Source of the DNA: an uncultured candidatus Porisulfidus sp.
GTDB lineage: Bacteria > Pseudomonadota > Gammaproteobacteria > Poriferisulfidales > Oxydemutatoraceae
Assembly (NCBI GenBank): GCA_965215125.1
Contig: OZ244052.1
Location: 928,001 to 992,000 of the forward strand
Direction of reading: 5' to 3'
Length of the DNA: 64,000 nt
This document shows positions 1 to 64,000 of the stretch, piece after piece; within the stretch, counting starts at the first letter, position 1; the number at the start of each line of letters is the position of its first letter. The notes under the pieces are model-generated. The model did no database searches and was not told the DNA's origin. It saw nothing but the letters and a program-made list of their open reading frames with translations. The translations under genes were made by a program, and so were the position numbers.

Positions 1-1203
1 TTGATCTCCGACTGCTTTGTAGTACCACTGCCACGCTTCGGGATTAATCGGTTCGCCCACCGTGGCGAGGAGGCGTAGGCTACTGCGGTCGGTTTTATGT
101 ACCGGTGCATCTCCCAAACGCATCAACGCGCGTATCGCGGTCGGTGCGGTATAAAAGATATTAACACGATGTTTGTCTACGACTTGCCAAAAACGCGAAG
201 CGTCGGGATAAGTCGGGACACCCTCGAACATCAGTGTCGTGGCAGCGTTGGCAAGCGGGCCATAAACAATATAGGAGTGACCGGTAATCCAGCCGATATC
301 CGCGGTGCACCAATAGATTTCTCCGTCGTGGTAATCAAAGCTGTATTTATGGGTTATTGCGGCATATAGCAAGTAGCCACCCATAGTATGCAAAACCCCT
401 TTGGGTTTCCCGGTAGAACCCGAAGTATAAAGTATGAATAAAGGATCCTCGGCATCCATCGCCTCGGCGGGACAATCGGTATCTACCTCGGCACAGAGTT
501 CGTGAAACCAAGCGTCGCGATTGTTAATAAAAGGTATTTCCTCGCCGACATGCTTAACAACAATTACACGGCGAACATTCGGGCATTGCGTCAAGGCTTC
601 GTCCACATTGGCTTTTAAGGGAATCGGCTTGCCACCGCGTACACCTTGATCGGCAGTAATAACGACGCGACAATCCGAATCTAGGATACGACTGCGCAAC
701 GATTCCGACGAGAAACCGCCGAATACCACCGAATGCACGGCACCGATACGAGCACACGCCAGCATCGCAACAACGGCTTCTACGATCATCGGCATATATA
801 TGCAAACCCGATCACCTTTGCGTACACCGTCGGCTTTTAATGCGTTAGCAAAGCGGCATACAAGGTGGTGCAATTCATGATAACTGAAAGTTTTAGAGAC
901 ATTTGGATCGTCGCTTTCCCAAATGATTGCAGTGCGGTCGCCGTGTTTATCCAAATGACGGTCTAGACAGTTATAGCAAACATTCAACTGGGCATCGCCA
1001 AACCAGCGTATCAGTCCTTTATGGTAGTCCCACTCGAGTACCCGGGACCAAGGACGCGACCAGCTAATAAATCGATGCGCTTGATCACCCCAGAATTTTT
1101 CGGGGTTGTTAATGGATTCACTATAAAGATGCCGATAAGCCTCTGAATCAATAAGTGTGTTTTCCGCAATCGTTTCGGGTACTGGGTATAAAGAAGGGGG
1201 CAT
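1..1203 (-). CDS. acs: Acetyl-CoA synthetase (5' part; runs off the window edge)
   Basis: Manual translation from ATG at 1203: MPPSLYPVP...[11 protein letters not shown]...[18 protein letters not shown]...[14 protein letters not shown]...[10 protein letters not shown]; not in the ORF track because it has no stop inside the window. Confidence 0.95.
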
Positions 1204-1229
1204 TTTAACTACGCTTAGTTATCAAAGAG

Positions 1230-1267
1230 AATGCCTGCCGATAGTGAATCATCTATCGGCAGGCATT
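1230..1267. terminator. 15-bp perfect stem hairpin between the aldehyde dehydrogenase gene and acs
   Basis: AATGCCTGCCGATAG-N8-CTATCGGCAGGCATT directly downstream of the ALDH stop codon. Confidence 0.6.
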
Positions 1268-1283
1268 AAGGCACTTACTATGC

Positions 1284-2795
1284 TTAAGAGATATTAACCG
1301 TGACAGCTTTGAGTTCGGTATAGTTTTCCAATACTGCTTCACCCATTTCACGCCCCCAGCCGGATTGCTTATAACCGCCGAAAGGTAGTGCGGCATCAAA
1401 AACGTTATAGCAATTAATCCACACCGTACCTGCTCTCAAACGAGCTGCCAGACGATGTGCTCTGCCAAGGTCTCTGGTCCATATACCAGCTGCCAATCCG
1501 TAGATTGTGTCGTTGGCATTGTTGATTATGTCGTCGTCAAGTTGCTTGAACGGCATCATAGTGACTACCGGGCCGAAAATTTCTTCCTGATTAACTTGCA
1601 TATCTTGCTTGGTGTTAATCAGTACTGTCGGTTCAACAAAATAACCTGAACCGTCTTTTTTCTTTCCACCGACCACTGCTTCGGCACCGTCGCTTAGCCC
1701 CGAATCCAAATAACCCGAGACTCGCTCATGTTGAATTTTGGATACCATAGGCCCCATCTCGGTGTTTGGATCCAATCCCGGACCCAATTTGATCTTAGAT
1801 GCCATATCGGAAACGCCTTCAACAATCTTGTCAAAGACTTTAGTGTCGGCATATATACGCGAACCGGCACAACAGCATTGCCCATGGTTAAAGAAAATAG
1901 CATTGGCCGTGCCTTGAATAGCGACATCCATATCGGCATCGTCCAGTACGATGTTCGGAGATTTCCCTCCGAGTTCAAGCGAAACTTTTTTCAGGTCGTT
2001 TGCCGCAGCTTGTACGATCAACTTACCGACTTCGGTTGAACCGGTGAAAGCAACTTTATCTACACCCGGATGAGAAGCAAGTGATGCACCTGCGGTTTCT
2101 CCATAACCGGTGATGATATTAACCACGCCGTCCGGAACCCCTGCCTCTTGTATAATTTCTCCGAGCCTAAGTCCCGATAGCGGCGTTTCTTCCGCTAATT
2201 TAAGGACAATAGTGCAACCCGTTGCCAGTGCCGGAGCTAATTTCCAAGCTGCCATCAGTAGCGGAAAATTCCATGGAATTATTTGTCCTACTACACCGAT
2301 AGGTTCTCTCAGTGTGTATGAGTGATATTGTGCACCGGGAGTGTAAGGCACCGATAGAGAAAGTGTATCTCCGTGCATTTTCGTTGCCCACCCCGACATA
2401 TAATGGAATATGTCGGCTGCCAACGGCACATCGGCTACTCGCGCCACAGTGACGGGCTTACCGTTATCTAGCGATTCTATCTCGGCAAGTTCATCCAGAT
2501 TATCTAAAATCAAATCACCAATTTTGGCTATCATTCTGCTGCGCTCGGAAGGCGACATCGCCGGCCAACGCCCGCCTTCAAATGCCCTTCGCGCAGCTTT
2601 AACCGCCAAGTCAACATCTGCTTTATCGCCTTCTGCAACATGTGCAACAACCTCTTCGGTTGCCGGATTAACAACTTCCAATGTCTTACCGGATACCGAC
2701 GATACCCATTTACCGTCAATGAGCATTTTTCTTTGCTCTTGTATGAATTGTTGAACCGATGTATCCAGTTCAAACTTTTCAGCAGCTACATTCAT
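1284..2795 (-). CDS. NAD-dependent aldehyde dehydrogenase
   Basis: IIPWNFP, FTGSTEVG, LELGGKSP, catalytic GQCCCAG, EEIFGPV, PFGGYKQSG motifs. Confidence 0.95.
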   Translation of the reverse strand: MNVAAEKFELDTSVQQFIQEQRKMLIDGKWVSSVSGKTLEVVNPATEEVVAHVAEGDKADVDLAVKAARRAFEGGRWPAMSPSERSRMIAKIGDLILDNLDELAEIESLDNGKPVTVARVADVPLAADIFHYMSGWATKMHGDTLSLSVPYTPGAQYHSYTLREPIGVVGQIIPWNFPLLMAAWKLAPALATGCTIVLKLAEETPLSGLRLGEIIQEAGVPDGVVNIITGYGETAGASLASHPGVDKVAFTGSTEVGKLIVQAAANDLKKVSLELGGKSPNIVLDDADMDVAIQGTANAIFFNHGQCCCAGSRIYADTKVFDKIVEGVSDMASKIKLGPGLDPNTEMGPMVSKIQHERVSGYLDSGLSDGAEAVVGGKKKDGSGYFVEPTVLINTKQDMQVNQEEIFGPVVTMMPFKQLDDDIINNANDTIYGLAAGIWTRDLGRAHRLAARLRAGTVWINCYNVFDAALPFGGYKQSGWGREMGEAVLENYTELKAVTVNIS

Positions 2796-3225
2796 AATGT
2801 ATACCTCCTATAAATATGGATTATAAAAGGTTAGATTATAGCAAAATTACGAAATTAGTGACTTGTTGTTGCTTCATTTTACTTAAATTTTATTTAACAA
2901 TAGTTAATAAAAATTTTGTCTTTTTCTTGCCGGATTGGCTTTATATAGTTGGAAGTATGGGACTGTTGAAAAAGTACCCACGAACTGTAGGACGGTACAT
3001 TCCCCTCCTTCGGAGGGGTGGCAGGCGCAATAGAACCGCCGATTGAGCCAGTAGGTCAATCGGCAATTATGATGTCCGCCCGTAACGTATCATGTTTGCA
3101 CGATTAACGCGTTCACCCATTAATATTATGGAAACCATTATTTGTTGGCGCAAGCGGTTGGTGTCGTGTAGAACGGTACTTAAGGGCAGACACACAGGTC
3201 TGCCCCTGATATGGATGACCAGCTT

Positions 3226-3710
3226 GTCAAGATTAAATTTTTACCGAAGTCTACATTCCCAAGAGTCACCAGAACTCAAGGGTTAAATGACGGCACAGAT
3301 GATGCCAACAGGGAGCGAGCGATAGCAATGCGCCACCCCTCTTAAAGCATGCATCAGGTATGTGTATGCGCCACTTGTCGTGGCGGCTTTCGTGCACCTG
3401 CTTTATCTCCTTGTTAACGGCATCATGCTGTACCGAAGAGAGACAGAGCGAAGCACCGCTAAAGTACTCAACTAATGAGTCGTTCGGTATTATCAACCTC
3501 ATATTCGTGTACTTTGCTTTCGCATTACCACATGATAAGTCAATTGGATGAACTGTGCCCCTTAATCTACGGTCAGTTGCCTTGCCACGCATCATGCCTG
3601 GCAGTTTTCTATGGGCAGATACTCTAGGACGGCATCTAAGTTCGGAACTTGTCATTGACTTTAGCTTCAACTCTCTCGGTCTCTCAGAACTCTATCTGGC
3701 AGCCTCTTGC
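3226..3710 (-). ncRNA. Candidate seekRNA/bridge-type RNA region of the IS1111-like element
   Basis: About 480-nt region 3' of tnp with several complementary segments (e.g. AAGTCAAT 3537-3544 / ATTGACTT 3654-3661) and short matches to the target flanks; exact boundaries unknown. Confidence 0.55.
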
Positions 3711-3980
3711 TTAACGAGCTTGCTCAACCACCGTTGCCGCGTGCAATGCGTTTTCAGCGGCCTGGGCAGCACGCAAGGCTTCCCACACAAAACCGAGTAG
3801 CTCTCTGGCACACGCCACCTTAATCTTGTTGAATGGTTTGTTGGCATGATACATCGTCTGATACTTCTTATACAAACGCTTCATGCAACGGTCGCCTATC
3901 TCTATAGCCACTAGGTCTTGGTCGGCGCGTCGGACACGCAATGCCTTATTCACGCTATAGCGTCTACCCGCCAACTGGCA

Positions 3981-5789
3981 CCCTAATTCCGCAATAGACC
4001 ACCTGCAAAAGTCCGTAATCTCTTATGTTGCAACACTCTCATGCATATTCCCAATTCACCCATTAGGTGAAACATAATTATTACTAATTTTTTACATAAA
4101 ACTCTGTACAACGCCTTATTTTTTTGTTACTATTTACCAATTAATAACTTCGGAGGTATTATGTCAAAACAAAAAAATCAGCACAATCAATCATCGTATA
4201 CGCTAGCTACCACCCACCAGAAATTGACCTCTCGTTGTGGTTTGTTGGCATTGATTAAAGTGCTCAAAGCACTACAACTTAAGCCACAAGCAGACACTGT
4301 GTTTGCGGCACCGGGTAGCAATCGTGGCTACCGCAATGGCGACATTCTAACGAGCTTCATCTTGATGCTCAACGAGGGTGCGAGATGCCTTGAGGATGTC
4401 TGCCATTTACACACCGAAAGGGTGTTGCTTAAGCTGGGAGGTATTAACAAGATACCGGGAGCAGACACTTTGGCGAGGTGGTTGAAACGCCATGGTCAAG
4501 CCGGTGCCGGTTTAGTTCACCAGCTCAATCGCACGGTGATTGCCAAGACCCTGAAGTTGTGGAAAGTAAAGCATGTGACTTTGGATATTGATGCGACTAC
4601 TATTTTGACCGAGAAAGTCGGTGCTAAATGGACGCGTTTTAAGGAGCGTGGTTTCATGCTAATGGTCGGCACGCTAGCTGAAGTGGGTCAAGTCATCGCC
4701 GTTGAGTTGCGCCACGGCAATGTCTCCCCGAACTTTGATAATATCGGTTTCATCAAGACCTGCCAAGCACAGTTGCCGAGTGGCGTAATACTCAAGCGGG
4801 TGCGTATCGACTCGGCAGGGTATCAACAAGCAATCATTGAATATCTAGTAGCTCAAGGAATAGAGTTTGTTATTCGTGCGCCGATGTACCCGTCAATAGC
4901 GCAAGCGATTGCTGGTCTGTCGGAAGCAGACTGGCGACCATTGCGATTAAGCGACGGCAGTTTATCACCCCACGACTATGTGGCTCGCTGCACTTATCAG
5001 ATGTATCGCAGCAACCTCGTATTTACGCTAGTCATTCAACGCCGCCTCAAGAGCGAAGCCGCCCGACAGTCTAACCAACCGGAGTTGTCGGGACTGTCTG
5101 AACAGCTGCGCTATCAACCCGACAAGTATGACTATCGTGTGATTGCGACTAACATCAACGGGCTAGACGATGCACAGATTGTACATGAGTATAATCAACG
5201 CGGTGAGCATTCCGAAAACCGCATTAAAGAACTCAAATCGGATTTTGTTGCCGGTCGTTTGCCGTGTAGTGATTTTGCTGCCAATGCTCTGTATGTTTGT
5301 GTGTGTGCTTTAGCCTACAATGTGTTCGCACTGATGCGTGCCGGCTTAGCTAAACAGTTTCGTTCCTCTAGAGCCCCGACGCTCAGGGTCCGCCTGTTTG
5401 GTTTAGCGGCGAAGATTGTACGACAGGGTCGGCAATGGAAGCTCAAACTACACGAAGTGCATCGTAGTTTATTGAGTGGAGTTTTCTCAGACCTTGATGA
5501 GACTATCGGCAAGCTATTGCCGGATATGCGATACCCCTTGCTACATTAACTAGCCACCTTATCTCTTCATTACTCATAAGGCATCAATCAAAGTAGATGC
5601 CATGCCCCAGCATACCCTAATACTAGAGATTAGAGTACTTTGATGCTTCATTTAGCTCTCAATAGGAGTTTATCTCCCGTCACCGAGCAATGATGTGGCA
5701 TTCAGTTTCGGGTTCAGGCGATTGCCCTGATAATTTAGCAGTAAATTATCCATCACATGCAATTTTCATGCTCTATTGAGAAATTAGGG
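3981..5789 (+). mobile_element. IS1380-family insertion sequence
   Basis: TIRs CCCTAATTCCGCAATAG / CTATTGAGAAATTAGGG; 5-bp TSD TGGCA (3976-3980, 5790-5794). Confidence 0.9.
4161..5549 (+). CDS. IS1380-family DDE transposase
   Basis: TLDIDAT, RIDSAGY, YNQRGEHSENRIKELK, F.ANA motifs; lies inside the TIRs. Confidence 0.9.
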   Translation: MSKQKNQHNQSSYTLATTHQKLTSRCGLLALIKVLKALQLKPQADTVFAAPGSNRGYRNGDILTSFILMLNEGARCLEDVCHLHTERVLLKLGGINKIPGADTLARWLKRHGQAGAGLVHQLNRTVIAKTLKLWKVKHVTLDIDATTILTEKVGAKWTRFKERGFMLMVGTLAEVGQVIAVELRHGNVSPNFDNIGFIKTCQAQLPSGVILKRVRIDSAGYQQAIIEYLVAQGIEFVIRAPMYPSIAQAIAGLSEADWRPLRLSDGSLSPHDYVARCTYQMYRSNLVFTLVIQRRLKSEAARQSNQPELSGLSEQLRYQPDKYDYRVIATNINGLDDAQIVHEYNQRGEHSENRIKELKSDFVAGRLPCSDFAANALYVCVCALAYNVFALMRAGLAKQFRSSRAPTLRVRLFGLAAKIVRQGRQWKLKLHEVHRSLLSGVFSDLDETIGKLLPDMRYPLLH

Positions 5790-6886
5790 TGGCAGGCTTC
5801 CACGCACGCCGTGCGGATGTATTTGTTGCCCATCCCGGTAATACCCCCTTTGCGACTCTTGCCACCGGAACTATACTCACTGATACTCAAGCCGGCATAA
5901 CCGGCCAGATGACGCGCCTTGACAAACCGACCGATGTCGCCAATCTCAACAATCAGCGTCATCGCAATCAACTCGGCAATGCCTCTGATACAACATAAAT
6001 AGCCGACCGCCCGACGATACGGCTCGGATATCGCTAACTGATGTATATCGTTCTCATAGCGTCTGATAACCCCTTGTTGCGTCTCCAATAGATACAGCTT
6101 GTTCTCTAAATCGAGGCGGAAATACTTATCTAAACTGTCGTCGACTAGCAACCGCTTTAAGAATGCCATGTGTTGCTTCGTCCAATAGCTCTTAGCCTGC
6201 ATACTGGTGCGATAACTAATCCCGCGATAACGGCACGACGACAAAATCTGCAGTTTATAGATCTTGCAGGTGTTGACCACTTGTTGGCGTCCACGAATGA
6301 GTTGTCGGTGACCTTCGCTCTCAGTATCAATATCGTGGACGATTTTCAACATACCTTGTCGGTAGTATTCAGCCAGCTTAACGCTATCTAAATGATCAGT
6401 CTTGATGCGATCCGAGGGGCGCACCGGGATCAGCGACGGCGCAATCACATCGCAGTGAATGCCCAGCGCATCAAATTGTCGCTTTAACGAAAAGCCTAAA
6501 TAGCTTGCTTCATAACAGACCCTAATCTGTTCATACGGCAAAGCGATTTTGGTGATTGCCTTATGCAATGATGCAAAGTCCGGGCGAGTTTTAATGGAAT
6601 GATAATTATTGTGTTTAGAAATGGCTGTGGCAGTGAAACGATTATCATCAACATCAATGCCAACATACAGTATACTAGTCATGGATGACCTCCTTTGTTT
6701 AGTGGTTAATTAAACCCCTCTTAAGAGGGGAACTAAAATGAAAGTTTAACCAACTTTCAGCAAAGCTGGTCATCCATACTATCTACGGCTTGGTGGTTAT
6801 TATAAATTCACGGCGCAAGCGGTTACGGTTGCACGCTGATGATACTTTTTCAACAGCCCCGTCGTGTCTGTACGAAGTACAGTCGT

Positions 6887-7780
6887 CTATCGGGGTATGC
6901 GTTGAGATTTGATTTGTGCTTTGAGTATTTCTTTTTGAGTTTGCTGGCTTTGTCGGTCTTTGAGTTCTTGTTGTAGCAATCGAGTATTGTGTATTTCATA
7001 GCGGGATTGTGCTTGTGCGGCATGCCGGCGTTGTTTGGATAGCTTGCAGTATTGATGCTTGGCGTTGCGGTATATTTGAGTGAGCGGGATGTGGCTCGGG
7101 CAGACGGCATCGCACGAACCGCACAATATACAGTCGGCTAAGCCTTCGCTAATCGCCGCATCCGTGTCGCAGGCTTGTATGAGTTGATAAAGGCTGTGGG
7201 CAGGCAAATCCACCGGGCATATATCGTTGCAGCGATCGCAGTGGATGCAAGCTGTTTCTACTTTGGTAGGCTGATCGGTGATCTTGTCGGGCTTGGCTGC
7301 TATCATTTCTATGCAGTCCATCGGACACGGGGCTACGCATAGCTCGCAACCGGTGCAGTATTGTTCTATAACACTGTGCATGTATTCGTGCGTGCCGACG
7401 ATAGCATCAACCGGACATGCTTTGATGCATAAGGTGCAACCGATGCAATCGGCTTCTCTAATGCGGGCGACGAGCGCAGTTGCCTCTGCGACAGGTTGCC
7501 TGTTCGGAGCTTCGCGCCCTAATAATCGGCTCAATGCGACGATGGCGGTTTGTCCGCCCGGCGGACATTGATCTATGGGCGCATTGTTTTCCACGATGGC
7601 TTGTGCATAAGGTCTACAGCCCGGATAGCCGCATTGCGCACATTGTGTTTGCGGCAACAAGGCATTGACCTGAGAGACTAGGCTGTCGTCGGTGGGGGCA
7701 AGGTAGGCAGCCAAGCGTTCTACCGCATATCCTATCAACAGTGCGGTGGCACCGAAGATCAGTATCGCCATCGTCATCAA
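6887..7780 (-). CDS. rnfB: RnfB/RsxB-like Fe-S protein fused to an RnfC-like C-terminal 2x[4Fe-4S] domain
   Basis: [35 protein letters not shown], then [12 protein letters not shown] and [21 protein letters not shown] as in the RnfC C-terminus. Confidence 0.85.
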
Positions 7781-8358
7781 CCGCTATCTAATCCGCTAAA
7801 GCCCATAAATGCTATAGACATAATGCCGGCAGTAATCATTGCAATGCCGGCACCTTTGAAGGGAGTCGGCACATCGGCGTGTTCCAGCTTTTCTCTAAGG
7901 CTCGCAAAAATAATTAACACGACGGCAAAGCCTATCGCTGCGCCGAAACCCATAAACAATGCTTCCATAAAACTTTCGGCATTGCGGCTGTTGAGCAAAG
8001 TAACCGCAAGCACCGAACAATTCGTGGTAATCAAAGGCAAATAGATGCCGAGCATGTTATGTATCAGCGGGTTCATTCTGTGTATCGTCATTTCGGTTAA
8101 TTGAACCACAACCGCGATCAGTAATATGAACACCAAAGCGTTCAGATATTCCAGCTTGTACGGCATCAGTAAATAATGTTGCACTAGATAACTGAGCACC
8201 GATGCCAGCGTCAGTACGAATAAGGTGGCAAGCGACATGCCGATTGCGCTGTCGATGCGGCGCGAGGTGCCTAGCAACGGGCATAGCCCCAAAAACTTGG
8301 CAAGTATGAAGTTGTTGATGAGCGCGACATTGATGACGATTAATATGTAGTCTTGCAT
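7777..8358 (-). CDS. rnfA: Rnf/Rsx complex membrane subunit A
   Basis: [31 protein letters not shown]. Confidence 0.93.
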
Positions 8359-8371
8359 GGCGGACGAAGCT

Positions 8372-10408
8372 CTAGCTGATTTTCAACCCGGCTCCCGCAC
8401 CTTGGTCGGGTGCCAATAAAAATAGATTGGTGCCGTCTCCCGCTGCCAAAACCATACCGTGCGAGGTGCCAAAGCGCATCTTTTTAGGCTCTAGATTGGC
8501 GACGACGACGACGTGTTTCCCGACTAAATCGGCACTGCGATAAGCACTTTTGATCCCTGCCAAGATCTTGCGAGGTTCTTTTTCCCCTAAATCCACCGAG
8601 AGTTCCAATAGCTTATCGGCACCGTCCACCGCTTCGGCAGCAACGATGCGCGCAACGCGCAAGTCCAGTTTCTGAAAGTCGGCAAGCGTAATAGTCTCGG
8701 CAGCGGATGACGATGCGGTTGTCGTTTTGTCGGTGGATGTCTTTTTCGCCTGTTGGCTTGCCGCCTCGTCTGCAATCATTGCCTCTACCGTCTTCGGATC
8801 GATACGGGTCATCAGAGGCTTGAACCGACCTATGGTGTGATGGCCTTTTGCTTCAAAGGGTGCGTCGTCCCAATGTACCACCGAGATATTGAGGAACTTC
8901 TCGGCTTGTTCGGTCATCACCGGCAAGACCGGTTTGAGGTATAGACATAAACGGCTAAATAGCAGTAACCCTAAGCTACATATCTCGTGCAGTTCGGTTG
9001 AGGCACCTTGTTCCTTTGCTATTGCCCATGGTTTGTGCCGGTCAATTAGGCGATTGGCTTCGTCGGCAAGCGACATAATCAAACGCATCGCAGCGGCGTA
9101 TTCCACCTTTTCATAGTTTCGGCAAATCTCCGCTTCCGCTTCCCTAAATTTCTTATAGCATGGATGTTTGAGTAGCTGTTCGGAACAGATTATTCGGTTG
9201 TCAAAGTATTTCGCTATAAAACTTGCGCAGCGCCCGGCGATGTTGATAACTTTGCCGACTAGGTCGCTATTCACGCGCAGAACGAAATCTTTCATATTGA
9301 GGTCTATATCGTCTATGCCTGAACCTAGTTTGGCGGCGAAGTAATAACGCAGATATTCGGGGTTCAGATGCTTTGCGTAAGTCTCGGCTTTGATAAAAGT
9401 GCCGCGCGATTTAGACATTTTTGCGCCGTCTACCGTCAGAAAGCCATGACTATAGATTCGGGTCGGCAGTCTCAGATTTGCACTGTCGAGCAGTGCCGGC
9501 CAAAACAGAGTGTGAAAATAGGCGATGTCCTTGCCTATGAAATGATGCAGTTCGGTATTGCTGTCGGCATCCCAGAAACGTTTGTAATCGAGCCCCTTGC
9601 GATCGCAATAATTCTTGAAGCTCGCGATATAACCTATCGGCGCGTCCAGCCACACATAGAAATATTTGTTCGGATGGTCGGGTATTTCAAACCCGAAGTA
9701 CGGCGCATCGCGCGAAATGTCCCAATCTTGTAACCCTGCCGAAAACCATTCGTCCAGTTTGTTTTTGATTTCCTGTTGGACGCGATCGGACGACAGCCAT
9801 GACTTTAGGTGCTCCTTGAGCATGCCGAGTTTGAAGAAATAATGCTCCGACTCGCGTAGCACCGGCTTGTCGCCGGAGATTACCGAGCGCGGGTTGATCA
9901 ACTCCGAAGCATTGTAAGTGGAACCGCAAACCTCACAACAATCTCCGTACTGGTCTTTTGCACCGCACCGCGGACACTCGCCGCGGATATAACGGTCGGG
10001 CAGAAACATCTTTGCGCTTTGGTCGTAGGCTTGGCGAATGGTACGCTTTGCTATATAACCCTTCTCTTTAGCACATTGATAAATATGGTTGCTGATGGAT
10101 TGGTTTTCTTTTGAATGTGTGGAATGGTAATTATCAAACCGAATATGAAAAGTGCTGAAATCCCTGATATGCGCTTTGCGCATTTCGGCAATCAACTGCT
10201 CGGGCTCTATACCGTCATCTTGCGCCTTGAGCATGACCGGCGTACCGTGTGCATCGTCGGCACATATATAGTAGCAACTGTTCCCGACCAACCGCTGAAA
10301 ACGCGCCCAAATATCGGTTTGTATGTATTCCACCAGATGACCGATATGGATCGGCCCGTTTGCGTACGGCAAAGCACTGGTTACAAGGATTTCTCTTCTG
10401 TCGGTCAT
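8372..10408 (-). CDS. metG: Methionine--tRNA ligase with C-terminal tRNA-binding domain
   Basis: [18 protein letters not shown], zinc knuckle, [16 protein letters not shown]. Confidence 0.98.
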
Positions 10409-10579
10409 AAGGTATTGCTATTATACATACTGCTAATTAAATGGAGGAACATGTTAATCGTGTCGTGTAAGCACCACATGTATTACACAATGCAAAGCCT
10501 CTCCTCGGGGTAGTTGCGAACGCACGCACGGCATGCACCTCTAAATTCTGTAATAGAGCATGTTATCATCAGCAAAGCC

Positions 10580-11314
10580 ATGACAAAATCAATAGACATA
10601 GTGGACAACACCGCCCTAACGAATGTTTACTCAAATGAGCGCAATATAAAATCGCCTAACTTGATATTACCAAAAAGTTTAGTTCTCAATAAACGCCTTA
10701 AAATGGACGGGCTAAAGTTCCTATCAAAGATACCGGACCGAACAATACCTGTGGCATTTTTTGACCCGCAGTATCGTGGAGTATTGGATAAATTAAGTTA
10801 TGGTAATGAAGGAGAACAACGAGGGAAAGCAAGAGCAAGTTTGCCACAAATGACAGAAGAGATAATAAAAAATTTTATACAAGGCATAGATAAGACTTTG
10901 ATTCCCAGCGGGCATTTATTTTTATGGATGGATAAGTTTCATCTCTGCACCGGTTTTTTGGATTGGTTAGACGGCACTACCCTAGAAGTTGTGGATATGC
11001 TAACTTGGGATAAAGGCAAAATCGGAATGGGTTATAGAACGAGACGAAGAAGCGAGCATTTAATCATACTACAGAAGGCACCGCGCAAAGCGAAAGGTGT
11101 TTGGAAGTTACACAATATACCCGATGTGTGGTTAGAGGAAGTAAATAGGAATGGATTTACACATAAAAAGCCCGTAGAATTGCAAAAAGAACTCATTGCA
11201 TCTGTTTCTAATTCAGGAGATATTGTTATAGACCCTGCTAGTGGCAGTTTTTCGGTTATGGAGTCTTGTAAACTGTGCGGGCGCAATTTTTTAGGCTGTG
11301 ACATAAACGGCTAA
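10580..11314 (+). CDS. Site-specific DNA N6-A/N4-C methyltransferase (beta class)
   Basis: Motif IV variant DPQY, THKKP, motif I VIDPASGS, FLGCD; ATG at 10580 preferred over TTG at 10514. Confidence 0.8.
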   Translation: MTKSIDIVDNTALTNVYSNERNIKSPNLILPKSLVLNKRLKMDGLKFLSKIPDRTIPVAFFDPQYRGVLDKLSYGNEGEQRGKARASLPQMTEEIIKNFIQGIDKTLIPSGHLFLWMDKFHLCTGFLDWLDGTTLEVVDMLTWDKGKIGMGYRTRRRSEHLIILQKAPRKAKGVWKLHNIPDVWLEEVNRNGFTHKKPVELQKELIASVSNSGDIVIDPASGSFSVMESCKLCGRNFLGCDING

Positions 11315-11326
11315 TATGGCGAGCGT

Positions 11327-11652
11327 TGGGAGCCTGTTAACTATTTTGTGTAACTTCGTTTTCCTCAATATCAAATCTACCTTCGTATTCAATAGCTAAT
11401 CGGTTCATCGCCGGTATCCAATTTCGTATCGGCAGCGTCCAGCGAGCAGAGGCTTTTTTGATTGCCAAATAAACTACTTTCAATGCCGATTGGTCGCTCG
11501 GGAATATCTTCCGATTGCGGATGGATTTTCTAATCACGCTATTGAGACTTTCTATCGCATTCGTCGTATAGATAATTTTTCTAATCTCCGACGGGTAATC
11601 AAATAAAGTAATCAGGTTGTGCCACGACCGTTCTATACTCGGATATTCCTTC
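11327..11652 (-). pseudogene. IS256-family transposase 3' remnant with right end
   Basis: YP.I..SW..L.TLFDYP.EIRKIIYTTNAIESLNSVIRK..IFP; only the C-terminus is present; homology stops at an IS3-end-like sequence TGACATTCCCCCATTTT (11653). Confidence 0.85.
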
Positions 11653-11760
11653 TGACATTCCCCCATTTTTAGATGCACATCTTAAGAAAGCCTTCACACT
11701 ATTGCACTCGCAAACACACCGGGCTTGATACGCTAAACTGTCATAGCATCATACGGAAAT

Positions 11761-11792
11761 TTGACCCCCCCCCCCCCGTGCCGTGCTACACT
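11761..11792 (+). promoter_or_regulatory. Putative sigma70 promoter with C13 homopolymer in the spacer
   Basis: TTGACC (11761-66), C13 (11765-77), TGn-TACACT (11784-92); spacer currently 20 bp; AAAGGAG RBS before the ATG at 11854. Confidence 0.55.
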
Positions 11793-11853
11793 GATGATTT
11801 TTAATCTACAAAACACTAATAATAATGCAAACCACGATAGAAAGGAGTGAAAA

Positions 11854-14481
11854 ATGAAAAAAGTACAAATAGTAGTTTTAGTCTTATTAGCTTTATGTTT
11901 GCAAGCAGTTTCCGCCCAGCAAACAACAGAATGTAAAAATAAGGAATTTGACGTGTCTTTTAAGTTATTGAGAGTAACAGCATCCGGACCACCATTACTT
12001 CCGCATCAAGATACACGAAGACTGAGACTATATGGTGCGTGGGATCCGAGGGGTACGGTGACCCAAAGTCTCATCAACGATGAACTTAACCAATTTGGCA
12101 CTAGCTGGTGCATAGCAACCGGAGGTTATTCGAGAATAAGAAAAATTTCTGTTTATACAGATGGTTCGGATGCGGATTTTCTACTTATTAATGAAGCTGG
12201 CAGAGCCGGGGCTTATTCTGGTTCATTTCGTCATAGATTACCTAGTGCTTTTGTTTATTACTTCGATCGACCATCCCGTCGTGATCAATATTTAGGTGAA
12301 GTGATTGCTCATGAATTTGCACATAGTGCTTTAAAAATATTTGATGAATATCGAGAAAATCAAAGAGCAAGGTCGTGTTCTACACCTCTTGCAAATGATA
12401 ACCCTGTTCCAACTATAATGAACGATCACAGGCGGTTTACTAGATTTAGTATTGCAAGCGACTATGCTACTCTTCCTAGTATTCCTCCTAGTACGGCACA
12501 ATACCGTTGCTATGAAAAATCAGCATGGGAAACTCTTGTTCAAGACCCAAAAGACGATAAGACAAGGTTGAGGTTTCGAGGAGATTATCAGCGCCAGGGT
12601 CACTTTCAAGGTTGTGCAATACCTACGGTGCCTTCTACTTTTCGGGCGTGCGCCCCTCCTAACATAGTATGGGTCAATAATGAAAATAATGTGGTAATGT
12701 TGATTGACACCTCTGGTAGCATGGGTTCTGATGGGCGTATAGATATGGCTAGAAGAGCTACCATAAATGCTGCTGAAAGATTATCTAGACAAGAAAATAC
12801 TAAAGTAGCAATAGTAGGTTTTGATAATACGGCGAATGTTGTAGTTGGTTTAACAGATTTAATGAATTCTGGAAGTCTTGCACAAGTTAGAAGCCGAGTT
12901 AATGCTTTGCAAGCAGGCGGAGGGACTAATTTTCAGGCGGCTTTAGATGGAGCAGAGAGCATCTTGCGAGGTAGTAGTGAGGGAAGCCGCGGATTAGTCA
13001 TAATGCTCTCGGACGGTGAAGCAGAGGAACCTAACACCATGTATTTTGAAGACAATTCCATTCCGGTATTTACGGTAGGAATAGGGCAAGCAGATAAGAC
13101 AGTCTTAAGGGCAATCTCTAGGAAGACCGGAGGAAGGCATAGTTCCGGCAGTGTGGGACGGCTAGATCAATTTTTCTCAAATGCACTGAGAGCTTCGTCC
13201 ATTGATAGGAATAATCGGTTGATAAGCAATGAAAGTGCCTCTTTGTCGACCAACACGAGTGATACTCTTATTCCTTTTCCGATATCGGAGTTCTCAAACT
13301 TTGCTACCGTTGTCTTAAGGTGGGATGATACATCGGTACTTGACAGTTTTACCTTGCAGCAACCGGACGGCACAATTATTGATGAGGTCTATGCAGCGAC
13401 TACGGAAAATGTTAGCTATATGGAAGCCGCTGTGCAGGCGATATACAACATCCAATCGCCGCTAGCCGGAGATTGGGTCATGCAGATCAGAGGTGTCGGA
13501 GATTTTGAGTCTGAAGTCGCAGCCAACAGCCTAATCACCGCAGGGCTAAATTTGGGGCAGGAACTCCTGTCTACGACGATGACTCAAGAGATAGTCTATC
13601 CGCAACCTATTCCCATTATTGCGCATGTTACCGGTGTGAGACCTGTGGTTAATGCGGACGTTACCGCAGAGATTACCATGCCGGATGCTTCAACAACTGT
13701 GCTTGTTCTTTTGGATGACGGTAATTCTCCCGATTTACTTGAGGGAGACGGAGAGTATTCAGGGGCTCTGACCGATTATTCTCAAAATGGGATTTATGAC
13801 ATTGAAGTAACTATAGGCAATCCTGATGGTAACGCGATGTTTGATGATAATGCTGTGTCAGTAGGCACATTCCCAGGCACACCTACTACCCCGGTTCCTG
13901 TTCCAAAATTCCAACGCATTGTACAAGATCAGGTTGAGGTTACCGGTGTTCCGGACACTTTTGTTATGCCGTCACCGATGACACCTATTGATATCATACC
14001 CGACGGTAGCATATATTGGGGTAGAATTGGACTAACGGATCAAGTAGATTGGTATAGATTTAATGGGGTTATGGGGGAACAGTATCATATACAGACTCAT
14101 AATTTGATGGGGCATGAAGGGGTTGATATGGTGACAGAAGTCAATCTATATGAACCCACCGGAATGACCGTGATAGATTCTAGTACTCGCCATAGAGGCA
14201 CTAATGTTTCCAGCATCGCATGGCTTTCCGATAACGATGGCGACTACTTAGTTTCGGTTGCCCATGCGGAAGGGGGCGAAGGAATTTACGGACTGACAGT
14301 TAGTGATGCAGGTAGTATCTTGTCGGAATATGAACTAGAGCAACAAGCGACCACGATAGGTGGCGGAGGTGGCAGCGGCGGAGGCGGCACTATAGATACC
14401 TTATTGCTACTGTTGTTGGTAGTAGCATTCGCGCTGATAGTTTTAGCCATCAATAGAGGAAGGAATGGACAACTTAGGTAG
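11854..14481 (+). CDS. Secreted CLCA-like protein: zincin metalloprotease + vWA + beta-sandwich domains + GlyGly-CTERM-like anchor
   Basis: Signal peptide, HEFAH..IFDEY, MIDAS DTSGSM/GGTNF/LSDG, LLDDG..PD...DGEYSG, GGGGGSGGGG + TM helix + basic tail. Confidence 0.75.
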   Translation: MKKVQIVVLVLLALCLQAVSAQQTTECKNKEFDVSFKLLRVTASGPPLLPHQDTRRLRLYGAWDPRGTVTQSLINDELNQFGTSWCIATGGYSRIRKISVYTDGSDADFLLINEAGRAGAYSGSFRHRLPSAFVYYFDRPSRRDQYLGEVIAHEFAHSALKIFDEYRENQRARSCSTPLANDNPVPTIMNDHRRFTRFSIASDYATLPSIPPSTAQYRCYEKSAWETLVQDPKDDKTRLRFRGDYQRQGHFQGCAIPTVPSTFRACAPPNIVWVNNENNVVMLIDTSGSMGSDGRIDMARRATINAAERLSRQENTKVAIVGFDNTANVVVGLTDLMNSGSLAQVRSRVNALQAGGGTNFQAALDGAESILRGSSEGSRGLVIMLSDGEAEEPNTMYFEDNSIPVFTVGIGQADKTVLRAISRKTGGRHSSGSVGRLDQFFSNALRASSIDRNNRLISNESASLSTNTSDTLIPFPISEFSNFATVVLRWDDTSVLDSFTLQQPDGTIIDEVYAATTENVSYMEAAVQAIYNIQSPLAGDWVMQIRGVGDFESEVAANSLITAGLNLGQELLSTTMTQEIVYPQPIPIIAHVTGVRPVVNADVTAEITMPDASTTVLVLLDDGNSPDLLEGDGEYSGALTDYSQNGIYDIEVTIGNPDGNAMFDDNAVSVGTFPGTPTTPVPVPKFQRIVQDQVEVTGVPDTFVMPSPMTPIDIIPDGSIYWGRIGLTDQVDWYRFNGVMGEQYHIQTHNLMGHEGVDMVTEVNLYEPTGMTVIDSSTRHRGTNVSSIAWLSDNDGDYLVSVAHAEGGEGIYGLTVSDAGSILSEYELEQQATTIGGGGGSGGGGTIDTLLLLLLVVAFALIVLAINRGRNGQLR

Positions 14482-15277
14482 ATATTTTATAGGTATTTTT
14501 CCACTTAGCACTTTACTCTGTGCGAGTCAAATAGCACTTTCGGCATCCGTAATTTCCCTAGAGGAATCACCGGAATGGTCCCCGGGCAATCCTATAGAAA
14601 TTCGTCGTATTGCGATAAATGATGCAGGTGAGGGACAAGTTGTTTTAACGCGAGAAGACACGGAGATCAACCAAGTGATAGCAATTTCCTCATTTCAATT
14701 TGCGCCGGATGAGTTTGCGCAAAAATATAACGAGTATTTGAAATATAAAGATTTTTACGGGGTCGATGAAGATATGGATGGAATAATTGTAGAGGGCAAT
14801 CCACAGACGATCATACTTTCTTTTTTCTCCGACGGTCAATCGAAAAAATCTATACATTTAGTTGGTATCGCCGCTTATGCTGATGTATCAACAAACCCGT
14901 TTCAAGTCCCTATTGGAATAATAGAACTAAGAGACATGATATTCACTTATGCAGAGAAAGCAATACTTCAAGACAAAACAAAATACTACTTGACGACCCA
15001 GCCATATAGTTCCAACCAATTATATTGGCTCTTAGAATCTCACAGCATAGAGTCTATCCCCATAATTTTTAATGGCTTAGATAAAAAGAGTGCTGTTTTC
15101 CTGAGAGAAGTGACCCAAAATGCACCCATTTTTTATCCGCTGGAGGAAACGCATTTTGTTGAATTGAAAAAACAACTGAGTCTTCCAGATGATTTGCAAA
15201 GGCCAACTTTTAGATTATCCAAAGCGAATGATGCTGTTGCTCAGATCCAGTTTTTTACAGGCACAAGCATTTATTAA
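14465..15277 (+). CDS. Hypothetical exported protein, overlapping and coupled to the CLCA-like gene
   Basis: 270-aa ORF with N-terminal hydrophobic segment; no recognised motif. Confidence 0.6.
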   Translation: MDNLGRYFIGIFPLSTLLCASQIALSASVISLEESPEWSPGNPIEIRRIAINDAGEGQVVLTREDTEINQVIAISSFQFAPDEFAQKYNEYLKYKDFYGVDEDMDGIIVEGNPQTIILSFFSDGQSKKSIHLVGIAAYADVSTNPFQVPIGIIELRDMIFTYAEKAILQDKTKYYLTTQPYSSNQLYWLLESHSIESIPIIFNGLDKKSAVFLREVTQNAPIFYPLEETHFVELKKQLSLPDDLQRPTFRLSKANDAVAQIQFFTGTSIY

Positions 15278-15396
15278 TACGCACAACCGGAAAGCTATTC
15301 GGCAATTAAGTGCCCTTTTTTAGTGATTAAATTTTTCAGTTGTCCTTGCAGTACTGCATGGAGGCTGCCGTCATGCTATTTTAGAATCACATCCAT

Positions 15397-15582
15397 AGTG
15401 AGTTTTCATGCTGTCACCCTCAAGAGCCGACATTTCTATCCGTCCTCTTTGTTTTGAAGTTACCCGCAGTGGGGTATAATTGCATTTCGCCTTGATATTA
15501 GGTGGATTATTTTTTATACATCGTAGAGAAAAGCATTATGGCAAGCGTTACGATAGAAGACTGCATTGAAAAAGTCGGCAGT
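15397..15582 (+). repeat. Direct repeat copy 1 of the rpoZ promoter and first 15 codons
   Basis: Aligns with 18000-18184; final 36 bp GTTACGATAGAAGACTGCATTGAAAAAGTCGGCAGT identical. Confidence 0.9.
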
Positions 15583-15591
15583 GATTTTTGA
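15538..15591 (+). pseudogene. Truncated rpoZ 5' fragment (MASVTIEDCIEKVGSDF*)
   Basis: 14 of the first 15 residues identical to RpoZ at 18140; stop lies 4 nt before the ATG at 15596. Confidence 0.85.
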
Positions 15592-15595
15592 CTCT

Positions 15596-17956
15596 ATGGA
15601 TAAACAACAATCTAAAGAGTTTCTGTCTGAATTACTGTCATCATTCTCAACAGATGAAGTAGATAATACTCTCAAACGATATGATATTTCAGACGCAGAT
15701 TGGTCTAACTACGGTGGCCGCTCTAAAAACTGGGATACAGTTTCTAATCAGCAGAGCAATGCAATCGGTGCCTTAACCGAACTTATTACTAATTCAATTG
15801 ATGCTGTTTTATCCAGAAAAGTATATGAGAGTGGCATCAATGACTTGTCTAGTGATGAAGCACCTAAATCAATGCACGATGCCGTACGTCATTGTTATAA
15901 CGTCTCCGAAGGAAAATTATCCAGTCTTGAAGTAACAGAACGTACCAACTTGGCTAAAGAAAGTATTTTAATAGGAGTGAAGCGTAAGACAAGGAGATCA
16001 ACCACGCCGACGATAACTATTGTTGATTTCGGAGAAGGACAGGAACCACAAAAATTTAAGAAAACATTTCTCAGTTTAAGTGAGAACAATAAAGAAGGTA
16101 TCGGTTTTGTTCAAGGCAAATTTAATATGGGATCTACCGGTTCTATACGTTTTTGCACTAGGTCAGACATCACCAAAGGACATTATAAACTTATCATAAG
16201 TAAACGCTATGACCTTAAATCGTCATGGGGTTGGACCTTAATCAAGGTGGCACAAGTAGAACGAGGTAGAGAATTGCCGATCGTAAAATATCTAGCTCCT
16301 AACGGCGAGATCCCATCGTTTGAATCCGAATCAATTCGTGCATTTAATGATGATGAGATTGGGGTGATAGAGCAAGGTTCGGTTATCAAATTATTTGACT
16401 ACGATGTCGGAGGTAAAGCACATCAGGTAGATTTTGGTCTAGATAATGCACTTACATTAAATTTGCTGGACTGTGCATTGCCTATTAGGATATACGACTT
16501 TGATGCACAAAGAAACCCGGAGATAAACAGATTGAGAGGCAGAGGTATAATTGATAGAACATTTACAGGCATGCAAGTCAAACTTTGTGACAAGCTTGCC
16601 GATATTTCGCATCAAGATCCCCCGCTTAACTTCGAAAAACCTAGTGAAGAGACAACAGAATTTATACATTTAGTATCCCAATATAATGATGATGAAATTG
16701 GAGAAATAAAAATAATAGCTGTTGGATCCAGTAAACATCCCATCTATTTGAGAGAGAGCAAAAAGCGTATTTTCTATACAATCAATGGGCAAACGCATGC
16801 AACCGAGAATGCCAGTTTTTTAAATCTTAAAGATGTAGGTTTAGGTGAGTTGGAAAATCATGTCGTTGTTGATGTTCAGTGCGAAAAAATGGATAAAACG
16901 GCACTATCCACTATATTTATGGGAAACAGAGAAAAAATAGCGGATAATAGGCTATCAAGACAACTAAAGGAAATAGTAAAAAAGAATTTAAAGAAAGATA
17001 AGAAATTAAAAGAATATGAGAATATTATCCGAACTAGAAGAGTATCAAAAATCATTGAAGAGGATGAGGAAACCAAAGAATTGTTGGGAGACTTTATTAC
17101 TCAAGATCCAGCAATTAGACAACTGTTAGGACTTGGTGATACTGTTTCCGGTGAATCTCAAACAGGGAGAGGACCTGACCCGTGGAAAGGAGGAAAACAA
17201 TTTCCGACATTCCTGGAGCCTATTAGTATAAAGAAAATTGATAATAGTTTTTTCAAAGAATTACCCATTAACATCTTTCGTAAGATAAAATGTAAAACAG
17301 ATGCTGCCAACGATTATTTAATAAGAAATCATAGTCCCGGACGAATATATCTACCAAATCGTCCTTCCCAAGTTAATATAGAAACTAGTTTAAATAATGG
17401 TATAGCCACTTTTACTCTTTCTCCTTCATCTAAAGAACCTCCCGGCGTTGGTCAAGAATTGTCGTTTGATATTGGTTTTGACGACGATGGGCCGAGGGGT
17501 GAGCCTATTACATTTAATTTAAGAATTAAATTTATTGAAGGGCAAAAACCCAAGAAAAATCCTAGTGGAACATCCTCTTCCGGTGTTGCAAATAAAGAAG
17601 ATAAATCATTTGCCGATCCAACCAAATGGATTCACAAAGAAAATTGGGATGATTACAACTTTGATGAAAAGTCAGGTGCTGTTGTCGTAGCAGGTGGGGA
17701 AAACAATCCAACAATTTATGTCAACTATCATCATGAAGTTCTCGAAAAAATGCGCAGACAAGAGCGAGATGAAGCAAGGCGTCAACTAAATGAAAACCGT
17801 TTTAGAATATGTCTTGGTTTCCTGACACTTGCTATTTATAAGCATTATAATGAAAATGAAGAGAAGGCTCAAGAAAAGGCACGGGGATCCTCGGATGCCG
17901 TAGCACCTTATATTCTCTCCTTAATTGTAAGATTCGGAGAGGGCGCGCGATTATGA
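15596..17956 (+). CDS. GHKL (HATPase/MORC-like) ATPase domain protein
   Basis: N-box ELITNSIDA, G1 IVDFGEGQ, G2 QGKFNMGSTG; AT-rich; ATG at 15596 preferred because the TTG at 15566 lies inside the rpoZ repeat. Confidence 0.7.
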   Translation: MDKQQSKEFLSELLSSFSTDEVDNTLKRYDISDADWSNYGGRSKNWDTVSNQQSNAIGALTELITNSIDAVLSRKVYESGINDLSSDEAPKSMHDAVRHCYNVSEGKLSSLEVTERTNLAKESILIGVKRKTRRSTTPTITIVDFGEGQEPQKFKKTFLSLSENNKEGIGFVQGKFNMGSTGSIRFCTRSDITKGHYKLIISKRYDLKSSWGWTLIKVAQVERGRELPIVKYLAPNGEIPSFESESIRAFNDDEIGVIEQGSVIKLFDYDVGGKAHQVDFGLDNALTLNLLDCALPIRIYDFDAQRNPEINRLRGRGIIDRTFTGMQVKLCDKLADISHQDPPLNFEKPSEETTEFIHLVSQYNDDEIGEIKIIAVGSSKHPIYLRESKKRIFYTINGQTHATENASFLNLKDVGLGELENHVVVDVQCEKMDKTALSTIFMGNREKIADNRLSRQLKEIVKKNLKKDKKLKEYENIIRTRRVSKIIEEDEETKELLGDFITQDPAIRQLLGLGDTVSGESQTGRGPDPWKGGKQFPTFLEPISIKKIDNSFFKELPINIFRKIKCKTDAANDYLIRNHSPGRIYLPNRPSQVNIETSLNNGIATFTLSPSSKEPPGVGQELSFDIGFDDDGPRGEPITFNLRIKFIEGQKPKKNPSGTSSSGVANKEDKSFADPTKWIHKENWDDYNFDEKSGAVVVAGGENNPTIYVNYHHEVLEKMRRQERDEARRQLNENRFRICLGFLTLAIYKHYNENEEKAQEKARGSSDAVAPYILSLIVRFGEGARL

Positions 17957-17999
17957 GGTATTCTATTTGACCTTCCTCTATTTTTAGAACCGCCGGCAA

Positions 18000-18184
18000 A
18001 GTGAGTTTTCATGCTATCGTCCTCAAAGACCGGCATTTTCCCCACCCCTTCGCTTTGAACTTCCCCGTAGCTAGGGTATAATTGCATTTCGCCTTGATAT
18101 GAGGCGGATTATTTTTCACCCATCAGAGAGAGAGGCATTATGGCAAGAGTTACGATAGAAGACTGCATTGAAAAAGTCGGCAGT
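18000..18184 (+). repeat. Direct repeat copy 2 (promoter and 5' end of the intact rpoZ)
   Basis: Aligns with 15397-15582; both copies contain GGGTATAATTGCATTTCGCCTTGATAT (-10 TATAAT). Confidence 0.9.
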
Positions 18185-18517
18185 CATTTCAGGGTAGTCC
18201 AGATAGCGTCCCACCGGGCGCACCAGCTGGAGTTGGGCGCAAAGCCTATGGTTGATAAGGAAGGAGATAAGCCGGTAGTCGTCGCATTGCGGGAGATTGC
18301 CGAGGGCAAGATAGACGAGAGGGTGCTCAGCAAGCCTTTAGGTGAAAAAGAGCCTTGGGAACAAGAGCAAGGTTTATTGACACAGTCCGACGATGTCGGA
18401 GAGATTGTTGCAGATATAGAAAACTACGGCGACATGAACGAAGTAGAAGGCGAAGATGCCGCACCGGCGCAAGAGGCAGATTCGGGGGATGAGGAGCCTA
18501 AAACAGGCGAAGCCTAA
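18140..18517 (+). CDS. rpoZ: RNA polymerase omega subunit
   Basis: MARVTIEDC...DKPVVVALREIAEG; upstream of spoT. Confidence 0.96.
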   Translation: MARVTIEDCIEKVGSHFRVVQIASHRAHQLELGAKPMVDKEGDKPVVVALREIAEGKIDERVLSKPLGEKEPWEQEQGLLTQSDDVGEIVADIENYGDMNEVEGEDAAPAQEADSGDEEPKTGEA

Positions 18518-18557
18518 TACCGCTATAGCAGACTTTTTAATCGGGTTTTAGTCTGCT

Positions 18558-20726
18558 ATGGAAGCGTCAAAAACCTTTGTGGGGAATTTTCATAGCAGGC
18601 GTGGCAAACTTCCGGTACACAGCACGGCACTGGATAAATTGCACGATGCCGTGAGTCGGTATATGACTGCCGAGGAAGTCCGTCGTGTTCATAATGCTTA
18701 CTTATTCGGTGCCGAAGCGCATTTGGATCAAAAGCGCATCTCGGGGGATCCTTATATTTATCATCCCATAAAAGTCGCGCAAATAATGGCAGAACTGCGT
18801 TTGGATGCAGTCACCATTTCTGCCGGGTTGTTGCACGATGTATTGGAGGACACCGATATTACTAAAAACCAGTTGTCCAAGCAGTTCGGCAAGGCGGTTG
18901 CCGAGGTTGTTGACGGAGTAAGTAAATTGCCCAAGCTGGAATTTGAAAGCAAGGAAATCGGGCAAGCTAAAAACTTTCAGAAAATGCTGTTGGCGATGGC
19001 CAAAGACCCGCGTGTCATACTGGTCAAGCTGTCCGACCGTCTACACAATATGCGTACAGTCTACTATTTGCCTTTTCCCAAACAAAAAAGGATAGCACAA
19101 GAGACGCTCGAGATATACGCACCGTTGGCGCAGTGCTTAGGCATAGACAGGATACGCTTGGAGTTGGAAGACCTGTCGTTCAAAGCCTTGTATCCGTTGC
19201 GCTATAGGGCACTTGAGAGGGCGGTGCGCAGATACGATAAGCGCAAAGCGTTGGTAGAGAAGATGTTGGAAATCTTTCGCGTGCATTTGAAGTCTGCCGA
19301 GTTTTCGTGTCGCATGTACGGACGTAGCAAGCATCTTTACAGCATTTACCGAAAGATGAAAGAGCGTGGACATTCTCTGGGTCAAATCTTTGATATTTAT
19401 GCAATTCGCATCATTGTTTCAAATGCGGATCATTGCTATCGCATGCTCGGATTGTTGCATAATTTATTCAAGCCGGTGCCCGGTCGTTTCAAGGATTACA
19501 TTGCATTGCCCAAACCCAATGGTTATCAATCGCTACATACGGTGGTAGTCGGCTCGCAAGGCATCAAGCTGGAAGTGCAGATTAGAACGCAAGAGATGGA
19601 GGAAATCGCAGAAAGCGGTATCGCCGCACATGCACTTTATAAGACCGGTGAATCCAATCGGTCGACGATGGCGCGCCGTTGGATGCAAAATCTTATAGGT
19701 TTGCAACAAAAGACCGGAAACAACTCGGCCGAGTATATGGAAAGCCTAAAAAGCCAGCTTTTTCCTGCAGAAGTCTACGTTTTCACACCGAAGGGAAAAA
19801 TTATTGTTTTACCGCGTAAGGCAACGGCACTTGATTTTGCTTTTGCTATCCATACCGATTTAGGGCTTTCCACCGCGAGGGTTCGTGTTAACGGCCATAT
19901 AGAAGCTCTGAACTTTAAGCTACAAAGCGGACAAACGATAGAGGTCATTACTGCGGATAATGTTGCCCCCGATTCTAGGTGGCTGGAGTTTGTAGCAACC
20001 GCCAAAGCCCGTACGGCGATAGTGCAGTACTTAAAACATATAGAGTCGTACGAAGCAGTCGAACTAGGGCGTTATTTATTAAAGCAAGCTCTAACAAGTT
20101 GTCAACAGCGTTTATCGGATATATCTAAATCTCGTATGAGAGAAGTTCTGGAGTCCTTAAAGTTAAAAAATTTGGACGAATTGTTCAAAGAGATAGGACT
20201 GGGTCGGCAACTTCCCTCACTGGTTGTGGTGCTTTTGACCGATGTTTCTCAAGCCGACGCGCAACTTAGCTTGGAGATAGAGCCGGAGGCTATTATCAAA
20301 GGCGTTGAGGGCATGGCTGTAGTCTGTGCCCAGTGTTGTTATCCTATTCCTGGTGACTCGATTATCGGAACGATGAGCCCGGGCAAAGGTTTGGTGATAC
20401 ATCGCAAAAGTTGTTCCAATGTACGCGCTAAGAATGTGCGGAGGATTTTACTTAATTGGGCGGACACGCGAAATACCCTATCGGAGTATTCCGCCGCTAT
20501 TCGTATCGTCGTGCCCCATCAAAGCGGTGTGTTGGCAACTTTAGCGTCAAAGATAGCGCAAACCGGTTCCAACATAAAGAATGTCTCCTTAGACGAGCAG
20601 GGTATCGGTAGTGCTGCGGTTACTTTTGTGCTCAGCGTGCGCGATACAAATCAATTGGATAGAATAATGAGACGCATCAGCCAAGCATTTGAAGATGTTA
20701 AAGTATCCAGAGTTAAATCTCACTAA
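18558..20726 (+). CDS. spoT: Bifunctional (p)ppGpp synthetase/hydrolase
   Basis: LLHDVLED HD domain, KPNGYQSLHT, TGS and ACT domains. Confidence 0.96.
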   Translation: MEASKTFVGNFHSRRGKLPVHSTALDKLHDAVSRYMTAEEVRRVHNAYLFGAEAHLDQKRISGDPYIYHPIKVAQIMAELRLDAVTISAGLLHDVLEDTDITKNQLSKQFGKAVAEVVDGVSKLPKLEFESKEIGQAKNFQKMLLAMAKDPRVILVKLSDRLHNMRTVYYLPFPKQKRIAQETLEIYAPLAQCLGIDRIRLELEDLSFKALYPLRYRALERAVRRYDKRKALVEKMLEIFRVHLKSAEFSCRMYGRSKHLYSIYRKMKERGHSLGQIFDIYAIRIIVSNADHCYRMLGLLHNLFKPVPGRFKDYIALPKPNGYQSLHTVVVGSQGIKLEVQIRTQEMEEIAESGIAAHALYKTGESNRSTMARRWMQNLIGLQQKTGNNSAEYMESLKSQLFPAEVYVFTPKGKIIVLPRKATALDFAFAIHTDLGLSTARVRVNGHIEALNFKLQSGQTIEVITADNVAPDSRWLEFVATAKARTAIVQYLKHIESYEAVELGRYLLKQALTSCQQRLSDISKSRMREVLESLKLKNLDELFKEIGLGRQLPSLVVVLLTDVSQADAQLSLEIEPEAIIKGVEGMAVVCAQCCYPIPGDSIIGTMSPGKGLVIHRKSCSNVRAKNVRRILLNWADTRNTLSEYSAAIRIVVPHQSGVLATLASKIAQTGSNIKNVSLDEQGIGSAAVTFVLSVRDTNQLDRIMRRISQAFEDVKVSRVKSH

Positions 20727-20784
20727 GTACTATGTCCGCTCGGCTAGAGTGATCTTTTAGAAACATTTTTAACGGAGGTGATTG

Positions 20785-21168
20785 ATGACCAAAGAAATTA
20801 TAAAAACAGACCATGCCCCCGAAGCCATAGGGACTTATTCTCAGGCGGTAAAGGTTGGGCAAACCGTTTATTTGTCGGGACAGATTCCGCTATCTCCCGA
20901 AACGATGGAAGTCGTCGCCGGCGACATCACGGTGCACACACGCAAGGTGTTTGATAATTTGAGTGCGGTGGCAACTGCCGCCGGAGGCTCTTTGGTGGAC
21001 ATCGTCAAATTAAATGTTTATCTTTGTGACTTAAGTCATTTTGCCAAGATAAACGAAGTGATGGCGGAATATTTCTCCGAACCGTATCCGGCGCGTGCAG
21101 CGGTGCAAGTTTCGGCGTTGCCCAGAGGCGTGGATATAGAAATTGATGCAATCATGCATTTGTCTTAA
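20785..21168 (+). CDS. ridA: RidA/YjgF-family enamine deaminase
   Basis: [25 protein letters not shown]. Confidence 0.9.
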
Positions 21169-21202
21169 GAATAGATAACCACCCCCGACATCCATTAGTT
21201 CT

Positions 21203-23269
21203 ATGACGGCACTTACCGCATTGCGTGGCATTGGGTCTGTAGCCGAAGCATCGTTGAATAAGCTGGGTATCGGTTGCGTCGAGGATTTGCTGTTTCATTT
21301 TCCGCTGCGGTATAAAGATAAAACCCGCGTCAGGCGGATCGACGAACTGCGCATAGGCGACGAGGCTTTGATAGAGGGTGTGCTGGAGTCGGCTCGCGTC
21401 GCTTACGAAGGGCGTAGGGTTTTGATCGCTGTAGTCAGAGATGCAAGCGGTGCGACCCTGCAATTTCGTTTTTTTCATTTTTCCGAACGGCAAAGGTTTT
21501 TTTTTAAGCCCGGCGCGCGTCTATACGCCTACGGAGAAGTCAGGCTTGCGCGCAAAGTAAGGTATGAAATGATCCATCCGGAATATCGCTTTATCAAGGA
21601 TCATGAGCCGGTGCCGGTGCAGTCTTTCTACACCCCGATTTATCCCACAACCGCCGACTTAAAGCAAGCGAGTTTGTATCGTTATATCGATAAATCGTTG
21701 CAGTGGCTATCCGATTCGCCCGATTTTTTAGAAGAGTTGCTGCCTGCGGAATGGGCTTACGATATTAGTTTGGCGGATGCGATAGGCTTGATACATCGTC
21801 CACCTCCGGACACCGATTTGGATGCTTTGCTGGAAGGCGAGCATGTTGCTCGGCGGCGTCTGGCGTTTGAGGAACTGCTGGCTAATGTCGCTAGCTTAAA
21901 GAAACTGCGCTTGCAGAACCGTGTGGAAAGAGCCGTAAACCTAAAAGGCGAAGACTTTTTGTTTAAGCGTTTGTTGTCGTCACTGCCGTTTGATTTGACT
22001 GCCGCACAACATCGGGTGGTTGCGGAAATAACCGACGATTTGTCTAAATCGGAAGCGATGATGCGTCTAGTGCAGGGCGATGTGGGTTCGGGCAAAACCA
22101 TAGTTGCCGTTGCTGCAATGCTAAAAGCGGTGTCGGCAGGTTATCAGGCGGCGATGATGGTGCCTACGGAAATTCTAGCCGAACAGCACTATACCAATCT
22201 ACGCACTATTTTAGAACCTTTAGAAGTGCGTATCAGTCTGTTATTGGGTAATCAAAAGGTGGTCGAGAAGCGCGCAATATTAAGGCATATCAGACACGGG
22301 GTTTCGCAAATCGTCATCGGCACGCACGCATTATTTCAAGAGACGGTCAGTTTTGATAAATTGGCGGTTGTCGTGGTTGACGAACAACATCGTTTCGGTG
22401 TGCACCAGCGATTGTTATTGAAGCAGAAAGGTGAGCAAAGAGACTATCAACCTCATCAATTGATTATGACCGCAACACCCATTCCGCGCAGTTTGGCAAT
22501 GACGATGTACGCCGACCTTGATTATTCGGTTATCGATACGCTACCGCCGGGGCGCCAAGAAATCAAAACCGTCGCGGTATCCGACGAGCGTAGAGACGAA
22601 GTTGTGGCGCGCGTGCATTCGGCATGTCGTCAAGGCAGTCAAGTATATTGGGTTTGCACCTTAATAGAAGAATCCAAGACTCTGGGTTATCAAGCTGCCG
22701 AAAACAGTTATGAATTTCTCAAAACGGCGATGCCGGACATAGCAATAGGATTGGTTCACGGTGGAATGAAGGCTCAGATGAAAGAACAAGCGATGCAGGC
22801 ATTTAGGAAACAGCGCACCCAATTACTTGTCGCTACCACCGTGATAGAAGTCGGTGTGGATGTTCCGAATGCAACGCTGATGGTCATAGAAAATGCCGAG
22901 CGTTTGGGTTTGGCGCAGCTACACCAGCTGCGCGGACGCGTCGGCAGAGGTGAAAAAAAAAGCACTTGTGTGTTGATATATCACCCGCCTTTATCGGAGA
23001 ATGCCGAGGCGCGCATCAAAGTAATGCGTAAGACCAACGACGGGTTTGAGATTGCCAAAGAAGATCTGCGGCAACGCGGTTCGGGTGAGATACTCGGCAC
23101 TCGACAAACCGGACAGACCTACTTTAGGGTTGCCGACCTCACGCGCGATAGAGAACTACTGAAAAAAACCTACACCGTTGCCGACCACCTCCTCAAACAA
23201 TCACCCGAAACCGTAGATAAATTAATTGATCGTTGGCTCGGTCAATCTATACACTATGCCGATGTATGA
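21203..23269 (+). CDS. recG: ATP-dependent DNA helicase RecG
   Basis: QGDVGSGKT, DEQHRFG, MTATPIPRSL, QLRGRVGRG. Confidence 0.97.
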   Translation: MTALTALRGIGSVAEASLNKLGIGCVEDLLFHFPLRYKDKTRVRRIDELRIGDEALIEGVLESARVAYEGRRVLIAVVRDASGATLQFRFFHFSERQRFFFKPGARLYAYGEVRLARKVRYEMIHPEYRFIKDHEPVPVQSFYTPIYPTTADLKQASLYRYIDKSLQWLSDSPDFLEELLPAEWAYDISLADAIGLIHRPPPDTDLDALLEGEHVARRRLAFEELLANVASLKKLRLQNRVERAVNLKGEDFLFKRLLSSLPFDLTAAQHRVVAEITDDLSKSEAMMRLVQGDVGSGKTIVAVAAMLKAVSAGYQAAMMVPTEILAEQHYTNLRTILEPLEVRISLLLGNQKVVEKRAILRHIRHGVSQIVIGTHALFQETVSFDKLAVVVVDEQHRFGVHQRLLLKQKGEQRDYQPHQLIMTATPIPRSLAMTMYADLDYSVIDTLPPGRQEIKTVAVSDERRDEVVARVHSACRQGSQVYWVCTLIEESKTLGYQAAENSYEFLKTAMPDIAIGLVHGGMKAQMKEQAMQAFRKQRTQLLVATTVIEVGVDVPNATLMVIENAERLGLAQLHQLRGRVGRGEKKSTCVLIYHPPLSENAEARIKVMRKTNDGFEIAKEDLRQRGSGEILGTRQTGQTYFRVADLTRDRELLKKTYTVADHLLKQSPETVDKLIDRWLGQSIHYADV

Positions 23270-23310
23270 ACACAATATTCATAGCAACCGTAGATAAATG
23301 AATAGATGCT

Positions 23311-24672
23311 TTAACTACGCAGATTGTCGCTTAATCTAGCTAGCTTACGCAAATTATTCAATGAACCGATATCCCGGCGATACTCCAGATTGCCCTTCAT
23401 ATAGTTATCAATCGCGTGATTGATTGAGTCGGAAGCCTCTGCAATGCTTTTTGCTACTTTACCGAGAGCAAAAACACGCGATTTTTTAAGCGTCGCATAA
23501 GCATTTCCTTTTCGGACACACGATGCATAGTAAATTTTTATTCCCGTATCTCTAAGAGCTTGTTCGTCTATTTGAAATCGCGTGATACGGCGACTTTTAT
23601 CGGGATATTCTTTGGCAACTAGATACTTTATGACACTCGCTTTGTTGGTGAATTTTATTCGGTCGCCACCAAGTCGTCGATGCCAAAGGTCTTTTATGAC
23701 TTGAGAAAACGGCGTTTTTAAGATCGTCAATATGTTAAGTGCTTCGGGATCTCCGAACCGCCCGTTGAATTCCATAAATTGTATGCCTTTTTTGGTCTTA
23801 AAGAATCCTCCGTTGAGAATGCCTCTAAAATCCAAGCCATCCTGCCGCATCGCATCGATTATCTTTTGCATAATTTTTCGACAACCTCTAAAATCTTTAT
23901 CGTCCATAAAAGGTAATAACTTTTTAGAGTGGGTAAAACATCCCATGCCGCCGGTGCCCGCACCCTTATCATTTTCAAATCTATACGGATAGTCATAACT
24001 CGCCGGCGACATGACTAAATTATTTCCGTCGGTAAAACCCATAATGGTAAACTCTATTCCGTCGAGTTTCTCTACCAAAAGGACTTTTTCTCCTTTGTTT
24101 CGCTTTAGTAGCAAAGAAGCATAATCGGCACTATCCCGATAAGTTCTCAAATGTTCGCGCATGACCTTAACACCCTTCCCTCCGGTTAATCCTTGAGGCT
24201 TGACAACAACCAAAAGCTTTTTGTTCTTAAATTCTTTAATTGCACTTTCAAGTTCCCCTTCGGAAGAAATAGTTCTATGAAATGGTGTGAATTCGGGGCA
24301 ATTCTGCTCCATTAATTGCATTGCATAAACCTTATCCCACTCGATTCGAGTCGCTGCTTTGGTTCCGCCTACCGCCTTAATTTTATGCCTTAACAACTCG
24401 TCAACCACACCACTCGCCAAGGGTGCATCGGCATTGACAAAGGCATAATCTATTTTGTGTTTGCCGGCAAATTTTGCAATGGCGTGCGCGTTGGTCGTGT
24501 TTTCAACTAGATATTCTCCTCCCGATTCTTCGATACAATCAATCATTGTCGGGTTCTCATGGTCCATAACGGCATACAGACAGATATTGCCTTCTTCGTT
24601 GAGTTTTGATGCAAAGGCACTTTCGCGCCCTCCTGCTCCGACAACTAAAAACTTTTCTTTTTTTCTGCTCAT
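23311..24672 (-). CDS. purD: Phosphoribosylamine--glycine ligase (archaeal-looking)
   Basis: VVGAGGRE, KPQGLTGGKGVKV, TGGMGC, EFNGRFGDPE, YRRDIG. Confidence 0.9.
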   Translation of the reverse strand: MSRKKEKFLVVGAGGRESAFASKLNEEGNICLYAVMDHENPTMIDCIEESGGEYLVENTTNAHAIAKFAGKHKIDYAFVNADAPLASGVVDELLRHKIKAVGGTKAATRIEWDKVYAMQLMEQNCPEFTPFHRTISSEGELESAIKEFKNKKLLVVVKPQGLTGGKGVKVMREHLRTYRDSADYASLLLKRNKGEKVLLVEKLDGIEFTIMGFTDGNNLVMSPASYDYPYRFENDKGAGTGGMGCFTHSKKLLPFMDDKDFRGCRKIMQKIIDAMRQDGLDFRGILNGGFFKTKKGIQFMEFNGRFGDPEALNILTILKTPFSQVIKDLWHRRLGGDRIKFTNKASVIKYLVAKEYPDKSRRITRFQIDEQALRDTGIKIYYASCVRKGNAYATLKKSRVFALGKVAKSIAEASDSINHAIDNYMKGNLEYRRDIGSLNNLRKLARLSDNLRS

Positions 24673-24877
24673 AGGAAATCCTTGTGGCTAATTATATGAC
24701 ATAAAGGTTGTATGTTTGATTTATCCCGCAACCGAAGTTTCCCTCATAGCCGGAATAATTGACCGACATCAAAATGTGATCTTGGAAATCTAGCCATTTA
24801 GGATTTTCAGTATTGGGTATGGAAGTGACTTATAATAAAGACCCCATTTAAGTTTTATCCTTAAAAATAAAGAAAAA

Positions 24878-25933
24878 TTGAACATAATGATTAGAACGGT
24901 CGGACGTAATCTTTGGTATCGCTCAAAGGCTTTGATAGTGGTTGTTGGCGCGCTTCATGTTGTACTTGCCGGGTATTACAAGAACAGGACACCTTATAAA
25001 GAAGTCCTGTTGTTCCCGCTATACTGGGAAAAATTAAAAAGAGGCCGATGTTTTACCGCGTATAACTTAAAGTCTGCTATAGATTCTGTTAAAGTTGCTC
25101 ATTCCAGGAATATTAAATTCGATAGCAAAAAACGTACAGGCAGTTCTATATCAACCCATATTTTTGCAATAATCGGAATGGCGTGGTTTGGTGAAAAAAT
25201 GAATATGAATATCAAGGTTGGTTGTCCTGACTTAGAAAGTATTTTTGACAATTTTGATCTAATGAATTCACAAAAAGACTTGCGCAAAGATCACGCGCTG
25301 CATATTAAAGAGTTTAGGTTGTGGGAGAATTATGCAAAGTTTGCAGTTCCAGCCGAGTTCGGCTACAAAATAATTTCCAAGCTGGCAATCAAAGCAGATT
25401 TTAAAGCGCAAGCCGACGAGTGGTTTAATAGCAAGCCACAAGGCGATTGGGTAGGTATTCACTATAGAGGTACCGATATTGACAAAGCGAAATTCAGATT
25501 AATAAGTGTAGAGTCCTATATTGCTTATCTAAAAGAGGTTTTGGATGATCGTTGTAATATCTTTGCTTGTTCCGATCAGGCGCAATTCATTGAGCAAATC
25601 AAGGAGGCATTTCCCGGTAGAGTTTTTTTTAGAGAAATTAAGCGGTCTTACGACAGTAGGCCCTTACACAGACGAGAATTCTATGATAAACAACGAATAG
25701 AGGACGCACTAATGGATCTCTTGCTTCTATCGAGAACTCAGTTAATCTATACCACAGGGTCGTGGTTTTCAGAAATAGTTAGATTTTTTAATCCCTCAAT
25801 CAAAATTATTTCTTTTCACTTATTATGGGTGAGATTTAAGTATCATCGGAAAGTCGATAACTTTATTCCGGTTCCTAAAGCTTCGATGTTACTTAAAAAT
25901 AGGAGCCGTGGTAAAAATCAAGTTCCCGGTTAA
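24878..25933 (+). CDS. NodZ/fucosyltransferase-like glycosyltransferase
   Basis: GIHYRGTD, IFACSD, DALMDLLLLSR...SWFS GDP-fucose-binding motifs; start codon uncertain. Confidence 0.65.
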   Translation: MNIMIRTVGRNLWYRSKALIVVVGALHVVLAGYYKNRTPYKEVLLFPLYWEKLKRGRCFTAYNLKSAIDSVKVAHSRNIKFDSKKRTGSSISTHIFAIIGMAWFGEKMNMNIKVGCPDLESIFDNFDLMNSQKDLRKDHALHIKEFRLWENYAKFAVPAEFGYKIISKLAIKADFKAQADEWFNSKPQGDWVGIHYRGTDIDKAKFRLISVESYIAYLKEVLDDRCNIFACSDQAQFIEQIKEAFPGRVFFREIKRSYDSRPLHRREFYDKQRIEDALMDLLLLSRTQLIYTTGSWFSEIVRFFNPSIKIISFHLLWVRFKYHRKVDNFIPVPKASMLLKNRSRGKNQVPG

Positions 25934-25997
25934 ATTAGTGAACAGCAGGTGGTAGCAAAATAGTTTTCGAAATATTGCGGTTACGTTTGTGCTAGTA

Positions 25998-26666
25998 CTA
26001 AACTTTATGTGAGGAATATGCACTTTTGGATGTGGCTAAAGTCGTCATGCGTCTTAATGTTTGGTCTTTTTTTATGAAGTGATGATAAAGTGCGGCACCG
26101 GCGTGCAATGCAATTAAAACCCAAACTATGTAAGCCCCGCTTTCTTTATGAACGAAATCCATGATGGGCTCAAAACTTTCCCAGTCCATGCCCAGCCATT
26201 GTTCCACCAACAACGAATAGAGCGCGGTGTCGGAAAATTTCGGAATATCCACCAACAGGAAATAGTTTGCGTCTAGTTTTGTTCCCATATAACCGGTTAT
26301 CGGCATGATGATCATTACTGCGTAGAGTAGCCGGTGTACGGTACGGGCTGCAGAATGTTCAAACTGGGTTCCCGGAACCTCGTCGGGTGTTTGGTTAATC
26401 AATTTCCATGCAACGCGTAAAGCAACAAAAACACCGATCGTTATCCCGAATGACAGGTGCATATGCAAGGCAATCATACTGGGTGTCAACTCTCCGGTTT
26501 CACTGAATGAATTGTCGGTAAACCAATGGCGATAATATACTGCGACATAAGAACCGAGAAAACCCAGTGCGACAATCCAGTGCAGAGCAATAGCCCCTAG
26601 CCCGTAATATTCTTTTGTATTCTTAATATCCAATTGTGTCGTCCTTGTAGGTAGAAAAAAGTTCAT
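25998..26666 (-). CDS. Cytochrome b561
   Basis: LHW, H.SFG, HRLLY, H.GAALYHH...D.TLRRM heme-ligand pattern; start uncertain. Confidence 0.88.
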   Translation of the reverse strand: MNFFLPTRTTQLDIKNTKEYYGLGAIALHWIVALGFLGSYVAVYYRHWFTDNSFSETGELTPSMIALHMHLSFGITIGVFVALRVAWKLINQTPDEVPGTQFEHSAARTVHRLLYAVMIIMPITGYMGTKLDANYFLLVDIPKFSDTALYSLLVEQWLGMDWESFEPIMDFVHKESGAYIVWVLIALHAGAALYHHFIKKDQTLRRMTTLATSKSAYSSHKV

Positions 26667-26686
26667 TATACAATAACTCAAAAGTG

Positions 26687-26718
26687 GTGAATATACCCAG
26701 TTTTTAGGGTATATTCAC
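26687..26718. promoter_or_regulatory. 12-bp inverted repeat between the divergent cytochrome b561 and fic genes
   Basis: GTGAATATACCC-N8-GGGTATATTCAC followed by a T run. Confidence 0.45.
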
Positions 26719-26758
26719 TTTTTTATTACACATACCAGTGAATTGATATAATAAGAGA

Positions 26759-27640
26759 ATGGCTATTACTCAATCATATAGAAAAAAAATTCAGGCATTG
26801 CGGGAAGAGTATGCTTCTTTGAAAGGGGGTAAGGAGTCTCTTTTGGCTTTAATTGACGAGGCAGAGGTGCCCGAGAACGTCTATAACTCCAATGCTATCG
26901 AAAATTCTACGCTGACCTTAAAAGAAACCGAGAAGATTTTATTAGAGATGGAATTATCCCGTCGTGTATCGGTGCGCGAGTTGTTTGAAGCAAAGAATTT
27001 GAATCGGGTTATTGCATATAAGCGAGACAAAGCAGGCAAAGTACCTTTGACAAAGGATCTAATCTTGCTTTTTCATCGCATGCTTATGGGTGGTATTAAC
27101 GATGCCATTGCCGGACGTTTCCGGCGGCAAGGTGAGTATGTTCGGGTTGGTACGCATATAGCACCTCCACCCGAGCATGTGGAAAGGATGATTGAACAGA
27201 CCCTGTTTATTTATGAAAATGACATAGACAGTTATTTTCTGGATAAAATTGCCCGATTTCATTTAGAGTTTGAGACTATACACCCGTTTTGTGACGGCAA
27301 CGGCCGCATAGGACGAGTAATCATTAACTTCCATTTATTGGAATTGGGGTTTCCTAAAATTATTATTCGCAACAGAACGAAGCGCATATACTATCAGGCG
27401 TTCAATGAATATCGCCCTCGGAAGCGAACCAGAACAATGGAGAATATTGTAGCTTTGGGCATCATGGAAGCATTGCATAAGCGCATCGCTTATTTACGAG
27501 GAGAAAATATTATCCGCTTGTCCGAGTACATTGCGCAAAACAACCTTTCTCCATCGGCGGTAACCAACGCTGCCCGGCGCCAGACTATCGCGGCGTTTCG
27601 GGAAAAAGAAGTTTGGAAGATCGGAGAGAAATATCGGTAG
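26759..27640 (+). CDS. Fic-domain protein
   Basis: HPFCDGNGRIGR active site, N-terminal inhibitory SNAIEN motif. Confidence 0.92.
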   Translation: MAITQSYRKKIQALREEYASLKGGKESLLALIDEAEVPENVYNSNAIENSTLTLKETEKILLEMELSRRVSVRELFEAKNLNRVIAYKRDKAGKVPLTKDLILLFHRMLMGGINDAIAGRFRRQGEYVRVGTHIAPPPEHVERMIEQTLFIYENDIDSYFLDKIARFHLEFETIHPFCDGNGRIGRVIINFHLLELGFPKIIIRNRTKRIYYQAFNEYRPRKRTRTMENIVALGIMEALHKRIAYLRGENIIRLSEYIAQNNLSPSAVTNAARRQTIAAFREKEVWKIGEKYR

Positions 27641-27699
27641 CGTTGATGCGAGGTTATACTAAAATTTTCGGTTTCAGGTTTTAGTAGAATATCCCCACT

Positions 27700-28626
27700 A
27701 TGGCAGTTTCATCTAAAAAACAAAGTGTTCGTTATATCAAAGTGTCGGAGGCATACAACGGACAGCGGATTGATAATTTCTTATTTAGAGAATATAAGAA
27801 TGTACCCAAGAGTTATATTTACAGGGTCATTCGTTCGGGTGAATTACGCGTCAATAGTGGGCGCGTGCCACCCTCTTACAAGCTATCCGCCGGCGATAAA
27901 ATACGAATACCGCCGGTTGCGCACACATCTCCCGCATCCCCTCGTTTGTCGGATGCCGATGCCGATGTGCTATTGAGGTGTATTATTTACGAAGATGACG
28001 AAGTTTTGGTTATCGATAAGCCTGCGCACCTTGCGGTTCACACCGGAACCGCGCACAGCTTTGGTTTGATAGACTTGCTCAAATATAAATACTCCGATGA
28101 TGTAGGTCTTGTCCATCGTCTTGATAAAGATACCAGCGGCTGCCTTATCGTTGCGAAGTCTCGCGATGCCCTGCTTCGTTTGCAAAAGTTGTTTCGCGAA
28201 TCACAGGTTGAGAAAATCTATCAGGTTTTAGTGGTCGGGCGATGGCAACAATCGCGCCGCGTTTCCATGCCTTTGCATCGTGCGATGCAGAAGCAAACGG
28301 TAGCCGACAACGGCAAGCATGCCGTCACCGATTTCACCGTCATCCGTTCGTTCGAAGACTATAGCCTGATGTCCGTATCGCTGATTACCGGCCGCACCCA
28401 TCAGATTCGTGTGCATGCGGCACATTGCCGGCACCCCGTTGCCGGCGATAACAAATACGGAGACTTTTCAAGCAACCGTAAGCTCGCTCGGTTGGGACTC
28501 AAGCGTATTTTTTTACACGCCCACAAGGTATCGTTTAAGTGGTGTGAGAAGGTGTTATCGTTTGAAGCCCCGCTACCCGAGCCTCTGCAAAAACTCATAG
28601 CGCGGTTAGATAGAACCTCGTTTTAA
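27700..28626 (+). CDS. rluC: 23S rRNA pseudouridine synthase RluC
   Basis: GQRIDNFL S4 domain, HRLDKDTSG, TGRTHQIRVH. Confidence 0.9.
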   Translation: MAVSSKKQSVRYIKVSEAYNGQRIDNFLFREYKNVPKSYIYRVIRSGELRVNSGRVPPSYKLSAGDKIRIPPVAHTSPASPRLSDADADVLLRCIIYEDDEVLVIDKPAHLAVHTGTAHSFGLIDLLKYKYSDDVGLVHRLDKDTSGCLIVAKSRDALLRLQKLFRESQVEKIYQVLVVGRWQQSRRVSMPLHRAMQKQTVADNGKHAVTDFTVIRSFEDYSLMSVSLITGRTHQIRVHAAHCRHPVAGDNKYGDFSSNRKLARLGLKRIFLHAHKVSFKWCEKVLSFEAPLPEPLQKLIARLDRTSF

Positions 28627-28698
28627 TATAAAATGATAGAACCGGTTGATGCGAGACATGTCGTAGCAGTAGATCAATAAACATCATAGAGGTTCAAA

Positions 28699-29682
28699 AT
28701 GGATATCAAAGACCAATCAAACACTTCCTCGGAAGGCTCCAATCCGTCTTCCGATAACGAGCGGTGGGCGCAAAACACATTGCGTTCGCTGCTAGACGAT
28801 CATTTACAAGAGCAACGGCGGGCGAGGCGGTGGCGTATTTTTTACCGGCTACTAATCGTCGGTATCATTGTTGCATTGATCGTGTCGGTAGAGCCGCCTA
28901 GGGGTATGCAACCGACGATACTGGAGGAGCATACTGCGCTCGTCAAATTGGAAGGACCGATTATTGAAGGGACACCGGCTGCGGCGAAAGATATCATAGA
29001 GACTTTGCAGGAGGCGTACGAAACCGAAAATGCCAAAGCCGTTATCTTGCAGATTAATAGTCCGGGCGGTAGCCCCGTTCAGAGTGCTCAAATCAGCGAT
29101 GAGATTCTACGCTTGCGTTCCGAGTACACCGACAAGCCGTGCTATGTTGTCATTACCGATATCGGAGCATCGGGTGCTTATTATGTCGCTGCGGTTGCCG
29201 ACGGGATTTATGCCGACAAAGCGAGTTTGGTCGGTTCTATCGGTGTTATTTTTAACGGCTTCGGTTTGGTCGACGCAATCCATAAGTTGGGCATAGAACG
29301 GCGCGTGCAGAAGGCGGGAGAATATAAAGATATGCTCGATCCTTTTGCAGCGACCGATCCGATCGTGAAAGCGCATATGCAGAAGTTATTGGATCAAGTG
29401 CATCAACAATTTATCAGCCGTGTCAAGCAAGGCCGAGGCGACAAGCTCGCAACCGACAGTCGGTTATTTTCCGGTTTGATATGGACGGGCGAGGAAGCCA
29501 AGGAATTGGGTTTGATAGATAATTTTGCATCTGCCCAACAAGTTGCCAGAGAAGTCGTCGGAGTTGAAAAAATCGTGGTCTATCAGCCGCAGCAGAATCT
29601 CCTGGATAGGGTTGTCAACAGACTCGGTACCCGTATCGGCAACATGCTGTTATGGCGATTTCAAACGCCGTCTCTATATTAG
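28699..29682 (+). CDS. sppA: S49 signal peptide peptidase
   Basis: INSPGGSPVQS, GASGAYY, GSIGV, FSGLIWTG. Confidence 0.9.
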   Translation: MDIKDQSNTSSEGSNPSSDNERWAQNTLRSLLDDHLQEQRRARRWRIFYRLLIVGIIVALIVSVEPPRGMQPTILEEHTALVKLEGPIIEGTPAAAKDIIETLQEAYETENAKAVILQINSPGGSPVQSAQISDEILRLRSEYTDKPCYVVITDIGASGAYYVAAVADGIYADKASLVGSIGVIFNGFGLVDAIHKLGIERRVQKAGEYKDMLDPFAATDPIVKAHMQKLLDQVHQQFISRVKQGRGDKLATDSRLFSGLIWTGEEAKELGLIDNFASAQQVAREVVGVEKIVVYQPQQNLLDRVVNRLGTRIGNMLLWRFQTPSLY

Positions 29683-30278
29683 GATGCGACTAATAACGGC
29701 ACGCCGCTCTGCTCTAACATTCGCGAAAGCGTAATCAAGGGTAGCCCCAACATCGCACTCGGGTCGGTGCTTTCCATTCGCTCGCATAGCGCAATTCCCA
29801 AACCTTCGGAGCGATGGCTACCGCAACAATCAAAGGGTTGTTCTATACGCACATAAGCCTCCGCTTGGTCAGTGTTAAAAGCGCGGTAGTGTATGTGGGT
29901 CAGCACGCGCTCGTATTGGCAGTCTTGGTTTTCGGTATTGAGCAAGCACAAGCCGGTATGAAATATGACCTCTTTATCGGAACACATCGCAAGTTGCTTA
30001 CACGCTTGTTCGGCGTTGTCGGGTTTGCCGATGATATGACCGTCGACTTCGCCGCATTGATCGGAACCTATGATTAAAGCGTTTGGATAACCATTTGCTA
30101 CGGCGCGCGCTTTGGCACACGAAAGACGCTTTACTAGTTCCGCAGGCTGTTCGCCGTGATACGCCGTCTCGTCAACATCCGCCGCATGGGTTATAAAGTC
30201 AAGTTTCAGACGTTTCAACAGCTGATAGCGGGATTTAGAACCGGAAGCCAGTACGATAACAGGTTTTTGATCAGCCAT
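29679..30278 (-). CDS. maf: Maf-family nucleotide pyrophosphatase (YceF-like)
   Basis: LASGS..R, IIGSDQ, GKP, EGLGIAL, GLPLI. Confidence 0.9.
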   Translation of the reverse strand: MADQKPVIVLASGSKSRYQLLKRLKLDFITHAADVDETAYHGEQPAELVKRLSCAKARAVANGYPNALIIGSDQCGEVDGHIIGKPDNAEQACKQLAMCSDKEVIFHTGLCLLNTENQDCQYERVLTHIHYRAFNTDQAEAYVRIEQPFDCCGSHRSEGLGIALCERMESTDPSAMLGLPLITLSRMLEQSGVPLLVAS

Positions 30279-30416
30279 AATGAAGTTTACTAATTGAAAA
30301 GAGTGACATTGTACCTTACAAGCGCATTACATCAGCATAATGTTAAGGGTCTTAAATTGTTTTATACCAATTAGGGTTTTTATGAGATAATGAAATTTTA
30401 ATTTTGAGGAGTACCA

Positions 30417-30671
30417 ATGTCAGACATAGCTTTATACAATGTACTAACAAAGTTAGGTGTCAAGCGCGAGGGAGCGGAAAAAGCTGTGGCCGATGTTGTC
30501 GGTTCCAAAGAAGTAGCAACTAAGTCGGACTTGGCAAAACAGGAGGCGCGATTAATAGAAAAAATAGCGGATGCAAAAAACACAATGATTGTATGGGTTG
30601 TAGGCGTGAATGTCGCCATATTTTTAGGACTATCTGCGGTAATTTTCTCCGTTGTTGGTTTGTTAAAGTAA
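30417..30671 (+). CDS. Small DUF1640/CCDC90-like coiled-coil protein with C-terminal TM helix
   Basis: L..LG...E.AE.AV...VATKSDL...IVWVVG pattern; GAGGAG RBS. Confidence 0.6.
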   Translation: MSDIALYNVLTKLGVKREGAEKAVADVVGSKEVATKSDLAKQEARLIEKIADAKNTMIVWVVGVNVAIFLGLSAVIFSVVGLLK

Positions 30672-30799
30672 TCCTGGTTGTGGTTTTCATGAATAATGCC
30701 TTCGCAGAATTGCAGAGGAGAGGCTATTGAGTAGCCGACTATTGCCGAGTAACCCTGCTACTTGTTCCGAATAATCGTTCCTTGTTGCAGTAGCACAAG

Positions 30800-30843
30800 T
30801 GTCGGTTCTATTGTGCGATACCAATACTTTTTCAACAGCCCCC
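30800..30843. repeat. Solo MITE terminus / repeat remnant
   Basis: TACTTTTTCAACAGCCCC preceded by a CGGTTCTATTG module tail. Confidence 0.6.
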
Positions 30844-30874
30844 CATAATCTAATTGGATCCTTACGCTAAATAA

Positions 30875-31663
30875 ATGTCTTCACAACTTCATATTGCCGA
30901 GAAAGCGGCACTTGCCGCCGGTGGCATTATTGCTCGCAATGCTAATTTCATAAACAAAATTGATATCAAACATAAATCGGTCAACAATCCGGTCAGTAGC
31001 GTAGACCTTGCTTGCGAGCAGGAAATCATAAAGATCATCCAAAAAGCATATCCGCAACATTCAATCATGACCGAGGAAAGCGGTTTATTGGATAACGATC
31101 CGGAATGGCAGTGGGTGGTAGATCCTTTAGACGGCACGACCAACTTTATCAGAGGATTCCCGCATTGTGCGGTGTCTATCGCCTTAAAACATAAGGGCTT
31201 GGTAATTCTGGGTGTAATATACGATCCTTTTAAGAATGAATTATTTGCAGCGGCAAAGGGTGAAGGGGCGACCTTAAATAGGCGGCGGATACGTGTTTCC
31301 GACCATGCACGGTTGGCAGGGGCAATGTTGGGAACCGGCCTTCCTTTTAGGTTGGATCAAAATGTAGAACACGATATAGAAGTGCTGAACACGCTACTAA
31401 AGGAAAATGTGCATGTGCGTCGCGCAGGAGCTGCTGCTTTGGATATGGCTTATGTCGCTTGCGGACGTTTTGACGGATTTTGGGAGTTTGGTTTATCGCC
31501 GTGGGATATCGCCGCCGGAGAAATTATTGTCAAAGAGGCGGGTGGCTTGGTGGGGAAAACCAGCGGTGGTGTAAAACATTTAAGCTCTGGTAACATATTA
31601 GCTGCTAACGCAAAGCTGTTTAAGACCATTTTGGCAAAAATAAGCATGCTCAAAAGTGTTTAG
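30875..31663 (+). CDS. suhB: Inositol monophosphatase / Nus factor SuhB
   Basis: WVVDPLDGTTNF, RRAGAAALD, PWDIAAG. Confidence 0.93.
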   Translation: MSSQLHIAEKAALAAGGIIARNANFINKIDIKHKSVNNPVSSVDLACEQEIIKIIQKAYPQHSIMTEESGLLDNDPEWQWVVDPLDGTTNFIRGFPHCAVSIALKHKGLVILGVIYDPFKNELFAAAKGEGATLNRRRIRVSDHARLAGAMLGTGLPFRLDQNVEHDIEVLNTLLKENVHVRRAGAAALDMAYVACGRFDGFWEFGLSPWDIAAGEIIVKEAGGLVGKTSGGVKHLSSGNILAANAKLFKTILAKISMLKSV

Positions 31664-31698
31664 TGCATAGAGAAAATTACAAGTTTTAGAGATTTTAG

Positions 31699-32811
31699 AT
31701 GACAACACAAACTTCCGAAATAACGTTGCGGCATTGCATACAAAAGGTTGCAACAGGTCCCGAATATAGCAAAGATTTGAACTTTGAAGAATCGTATTCG
31801 GCAATGAGGCAAATACTAGATGATGCGGTAGACCCGGTGCAAGCGGGTGTTTTTCTGATTGCACTGAGAATGAAGCGAGAAACCCAAGACGAGAACAAAG
31901 GTGCATTACAAGCTATTCGAGAAACAATGGATATTGTTCCGGCTCCCGTTAAAACCGTTTTGGATATTGCCGATCCGTACGATGGATTTCTACGGCATTT
32001 GCCGATGTCGCCTTTCTTGCCTGCAGTGCTGGCTTCGTGCGAAATCCCTACTTTTGCCCACGGCATAGAGTTGGTGGGTCCCAAGTACGGTGTAACATAC
32101 GCTAAAATTTTGAGAGCTGCAGGCATAAAAACCGATCGGACGACGCGCGATGCCGCCGCATTGTTAGGCGATGTAGGTTGGGCTTATGTTGACCAGAGTC
32201 AATTTTGTCCCTCGCTGCATAAGCTCGAATCGCTACGCAGCAGAATTGTCAAACGTCCTCTGCTAACGACGATAGAGGTTTTGCTAAGCCCGATCAGAGG
32301 AAAGGAAAAAACGCATTATGTTACCGGGTATGTTCATAAGGCATACCCGCCCGTCTATCTAGATTTGGCACGCTTTTTATCCTTTAATTCTGCAGCGGTG
32401 GTGAAGGGCAACGAGGGAGGAATTATACCTTCGTTAAAGCAGCCGTCGCGTTTGTTTGAGTATCATGGGGATGCAGAGATACAACCTCGTGACTTGGATC
32501 CCGATAGTTGCGGGCGGAAACAAAACGTCAGAGCGGTTCCGGTTCCGGACGATTTGCCTAAGGCATCGGTGCAAAGCGATGATATCGGTGCCGCCTTGGA
32601 CGTAGACAGCATGGCATCGATTACTGCGGAAGTCGGCATCCGTGCCTTGGAAGGTGAAAAAGGCATAGCACTTGATAGCCTAATCTATGGAGGTGCTATT
32701 ATATTGTCTCACTTGCGCAAGCAAACATCTTTGAACGAAGCTGCAAAAACGATTGCTAAACAAATCGACAACGGCGAGGCATACGCTCGTTTTAAGGCGG
32801 CACTTGATTAA
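31699..32811 (+). CDS. Anthranilate phosphoribosyltransferase-like (TrpD2/YbiB-like) protein found in sulfur oxidisers
   Basis: IQKVATGPEYSKDL, FLIALRMKRET, PYDG, GYVHKAY. Confidence 0.7.
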   Translation: MTTQTSEITLRHCIQKVATGPEYSKDLNFEESYSAMRQILDDAVDPVQAGVFLIALRMKRETQDENKGALQAIRETMDIVPAPVKTVLDIADPYDGFLRHLPMSPFLPAVLASCEIPTFAHGIELVGPKYGVTYAKILRAAGIKTDRTTRDAAALLGDVGWAYVDQSQFCPSLHKLESLRSRIVKRPLLTTIEVLLSPIRGKEKTHYVTGYVHKAYPPVYLDLARFLSFNSAAVVKGNEGGIIPSLKQPSRLFEYHGDAEIQPRDLDPDSCGRKQNVRAVPVPDDLPKASVQSDDIGAALDVDSMASITAEVGIRALEGEKGIALDSLIYGGAIILSHLRKQTSLNEAAKTIAKQIDNGEAYARFKAALD

Positions 32812-32828
32812 TATAAAAAAGGAGAAAC

Positions 32829-33020
32829 ATGGACAAGTTTTATAGAGAAGCTACGGCTAAAATGGAAGAAGCGGGTGTTCAACCCGACTATATCATCGGC
32901 TGGCAAATCGGTTATTTGGGACATCCCGAGCGCGAAGAGCAGCGCGCAAGCGATGCTTATACGGCAGGCTATAAAGACGGGGCGGAAAAATCTTTAGATA
33001 ATTTTTCGTCTTGGTTGTAA
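32829..33020 (+). CDS. Alvin_2107-like small protein associated with sulfur-globule oxidation
   Basis: KME..GV..DYI.GW..GYL.HP.REEQR...AY.AGY.DG pattern. Confidence 0.7.
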   Translation: MDKFYREATAKMEEAGVQPDYIIGWQIGYLGHPEREEQRASDAYTAGYKDGAEKSLDNFSSWL

Positions 33021-33170
33021 GGGTGGTCCATTCCCCTCCTTGTAGGGGCGGACTTGTATGTCCGCCCTTAGGGTGGCAGGCGCAGCCTGACGGGGTGGTC
33101 GCCGCAGTTCTGCACAATGTCATGCCGATTAACCTACCGGCTCAATCGGCGGTTTCACTCGGCGGTTCCA
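33021..33170. repeat. Mosaic palindromic repeat (GTAG-REP nested in the CCCCTCC/GGAGGGG module, plus a GCCGATT hairpin)
   Basis: CATTCCCCTCCT[GTAGGGGCGGACTTGTATGTCCGCCCT]AGGGTGGCAGGCGCAGCCTGACGGGGTGGT. Confidence 0.85.
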
Positions 33171-33171
33171 T

Positions 33172-33915
33172 TTAGAAAGTATAGCCGAATAGTTCGATGT
33201 CTTTTTTGTATTTTTTTGCTACAAGTTCACGCATTCTGTCGTCATATGCATCTTTATAATAGCTGGGGCTACTACTTTGTTTTTTTTCAGAGAGGATTTC
33301 CGAGGCATCAAAATCCGGTGCTATTTTTTGAAGGACAGTTTGCATGTCCGGTTGAAAGTTTTCAAACCGTCCCAAAAAATCGAGTTTTTCCAATTCAAAA
33401 AAATAATGTTGGGGTAGAAAGTGTGGATCACACCGATGATCCGGTATTTTTGCTACAAAATCAACAAAATCCTCAAATTGCATATCCTTGAATTTCAAGT
33501 CACCGTATCGTCTTATAAAATCTTTGAATTCTCCTTTCTCGTCATAGTACGGATTACTTTTAGGGAAAAATCTCGGGGGGTCATAAACTTTATTCTTATA
33601 ACAAGAAAACAGCCTATCCCATGGATTTCTGACAAAGGAAAAGCGGTAATAATCGGCATAACAAGCTACATTTGATGCTTTTATAGTGAGTCGTTTTATT
33701 GCCGGATTTTTATTGTGTACACCTAGACCGGTAGTTTCTACATTATTCAATTTTGCTATACATGTCTTAATCGTTGTGCAAGCTACCTTAGGAACCGAAT
33801 AGTATATCAGCCTATATTGATCCGAGTAGGTGGCAATCTTCATCGATTGCGTAGGATTTCGCAACTTAAGGGCTGATTTAGCCGTAGATACCAATTTATT
33901 TATTTTTGTATTCAT
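33172..33915 (-). CDS. Sulfotransferase family 2 protein
   Basis: 5'-PSB VPKVACT, 3'-PB FVRNPWDRLFSCY, HFLPQ, Y..D..LFGY. Confidence 0.85.
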   Translation of the reverse strand: MNTKINKLVSTAKSALKLRNPTQSMKIATYSDQYRLIYYSVPKVACTTIKTCIAKLNNVETTGLGVHNKNPAIKRLTIKASNVACYADYYRFSFVRNPWDRLFSCYKNKVYDPPRFFPKSNPYYDEKGEFKDFIRRYGDLKFKDMQFEDFVDFVAKIPDHRCDPHFLPQHYFFELEKLDFLGRFENFQPDMQTVLQKIAPDFDASEILSEKKQSSSPSYYKDAYDDRMRELVAKKYKKDIELFGYTF

Positions 33916-33923
33916 CTTAGAAC

Positions 33924-34484
33924 TTATGAAGTTGAATCCGAGAGAAAGTTATTCAAAATCTTTAGTAGATTAAAGTGTATATTATAAGCCACTATATCCA
34001 ATATGTAGGTGGCAGTCCACTTGCGATTCTCACCGCGCATTATTTCGCTCACGTAGTCTCCTAATACACGCCGCATGTCAAAGCCGGGTTCTCGTTCGTA
34101 TTTACATTCGGAGTATTTATCCGTGCGATCATTCAACAATGTCAGAAAAGGTATATTTCCGTTTGTTGTAGCTTTTGTGTCCAGGCGGTTATCTTGGATA
34201 ATTCCTGCTAAATGTTGTGCGGTTTGGGATACTATTCTTTGCCTTTCCGGTGATCGTGATGAATTATATATATATCTATCCAATAAATGAATGGCATACG
34301 CTGCAAATTCGGAGAGTATATCCAGTCGTTGCGAGTTGCTCTCGGTAGCAAAACCTTCGTTCTCCATGTTCAACAATGATTCGGTGATAATACGCCATAT
34401 ATTAGTGCTGATAACACTTGCGGTTTCACTGTGCGTTCTAGCACCTTTGTCCAAATTCCAATTAGTTTTTAATCTAACAACCAT
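33924..34484 (-). CDS. Conserved hypothetical protein
   Basis: 186-aa ORF, divergent from the dsrS-like gene. Confidence 0.6.
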   Translation of the reverse strand: MVVRLKTNWNLDKGARTHSETASVISTNIWRIITESLLNMENEGFATESNSQRLDILSEFAAYAIHLLDRYIYNSSRSPERQRIVSQTAQHLAGIIQDNRLDTKATTNGNIPFLTLLNDRTDKYSECKYEREPGFDMRRVLGDYVSEIMRGENRKWTATYILDIVAYNIHFNLLKILNNFLSDSTS

Positions 34485-34585
34485 TCTTTCAAAAATAAAG
34501 TATTATAAGTTTTTTACGGCATTTAGAACACCATGTTTGATGAACACAGAGATATTATATAAACTTTTTATTAACTCTTTACGGG

Positions 34586-35632
34586 ATGATGGATCACTCT
34601 ATTAGAAATTTACGCGATGCCGTGCAGCATAACTGCAACATTTCCGATGCGTGTTATGCCGGCACTTACACGATATGCGTCTATCTTTTGAAAATGCGAG
34701 AATACTTTCGTTGGGAGAAGGGTTATGACTTCGGGGTATCTCTGGATCAATCGGAGTTAGGTGCGTGGCTTTGTGGCCGGGAGGCCGAATGGGAGTCTAT
34801 AGAAAATGAAGATTTTCAACCTTTGTTTATCAACGGTCAAATGTTCAACCCCTTTGATACCGAGGCGATTAACGAGCATTTACTCTCTCAAGGTTACATC
34901 TATTCGGGTGGCATAGGAGCAAAATCAATACCGCACTTTTTTATTGCCGAGTATGAATCTCAAAGTTCTTATGGAGATTATCAAGTGCTAATATCTTCAA
35001 AGGAATACGCAAGAGATCTAACCGCACCACCCGGCATGTCTCTGGCAAAGACGATCTTTATTAGAAAAGAGTCGCTGAAGAGAATGATTTGGGAGAAGCT
35101 CAACGAATGGTATTGGAACCGTCCCCACAATGCGATGGAGGCGGCACTCTCGTATTATGATTTTGACAATAATCTAGAAGATGCCCTTGAGCGGATGACC
35201 AAGGCTGAAACAGAAACGGTTCTTTTACACGAAATAGGGGAGCTGGAGGCACACCGTTATCTTCCCAACGACTGGCATCGGATATTACACCAGTGCGGTG
35301 CTTCGAAGATAGAGCTGCTAATCCGCGCAATGAAGGACAATTTAGCCGACAGCATTGTGCTGTTGCCTACCTTAGTCTCGCAACAAAAGTCGGCATCTAT
35401 ACATTTTTATATAGCGAACATGAGTGCTATGCGCAAAGCGTTATGCCCCATGTTAGTCAATGCCTATCAAAGCTGGACACAAAGCAATGATTTTTCATCG
35501 TTAGAATCGTGGTTGTCTCCGGCGAAGAAGCATTGGCAGGAGAAAGTATGTGATCTATTGGAATTATCCGTAGAGGGAAATAATAGGGATAAGCAAAACA
35601 CCGAAGATTTAATAACCCGATATGCTTTCTAG
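34586..35632 (+). CDS. dsrS: DsrS-like (Sfum_1244-family) protein
   Basis: VQHNCNISDA..AG.Y..C.YLLKMREYFRWE, LHEIGE; recognised from memory and supported by dsr context. Confidence 0.6.
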   Translation: MMDHSIRNLRDAVQHNCNISDACYAGTYTICVYLLKMREYFRWEKGYDFGVSLDQSELGAWLCGREAEWESIENEDFQPLFINGQMFNPFDTEAINEHLLSQGYIYSGGIGAKSIPHFFIAEYESQSSYGDYQVLISSKEYARDLTAPPGMSLAKTIFIRKESLKRMIWEKLNEWYWNRPHNAMEAALSYYDFDNNLEDALERMTKAETETVLLHEIGELEAHRYLPNDWHRILHQCGASKIELLIRAMKDNLADSIVLLPTLVSQQKSASIHFYIANMSAMRKALCPMLVNAYQSWTQSNDFSSLESWLSPAKKHWQEKVCDLLELSVEGNNRDKQNTEDLITRYAF

Positions 35633-35643
35633 TACCTCATACG

Positions 35644-36249
35644 ATGTGCAGTCAAAAAACTAGAATGCCGCTCAAAACAATATCCGAAGTCAAGCTCAAC
35701 TCTTTTATTTTTGAGAAACATAATGCGCTCTCGGAATCGTTATGCGAAAAAATGATTCATCGTTTTGAAGAGAACACCGACGAGCAATTTGTCGGGCGCA
35801 TCGGTCAAGTCGCAGTGCAAAATTTAGCCGTCAAACGTTCAACCGATTTGTTAATTAGCGGTAAACAACAATGGAAAGATATAGATCGCGCATTGTTTCA
35901 ATCCCTGGCTTGTGCAATGAGAGAATTTAGGGCTACATTCCCTTATTTTTCCGGTCGCTTCAAGGATATGGGTTACGGCATGCAGCGTACCCGAGACGAC
36001 GAATATTACCATTGGCATATAGACGGCGGTAGCCATGATTTCAGCAATCGCCAACTGGTTGCTATTTGGTACTTAAACGATGTGCCCGGACCCGGCGGTG
36101 AGACCGAGTTTCTATTTCAGCAGCTTCGCATCAAACCCGAGCAGGGTAAATTACTTTTATTTCCTCCTTTTTGGACCCACGAACATAGAGGTGTGATTTT
36201 GCAGAAGGGTGTAAAATACATTGCTACGACTTGGATCGTGTTTGCCTAG
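35644..36249 (+). CDS. 2OG-Fe(II) oxygenase
   Basis: WHID, WYLND...GGET.F, FPPFWTHEHRG, KYI.T.W. Confidence 0.88.
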   Translation: MCSQKTRMPLKTISEVKLNSFIFEKHNALSESLCEKMIHRFEENTDEQFVGRIGQVAVQNLAVKRSTDLLISGKQQWKDIDRALFQSLACAMREFRATFPYFSGRFKDMGYGMQRTRDDEYYHWHIDGGSHDFSNRQLVAIWYLNDVPGPGGETEFLFQQLRIKPEQGKLLLFPPFWTHEHRGVILQKGVKYIATTWIVFA

Positions 36250-36319
36250 GAAGCACGGAACATGAAATTTCAATCGTAGTCGGGATAACGAACAGGTAAC
36301 TAAGGAAAGGAACACATAG

Positions 36320-36658
36320 ATGAGCGATGTATCTAAAATTTCATTAGAGGATAGCGGATGTGAAGTAAGCGAGCCCTTTGCTTTGCGCGTCTTGGGAGAC
36401 AGCATGTTTCCCGAGTTTCCGGATGGTTCTATTATTATCATAGACCCTGCCAATAAAGCGCAGGATGGCAATTACATTATCGCCGAGGTAGAGGGGGAAT
36501 TTATTTTTAGGCAGCTTTGCATAGAGGAAGGAAAATATCTCATTAAAGCGTTAAACCCCGGTTATCCTACATTGGATATAACCGATAAGCCGAACATCAA
36601 GGGTGTCGTTACACAACGAGCAGGCACTCGGCGCAAACATAGAAAGCACTACTTCTAG
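36320..36658 (+). CDS. S24-family peptidase domain protein
   Basis: FALRVLGDSMFPEFPDG; the catalytic Lys position appears to be Arg (FIFRQL). Confidence 0.75.
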   Translation: MSDVSKISLEDSGCEVSEPFALRVLGDSMFPEFPDGSIIIIDPANKAQDGNYIIAEVEGEFIFRQLCIEEGKYLIKALNPGYPTLDITDKPNIKGVVTQRAGTRRKHRKHYF

Positions 36659-36721
36659 CTTATTCACCAATTTACCTAAGCCACCTCCCTAAAAGGAATG
36701 GTTCGCTCGAAACGCAATGCG

Positions 36722-37060
36722 CTAATCTATATTGGTTGGTGGCACGTAGGACGGGTCGTTGGGGTTTAGGAATATAAAGTTGTATTGTCCTTTTTCCAGC
36801 TCTACATAATCTATGGTCATATTTTTGATCATGCCGAGCATGGCACTATTGATGACGATATTGACATTATTACTCTGTAGCTTAAGATCGTCTTCGTGGT
36901 TTTGATCGTCTATACCCATCGCATAATGAAAACTGCCGTCTGCATTGCGCATCACAGCCAATCTTAGATTTACCGTTTTTGCTTCTTCCGGTTTTATGGA
37001 TTGTTGTATTTGTTGCGCCGCAATGTCGGTGATTTTTATAATATTATCGTCTCTACTCAT
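36722..37060 (-). CDS. dsrR: DsrR (IscA/HesB-like fold lacking the Cys ligands)
   Basis: LRLAV.RN.DGS..Y.MG.DD...IDYVELE.GQ..FIFLNP.DP.Y.PP; no cysteines. Confidence 0.8.
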   Translation of the reverse strand: MSRDDNIIKITDIAAQQIQQSIKPEEAKTVNLRLAVMRNADGSFHYAMGIDDQNHEDDLKLQSNNVNIVINSAMLGMIKNMTIDYVELEKGQYNFIFLNPNDPSYVPPTNID

Positions 37061-37712
37061 GGTTCGTTCTATAGTCTTTCAATCCTAATGCCGAAATCGT
37101 TTTGCCAAGTAATTTTCTTGATGCTTTGATCTCGGGTTGGTTTATGTGCCCGGCTAAAACAGCGATAAACTCCCCACCGGCTCGCTCGAAGTCATCGTTC
37201 ACAATAGTATAATTGTATTCGCTGAAATGTTCCGCTTCGGAAATCGCTTGTTTCATGCGTGCATCAATCACTTTTACAGTATCTTGTGCGCGTTTCTCCA
37301 GACGTTTACGCAGAGTTGGCAACGAAGGAGGCAAAATGAATATAGAAAAAGTGTTGTCATAACACGCTCTTATTTGCCTAGCACCCTGCCAGTCTATTTC
37401 CATTACGATAGTGTGTCCTTGAGCCAATGTATTTTCTATATAGGATTTTGATGTACCGTAGTATTCGTTGTATACCAGCGCATGTTCAATAAAATCGTTT
37501 TGTTCAATCATTTCTCTAAAAGTTTTTTTATCGACAAAATAATAATCTTGTCCCTCTATTTCATCGGGCCTAGGACGGCGAGTTGTATGCGATATGGATA
37601 GTTTTAGGCTATTTAACTCTTTCAATGCTTCTTTGATTAGACTGGTTTTGCCGCTGCCGGACGGCGCAGACACTACAAAAAGGCGGTTATTATCAGGAAT
37701 TTCGAGTCTCAT
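37053..37712 (-). CDS. gmk: Guanylate kinase
   Basis: SAPSGSGKTSL, SHTTR.PR..E..G.DY, EIDWQGA, ILPPS. Confidence 0.96.
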   Translation of the reverse strand: MRLEIPDNNRLFVVSAPSGSGKTSLIKEALKELNSLKLSISHTTRRPRPDEIEGQDYYFVDKKTFREMIEQNDFIEHALVYNEYYGTSKSYIENTLAQGHTIVMEIDWQGARQIRACYDNTFSIFILPPSLPTLRKRLEKRAQDTVKVIDARMKQAISEAEHFSEYNYTIVNDDFERAGGEFIAVLAGHINQPEIKASRKLLGKTISALGLKDYRTNHE

Positions 37713-37885
37713 TAGGTTTGCTTTTTAGGAAATTATAACACGGAGGAAACATCATTCACCTTTTATATAATTCGTCAGGGAATTATATAGTTAACTTGAC
37801 AAAGAAATGTTAAATTATATTGACCTTCCCCCATTTTCAGGGCCAAAACTTAAATGAGATCTGTATTATAAGTCACCTCTGTGCC

Positions 37886-38098
37886 TTATGCTAATAAAAT
37901 CTTAAATAAAGCTAGATTTCCAAGCTCGCATTCCAATATGGGTTGGTTATTCTCGTTCAGTGGCAATTTAGACAAAATCCTATGTTGTTGCCTAAATTGA
38001 AGTCTTGCAACTAAAAAACCAGCCTCATAATGCGCCTTTAAGCGACGATCTCTAGTCGAGATGACCTCTACTAGCTGCTGATTTTTAGCTCGTTTCAT
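37886..38098 (-). CDS. Small ORF inside the IS3 downstream end (possible passenger)
   Basis: 70-aa ORF between the orfB stop and the TIR. Confidence 0.3.
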   Translation of the reverse strand: MKRAKNQQLVEVISTRDRRLKAHYEAGFLVARLQFRQQHRILSKLPLNENNQPILECELGNLALFKILLA

Positions 38099-38119
38099 AA
38101 CTACTAAACAAGCCTTACG

Positions 38120-38938
38120 CTACGCAACACGTGTGGCGAATGCTACCGGGGTCATATAATCTAATGAGCTATGCGGGCGTTCATGGTTATAGTGGTATCG
38201 CCACTGTTCAATAATATGACGCACTTCCTGAAGGCTGCGGAACCAGTGCTGGTTAAGGCAATTGTCTCTAAACTTACCGTTCAGGCTTTCCACCAAAGCA
38301 TTCTGGGTCGGTTTACCCGGTTGAATAAAGTATAGTTCCACGCCGCTATCTTGCGACCAGACCTGCATCTTTTTACTAGTGAACTCCGGCCCGTTGTCGC
38401 AGACGATGCTTTGCGGACAACCTCGCTCGGCGATGAGTTGCTCTAAACATCTCACCACTTGCCCACTGCTAATCGAAAAACCAGCGAATTGACCGATCAG
38501 TTCGCGACTGTAATCGTCCATCACATTGAATATCCTAAACGACCTGCCGTCGCTTAACCGATCATGCACAAAGTCCATTGACCAGCGACAATTCACCTGT
38601 TCAGGCAATGCCTGCCGTTGCCTCGTGCGGATGAGCTTCTTGCGCAGTCTTTTGGGTACTTGCAGTCTCGCTTCTTTGTAGATGCGGTGAACCCGTTTTT
38701 TATTCACTACAAAGCCTGCCTCTCGTAGCAAACGGTAGAGTAGCAAATAGCCATAGCGTGGATACTTGCTTGCCAACTCGCACAAGCGACTTCTAATCTC
38801 TGCATCACAACGCGGCTGTGCTTGATAGTGATAACTACTACGGCTTATCCCGACCAGCTCGCAACTGCGCCTCTCACTCAAACTCCAATGAGTATTCAGC
38901 TCTGCAACAACGCTTCTTTTGCTTGCCGGGGTCACCAC
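38120..38938 (-). CDS. IS3 transposase OrfB (integrase core)
   Basis: WSMDF, CDNGPEF, PGKPTQNALVESLNG, YN.ERPHSSL. Confidence 0.93.
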   Translation of the reverse strand: MVTPASKRSVVAELNTHWSLSERRSCELVGISRSSYHYQAQPRCDAEIRSRLCELASKYPRYGYLLLYRLLREAGFVVNKKRVHRIYKEARLQVPKRLRKKLIRTRQRQALPEQVNCRWSMDFVHDRLSDGRSFRIFNVMDDYSRELIGQFAGFSISSGQVVRCLEQLIAERGCPQSIVCDNGPEFTSKKMQVWSQDSGVELYFIQPGKPTQNALVESLNGKFRDNCLNQHWFRSLQEVRHIIEQWRYHYNHERPHSSLDYMTPVAFATRVA

Positions 38939-39195
38939 TTTTTTGATAGCACATCCTTGAGGGCGGTGATTTCTAATAGTTGCTCGCCGAGTAGTTTCTT
39001 GAGTCGGTTATTCTCCGATACAAGGTTCTTTAATCGCTTGGCATCATTGACTTCTAACCCGGCATATTTGCTACGCCAGTTGTAAAAGGTGCCATGCGCT
39101 ATACCGAGTTCTCGGCAAATGTCCTCTGTGCTGCGACCTGCCTCGTGCGATTTGATCGCACCGATAATTTGCTCTTCTGTATATCGTTTATTCAT
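38932..39195 (-). CDS. IS3 transposase OrfA (HTH)
   Basis: RYTEEQII...ICRELGI...TFYNWRSKY..ENNRLKKL; ends at AAAAAAG slippery site. Confidence 0.93.
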   Translation of the reverse strand: MNKRYTEEQIIGAIKSHEAGRSTEDICRELGIAHGTFYNWRSKYAGLEVNDAKRLKNLVSENNRLKKLLGEQLLEITALKDVLSKKW

Positions 39196-39278
39196 TTTGA
39201 AACCTCCTGTTGTTTACTAATTTAACTGGAAATCTCATCTTTGTCATGGCCCAGTTTTGGGGGGTAAGGTCAATATCA

Positions 39279-39646
39279 ATGCAAACCCATAGAACAATCA
39301 GATACCATTTATACCCGGCGTCACAGAAAAAACACCGGCAATTACATAGGACGGCAGGCGCATGCCGCTATGTTCGGGATCACTTTGTAGCTAAGTTGAA
39401 GGACGAATACGAGTATTACGGCGAGAGCCGGTTTAACTTCTTCACCCTAGGCAAGCAATTTACGACATTAAGAAAGTATTGCGACAAGTGGTTGCAAGGT
39501 TATTCCGCTTATATAGTCAAATCGTCATTACAACCGAAAACATTTTGGCGGCTGGGAGTACCGCAACCGGATGTGGAGACGGCGACAGTGGCAACACAAG
39601 TCGGTCAATGAAGCGTCAAAAAGATAGGGTGGGCAAGGCAGGCTAA
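39279..39646 (+). pseudogene. tnpB: Internally deleted TnpB (RNA-guided endonuclease) remnant
   Basis: N-terminus MQTHRTIRYHLYP...QL.RTAGACRYV...F.LGKQFT.LRK...WL joined out of frame near 39533 to the C-terminus ENILAAG...GCG...SMKRQ...*; RuvC I/II and zinc finger missing. Confidence 0.8.
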
Positions 39647-39769
39647 AAAGTCTGTCAAGTTACCTATATAACTCCCATTCGCCAAATAGGTGTTATACTA
39701 TCGCCTATAATCCGGATTGATCGGTTGGTCAATCCAATACGAAATAGACATTATCGGGAAGGAAATAAA

Positions 39770-40399
39770 ATGAAACTAAAGCTATTTTTAATCGGTTTAT
39801 CGTCAATATTCGCTTTGTCAGGGTGTTCTACAATGTCTGATACCCGGGATTGGTTTTTTGAAGACGATGAAGAAGTCGTTGAAATTTCCATGGAAGATGA
39901 GATGGAGGAGGAATTCGACGAGGAGTTTGATGAAACATTTGACGAAGAGTTTGAAGAGGAATTCGACGAGTTCGAAGAAGAATTTGACGAAGAGTTCGGC
40001 GAAGAATTAGAAGAAGAGTTTGGAGAGGAATATGGGGATGAACCTATTAGAAGACGTGCATCGGGAACTTCTTTACCACGAGCCATTGTTTATTTTGATT
40101 ATAAGAGTACTATAGTCCCGGCAACAAGCCTTAATTTGTTGCAATTACATTCTCAATATCTGATCAACAGCGGTGCTTCCGTTACTTTAGTAGGACACTC
40201 CGATGCGATAGCGTCCAGTCGCTATAACAAGGAGCTCGCATTGAGAAGGGCACAAGCCGTTGCCCAGATATTAGTTCAAATGGGAGTCTCTCCTTCCAGT
40301 ATCAGGACAGAGAGCCGTGGCGAAGACGAATTGGCTGTAGAGGGTGATAGTCCCTATGCGAATGGTATGAATAGACGAGTTGAGCTTCGTTACGAGTAA
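39770..40399 (+). CDS. OmpA/Pal-family lipoprotein with a long acidic linker
   Basis: Lipobox LSGC, VYFDY, GHSD, YN.ELA.RRA.AV, NRRVE; EEFD repeats. Confidence 0.88.
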   Translation: MKLKLFLIGLSSIFALSGCSTMSDTRDWFFEDDEEVVEISMEDEMEEEFDEEFDETFDEEFEEEFDEFEEEFDEEFGEELEEEFGEEYGDEPIRRRASGTSLPRAIVYFDYKSTIVPATSLNLLQLHSQYLINSGASVTLVGHSDAIASSRYNKELALRRAQAVAQILVQMGVSPSSIRTESRGEDELAVEGDSPYANGMNRRVELRYE

Positions 40400-40440
40400 T
40401 CAATCGATTACTCTTCAAGACCACAATTAAACTATGAATT

Positions 40441-40697
40441 GTACGGGAGGACTAGCATGTCCTCTCGTACGGTACCGAATCTTCACAATTAATATCGTCC
40501 ACCATCAAATTGGTGATTATCATAATGGGTTGATGTGCGGAGGTTAAACCCGTACAAGTACTAAACTTAGGGGCGAACATGTTCGCCTCACTCTGAAGTT
40601 GGGTATCGTAATTAGGTGGATGAATGTTTTGATTGTGGCGAGATTATTCAATCGTCACATGGTATGAGGGGTAGGCATGTGAGTCCACCCCTATACC
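40441..40697. repeat. Degenerate REP-like palindromes
   Basis: GTACGGGAGGAC..GTCCTCTCGTAC, TAGGGGCGAACATGTTCGCC, GAGGGGTAGGC..GTCCACCCCTA. Confidence 0.55.
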
Positions 40698-40717
40698 TGT
40701 TAGTAAATTAAAAGTCT

Positions 40718-41149
40718 TTAATATGCCTTCATGCCTTCGGCATCTTTCATGCCTTCGCCGCATTTACCTTCACCACATTTGCCTTCGGCATCTTTCATGC
40801 CTTCGGCACCTTTCATACTTTCACCACACTTACCTTCACCGCACTTGCCTTCGCCGCATTTACCTTCACCACATTTGCCTTCGGCATCTTTCATACCTTC
40901 GGCACTTTTATCATGATGACCGCAATGACCTTCGGCATCTTTCATGCCTTCGCCGCATTTGCCTTCGCCGCATTTGCCTTCACCACATTTACCTTCCATG
41001 TGAGAACCTGCCAGCATATAGCCGCTGGGCAGTTCCTGCACCGAGAAAATATTGTTTTCGGCAGACACGGCTCCCGCCATCGTCATGCTTCCCGCTAGGG
41101 TGGCAGTTACCAATCTGATTGATTTTTTCAATTTAAAGTCGTTGTTCAT
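40718..41149 (-). CDS. HvfA-like EGKCG-repeat RiPP/metallophore precursor
   Basis: Signal peptide, N.F...EL.SGY, nine EGKCG plus one EGHCG repeat. Confidence 0.85.
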   Translation of the reverse strand: MNNDFKLKKSIRLVTATLAGSMTMAGAVSAENNIFSVQELPSGYMLAGSHMEGKCGEGKCGEGKCGEGMKDAEGHCGHHDKSAEGMKDAEGKCGEGKCGEGKCGEGKCGESMKGAEGMKDAEGKCGEGKCGEGMKDAEGMKAY

Positions 41150-41411
41150 AATGAATCTCCATGTAAAGTTATAAGGGGTTACGAGTGTTCTAGTTTATCA
41201 TATTTACAATCTATCGTACAACAAGTAGCACGATATAAATTGAAGTAGATGTGCAGAAGGCATATAATACTTTCTATTATAAATCAGAAAAGTCTCTTAT
41301 TTTATATTTGTTAGTATGGTTTTCTTGAAAATCAGAGTGGTTTATGCAATATGTGCAGTTATTATCTTGGTGATAACCGAAATTTTTCTATCAATATCTT
41401 AGGATATAACT

Positions 41412-42758
41412 ATGGCAACGGAACATAGAAAAATATGTATCGTAGGTATGGGCTATGTCGGCCTGACCTTAGCCGCGATTATGTCCGATCGGGGTTTTGA
41501 TGTTTGGGGAATAGAGAAAAATCCGGATATACTAAAGATACTTATGCAAGGCAAACCGCACTTTTTAGAAAAAGGTTTTGAACCTCGCATCAAGGGTAAC
41601 CTGAATGCGGGGAGATTGCATTTTTTATCAAAATTATCCGAACTCAATAACGAACAACAGGAACCTTTGGTTTATATCATCACGGTGGGTACCCCGCTTA
41701 ACGATGAAGGTCATCCTCGTATGGACATGATAGAGTCTGTTGCAAAAGAAATTGCAAATCATATGATTGACGATGCGTTGGTCATATTACGTTCAACCGT
41801 GCAACTAGGCACTACCCGTAAGATTGTTAAGAAAACTTTGGAGAAAAGTGGTAAACAATTCGGGCTTGCATATTGCCCGGAGCGTACTATTGAGGGCAAT
41901 GCAATGGCTGAACTGGCTGTTTTACCTCAAGTTATCGGCGGCTTGACGGAAGCGGCAGCATTGCAGGCAGAAGCGGTTTTTAGAAAAATAACGCCTACAG
42001 TTGTCATGGTTTCCTCTCTTGAGAGTGCCGAGATTATTAAATTGTTGGATAACAGTTATAGAGACCTAAATTTTGCGATAGGAAATGAAGTTGCATTATT
42101 ATGTGAGGCGGCGGGGCTAGACAGCAGAGAAATTATTAAGGCTGCGAACATAGGTTATGCGAGGACACAGATCTCGGACCCCGGATTTGTTGGCGGACCT
42201 TGTCTCTATAAAGACCCACATATTCTGCAGGCCTCTCTGGAGACTTATGGTTATGTGCCGCAATTGATTAAACAAGGGAGAGCCCTGAATGAATCTCTTC
42301 CCGGCTATGTATGCGACCGTCTTGACCATACCGGAATTATTCCCGACAAAGGGAAAGACACCAAAATAAGTATTTTGGGTATGGCATTCAAGGGACGCCC
42401 CGAAACCGATGATACTCGCGCTTCGTCCAGTTTGGATATTGCTACATGCTTGAGGCGGCGGTATCCCGAAGCGATGATTTGCGGACACGATTTTGCCGTC
42501 GGTAGTCGGGCGATTTCCAATCTAGGGATAATCCCGGTGGATTTGAAGCAGGCATTTGATTGTGCATCGGTTGTGATAGTGGCAAACAACAATAAAAAAT
42601 ATGAGTGGATAGATTTGGATGCCTTAACGATGTCTATGGCAACCCCCGCCGCTATTTATGATATATGGTCTGTGTTGCCTGCCTATAGAGGTCTATACTC
42701 CGAAGACAAACTAAAGTTTATGCACTTAGGCAACGGTTCCAACCTAACCCCGAGTTGA
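41412..42758 (+). CDS. Nucleotide-sugar dehydrogenase (WecC/UDP-ManNAc-like)
   Basis: GMGYVGL, LRSTV..GTT, CPER, GFVGGPCL.KDP, LGMAFKG. Confidence 0.9.
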   Translation: MATEHRKICIVGMGYVGLTLAAIMSDRGFDVWGIEKNPDILKILMQGKPHFLEKGFEPRIKGNLNAGRLHFLSKLSELNNEQQEPLVYIITVGTPLNDEGHPRMDMIESVAKEIANHMIDDALVILRSTVQLGTTRKIVKKTLEKSGKQFGLAYCPERTIEGNAMAELAVLPQVIGGLTEAAALQAEAVFRKITPTVVMVSSLESAEIIKLLDNSYRDLNFAIGNEVALLCEAAGLDSREIIKAANIGYARTQISDPGFVGGPCLYKDPHILQASLETYGYVPQLIKQGRALNESLPGYVCDRLDHTGIIPDKGKDTKISILGMAFKGRPETDDTRASSSLDIATCLRRRYPEAMICGHDFAVGSRAISNLGIIPVDLKQAFDCASVVIVANNNKKYEWIDLDALTMSMATPAAIYDIWSVLPAYRGLYSEDKLKFMHLGNGSNLTPS

Positions 42759-42762
42759 TATG

Positions 42763-43025
42763 AAGCTGTTGCAAAAGTATTTCATACACCGTAGGGGTGG
42801 GACCATTCCCCTCCTGTGGAGGGGTGGCAGGCGCAGCCTGACGGGGTGGTTGTGTCGTGGAGCTGTTGAAAAAGTATCCACGAACCGTAGGGGCGGGCGG
42901 ACATATAAGTCCGCCCCTACCGCATGTCCGCCCGTAACGCGTTGCGCCTGCACGATTTATACATTCATTCATCCGGTTTATGGAAACCAAAACCATACGG
43001 CGCAAGCAGTTGCGGTTATTCCGAT
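42763..43025. repeat. Mosaic repeat: MITE ends, CCCCTCC module, REP nested in REP
   Basis: GCTGTTG(A/C)AAAAGTA twice; GTAGGGGC[GGGCGGACATATAAGTCCGCCCCTAC]CGCATGTCCGCCC. Confidence 0.85.
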
Positions 43026-43056
43026 TAGTTAGCATAAAATTCATAGGGTTGAATTC

Positions 43057-44055
43057 ATGACGAGCGAGCGAATTTTGGTAACCGGCGGGAGCGGCTTTTT
43101 AGGTAGTGCTTTGGTTAAAAAACTGTTGCGAGAAGGTTGGCAAGTACGTGTTTTAGATAATAATTCCAGAGGACATGCGAGGCGTCTTACCGATGTAATT
43201 AACGATATTGATTTTATCGTCGGCGATGTTCGTGATTATACCGTTGTTGAAAGCGCATGCAAAGGAATGGATGTAGTTGCGCATCTGGCTTATATAAACG
43301 GCACCGAATTTTTTTATAGCATGCCGGAACAGATTTTAGAAGTCGGTATCAAAGGTGCTTTGAACACCCTAGATGCTTGTCTTGCGCATAAAATAGACCG
43401 CTATTGGATTTTGAGTTCATCCGAAGTTTATCAGCGAGCAGAGAAAGTGCCTACCGACGAGACGGCGGCACTGATTATCCCCGATGTTCTGAACCCGCGC
43501 TATAGCTACGGTGGCGGTAAAATTGCGACCGAATTGCTGGCGGTAAATTATGGACGCAAGGCATTCCGTCAATTAGCGATTGTACGCCCCCACAACGTAT
43601 ACGGGGCCGACATGGGCTTTGAACATGTTTTACCGCAATTGATTATGCGTGCCGCTTGGTTGGATAGAGAGATCCCTAAAGGGCAAACCATTGATTTCCC
43701 GATTCGTGGATCGGGCGCACAAACCCGAGCTTTTGTATATGTAGATGATTTCATCGAAGGATGCTATACGGCTTTCACTCAAGCCGAAAAATGCTCCTTT
43801 TTTCATATCGGCACGATGGACGAAGTGAAAATTAAAGATGTAGTCTCTATCGTGCTGGAAGTATTTGACAGGGAAGGCAATATAATACCGTCCGAATCAC
43901 CCTCCGGGGAAACCGACCGCCGCTGCCCGGACATTGCACGCATACAAGCCTTAGGCTATGAACCTAAAACCAATTTGAAAGCGGGCATCAAAAAAATGAC
44001 AGAGTGGTACATTAAAAATGAATCGCTGTGGCCGGTCGATTCTAATATGCCCTAA
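43057..44055 (+). CDS. NAD-dependent epimerase/dehydratase
   Basis: TGGSGFLG, SSSEVY, YGGGK, NVYG. Confidence 0.9.
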   Translation: MTSERILVTGGSGFLGSALVKKLLREGWQVRVLDNNSRGHARRLTDVINDIDFIVGDVRDYTVVESACKGMDVVAHLAYINGTEFFYSMPEQILEVGIKGALNTLDACLAHKIDRYWILSSSEVYQRAEKVPTDETAALIIPDVLNPRYSYGGGKIATELLAVNYGRKAFRQLAIVRPHNVYGADMGFEHVLPQLIMRAAWLDREIPKGQTIDFPIRGSGAQTRAFVYVDDFIEGCYTAFTQAEKCSFFHIGTMDEVKIKDVVSIVLEVFDREGNIIPSESPSGETDRRCPDIARIQALGYEPKTNLKAGIKKMTEWYIKNESLWPVDSNMP

Positions 44056-44135
44056 TGTGGGGCTAGAGTTACGCACTCGCAACACACCTGCACAACCCCA
44101 ACCGCTGTGCGCCATTGAATTTATGATAACTAAGT

Positions 44136-45212
44136 CTACGGATAATTTGCAAACGCAGGACGTGCGGCGAAATACTCGTGAACCGTTTCTATTAACACTT
44201 GTAGATTATCGGGATTGGTTGCCGGATAAATGCCGTGTCCTAAGTTAAAGATATGTCCCGAACCTTCCCCGAAAGCATCGAGCACTTTAAGTACTTCGTT
44301 GCGTACCGCGTGTTCGGATGCAAGCAGGATTGAGGGGTCTAGATTACCTTGTAATGCGACTTGTTTCCCTACTCTGCGCCTTGCTTCACCGATATCGACC
44401 ATCCAATCCAAGCCGATTACATTGCATCCGGTTTCTGCCATCTTTTCCAGCCATAGCCCACCGCCTTTAGTAAATAAGATAATCGGCACATCCGAGCAAC
44501 CTTGGTTCTTCAATGCGGTTATCAGCTTCTGCATAGGTGCGAGAGAATATTCCAAATAGTGTTTGTGCGCCAACACGCCACCCCAAGAATCAAAAACCAT
44601 CACGCATCGGCAACCTGCCTTTACCTGTGCGGCAAGATACGAACCCCCTGCGGTTGCAAGCAAATCCAGCATGCGCTTAAACGAATCGGCGTGATCAAGC
44701 ATCATTTTCTTTACCAAAGAGAAGTTATGCGAGCCTCTGCCTTCTATCATATAAGTTGCCAGTGTCCACGGGCTACCGGTAAAGCCGATTAACGGTATGC
44801 GCCCATCCAGTTCCCTACACACCATAGAGATAGCCTCCATCACATAATGCAGGTCTGCGTCGTCGGGCATGCGTAAGGCATCGGCTTGCTTTTCGCCGCG
44901 TATGGGTTGCTTAAAAAAAGGACCGCGGTTTTCTTCAAAATCAAGTCCCAACCCCATCGCATCCGGGATGGTTAAGATGTCCGAGAATATAATTGCTGCA
45001 TCTAATGGATAACGTTCAACGGGCTGTAATGTGACTTCGCAGGCAAGTTCGGGTGTTTTACAAAGATTCAGAAAATGTCCCGCCTTTTCACGCACCCGAC
45101 GATATTCGGGTAGATAGCGACCTGCTTGGCGCATAATCCACACCGGGGTTCTATCTACGGTGCGATGTGCAATGGCATCCAAGAGGCGGGTGTTGGTATG
45201 CGCTTTAGTCAT
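44136..45212 (-). CDS. hemE: Uroporphyrinogen decarboxylase
   Basis: PVWIMRQAGRYLPEY, FSDIL, LQGNLDP, FNLGHG. Confidence 0.97.
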   Translation of the reverse strand: MTKAHTNTRLLDAIAHRTVDRTPVWIMRQAGRYLPEYRRVREKAGHFLNLCKTPELACEVTLQPVERYPLDAAIIFSDILTIPDAMGLGLDFEENRGPFFKQPIRGEKQADALRMPDDADLHYVMEAISMVCRELDGRIPLIGFTGSPWTLATYMIEGRGSHNFSLVKKMMLDHADSFKRMLDLLATAGGSYLAAQVKAGCRCVMVFDSWGGVLAHKHYLEYSLAPMQKLITALKNQGCSDVPIILFTKGGGLWLEKMAETGCNVIGLDWMVDIGEARRRVGKQVALQGNLDPSILLASEHAVRNEVLKVLDAFGEGSGHIFNLGHGIYPATNPDNLQVLIETVHEYFAARPAFANYP

Positions 45213-46667
<1,455 letters not shown>

Positions 46668-46672
46668 CTATA

Positions 46673-47055
46673 ATTCCCCTCCTTTGGAGGGGTGGCAGGC
46701 GAAGCCTGCCGGGGTGGTTGTGTCGTGGGGCTGTTGAAAAAGTATCCACGAACCGTAGGAGCGGACATCAAAATTGCCGATTGATCTACTGACTCAATCG
46801 GCGGCTCTATTCTGCCCGTAACGCGTTGGTCGGCACGATTTATACATTCATCCATTCAATTTATGAAAACCAAAACCAAATGGCGCAAGCGGTTGGTGTC
46901 GTGCAGAACGGTACTTAAGGGCAGACATTAAAATTGCCGATTGACCTACCGGCTCAATCGGCGGCTTTATCCTGCCCCCACGGCTTGGTGGTTATTATAA
47001 ATTCACGGCGCAAGCGGTTACGGTTGCAAGCTGACGATACTTTTTCAACAGCCCC
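46673..47055. mobile_element. Intact MITE (46727-47055) preceded by a CCCCTCC module; two REPs each carry a nested GCCGATTGA hairpin
   Basis: TIR GGGGCTGTTGAAAAAGTA / TACTTTTTCAACAGCCCC; no coding capacity; no obvious TSD. Confidence 0.85.
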
Positions 47056-47106
47056 CTGATGTCTGCACAAGCTAATTCCCCGCCACAGGAGGTGAATAAA
47101 TGGCAC

Positions 47107-47925
47107 CTAAGTTTCAGAACCGTCCACCCGGTTGCGAGCACGCGCTCTATAGAGCAATCGTTTAGCGAGTGCATCGGAGTCATCAAAGGCATTGCGATTA
47201 TGTAGCACATTGTTGCAAATCACACCCTCACCGGCAGCCAGTTTATAAGAAATCTTGTAGCGACTTGTGCGTAGCAGTTTGCTTAAACAGTCCAGAGCTT
47301 CTTCACACGACGGATGCCATTTTATGTGTTGCGAGCGTTCGGTGTAGTGCATGAGCAGTTTGTTTGTTATCGGATCGTCCCTGAATACCGGCGAGCTTCG
47401 TGCATCGCGTTCACCCTCGTTGGCGGGTATCGTGAATGCATGAGGGTGTCTTAGTGCTTCCACATAATCCGCGTTCTCCCGATAGAGCAGAATATAAACC
47501 ACTTCGTGATCCAAATACTCGTTCACCCCGCCTTCAGGTGCCGGTTGAACACAGTGCATCATAAATGCCCTGATGATATCGGCATCGGCATTGTAATAAC
47601 CGTCGGTATGCCATGACAGCGCACGGTCGGTATACGGGATATAGCGGTTGTTCGGGCTAGCCGTTATATGACTGATTTTATGCGTATCTGCCATTGGATT
47701 ATCGCATAGACTCTGCAGACCCAGTTGCGTCGCCAATGCCTTGAAGGTGGCACTGTCCGATATAGGCTGTAAACTACGATAAAAACTGAGGTTATACAAT
47801 TCACAGTTATCCAAAATCCGACGGCGTTCCGAATTCCTCAGCGCATTCGGATTATGGATTTCAACCATTAATTGCTCGGCATTGACCGCGCCTCGTTGCA
47901 GTTTAAGTTCTAATCGTTGTTGCAT
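47107..47925 (-). CDS. TauD/TfdA-family dioxygenase, divergent from dsrA
   Basis: IPYT..LSWHTDGYYN, NNVLHNR facial-triad pattern. Confidence 0.85.
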   Translation of the reverse strand: MQQRLELKLQRGAVNAEQLMVEIHNPNALRNSERRRILDNCELYNLSFYRSLQPISDSATFKALATQLGLQSLCDNPMADTHKISHITASPNNRYIPYTDRALSWHTDGYYNADADIIRAFMMHCVQPAPEGGVNEYLDHEVVYILLYRENADYVEALRHPHAFTIPANEGERDARSSPVFRDDPITNKLLMHYTERSQHIKWHPSCEEALDCLSKLLRTSRYKISYKLAAGEGVICNNVLHNRNAFDDSDALAKRLLYRARARNRVDGSET

Positions 47926-48000
47926 TTGCTTGATTTACTCAGTGCGACTTATTTTATCCGATTGAGCCTCTGCACCGCTAAAAGTATTTGGTACCATGGC

Positions 48001-48190
48001 GTAGGTGACCACCCCGTCAGGCTGCGCCTGCCACCCCTCCATAGGAGGGGAATGTACCGTCCCTACAGTTCGTGGGTACTTTTTCAACAGCCCCAAGTTC
48101 TGCATAATGTTACGCCGACTGACCTATCAGGCGGACATGCCAGTCCGCCCCTACTGGCTCAATCGGCGGTTCTATTGCGCCGCCCTCTGA
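48001..48190. repeat. Mosaic repeat in the dsrA upstream region
   Basis: Reverse CCCCTCC module, MITE end, REP GGCGGACATGCCAGTCCGCCCCTAC nested in the GCCGA..TCGGC hairpin. Confidence 0.85.
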
Positions 48191-48328
48191 TTTTGACATA
48201 AAGCAAAGCTATGCTATATTAGCATGTCCTAATAGAGCTTTCATTGGTTAAAAAAGACATATAGAGCCATGGAACGCTTCAGGTAATAAAAGATTGTAAT
48301 TTTCATAAAATAGTGGAGGTAAAAGGAT

Positions 48329-49609
48329 ATGCCAACAAAACAACCACATGACACACCGATGTTGGACGAACTGGAAAAAGGGCCTTGGCCTAGTTTTATT
48401 TCCGGCATCAAACGGCTTAGAGATCAACACGAAGATGACCGCGTGAGCGGTGTAGCAAACGACTTATTGGGTCAGCTGGAACATTCGTACGAGACCCGCA
48501 AGGGTTATTGGAAAGGCGGCACGGTGAGTGTCTTCGGTTATGGTAGCGGTATTATCCCGCGCTTTTCGGAAGTCGGCGCAGCGTTCCCCGCTTCCAAGGA
48601 ATTTCATACTTTAAGAGTGCAGCCGCCGTCGGGTAATTACTATACGACCGACATGCTCCGCAAGCTCGCAGATAGCTGGGAGAAATGGGGTTCCGGCTTG
48701 GTCACTTTTCACGGTCAGACCGGCAACATTATGTTTATAGGTGCCAGCACCGAAAACACGCAACACTTTTTTGACGACATCAACGAATACGGTTGGGACT
48801 TAGGCGGTGCCGGTCCCTGCGTGCGCACCGGGCAATCTTGCGTAGGTGCTGCCCGTTGCGAGCAATCCAATGTAGACGAGATGCGTATACACCGCACCTT
48901 GCTCAACAATTTCACCGACGATGTGCATCGCCCGTCGCTACCTTACAAGTTCAAGTTCAAGGTTTCGGGTTGTCCGAACGACTGCATGAATTCCATAGAA
49001 CGTGCCGATTTTGCCATCATAGGCACCTGGCGCGACGACATGAAAGTAGATCAAAACGAAGTCAAGGAATATGTCGCCAAAAAAGGTCGTCAATATATCG
49101 TTGACAATGTGATTTCACGCTGTCCGACCCAAGCCCTTTCGCTGAAAGACGACGACACTTTGGATGTGGACAACCGCAACTGCGTCCGCTGTATGCATTG
49201 CTTAAATGTGATGCCCCAAGCCCTCTCTCCGGGCGACGACACCGGCATCTCGATTTTAATCGGTGGCAAGCGCACGCTGAAAATCGGTGACTTGATGGGC
49301 ACCGTCATCGTGCCTTTTATGAAGCTGCAAAGCGAAGAGGATTACGAACGCTTGGTTGAGATTGCCGAAGAAACGATAGACTTTTGGGCTGAGAACGGTC
49401 TCGAACACGAGCGATGCGGCGAGATGATAGAGCGTATCGGTTTGATCAATTTCTTGGACGGCATCGGCGTGGAAGTTGACCCCAACATGGTGAGCGACCC
49501 TCGCACGAGTTCCTACATCCGAATGGACGAATGGGAGCAGGAAGCCAAGAAGTGGTTCGAGAACAGAGCCGAGAAAAAGTCCGAAGAAAAGCAGGCGGCA
49601 ACCGCCTAA
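48329..49609 (+). CDS. dsrA: Reverse dissimilatory sulfite reductase alpha subunit
   Basis: TPMLDELEKGPWPSF, WKGG.V.V.GYG.G, CVGAARCE, YKFKFKVSGCPNDC. Confidence 0.98.
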   Translation: MPTKQPHDTPMLDELEKGPWPSFISGIKRLRDQHEDDRVSGVANDLLGQLEHSYETRKGYWKGGTVSVFGYGSGIIPRFSEVGAAFPASKEFHTLRVQPPSGNYYTTDMLRKLADSWEKWGSGLVTFHGQTGNIMFIGASTENTQHFFDDINEYGWDLGGAGPCVRTGQSCVGAARCEQSNVDEMRIHRTLLNNFTDDVHRPSLPYKFKFKVSGCPNDCMNSIERADFAIIGTWRDDMKVDQNEVKEYVAKKGRQYIVDNVISRCPTQALSLKDDDTLDVDNRNCVRCMHCLNVMPQALSPGDDTGISILIGGKRTLKIGDLMGTVIVPFMKLQSEEDYERLVEIAEETIDFWAENGLEHERCGEMIERIGLINFLDGIGVEVDPNMVSDPRTSSYIRMDEWEQEAKKWFENRAEKKSEEKQAATA

Positions 49610-49637
49610 GATCAACACACAACATAGAGGAATAAGA

Positions 49638-50711
49638 ATGGCACAAGAACATCGTTCTCCGATTGAGTCGGGCTGTCCCGACGGTTTTCAATATATGCAT
49701 CCGGTGATGCGAAAGAATTACGGCAACTGGGCATACCACGACGACCCGCGTCCCGGTGTGCTAAAACATGTATCGCACGAAGGCGAAGCGATCTGGACGG
49801 TGCGCGCCGGCACCCAGCGCATTTTGGATGTGTTCACACTACGCAAGCTCTGCGATATCGGTGACAAATATGCCGACGGCTATGTGCGCTTTACGATCCG
49901 TAGCAACATAGAGTATATGCTGGACGACGAGAAGCGAGTCGTGCCGCTCATCGATGCCCTTGAAAATGCCGGCTTTGTCGTCGGCGGCACCAAGAACTCG
50001 GTGGCAATGATTTCGCATACCCAAGGCTGGTTGCACTGCGACATTCCCGGCACCGATGCCTCCGGTGTGGTCAAGGCAATGATGGACGAACTGATAGAAG
50101 AGTTTAAGAATTGGAACATGCCGAACCGAGTACACATCACCACTTCGTGTTGCCAAATTAATTGCGGAGGACAAGGCGACATCGCAATCAATGTTCAGCA
50201 CACTAAACCCCCTAAAATCAACCACGACTTGGTTTCCAATGTTTGCGAACGCCCGTCGGTGGTGGCACGATGTCCGGTTGCTGCAATACGCCCGGCGATG
50301 GTCAACGGCAAACCTTCGCTTGAAGTCGACGAGAAAAAATGTATCTGTTGCGGTGCTTGTTATCCGCCCTGCCCGCCGATGCAAATCAACGACCCCGAGC
50401 ATACCAAACTTGCGATATGGGTCGGCGGCAATCATTCCAACGCCCGCGGCAAGCCGTCTTTCCAAAAGCTGGTTGCGGCAGGAATACCGAACAACCCGCC
50501 GCGCTGGCCCGAGGCGACTGCGGTGGTGAAAAAGATTTTGAAAACCTACAAAGAGGACGCTAAGGATTGGGAAAGAATTAGCGACTGGGTGGAGCGCATC
50601 GGTTGGCCGCGCTTCTTTGAACTGACCGAACTGCCGTTCACGAAGTTTCATATCGACAACTGGTTAGGTGCCCGCCGGAGTCTGAATGCTTCAACGCATA
50701 TCCGCTTTTAG
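49638..50711 (+). CDS. dsrB: Reverse dissimilatory sulfite reductase beta subunit
   Basis: HTQGWLHC, CCQINCG, CICCGAC, PNNPPRWPE. Confidence 0.98.
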   Translation: MAQEHRSPIESGCPDGFQYMHPVMRKNYGNWAYHDDPRPGVLKHVSHEGEAIWTVRAGTQRILDVFTLRKLCDIGDKYADGYVRFTIRSNIEYMLDDEKRVVPLIDALENAGFVVGGTKNSVAMISHTQGWLHCDIPGTDASGVVKAMMDELIEEFKNWNMPNRVHITTSCCQINCGGQGDIAINVQHTKPPKINHDLVSNVCERPSVVARCPVAAIRPAMVNGKPSLEVDEKKCICCGACYPPCPPMQINDPEHTKLAIWVGGNHSNARGKPSFQKLVAAGIPNNPPRWPEATAVVKKILKTYKEDAKDWERISDWVERIGWPRFFELTELPFTKFHIDNWLGARRSLNASTHIRF

Positions 50712-50734
50712 TCTCGCAGTGTTGAGGCACTGGC

Positions 50735-51127
50735 ATGAAATTTTCCGTAGTAATAAACGAAGGCCCCTATACGCACCAAGCGTCGGATACCGCATACCAG
50801 TTCACTAGAGCGGCACTGGATAAGGGACACGAGATTTACCGGGTGTTCTTTTATCATGACGGGGTTTATAACGGCACCCGCCTATCGGTGCCGCCGCAGG
50901 ACGACCGCAACATATCGCAACGATGGTCGGAGTTGGCGGAGAAACACCAGCTTGATTTAGTGGTCTGCGTGGCAGCAGCACAACGGCGCGGCGTGCTTGA
51001 CGAAGGCGAGGCGAAGCGTGGTGGCAAGGATACCGATAATATCGCCCCGGGCTTTCGCATCTCGGGCTTGGGTCAGTTGATAGAAGCGGGCATACAATCG
51101 GATCGCCTAATCACTTTCGGAGATTGA
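50735..51127 (+). CDS. dsrE: Sulfurtransferase DsrE
   Basis: VFFYHDGV, VCVAAAQRRG, SGLGQL. Confidence 0.95.
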   Translation: MKFSVVINEGPYTHQASDTAYQFTRAALDKGHEIYRVFFYHDGVYNGTRLSVPPQDDRNISQRWSELAEKHQLDLVVCVAAAQRRGVLDEGEAKRGGKDTDNIAPGFRISGLGQLIEAGIQSDRLITFGD

Positions 51128-51137
51128 GGAACACACA

Positions 51138-51560
51138 ATGAGTGATACCCCCGAAGGTGCCGTTAAAAAGTTTATGTATGTCAACCGCAAAGTGCCCTAC
51201 GGCACGATTTATGCGTTGGAATCACTGGAAGTTGTTTTGATTGCCGCAGCCTTTGACCAGCAAGTCAGTTTGGTGTTTATGGACGACGGCGTCTACCAGT
51301 TGATGAAATCTCAAGACACCGACGATATAGAAATGAAAAACTTCTCACCCACCTACAGTGCTTTGGGCGATTACGATATCAAAACTATTTATGTGGATAC
51401 CGAATCGTTAAGCGAGCGCGGACTGTCCGCCGACGACTTACAGGCTCTGGTCTACGAGGACGAAGACGACGACTGGGAAGAGAAAAGTGCGATGCACTTT
51501 GTGGACCGCAAAAAGTTAGCCGAGATCATGGCTGAGCAAGATGTTATCTTAAGTTTTTGA
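51138..51560 (+). CDS. dsrF: DsrF
   Basis: PYGTIYALESLE, FMDDGVYQL. Confidence 0.95.
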   Translation: MSDTPEGAVKKFMYVNRKVPYGTIYALESLEVVLIAAAFDQQVSLVFMDDGVYQLMKSQDTDDIEMKNFSPTYSALGDYDIKTIYVDTESLSERGLSADDLQALVYEDEDDDWEEKSAMHFVDRKKLAEIMAEQDVILSF

Positions 51561-51577
51561 GGGATGCTGTCGTGTCT

Positions 51578-51883
51578 ATGCTCCATATAGTCAACAAATC
51601 ACCCTTCGAGCGCAATGCCTTATCGTCGTGTTTGGATACCGCACAAGACGACGCTTCGGTGTTGCTGATAGAAGACGGCGTGGTTTGCGCAACGGCCGGT
51701 GGTCGTTTTGCCGATACGATCACACAAGCGATGCAGCGAAACCTAGCGGTTTATGCGCTGAACCCCGACCTTAAAGCACGCGGTTTTTCCGACAAACAGG
51801 TGCTGGAGGGTGTAAAATTAATCGGCTATGAAGATTTTGTCGATCTGGTTGCAGATCACGACAATGTACAATCATGGTTATAG
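51578..51883 (+). CDS. dsrH: DsrH
   Basis: MLHIVNKSPF, LLIEDGV, DLKARG, QSWL. Confidence 0.95.
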   Translation: MLHIVNKSPFERNALSSCLDTAQDDASVLLIEDGVVCATAGGRFADTITQAMQRNLAVYALNPDLKARGFSDKQVLEGVKLIGYEDFVDLVADHDNVQSWL

Positions 51884-51907
51884 ATATATTCAACAGGAGA
51901 TAGAAAC

Positions 51908-52240
51908 ATGCCTTTAGAGATTGATGGTAAAACATACGAGACCGACGAAGAAGGTTATCTTGCCAACTTGAACGACTGGAAGCCCGAGCTTGCCGAAGCA
52001 ATGGCACAGGCCGACGGTGCCGAGTTGTCGGATAATCACTGGGAAGTCATCAATTTTCTTCGCGAGTACTACGAAGAATATCAGATTGCCCCGGCGGTTC
52101 GAGTCTTGACTAAAGCAATCGGGAAGAGATTGGGCAAAGACAAAGGTAATAGCAAGTATTTGTACGAGCTGTTCCCTTACGGTCCCGCCAAACAAGCGTG
52201 TAAATACGCCGGCTTGCCCAAGCCCACCGGTTGCGTCTGA
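51908..52240 (+). CDS. dsrC: Sulfur carrier DsrC
   Basis: TDEEGYL, LFPYGPAKQACKYAGLPKPTGCV with both conserved Cys. Confidence 0.97.
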   Translation: MPLEIDGKTYETDEEGYLANLNDWKPELAEAMAQADGAELSDNHWEVINFLREYYEEYQIAPAVRVLTKAIGKRLGKDKGNSKYLYELFPYGPAKQACKYAGLPKPTGCV

Positions 52241-52294
52241 CGACCGATTGAGTTAAGCCGAATTGAGGCAACCCAAGTTTGAGCGACCGTGCAG

Positions 52295-53032
52295 ATGAAT
52301 GCACTCAGCATTGCCTATGCCGCGCTCTTTTATATTGCAACCGCGGTATTGATAGGCGGACTGGCTTATAAAATGTGGCTGTATTGGAAAGTGCCGGCAC
52401 CGCTAAAGATACCGACGACACCGGCACCGACCACCCGAAGCGGGGTCGTTTATCGTCTGTTCAAAGAAACCGTTTTCTTTGAAAGCCTGTTCAAGTCCAA
52501 TAAGTGGATTTGGTTATTCGGCTGGTTATTCCACTTCGGTTTGTTCCTGGTTTTGCTACGCCATCTGCGCTATTTCACCGAACCTGTCTGGTTTTGGGTT
52601 AATTGGTTGCAACCTTTCGGCAAGTATGCGTCCTGGATGATGATTATAGGATTGATAGGACTATTGTTGCGGCGTATCGTCGTTGACCGCGTACGCTATA
52701 TTTCGTCTCCGTCCGACCACCTGATGCTACTCTTGTTATTGGCAATCGGCGCAACCGGCGTTTTGATGACATTCTTTTACCCGGTGGATATCGTGACAAT
52801 GAAGATATTCTTTTTAGGCTTGATGCGCCTTGACCCGCAACCGCTACCGTCGGACTTACTGATGGTCGTGCATCTCGCACTCGTCGCCCTGCTGATGATC
52901 ATATTCCCGTTTAGCAAACTACTGCACGCGCCGGGCATATTCTTCAGCCCGACCCGCAACCAAGTGGATAACCCGCGCGAACAACGGCATATCGCCGCAT
53001 GGGCATTAAAACTGGAACAACAAAAGCACTGA
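52295..53032 (+). CDS. dsrM: DsrM membrane cytochrome b
   Basis: PAPLKIPTTPAP, FH.GL, RH.RY, PFSKLLHA. Confidence 0.95.
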   Translation: MNALSIAYAALFYIATAVLIGGLAYKMWLYWKVPAPLKIPTTPAPTTRSGVVYRLFKETVFFESLFKSNKWIWLFGWLFHFGLFLVLLRHLRYFTEPVWFWVNWLQPFGKYASWMMIIGLIGLLLRRIVVDRVRYISSPSDHLMLLLLLAIGATGVLMTFFYPVDIVTMKIFFLGLMRLDPQPLPSDLLMVVHLALVALLMIIFPFSKLLHAPGIFFSPTRNQVDNPREQRHIAAWALKLEQQKH

Positions 53033-53039
53033 GAGAATT

Positions 53040-54602
53040 ATGGCAACAACAGAATTCAAAACCCCCAAATATAGAGAAGACCGAGCGATCCCTAAATTGC
53101 AAGAGGATGTGATGAAGCACAGCCAGCCCTTTACCGCAAAACCCGAGTTTCAACAATCGTTAGGCTTTCCGGGTGAACTGGTTGATAACTGGGAGCAGGT
53201 TGCGGTTGATAAAATGGGTGAGTTGGTCGGCAAATACCGCTCGCTACAAGTCTTCTTGGACGCATGCGTCAAGTGCGGTGCCTGTACCGATAAGTGCCAT
53301 TATTATCTAGGCACGACCGACCCCAAAAATATGCCGGTCGCACGGCAGGATTTATTCCGCAAAGTCTATCGCCGCTACTACACTTTCTCGGGCAAATATT
53401 TCCCGTGGCTGGTCGGTGCCGAAGACATGAACAAGGAAGTGCTGGACGATTGGTATAGCTACTTCCACCAATGCTCGCAATGCCGACGCTGTTCGGTTTA
53501 TTGCCCTTACGGCATAGATACCGCAGAGATTTCTATGGCAGCCCGCGAGATTATGGATCACATCGGCAAGGGACAGAAATACTGCAACGAAATCATCGGC
53601 AAAGTCCATGTTATCGGCAACAACTTAGGCTTACCCGAACCGGCATTGGCGGACACACTCGAAGGCTTGGAAGAAGAAGTCTTTGAGGACACCGGCGCAA
53701 AAGTGCGCTTCCCGCTTGACGAAGCAGGTGCCGAAGTATTGCTGGTGACCCCCTCGGCAGATTTTTTTGCCGAACCCCATGTCGACGGCTTGATCGGCTA
53801 TGCAAAAGTATTTCATCAAGCAGGCATATCGTGGACTTTGAGCTCTCATGCCAGCGAAGCAGCCAACTTCGGTATGTTCATCGGCAACTACGAGAATATG
53901 CAAAAACTCGCATTGAGAATACGCGAAGCGGCACAACAACTCGGCGTGCGGCGCATCATATTCGGTGAATGTGGACACGCTTGGCGCGTCGCCTACAGCT
54001 TCCTCAATACACTGGCAGGCCCCTTCGACTTCCTAGACCCCGACTATCCGGTGCCGCAACATATCTGCGAATTTACTCACGACCTCATCCAGAAAAATAA
54101 ACTCACCCTAGACCCCTCGCAAAACGACGATATGGTGCTGACCTTTCACGACTCGTGCAATATCGCCCGCGCCTCACGGATGGGAGATAAGCCAGGCGGA
54201 CAATTCACTATACCCCGCGAGATTATCAAAGCCTGTTGCAACCATTTCCACGACATGTCGCCGGAAACAATCAAAGAAGGCACTTACTGTTGTGGCGGCG
54301 GCGGCGGCTTGCTAACCGACGACCTGATAGAACTACGAGTGAAAGGCGCATTGCCTCGCATGGAAGCACTGCAAGAAGTGGTTGATCACTGCGGCGTTAC
54401 ACACATGGCAGCAATCTGTGCAATCTGTAAGAGCCAATTTACCAAAATCTTCCCATACTACGGGCTGACACTGGATCAAGTCGTGTGCATCCACCAACTG
54501 GTGAGCAATGCCATCGTCCTGGAACCCGATGCCGTTGAAGAAGCGGAAAAGACATCCGATAGCGAAGGCAAAGGTGGAGACGAGGGCGAGGATGCCGCCT
54601 AA
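53040..54602 (+). CDS. dsrK: DsrK (HdrD-like Fe-S subunit)
   Basis: CVKCGACTDKC, CSQCRRCSVYCP, ECGH, FHDSC, CCGGGGG. Confidence 0.96.
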   Translation: MATTEFKTPKYREDRAIPKLQEDVMKHSQPFTAKPEFQQSLGFPGELVDNWEQVAVDKMGELVGKYRSLQVFLDACVKCGACTDKCHYYLGTTDPKNMPVARQDLFRKVYRRYYTFSGKYFPWLVGAEDMNKEVLDDWYSYFHQCSQCRRCSVYCPYGIDTAEISMAAREIMDHIGKGQKYCNEIIGKVHVIGNNLGLPEPALADTLEGLEEEVFEDTGAKVRFPLDEAGAEVLLVTPSADFFAEPHVDGLIGYAKVFHQAGISWTLSSHASEAANFGMFIGNYENMQKLALRIREAAQQLGVRRIIFGECGHAWRVAYSFLNTLAGPFDFLDPDYPVPQHICEFTHDLIQKNKLTLDPSQNDDMVLTFHDSCNIARASRMGDKPGGQFTIPREIIKACCNHFHDMSPETIKEGTYCCGGGGGLLTDDLIELRVKGALPRMEALQEVVDHCGVTHMAAICAICKSQFTKIFPYYGLTLDQVVCIHQLVSNAIVLEPDAVEEAEKTSDSEGKGGDEGEDAA

Positions 54603-54603
54603 A

Positions 54604-54735
54604 CATTCCCCTCCTTTGGAGGGGTGGCAGGCGCAATAGAACCGCCGATTGAGCCAGTAGGTCAATCGGCGTAACGTTGTGCAGAACCTTAATACTTGGT
54701 ACAAAATGTAAAACCTTTCCACGGGGTAGTCGTGT
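54604..54735. repeat. Mosaic repeat at the dsrK/soxX junction
   Basis: CATTCCCCTCCTTTGGAGGGGTGGCAGGCGCA[ATAGAACCGCCGATTGAGCCAGTAGGTCAATCGGC...]CGGGGTAGT. Confidence 0.85.
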
Positions 54736-54846
54736 CGTACCTGCACAATCTATACCCAAATTTCACATTTTTATGATGCCTAAGTTGTTAACTGCTATAT
54801 AATCAGAAAGACTTTATGCTGATATAATATTTTGTGGAGGAATGAA

Positions 54847-55218
54847 ATGCGGAAAATAAGATACAGCATCTTAAACTTTGTTGCTATTGCGTGTGCAATC
54901 GCGTTATGGTTTCCAATAACGACAATCTCGGAAGAAAGAAGCGAGATACATATAATTGAAGAGGGTAAAGCACTTAGCCTTGATAGAAAGAAAGGTAATT
55001 GCGTCTCGTGTCATTACATCGTCGGCGCGGAATCTCCGGGCAATATCGGTCCGGCTTTAGTAGGAATGAAATCACGATACCCCAAAGCCGAATTACGAAA
55101 GCGTATCTGGGATATCACTCAATCTGTGCCCGAAGCTGCGATGCCGCCGTTTGGCAAGCATCAAATTTTGAGCGAAGAAGAAATAGATAAAATTACCGAA
55201 TATATTTACACACTATGA
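54847..55218 (+). CDS. soxX: SoxX c-type cytochrome
   Basis: KGNCVSCH, GNIGP.L, MPPFG. Confidence 0.93.
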   Translation: MRKIRYSILNFVAIACAIALWFPITTISEERSEIHIIEEGKALSLDRKKGNCVSCHYIVGAESPGNIGPALVGMKSRYPKAELRKRIWDITQSVPEAAMPPFGKHQILSEEEIDKITEYIYTL

Positions 55219-55259
55219 ACATGCCGAATCATTGCAACCTATTGAAGGAGGAGTAAAAA

Positions 55260-55718
55260 ATGGACAGAACGAGGAGAAAACTACTGATAGGAACCGGTGC
55301 AGGTCTGTTGCTTACGAGCTGGTGGCCGCAATCTGTGTTTGCGGCGCGGGCATCCGAAGAGGCGTTTGGGTCAAAATCACTGGACGAGAGCATTAAAGAG
55401 CTCATCGGAGATGCCGATGTGATTGAAGACAATGAGCATATTCACATTAAGGCACCCACCATATCGGAGAACGGTGCTGTGGTGCCGATCTCGGTGGAAG
55501 TTGACATGGATAACGTTGACGCGATTAGTCTCTTGGTTGAAAAAAACCCTTTGCCACTGACTTCTAGTTATAAGTTTCACAAAGCTTCCGCCCCGTATAT
55601 CTCAACGCGAATCAAAATGATGGAAACTTCGGATGTGATCGCGTTGGTGACTGCGGACAGTAAGCACTACAAAGCAACCGAGCTTGTCAAAGTGACAATC
55701 GGCGGTTGCGGCGGTTAA
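55260..55718 (+). CDS. soxY: SoxY sulfur carrier
   Basis: Tat RR signal, ENGAVVP, VTIGGCGG C-terminus. Confidence 0.96.
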   Translation: MDRTRRKLLIGTGAGLLLTSWWPQSVFAARASEEAFGSKSLDESIKELIGDADVIEDNEHIHIKAPTISENGAVVPISVEVDMDNVDAISLLVEKNPLPLTSSYKFHKASAPYISTRIKMMETSDVIALVTADSKHYKATELVKVTIGGCGG

Positions 55719-55734
55719 AACACGAGGAATTAAG

Positions 55735-56046
55735 ATGTCCGATTCTATGAAAATTCGCACCAAAATAGAAGGTGATTATATAGAGGTCAAAGCCTTGATA
55801 AAACATCCTATGGAGACCGGTATTAGAAAAGACAAAAAAGGCAATGTGATTCCGGCACATTATATCGAGGACTTGACTGCAGAGGCTAACGGCAAAGTTG
55901 TATTCTCCGCCGAGTGGGGGACGGGAATTGCCGCAAACCCTTACATTTCTTTCAGATTCAAAGGAGCCGAAGCCGGTGATGAGCTGAAACTTAGCTGGAA
56001 AGACAACACCGGGGCGTCGGACTCTTTGACCGTTCCCATCGAATAA
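55735..56046 (+). CDS. soxZ: SoxZ
   Basis: HPMETG.RKD..G..IPAHYI, NPY..F, W.DN.G. Confidence 0.96.
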   Translation: MSDSMKIRTKIEGDYIEVKALIKHPMETGIRKDKKGNVIPAHYIEDLTAEANGKVVFSAEWGTGIAANPYISFRFKGAEAGDELKLSWKDNTGASDSLTVPIE

Positions 56047-56057
56047 ACGGAGGCATC

Positions 56058-56897
56058 ATGAAAAAAAGACACATTTTAATTACTCTGGTAACAGCGATTG
56101 CATTCGCTGTCGGTGGCTATGCGGTAGCCGACTATCGTGCGGATATCAAGCATTACCAAGATTATCTGAAGGCTAAATTCCCGAACATCGATCCTGCCGA
56201 ATTTGCAAACGGCTATTATGCGTTGAGCGAGGAGATGCGTCAAAACTGGGAAGCCATAGAAGAGTTTCCACCGTATTCCATCTATGTGGATGCCGGCGAG
56301 GAAATGTGGAACACACCTTTTGCAAACGGCAAAGGTTACAAAGATTGTTTCCCCGACGGACCGGCGATAGGCCACAAATATCCGCATTGGGATAAAGAAC
56401 AGGGCATGGTGATGACCATGCCTCTGGCAATCAATCAATGTCGCGAGCGTCATGGCGAAAGCCCACTGGGCTATAAGAAAGGTCCGATTGCTTCATTATG
56501 GGCTTATATCGCGTATCAAAGCCGTGGACAGGTGATAGATGTGGTCGTGCCGGAGAACGACCCTAAAGCATTGGAAGCGTATAACAAAGGCAAAGAATTC
56601 TATTTTGCACGTCGTGGGCAGTTGAATTTCTCATGCGCGCATTGCCACTTCAATAATGCCGGCATGAACTTGCGAACCGAGATTCTCAGCCCGGTGATGG
56701 GACAAACAACCGGCTGGCCGGTATATAGATCGAAATGGAACGACATCGGCACCCTACATCGCCGTTATTCCGGTTGCAACGAACAAGTGCGTGCCAAAGC
56801 ATTCCCACCTCAGGGAGAGGAGTATCGTAATTTAGAATATTTTCATACATCGCTGAGCAACGGTCTTCAACTCAACGGCCCGTCGGCTAGAAAATAA
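56058..56897 (+). CDS. soxA: SoxA
   Basis: RRGQLNFSCAHCH, WPVYR, RRY.GC..QVRA. Confidence 0.95.
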   Translation: MKKRHILITLVTAIAFAVGGYAVADYRADIKHYQDYLKAKFPNIDPAEFANGYYALSEEMRQNWEAIEEFPPYSIYVDAGEEMWNTPFANGKGYKDCFPDGPAIGHKYPHWDKEQGMVMTMPLAINQCRERHGESPLGYKKGPIASLWAYIAYQSRGQVIDVVVPENDPKALEAYNKGKEFYFARRGQLNFSCAHCHFNNAGMNLRTEILSPVMGQTTGWPVYRSKWNDIGTLHRRYSGCNEQVRAKAFPPQGEEYRNLEYFHTSLSNGLQLNGPSARK

Positions 56898-56910
56898 ACA
56901 AGGAGGCGCG

Positions 56911-57228
56911 ATGAGCTATACAAAACCAATAATCCAATACCTGACCGCACTACTTTTGCTAATGTTCGTCGCCGTCGGCAATGCAGAAGCCGACTTTGAA
57001 AAATTGATCAACGAGGCAATCGCAGCGCAGAAAAAAGCGAGTGAGGTCGGCGGCGAATGGCGCGATATTCAAAAATTCATAGATGGTGCGAAAGAAGCCG
57101 CTACCGAGGGCAACAAAGAAGCAGCGATGAAGTTAGCTCAAAAAGCTAAAATGCACAGCGAGTTAGGTTATCGGCAAGCAGTCTCTCAGCAAGGCAAAAT
57201 TCAAATTCCATCGTACTTGCAACGGTAG
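56911..57228 (+). CDS. soxK: SoxAX-binding protein (SoxK/SaxB-like)
   Basis: Signal peptide, GGEWRD motif, position between soxA and soxB. Confidence 0.75.
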   Translation: MSYTKPIIQYLTALLLLMFVAVGNAEADFEKLINEAIAAQKKASEVGGEWRDIQKFIDGAKEAATEGNKEAAMKLAQKAKMHSELGYRQAVSQQGKIQIPSYLQR

Positions 57229-57258
57229 GCACAAAGCCTCTTAAACTCGGCAGGTTTA

Positions 57259-59004
57259 ATGAACTTAACCCGTCGTCAATTTATCGCTTTAATGTCAAGT
57301 GCGGCAGCGGCTAGTCTGCTACCGCACTCAACCTTTGCTACCACCGAAGACTTTTACGACTTTCCTTTTTCCGGAAATCTCCGGTTGTTGCATTTCACCG
57401 ACTGCCACGCACAACTATTGCCGGTTTATTTTCGGGAACCGAACACCAATATCGGAATAGGCGATGCCTCGGGACGCGTGCCGCATGTGGTTGGTAAAAA
57501 TTTACTCAAACTCTACCCGGGACTAACCGAACCTTATATACACGCGTTGACCTATCTGGACTTCGTCGAAGATGCCCAACGTTATGGAAAAGTGGGTGGG
57601 TTTGCGCACTTGGCAAGTTTGGTAAAACAACTGCGCGCCGAAGCCGGAGAAAATCGTACACTACTGCTAGATGGTGGCGACACATGGCAAGGCTCGGGTA
57701 CCGCCTATTGGACGCGCGGCGAGGATATGGTCGGTGCGTGCAACCTGCTCGGTGTGGATGTGATGACCGGACACTGGGAGTTCACCTACGACGATAGTGA
57801 AGTCATGGAAAGACTGAAAAAAGTCAACGGCGATTTTGTCGCACAAAATATTCTTTTGACCGAGGAGGGATTGTTTGACGGCAAGCCTGCCTACGACGAA
57901 GCGAGCGGACATGTATTCCCACCGTATGTGATGAAAAACCTAAACGGCGTGCGCGTGGCAGTCATCGGACAAGCGTATCCTTATACACCTATTTCCAACC
58001 CCAAGCGATTTATTCCCGATTGGACTTTCGGAATACGCGAGAGCGAGTTGCAAGAGACCGTTGCCGAAATCCGCAACCGAGAAAAACCGAATGTCGTCGT
58101 GCTACTATCGCATAACGGTGCCGATATCGATTTGAAACTGGCATCGCGTGTTGAAGGCATCGATATCATATTCGGCGGACACACGCACGACGGTGTGTTG
58201 AAGGCGATTGAAGTTTTTAATCGCAGCGGGCGAACCTTGGTTACCAACGGCGGCTCCAGCGGCAAGTTTTTGGGAGTCATGGACTTAAGCGTGAAAAACA
58301 ATAAAATTGCCGACTATCACTATCGCCTGCTACCGGTGTTCTCCGACATGCTACCACCCGATCGAGAAATGCAAAACTATATAGAGCAGGTTCGCAAACC
58401 TTACATAAATAAACTTGAGGAGAAAATCGCCATCGCCGATGATTTGCTGTACCGGCGCGGCAATTTCAACGGCACCTTCGACCAGTTGATTTGCGAGGCC
58501 TTAAACGAACGCCTGGATACGCAAATCGCATTATCACCGGGGTTCCGCTGGGGTACGACAGTTTTGCCGGGACAGGCTATTACTATGGAACACATATTAG
58601 ACCAGACATGCATGACATACCCGGAGACTTATGCAACCGAGATGACCGGACAACAGCTGAAACTAATCTTTGAGGATGTATGCGATAATCTGTTTAACCC
58701 CGACCCATATCTGCAACAAGGTGGGGACATGGTTCGTGTCGCCGGCATGAATTATGTTTGCGACCCGACCGCAAGTATGGGCAAAAGGATTACCGATATG
58801 CGGCTTGACGACGGCAAAGCGATCGAACCCGATAAAAGTTATAAGGTTTCGGGATGGGCGACTGTCGGTTCAAAGTCGCCGGGAGAACCGGTGTGGGATG
58901 TGGTTGCCGATTACTTGCGTGATAAAAAAGTCGCGTCGGTGAAAAAGCTGAATACACCCAAACTGGTGAATATAGACCACAACTTAGGATGGAGTAAACT
59001 ATGA
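57259..59004 (+). CDS. soxB: Thiosulfohydrolase SoxB
   Basis: Tat signal, TDCHAQL.PVYFREP, DGGDTWQG, GHWEF, SPGFRWG, QQGGDMVR. Confidence 0.97.
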   Translation: MNLTRRQFIALMSSAAAASLLPHSTFATTEDFYDFPFSGNLRLLHFTDCHAQLLPVYFREPNTNIGIGDASGRVPHVVGKNLLKLYPGLTEPYIHALTYLDFVEDAQRYGKVGGFAHLASLVKQLRAEAGENRTLLLDGGDTWQGSGTAYWTRGEDMVGACNLLGVDVMTGHWEFTYDDSEVMERLKKVNGDFVAQNILLTEEGLFDGKPAYDEASGHVFPPYVMKNLNGVRVAVIGQAYPYTPISNPKRFIPDWTFGIRESELQETVAEIRNREKPNVVVLLSHNGADIDLKLASRVEGIDIIFGGHTHDGVLKAIEVFNRSGRTLVTNGGSSGKFLGVMDLSVKNNKIADYHYRLLPVFSDMLPPDREMQNYIEQVRKPYINKLEEKIAIADDLLYRRGNFNGTFDQLICEALNERLDTQIALSPGFRWGTTVLPGQAITMEHILDQTCMTYPETYATEMTGQQLKLIFEDVCDNLFNPDPYLQQGGDMVRVAGMNYVCDPTASMGKRITDMRLDDGKAIEPDKSYKVSGWATVGSKSPGEPVWDVVADYLRDKKVASVKKLNTPKLVNIDHNLGWSKL

Positions 59005-59537
59005 AAACAAACACAAAAGGTATAAAACACGCTGCGAAGTGTATCGTCAAAACCGCTTTATTGCTTAGCTATATCGCCTTGTCTTTAACGACCCAAGTCG
59101 CGATCGCCGAGGACAAGCCGGTTTTCCTAGAGACCAGACAACTGACTGCCGAGTCGGCAATGAAAATCGGCAACGCCGCATTGGAGGATTGCACCAGGCG
59201 CGGATTCAAGGTCGGTGTGAGTATCACCTCGCGCGAAGGTCAACTACTTTTCTTTATCCGCCATCCGCTGGCCGGACCCCATACTCCGATGATTAGTCAC
59301 GCCAAAGCATATACTTCTTCAACGATGGGGGTTGCGACATCCGCACTCACCGGAGCCAACACGCAAAAGCTCAACTACTATGAGAACATTACCACCTTAG
59401 GCGGCGGTGTGCCGATTATCGTTGCCGGTCATCAATACGGTGGCATCGGTGTGTCCGGTGCAACACCCGAAGCCGACGAAGAATGTGCCGAAGTCGGCAT
59501 CAAAACCATTGAGGAAGATTTAGAGTTCAGTGAATAA
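59001..59537 (+). CDS. GlcG/HbpS-family heme-binding protein
   Basis: AGPHT...KAYT, GGVPI, GGIGVSGA...DE.CA. Confidence 0.85.
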   Translation: MKTNTKGIKHAAKCIVKTALLLSYIALSLTTQVAIAEDKPVFLETRQLTAESAMKIGNAALEDCTRRGFKVGVSITSREGQLLFFIRHPLAGPHTPMISHAKAYTSSTMGVATSALTGANTQKLNYYENITTLGGGVPIIVAGHQYGGIGVSGATPEADEECAEVGIKTIEEDLEFSE

Positions 59538-60675
59538 GCTGTCTTTTGATTACACGCCCTGCCGCAACTGCGTATTGCAAGCAATGCCGTGGTTTGATAA
59601 AGATGTATTGATACTTGCTTGCCTAACACTCATCGCAGTATGTTCAACGGCAATCGCCGACAGCGAGACCGGGTCGCCGGCGGTTGAACCGGACGGCGAC
59701 GGCTCTATGAGCTATGTATACGCACAAGAAAACCCCGACTGGTTCGGCATGTCTTTCTTGGATATCGCCGAGGATGTCGAAGAAGCGGCAGCCGAAAACA
59801 AACACTACGGACTCTATTTTTATCAGGACGGGTGCCCTTATTGTGAAAAGTTAATCAACGATAATTTCGGACAATACCGCATTAACGAATACGCAAAAGC
59901 AAACTTTAACATCGCGCCGATTAATATCTTCGGTGCCGTTGAAGTAACCGACCTTGACGGTATTCCGAGACCGGAAAGTGTTTTTTCCGAACACCGAAAA
60001 ATTCAATTCACACCGACGTTGATTTTCTTCTCACCGTTGGGAGAAGTCTTTCGCATGAACGGCTATTACCCACCGCATAAATTCCTCGCAATGCTGGAAT
60101 ATATAACCGACAAATACTACCTCAAAGACATAACTTTTATAGACTTCCTGCAGGCCAAAGAAGTCTCTCCGGCATCCGATGAGATGCACTACGCTTCGGA
60201 AATGTTGCGCCTTCCGCTCGATATGACCGAGAACACTCTAGGCGCAAACAAACCCGTTTTGGTTTTGTTCGAACAACCGCGCTGTTTGGCGTGCGACGAA
60301 TTACATCTTGATGTTCTGAAACGAGAAGCAAGCGACGAACTATATCGACAATTTGAAACGGTAATGATTAATGTCTATGGCAAGGAAACCCTCGTGCCAC
60401 CGAACGGCAGTGGCGAAATCAGCGAAAAAGCATGGGCGCGCAAGCTAGGCATTAAATACACACCGTCTTTGGTGTTTTATCAACGGCAAAGCAAAAACCA
60501 ACCATTAGCCGAAGTGTTTCGCGTTGAAGGCTATGTGAAAACCTTTCACGTACAATCGGCAATGGAATATATACTATCGCAGGCTTATGCAAAACCCCAA
60601 GACTTCCAGGAATTCATCAGATTACGCGCCGAGTCAATGAGACCCGAAGACGGCCATTTAGACATCATGCACTAA
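59530..60675 (+). CDS. SoxW-like tandem thioredoxin-fold protein
   Basis: CPYC and CLAC motifs, FTPT/YTPS cis-Pro loops; start uncertain. Confidence 0.75.
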   Translation: MNKLSFDYTPCRNCVLQAMPWFDKDVLILACLTLIAVCSTAIADSETGSPAVEPDGDGSMSYVYAQENPDWFGMSFLDIAEDVEEAAAENKHYGLYFYQDGCPYCEKLINDNFGQYRINEYAKANFNIAPINIFGAVEVTDLDGIPRPESVFSEHRKIQFTPTLIFFSPLGEVFRMNGYYPPHKFLAMLEYITDKYYLKDITFIDFLQAKEVSPASDEMHYASEMLRLPLDMTENTLGANKPVLVLFEQPRCLACDELHLDVLKREASDELYRQFETVMINVYGKETLVPPNGSGEISEKAWARKLGIKYTPSLVFYQRQSKNQPLAEVFRVEGYVKTFHVQSAMEYILSQAYAKPQDFQEFIRLRAESMRPEDGHLDIMH

Positions 60676-60685
60676 AAGCAGACTA

Positions 60686-60830
60686 GTACATTCCCCTCCT
60701 TCGGAGGGGTGGCAGGTGTAATAGAACCGCCGATTGAGCCAGTAGGTCAATCGGCGGAACGTTTTGCAGAATCTTAGTACATATTACAAAATGTAAAACC
60801 TTTCCATGGGGTGGTTACAACCGTCCCGCC
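60686..60830. repeat. Mosaic repeat, near-copy of 54604-54735
   Basis: Same module order, including the ACAAAATGTAAAACCTTTCCA spacer. Confidence 0.85.
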
Positions 60831-61537
60831 CTCGCACGATTAACGCGTCCATCCATTGGTTTATGGGAGTTAAAACCGGGTGGCGCATGGCAGTCTCTGC
60901 AACTCATCCATTTTTTGGGTACCGTTCGTCGGAAATGCGAAACAGCACCACATCGCCCATTTTATGATCCAACCATGATTAGACGGCTTGCTATGATGCG
61001 GGCTCTTTCTTATAATTCAACTTAAGAGGTTAAAAATGGAAAATATAGAGAATGTAGACAACTTAACGATTGAAACTATTTACAAAATGGTGCTTGAAAT
61101 GAAGTCAAAGCTGGACTTTCTAGAATCGGAAACGCATACCCCACAATCGGACAAGGCAGGTTTATACATGGAAAGTATAGAACCGAGATTAAGTAAGGTT
61201 GAAGCCGACATTGCAGAAATGAAAACCGATATAGCAGTTATGAAAGCTGAGATGGAAGATATAAAACTAAGACTAAGCAAAGTTGAAGCCGATATCGTAG
61301 ACATAAAAGCTGAAATGGTAGTTATGAAAACCGATATAGCGGTTATGAAAGCCGATATAGAAAGCATGAAACTGAGACTAAGCAAGGTTGAAACCGGCAT
61401 TGCAGACATCAAAGCAGAACAATTTAAATTCAGAGATGACATCTATAAATGGGGTTTAGCGTTAGCCGCCAGCATTATTGTTTCGGTAAGTTCTATTGTT
61501 AGTTTGGTGGTGATTTTTGCAAACTAACTCCCAATCC
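60831..61537 (+). repeat. Duplicated cassette copy 1 (upstream region plus coiled-coil gene)
   Basis: Near-identical to 63121-63848, which is 21 bp longer. Confidence 0.92.
61036..61527 (+). CDS. Heptad-repeat coiled-coil protein with C-terminal TM anchor
   Basis: LSKVEAD/IAVMKAE/MEDIKLR heptads, KWGLALAASIIV TM; GAGG RBS. Confidence 0.8.
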   Translation: MENIENVDNLTIETIYKMVLEMKSKLDFLESETHTPQSDKAGLYMESIEPRLSKVEADIAEMKTDIAVMKAEMEDIKLRLSKVEADIVDIKAEMVVMKTDIAVMKADIESMKLRLSKVETGIADIKAEQFKFRDDIYKWGLALAASIIVSVSSIVSLVVIFAN

Positions 61538-61658
61538 TCCCAGATATAAATGTAAATTATGAATGTAGGGGCGGACTGGCATGATGCCTTATTAAAAATC
61601 AAGCCGTTTTATTCATTTTTTATCTCCTTTTGTGAGTATCGATTTAGGACGCAAATGC

Positions 61659-62633
61659 TCAACAATAATTCGTGTCAAACGGTTGCTTGTGCGTGGTGAC
61701 CCCATAAATAATACGCGTGAGCTTATGAGCGCAAGCAACAATAATCTGCTTTTTAGTTAACTCCGGACGCCGCCGACTTAATTGGTCGGCAAATGCACGG
61801 ATGGTTAGGTTATGCCGACGTGCCGAGAGTGCTGCCATAAATAGGAGGGTGCGCAGGTCGGCATTGCCCTGTTTAGAGATGGGCGTGGGCGATGCGCAGT
61901 TGCCGGATTGCTTGTGCTTGGGCGTGATGCCGATATAGGCGGCGAGTTGCTTTGGATGGCGAAACGTATTATCATCCAGTACTGCACACAGGGCAGCCGC
62001 AGTTTGAGTTCCGATTCCAGGAATGGAACACAGCAACTGGTGAAGCTGTGTGAGGTGCTCGTCTTGAGCGATGATTTTGTCCATTGAGGCATTAATCTTA
62101 TCGATCTGCTTCTCATGGTTCTTCAGGCTAGTGGCTGCCACCTTTTTTTGCTTCGCATCGCGCAGGGTATTAGCGCAATTGCTTAACATCGTACAACACT
62201 TGACTAATTCCCTGCGCCATTTCAGTGCGTCGCGCAAAGCTTGCACAGCCGGTGAGGGCTTTTGCCAATTGTTTTCAGGCGGGATAGCAAATACGAAGCG
62301 TGCGATGATACGCGCATCCACGCGATCGGTTTTACTGCGTATGCCGAGCGAGTCGCGGAATCTAGCGATCAGCACCGGTGCTGCCACGATGATTGGATGC
62401 CCGGCATCATAGCCGGCCATGCACAGGTCTAGTTCAAGACCGCCGGTCGCCTCAACACAGATGCGACACTGCTGTGCGCGGTGTTTGCTCGTCCAAGCTA
62501 ACAACTGTTTGATGCCTTGGGCATCACTACTAAATTGTTGCTCGGCAAAACTATTATCAGTGAATAATAGAGCCGCCTCTAAAGTGTCTTTAGAGACATC
62601 AACGCCAATCGTGACGGGTTGTTTGTTTTCCAT
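61659..62633 (-). CDS. IS110-family DEDD recombinase, apparently intact
   Basis: IGVDVSK, VEATG, KTDRVDA, SIPGIG, catalytic KQSG, ISKQGN..LR. Confidence 0.93.
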   Translation of the reverse strand: MENKQPVTIGVDVSKDTLEAALLFTDNSFAEQQFSSDAQGIKQLLAWTSKHRAQQCRICVEATGGLELDLCMAGYDAGHPIIVAAPVLIARFRDSLGIRSKTDRVDARIIARFVFAIPPENNWQKPSPAVQALRDALKWRRELVKCCTMLSNCANTLRDAKQKKVAATSLKNHEKQIDKINASMDKIIAQDEHLTQLHQLLCSIPGIGTQTAAALCAVLDDNTFRHPKQLAAYIGITPKHKQSGNCASPTPISKQGNADLRTLLFMAALSARRHNLTIRAFADQLSRRRPELTKKQIIVACAHKLTRIIYGVTTHKQPFDTNYC

Positions 62634-62694
62634 AATAAATTACTCCATAAGGGTTGGTTAATGAATGAAATACTAGGTATCAAACACAGTTTAG

Positions 62695-62870
62695 GAAAGT
62701 ATGACTACGCCGCCCAAACAGATGAATACGAGATCTAAAGTCCCAAGCTGCCTTTCGAGCTCTATAGTCATAACGCCGGAGGAGTGCTTTTCATACCATC
62801 AGGCTTTAATGCCTCGTCCGTCCTGCAGCGTGTCTCCTCCGACTTCCTAGGCACTGCATCTGCCTAAGCG
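62695..62870 (-). ncRNA. Bridge RNA of the IS110 element
   Basis: 5' hairpin TAGGCA/TGCCTA, then two stem-closed internal loops (GTCGGAGGAG/CTCCTCCGGC and ATGACTA/TAGTCAT) with segments matching the target and donor junctions. Confidence 0.75.
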
Positions 62871-62907
62871 TTTATCTTATATCAAATAAGCCAGGGTTTA
62901 ATATATC

Positions 62908-63108
62908 TGTCTGCCCTTAAGTGCCGTTCTGCACAGCCGTAATCGCTCGCGCCGTATGGTTTTGGTTTCCATAAATTAACTGGTGTACGATTTTATTTGT
63001 GCAAACGCAGCACGTTACAGTTCTGCATAACGTTACGCCGATTGATCGGGCGGACATGTTAGTCCGCCCCTACAAGCGCAATCGGCGGTTCTATTTTTCA
63101 ACAGCCCC
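62908..63108. repeat. MITE/REP mosaic (reverse orientation), continuing the REP half at 61565-61583
   Basis: TCTGCCCTTAAGTGCCGTTCTGCAC..., nested REP in the GCCGATTG hairpin, ends TTTTTCAACAGCCCC. Confidence 0.85.
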
Positions 63109-63120
63109 AACCTTAACCCA

Positions 63121-63848
63121 CTCGCACGATTAACGCGTCCATCCATTGGTTTATGGGAGTTAAAACCGGGTGGCGCATGGCAGTCTCTGCAACTCATCCA
63201 TTATTTTGATACCGTTCGTCGGAAATGCGAAACAGCACCACATCGCCCATTTTATGATCCAACCATGATTAGACGGCTTGCTATGACGCAAGCTCTTTCT
63301 TATAATTCAACTTAAGAGGTTAAAAATGGAAAATATCGAGAACGCAGACAACTTAACGATTGAAACTATTTATAAAATGGTGCTTGAAATGAAGTCAAAG
63401 CTGGACTTTCTAGAATCGGAAACGCATGCCCCACAATCTGACAAGGCAGGTTTATACATGGAAAGTATAGATCTAAGACTAAGCAATGTTGATGCTGACA
63501 TCGTAGATGTGAAAACCGATATAGCAGTTATGAAATCTGAGATGGAAGATATAAAACTAAGACTAAGCAAAGTTGAAGCCGATATCGTAGACATGAAAGC
63601 TGAAATGGTAGTTATGAAAACCGAGATAGCGGTTATAAAAGCCGATATAGAAAGCATGAAACTGAAACTAAGCAAGGTTGAAACCGACATCGCAGAAATG
63701 AGAAAGGACATTGCAGACATCAAAGCAGAACAATTTAAATTCAGAGATGACATCTATAAATGGGGTTTAGCATTAGCCGCCAGCATTATTGTTTCGGTAA
63801 GTTCTATTGTTGGTTTGGTGGTGATTTTTGCAAACTAACTCCCAATCC
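63121..63848 (+). repeat. Duplicated cassette copy 2
   Basis: Near-identical to 60831-61537. Confidence 0.92.
63326..63838 (+). CDS. Paralogous heptad-repeat coiled-coil TM protein (one extra heptad)
   Basis: 170 aa versus 163 aa; extra IAEMRKD. Confidence 0.8.
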   Translation: MENIENADNLTIETIYKMVLEMKSKLDFLESETHAPQSDKAGLYMESIDLRLSNVDADIVDVKTDIAVMKSEMEDIKLRLSKVEADIVDMKAEMVVMKTEIAVIKADIESMKLKLSKVETDIAEMRKDIADIKAEQFKFRDDIYKWGLALAASIIVSVSSIVGLVVIFAN

Positions 63849-63849
63849 A

Positions 63850-64000
63850 TAGCCTGACGGGGTGGTTGCAGAAATATCTGTACAAGGTGCAGTGCTGGTA
63901 CATTCCCCTCCTGTGGAGGGGTGGCCTATGCATTTTGCAATGCATGCGTTTAGCAGTCATGTTGAGGTTCTGAACGAAGTTACGCCGATTGACCTACTGG
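63850..64000. repeat. Mosaic repeat, truncated by the window edge
   Basis: AGCCTGACGGGGTGGT, CATTCCCCTCCTGTGGAGGGGTGG, GTTACGCCGATTGACCTACTGG. Confidence 0.8.

Follow-up and report, generated by a model that had tools for sequence, protein, structure and literature searches.

A REP-targeting IS110-group insertion sequence with a CA core and a predicted bridge RNA of the IS621 type

What kind of element has split the REP hairpin close to the end of this 64,000-nt window (the whole stretch of DNA analysed), and is its choice of site written in an RNA of its own? The element lies on the minus strand, and its anatomy, its insertion-site rule, the covariation of its guides with target and donor, its catalytic residues and its near-identical copies elsewhere can be read directly from the genomes. 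Very probably it is an insertion sequence of the IS110 group, like IS621 in type, that is autonomous and uses a REP-directed bridge RNA. The bridge RNA of IS621 of Escherichia coli was described in 2024 (PMC11208160, PMC11208158), and reports on IS621 and ISPpu10 have already presented the targeting of REPs by bridge-RNA IS110 elements.

The body of the insertion sequence spans 61584-62907 (1,324 bp, or 1,326 bp including one CA core), and copies of the CA core lie at 62909-62908 and 61583-61582. The element, its surroundings and the related empty site are laid out as follows:

61582..62909, minus strand: IS110-group element with CA at each end (genome copies compared with empty sites)
62910..62920, minus strand: left half of the split REP, TTAAGGGCAGA, then core CA (reading of the flank)
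61565..61581, minus strand: right half of the split REP, TGCCAGTCCGCCCCTAC (reading of the flank)
62897..62902, minus strand: left subterminal inverted repeat ATTAAA, complementary to TTTAAT at 61591-61596
61591..61596, minus strand: right subterminal inverted repeat TTTAAT (perfect 6-bp pair in 25 of 28 copies)
48129..48154, plus strand: empty REP with the ATGCCA loop of the occupied site, an unoccupied target (sequence)

On the plus strand the flanks read GTAGGGGCGGACTGGCA (61565-61581), TG (61582-61583) and TCTGCCC from 62910, exactly as the original prediction wrote them, and once rejoined they make an intact REP in which CA alone is shared, as in every copy compared (28/28). The TG/CA core proposed there is likewise borne out, CA on the IS-forward strand being TG on the plus strand and not CT, and the nearly identical empty REP pointed out at 48129-48154 is indeed present, differing from the occupied one in its left arm. 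The bounds originally drawn, 61565-62920, took in the two REP halves, which are not part of the element; the mobile part within them is the body plus one CA. This anatomy is that of the IS110 group: terminal inverted repeats are absent, the target duplication amounts at most to the core dinucleotide, the left non-coding end (274 nt) is longer than the right one (75 nt), and short subterminal repeats surround the donor, the combination of a longer left end with such repeats being given as an IS110-group trait in the published descriptions. The repeat pair brackets the 14-bp donor AAGGCAT-CA-GATAT and is found in two compensatory states among the 28 copies.

The element carries a recombinase gene:

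61659..62633, minus strand: recombinase gene, 324 aa, RuvC-like DEDD domain and Tnp domain with catalytic Ser (Pfam, NCBIfam, PDB)

Its product has the domain pair of the IS110 group, the RuvC-like DEDD domain PF01548 (E 1.4e-20) and the Tnp domain PF02371 with the catalytic serine (E 1.3e-24), matches the NCBIfam model NF033542 'IS110 family RNA-guided transposase' with 216 bits (cut-off 140), and is covered over its full length by PDB entries of ISCro4 (9t56, E 1.2e-44, the best match) and IS621 (8wt6, E 2.1e-43). Residues D12, E61, D103, D106 and S242 align to D11, E60, D102, D105 and S241 of IS621, in agreement with the claim that all catalytic motifs are intact, and the element is thus a candidate for the label of programmable recombinase. 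A large protein search gave 19 protein clusters at 46-90% identity; outside the element's own group it returned relatives of at most 40% identity, and a class-level genome search found the protein at E <= 1e-50 in none of the 399 other genomes scored (0/399); since this search supplied no more distant relatives with flanks, the structural covariation test described below is a weak one.

The predicted RNA occupies the left end, upstream of the gene:

62701..62868, minus strand: predicted bridge RNA core, 168 nt, with 5' stem-loop, target-binding loop and donor-binding loop (single-sequence and consensus folds)
62846..62868, minus strand: predicted 5' stem-loop (folds)
62775..62843, minus strand: predicted target-binding loop module, stem 62843-62834 / 62784-62775, distal hairpin 62813-62802 (folds)
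62701..62771, minus strand: predicted donor-binding loop module, stem 62771-62763 / 62707-62701 (folds)

In its predicted fold the 274-nt left end opens with a 5' hairpin, and two stem/internal-loop/hairpin modules come after it, an arrangement that had been proposed from the letters alone and that is recovered both in the single-sequence fold and in a consensus fold taken from 9 distinct left ends. The single-sequence fold is not exceptional in energy (z = -1.7, equalled by 11 of 200 shuffles). Two-sided compensatory change is seen in 1 of 56 pairs of the consensus fold, in the 5' stem-loop, the sole helix to show it (AU to GC, in 1 of 9 sequences), where a C-G / U-G / U-A series is also found. 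Compensatory pairs are few because the scaffold hardly varies, the nine left-end variants being about 95% identical per column, and given this scarcity the predicted structure rests on energy and on its likeness to IS621. Rfam 15, searched over 61300-63300 with E up to 10, gave three chance-level matches, none of them a bridge RNA, a family that Rfam may lack. The RNA module is spaced as a 9-nt left guide, a 1-nt linker, a 12-nt hairpin, a 2-nt linker, a 7-nt right guide and 2 handshake bases.

Four guide segments can be assigned within the two loops:

62815..62824, minus strand: left target guide AGGACGGACG, reads the bottom strand of AGGGC(A/G)GA-CA (pairing with own site)
62792..62799, minus strand: right target guide AUGGUAUG, reads the top strand CA-TGCCA (pairing with own site)
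62746..62754, minus strand: left donor guide AAGGCAGC(U), reads right-end AAGGCAT-C(A) (pairing with donor)
62719..62724, minus strand: right donor guide CAUCUG, reads the top strand CA-GATA of the left end (pairing with donor)

The positions originally assigned to them (GGACGGACG at 62823-62815, TGGTATG at 62798-62792, AAGGCAGC at 62754-62747 and ATCTG at 62723-62719) are exact. At its own site the left target guide forms 7 Watson-Crick pairs, 2 wobbles and 1 mismatch of 10, the window copy showing a single A-C mismatch and having G where the second core base is read, and the right target guide forms 6 Watson-Crick pairs and 1 G-U pair across the 7 nt adjoining the core. The left donor guide is mismatched at donor position 7 and at the second core base; G at guide position 7 is the majority state (8 of 9 left-end variants), and copies of the B type (the window copy is of the A type) carry U there. 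The right donor guide of the window copy pairs over 5 nt only. Bases AA at 62791-62790, 3' of the right target guide, occupy the position of the IS621 handshake guide, and UU at 62718-62717 lie in the same position beside the right donor guide; for the bases at these sites the pairing partner is the non-cognate position 7 rather than its cognate counterpart. Across copies, the left target guide shows 1-2 mismatches, the left donor guide pairs 7-8 of the first 8 nt, and the right donor guide forms an uninterrupted run of 5-6 pairs that takes in the core. Taken singly these matches are not rare, being reached in 3036, 1073, 2586 and 16420 of 20000 mononucleotide shuffles of the left end; jointly, with the observed score and order, all four are reached in none (0/20000).

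The insertion-site rule and the behaviour of the guides were examined in 28 copies parsed from four genomes of one genus (8 of G000, 7 of 7 in G036, 3 of 3 in G034 and 10 of 17 in G035), which are kin, so that the copies are not independent. CA bounds every one of the 28 on both sides, and 26 occupy the same position of the REP hairpin; the boundaries and the site are therefore shared, and the covariation expected among homologues is also found, as guides follow both targets and donors. In all nine left-end variants, both right guides face the core with UG. Across the 7 nt beside the core the right target guide matches its site perfectly in 20 of 28 copies, with wobbles only in 5 and with one mismatch in 3, and five versions of this guide match five versions of the target loop (UUGCAUG with TGCAA, UAGCAUG with TGCTA, UAACAUG with TGTTA, and UGGUAUG with TGCCA or TATCA). 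The right donor guide changes with the donor (AUCUG with GAT, ACCUG with GGT, the guide U/C tracking the donor A/G), and the left target guide covaries with the REP family (GCGGAC versus GAGGGC types), reading CGGAC in GGGCRGAC REPs and GAGGGC or GAGGAU in GGGAGGGC REPs. Variation along the alignment of the 9 distinct left ends gathers in the guides, where 14 of 33 columns vary as against 25 of 136 elsewhere (Fisher p 0.005). The distribution of REPs follows the same lines: GGGAGGGC REPs number 156 in G034 and 131 in G035, the genomes with the matching IS type, and 0 in both G000 and G036, while GGGCRGAC REPs, of which there are 39 in G034 and 115 in G035, hold no right junction among the 13 copies examined in these two genomes (0/13). 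Within G000 only, 4 of 5 A-type insertions lie in mismatch-free loops (binomial P 0.02, weakly significant), as do 2 of 3 B-type insertions (P 0.20). The RNA scaffold is 81-96% identical across recombinases whose gene centres are only 46-67% identical in DNA, and the bridge-RNA cassette appears to have been exchanged between diverged recombinases; the B-type and D-type recombinases stand at 60-70% identity.

From these features we infer a circle, a transcript, dependence on the RNA and present-day activity, in a cycle that would run as follows. The element would excise as a circle with the junction ...AATAAGGCAT-CA-GATATATTAAACC..., in which the joined right and left ends would create a sigma-70-like promoter driving a bridge RNA of about 170 nt from the 274-nt left end. 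The target-binding loop would pair with both strands of the host REP hairpin around CA, the left guide AGGACGGAC reading GGGCRGAC and the right guide UGGUAUG reading CA-TGCCA, and the donor-binding loop would pair with the element's own junction AAGGCAT-CA-GATAT. The DEDD/Ser recombinase would then exchange strands at CA, placing the insertion at the left-stem/loop boundary of the REP with the shared CA as the only duplication. The promoter elements, recognised as sequence matches, are:

61597..61602, minus strand: -35-like hexamer TTGATT, right end
62900..62905, minus strand: -10-like hexamer TATATT, left end

The combination TTGATT-17-TATATT arises only in the circle junction; no sigma-70-like site was found in the integrated left flank upstream of the RNA, and a promoter scan of the integrated element gave one site, at 62661-62632 just 5' of the start codon, which is at the level of shuffles. 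Contigs of four public runs over 61300-63200 stop at the IS ends, and the loose ends listed for them belong to other REP copies or to the flanks of other insertions; neither the circle junction nor the empty allele is among the loose-end matches listed, which is uninformative either way as contigs break at the IS ends. A second copy of the element, at 603044-604371 of the genome, is identical over 1,328 bp and sits at a different site, both copies being intact, which speaks for recent mobility.

Could the recombinase itself recognise the REP hairpin, by structure or sequence, the complementarity of the left end being incidental or serving the donor side only? All targets are indeed hairpins cut at the stem/loop boundary, a 2026 preprint on ISPpu10 reports the target stem-loop as a feature that adds specificity (10.64898/2026.03.19.712850), and no guide match is rare by chance when taken alone. 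However, in several lineages changed guide bases go with changes of target loop, REP family and donor, on an invariant scaffold, the four ordered matches never recur in the 20000 shuffles, and the recombinase is related over its full length to two RNA-guided recombinases of solved structure, all of which leaves recognition by protein very improbable. Still further from the evidence is membership of the IS1111 group, with a seekRNA-type guide RNA encoded in the right end, 3' of the recombinase gene: the element does have subterminal inverted repeats, and many IS1111-group elements are described as likewise targeting repeats, but a right end of 75 nt against a left end of 274 nt, repeats of 6 bp, below the 7-17 bp given for IS1111, and the location of all four guide segments in the left end leave it extremely improbable.

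A different doubt concerns the window copy rather than its class, namely that this A-type copy is weakened or inactive, its guides having drifted, and was spread by the better-matched B type in trans or by host recombination. The A type differs from the B type in all four guides (the core base of the left target guide, three right target positions, left donor position 7 and one right donor base), 2 of 4 A-type recombinase genes are broken by nested IS, yet at different sites, and mosaic copies show recombination between types. Two A-type copies are nonetheless intact, identical to each other, and keep both the open frame of 324 aa and every catalytic residue. TGCCA loops, a better fit for the A-type guide than for the B-type one, hold 3 of 4 A-type copies, and the G at left donor guide position 7 is the majority state noted above. 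Such a loss of function is therefore unlikely, and we retain the reading of an autonomous element guided by its bridge RNA; the original proposal of a REP-targeting bridge system with a TG/CA core finds support in the site rule of the copies, the covariation of the guides and the alignment to IS621.

Likeness to IS621 extends to the recombinase, with its full-length alignment and conserved DEDD and Ser residues, to the long left and short right ends, to the 14-bp donor between short subterminal repeats, to the REP hairpin as target, to a promoter rebuilt at the circle junction (here a match in sequence) and, in the predicted fold, to a 5' hairpin followed by target- and donor-binding loops with near-identical guide and spacer lengths. 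In contrast, the core is CA in all 28 copies and CT in IS621, among whose relatives CT is reported to be highly conserved, with a nearly invariant T as second base. The left guides pair inconsistently with the second core base (left target guide variants have G, A or U there), the right target guide pairs 7-8 nt (wild-type IS621: 4 nt), the REP belongs to an unrelated family, with insertion at the left-stem/loop boundary, and the protein is only distantly related. ISCro4 / IS622 of Citrobacter rodentium (10.1101/2025.05.14.653916), the closest protein of known structure, is described as recognising 14 nt of target and donor and as using handshake guides, but differs in its CT core, in its host clade and in being an engineered tool, where the present element forms a natural population. 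ISPpu10 of Pseudomonas putida, compared here by its published description only, shares REP targeting, a bridge RNA and a junction promoter, and differs in its CT core. A search of article texts found no publication joining a bridge recombinase or IS110 element with a natural CA or TG core, though a CA-core orthologue may already be listed in published figures and supplementary tables, which cover thousands of orthologues.

What is notable beyond the known mechanism is the CA core, the retargeting of guides between REP families within a genus, and cassette exchange. It is tempting to see here a natural clade of CA-core bridge recombinases in the genus, whose left guides need not read the second core base, whose near-invariant cassette is swapped so that one scaffold serves diverged enzymes, and whose guide loops have been rewritten for two REP families and several loop variants, a proposal to which we give slightly less than an even chance. 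If true, it would imply core specificity beyond CT/GT and a natural record of guide reprogramming. Bridge recombinases are tools under development for programmable DNA insertion, inversion and excision, and the characterised ones (IS621, IS622/ISCro4, ISPpu10) use CT cores, which limits the sites that can be addressed; a natural, apparently active CA-core relative would widen the choice of sites, and guide variants that track REP variants form a compact natural data set on guide retargeting.

The element also explains part of the REP-associated mosaic of its host genome, where broken or cargo-bearing copies are moved, a situation for which ISPpu10, reported to mobilise cargo in trans, provides a published counterpart. 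Recent mobility is also suggested by a 2,474-bp composite, of which two copies that differ at 2 positions occupy different sites.

Insertion sites and guide covariation among related copies support the original prediction that the IS110-group element of the window carries a bridge RNA aimed at the REP of its own host. The element, an A-type copy, spans 1,326 bp of the minus strand and has the following parts.

Features of the IS110-group element in the window
62909-62908 and 61583-61582, minus strand: CA core copies, one per element end
61584-62907, minus strand: element body, with CA at each end
62868-62846, minus strand: 5' hairpin (predicted fold)
62843-62775, minus strand: first module, the target loop (predicted fold)
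62771-62701, minus strand: second module, the donor loop (predicted fold)
61659-62633, minus strand: recombinase gene, 324 aa, the sole long frame in the element

The bounds initially proposed, 61565-62920, contain the element but also include both halves of the split REP hairpin. Without the element and one of its CA copies, the flanks rejoin as GGGCAGA-CA-TGCCAGTCCGCCCCTAC, a member of the REP family GGGCRGAC-N6-GTCYGCCC, which has 40 exact copies in the 2.22-Mb genome of the window (G000), or 59 allowing at most one mismatch per arm. The empty REP reported at 48129-48154 is indeed present, with the same loop (ATGCCA) as the occupied site. Another empty REP (63046-63075, plus-strand loop ATGTTA) is situated some 140 bp away from the element's left end, and the ~50 bp upstream of the element (62910-62960) are part of a larger repeat unit found in at least 20 places in the genome. 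Two paralogous plus-strand ORFs lie on either side (61036-61527 and 63326-63838; 163 and 170 aa), both with heptad-like repeats (…DIAVMKAEMEDIKLRLSKVEADI…) and both hydrophobic at the C-terminus.

The recombinase matches Pfam PF01548 and PF02371, as well as NCBIfam NF033542 ('IS110 family RNA-guided transposase', 216 bits, cut-off 140), and its residues 8-321 align to the solved structures of ISCro4 (9t56, E 1.2e-44) and IS621 (8wt6, E 2.1e-43). Consistent with the catalytic motifs being intact, as had been claimed, D12, E61, D103, D106 and S242 fall on IS621 D11, E60, D102, D105 and S241 (chain numbering offset 2), the residues named as catalytic in the available text of Hiraizumi et al. (PMC11208158).

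The 274-nt left end is predicted by single-sequence folding (z-score -1.7) to form a hairpin and two modules, in both of which a stem closes a large internal loop from which a distal hairpin extends. Folding nine distinct left ends jointly gives a consensus that agrees. Evidence for the structure is limited: two-sided compensatory change is found in only 1 of the 56 consensus pairs, because the scaffold hardly varies, and an Rfam search of the element region gave no family match to the left-end RNA. The first module comprises, in order, a left guide of 9-10 nt, a linker of 1, a hairpin of 12, a linker of 2, a right guide of 7-8 nt and 2 handshake-position bases; the lengths given for the IS621 target loop, in the text available, are 9, 1, 12, 2, 3+4 and 2.

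All four guides lie exactly at the positions originally assigned. Scored by the bridge-RNA pairing rule, as set out in the accessible part of its source, the left target guide AGGACGGACG forms 7 Watson-Crick and 2 wobble pairs with one mismatch against AGGGCAGACA, and the right target guide UGGUAUG 6 Watson-Crick pairs and one G-U against CATGCCA; the left donor guide AAGGCAGC makes 7 of 8 pairs with AAGGCATC, and the right donor guide AUCUG 5 of 5 with CAGAT. Each match alone is not rare by chance. None of 20,000 shuffles reproduced all four in order with scores as high as those observed.

The comparative evidence is the stronger argument for the guides. G000 carries one more intact A-type copy (1,328 bp identical to the window copy), two A-type copies that have a 1.14-kb IS, encoding an rve transposase, inserted at an identical point of the gene, three B-type copies (~80% identical to A-type), one mosaic, one truncated copy, and several solo remnants of the left end. 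Relatives with proteins 60-97% identical can be identified in three other genomes of the genus (7 in G036, 3 in G034, 17 in G035). We parsed 28 copies (8 in G000, 7/7 in G036, 3/3 in G034 and 10/17 in G035; truncated copy and remnants excluded). As expected from the original boundaries and REP position, CA is present at both ends in 28/28 and the same position of the REP hairpin, the left stem/loop boundary, is occupied in 26/28, the four genomes being kin and the counts not independent events.

Per-column identity among the nine left ends is 95%, although protein identity falls as low as 60%, and their variable columns are enriched in the guides (14/33 guide versus 25/136 other columns, p 0.005). 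Right target, right donor and left target guides all change with target or donor across copies, as guide function predicts. The right target guide exists in five versions, each in a loop complementary to its own sequence.

Right target guides and the loops of their sites
UUGCAUG: loop TGCAA
UUUGCAUG: loop TGCAA
UUAGCAUG: loop TGCTA
UUAACAUG: loop TGTTA
UGGUAUG: loop TGCCA or TATCA

Across the 7 core-adjacent nt, pairing with the copy's own site is perfect in 20/28, falls short by a wobble alone in 5/28 and has one mismatch in 3/28. Likewise, the right donor guide AUCUG accompanies left ends starting GAT, and ACCUG those starting GGT. The left target guide is ACGGAC in elements of GGGCRGAC REPs, and GAGGGC or GAGGAU in those of GGGAGGGC REPs. 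Neither G000 nor G036 has any copy of the GGGAGGGC REP; it has 156 copies in G034 and 131 in G035, the genomes carrying elements of the matching guide type. These two genomes also hold 39 and 115 GGGCRGAC REPs, respectively, and in the 13 element copies examined there the right junction never falls in such a REP. Within G000 alone, the significance of the loop preference is modest (A-type P 0.02, B-type P 0.20).

The core is CA, in contrast with the CT of IS621. Hiraizumi et al. (PMC11208158) describe the second core base, T, as nearly invariant in IS621 and related orthologues, and the cores of IS622 and ISPpu10 are given as CT in the available text of two preprints (10.1101/2025.05.14.653916 and 10.64898/2026.03.19.712850, respectively). 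Both right guides terminate in UG in 9/9 left-end variants; the left target guide ends in G, A or U and the left donor guide in U, so that the second core base is not consistently read by left guides. In IS621, as far as its accessible description goes, pairing of the left donor guide stops at the first core base, as it does in this element. Full-text literature yielded no paper naming a CA core for bridge recombinase systems, although figures or supplements may already list one.

Other traits resemble IS621: a promoter-like pair at the predicted circle junction, short repeats flanking a 14-bp donor, and handshake-position pairing. By sequence match, the joined ends would present TTGATT (right end), 17 nt and TATATT (left end), and no comparable promoter-like site lies upstream of the RNA in the integrated flank. 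The donor AAGGCAT-CA-GATAT lies between 6-bp subterminal inverted repeats that come as either of two compensatory pairs, TTTAAT/ATTAAA or TTAAAT/ATTTAA, and are perfect in 25/28 copies. The base 3' of each right guide is complementary to position 7 not of its own substrate but of the other (target-loop A with donor T7, donor-loop U with target A7), the handshake rule of IS621 as worded in the available text of PMC11208158. In D-type copies the donor-loop base gives a wobble only, and in the single E-type copy no pairing.

The mechanism is already published and standard annotation calls the protein an RNA-guided transposase; of some interest are the CA core, natural retargeting across REP families, and exchange of RNA cassettes among diverged recombinases. 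A search at E <= 1e-50 gave no relative in the 399 other scored genomes of the class; a large protein collection contains 19 clusters at 46-90% identity, then a gap, every other match being at most 40%. Types share 81-96% identity in the bridge-RNA region and 46-67% in the gene centre. The mosaic (L005/L050, G000:C1:1998246-1999580) is A-type over its first ~400 nt (99-100%) and 100% B-type thereafter, and two G036 copies (L043 and L048) are identical over the first 200 nt and 66-87% further on. These patterns suggest that the RNA cassette has been exchanged between diverged recombinases.

The interrupted copies carry an IS with a 350-aa rve DDE transposase, present in 7 copies in the genome.

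Nested-IS composites (insertion site equivalent to window 61941)
G000:C1:763826-766299 (L047)
G000:C1:297990-300463 (L044)

These 2,474-bp composites have 2 differing positions and occupy different REP sites, so a broken copy with cargo seems to have moved, presumably with recombinase and RNA supplied in trans.

In the two exceptions to the site rule, L041 (G034) and L049 (G035), the left junction lies within another copy's left end and the right junction is a REP half. It looks as if a resident copy was hit by insertion and the duplicate then lost. Each is a full copy preceded, upstream of the recombinase gene, by the first ~104 or ~52 nt of another left end; the junctions, GGAGGAGA-CA and GTAGATG-CA, are pseudo-targets in the RNA-coding left end.

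Solo left-end remnants lie in G000:C1 near 521885, 670310, 1402591, 1633291 and 1981289. At 521885, ~43 nt of left end are fused directly to a right REP half. Those at 670310 and 1633291 begin GGTATATT and adjoin ...AGAG-CA or ...GAGGG-CA, a flank resembling the target of the GGGAGGGC-REP relatives, a REP without copies in G000. Finally, at G035:C2:265436-272309 and 362579-380423, REP-bearing units recur in long tandem arrays of dozens of units each, at a spacing of ~134-267 bp.
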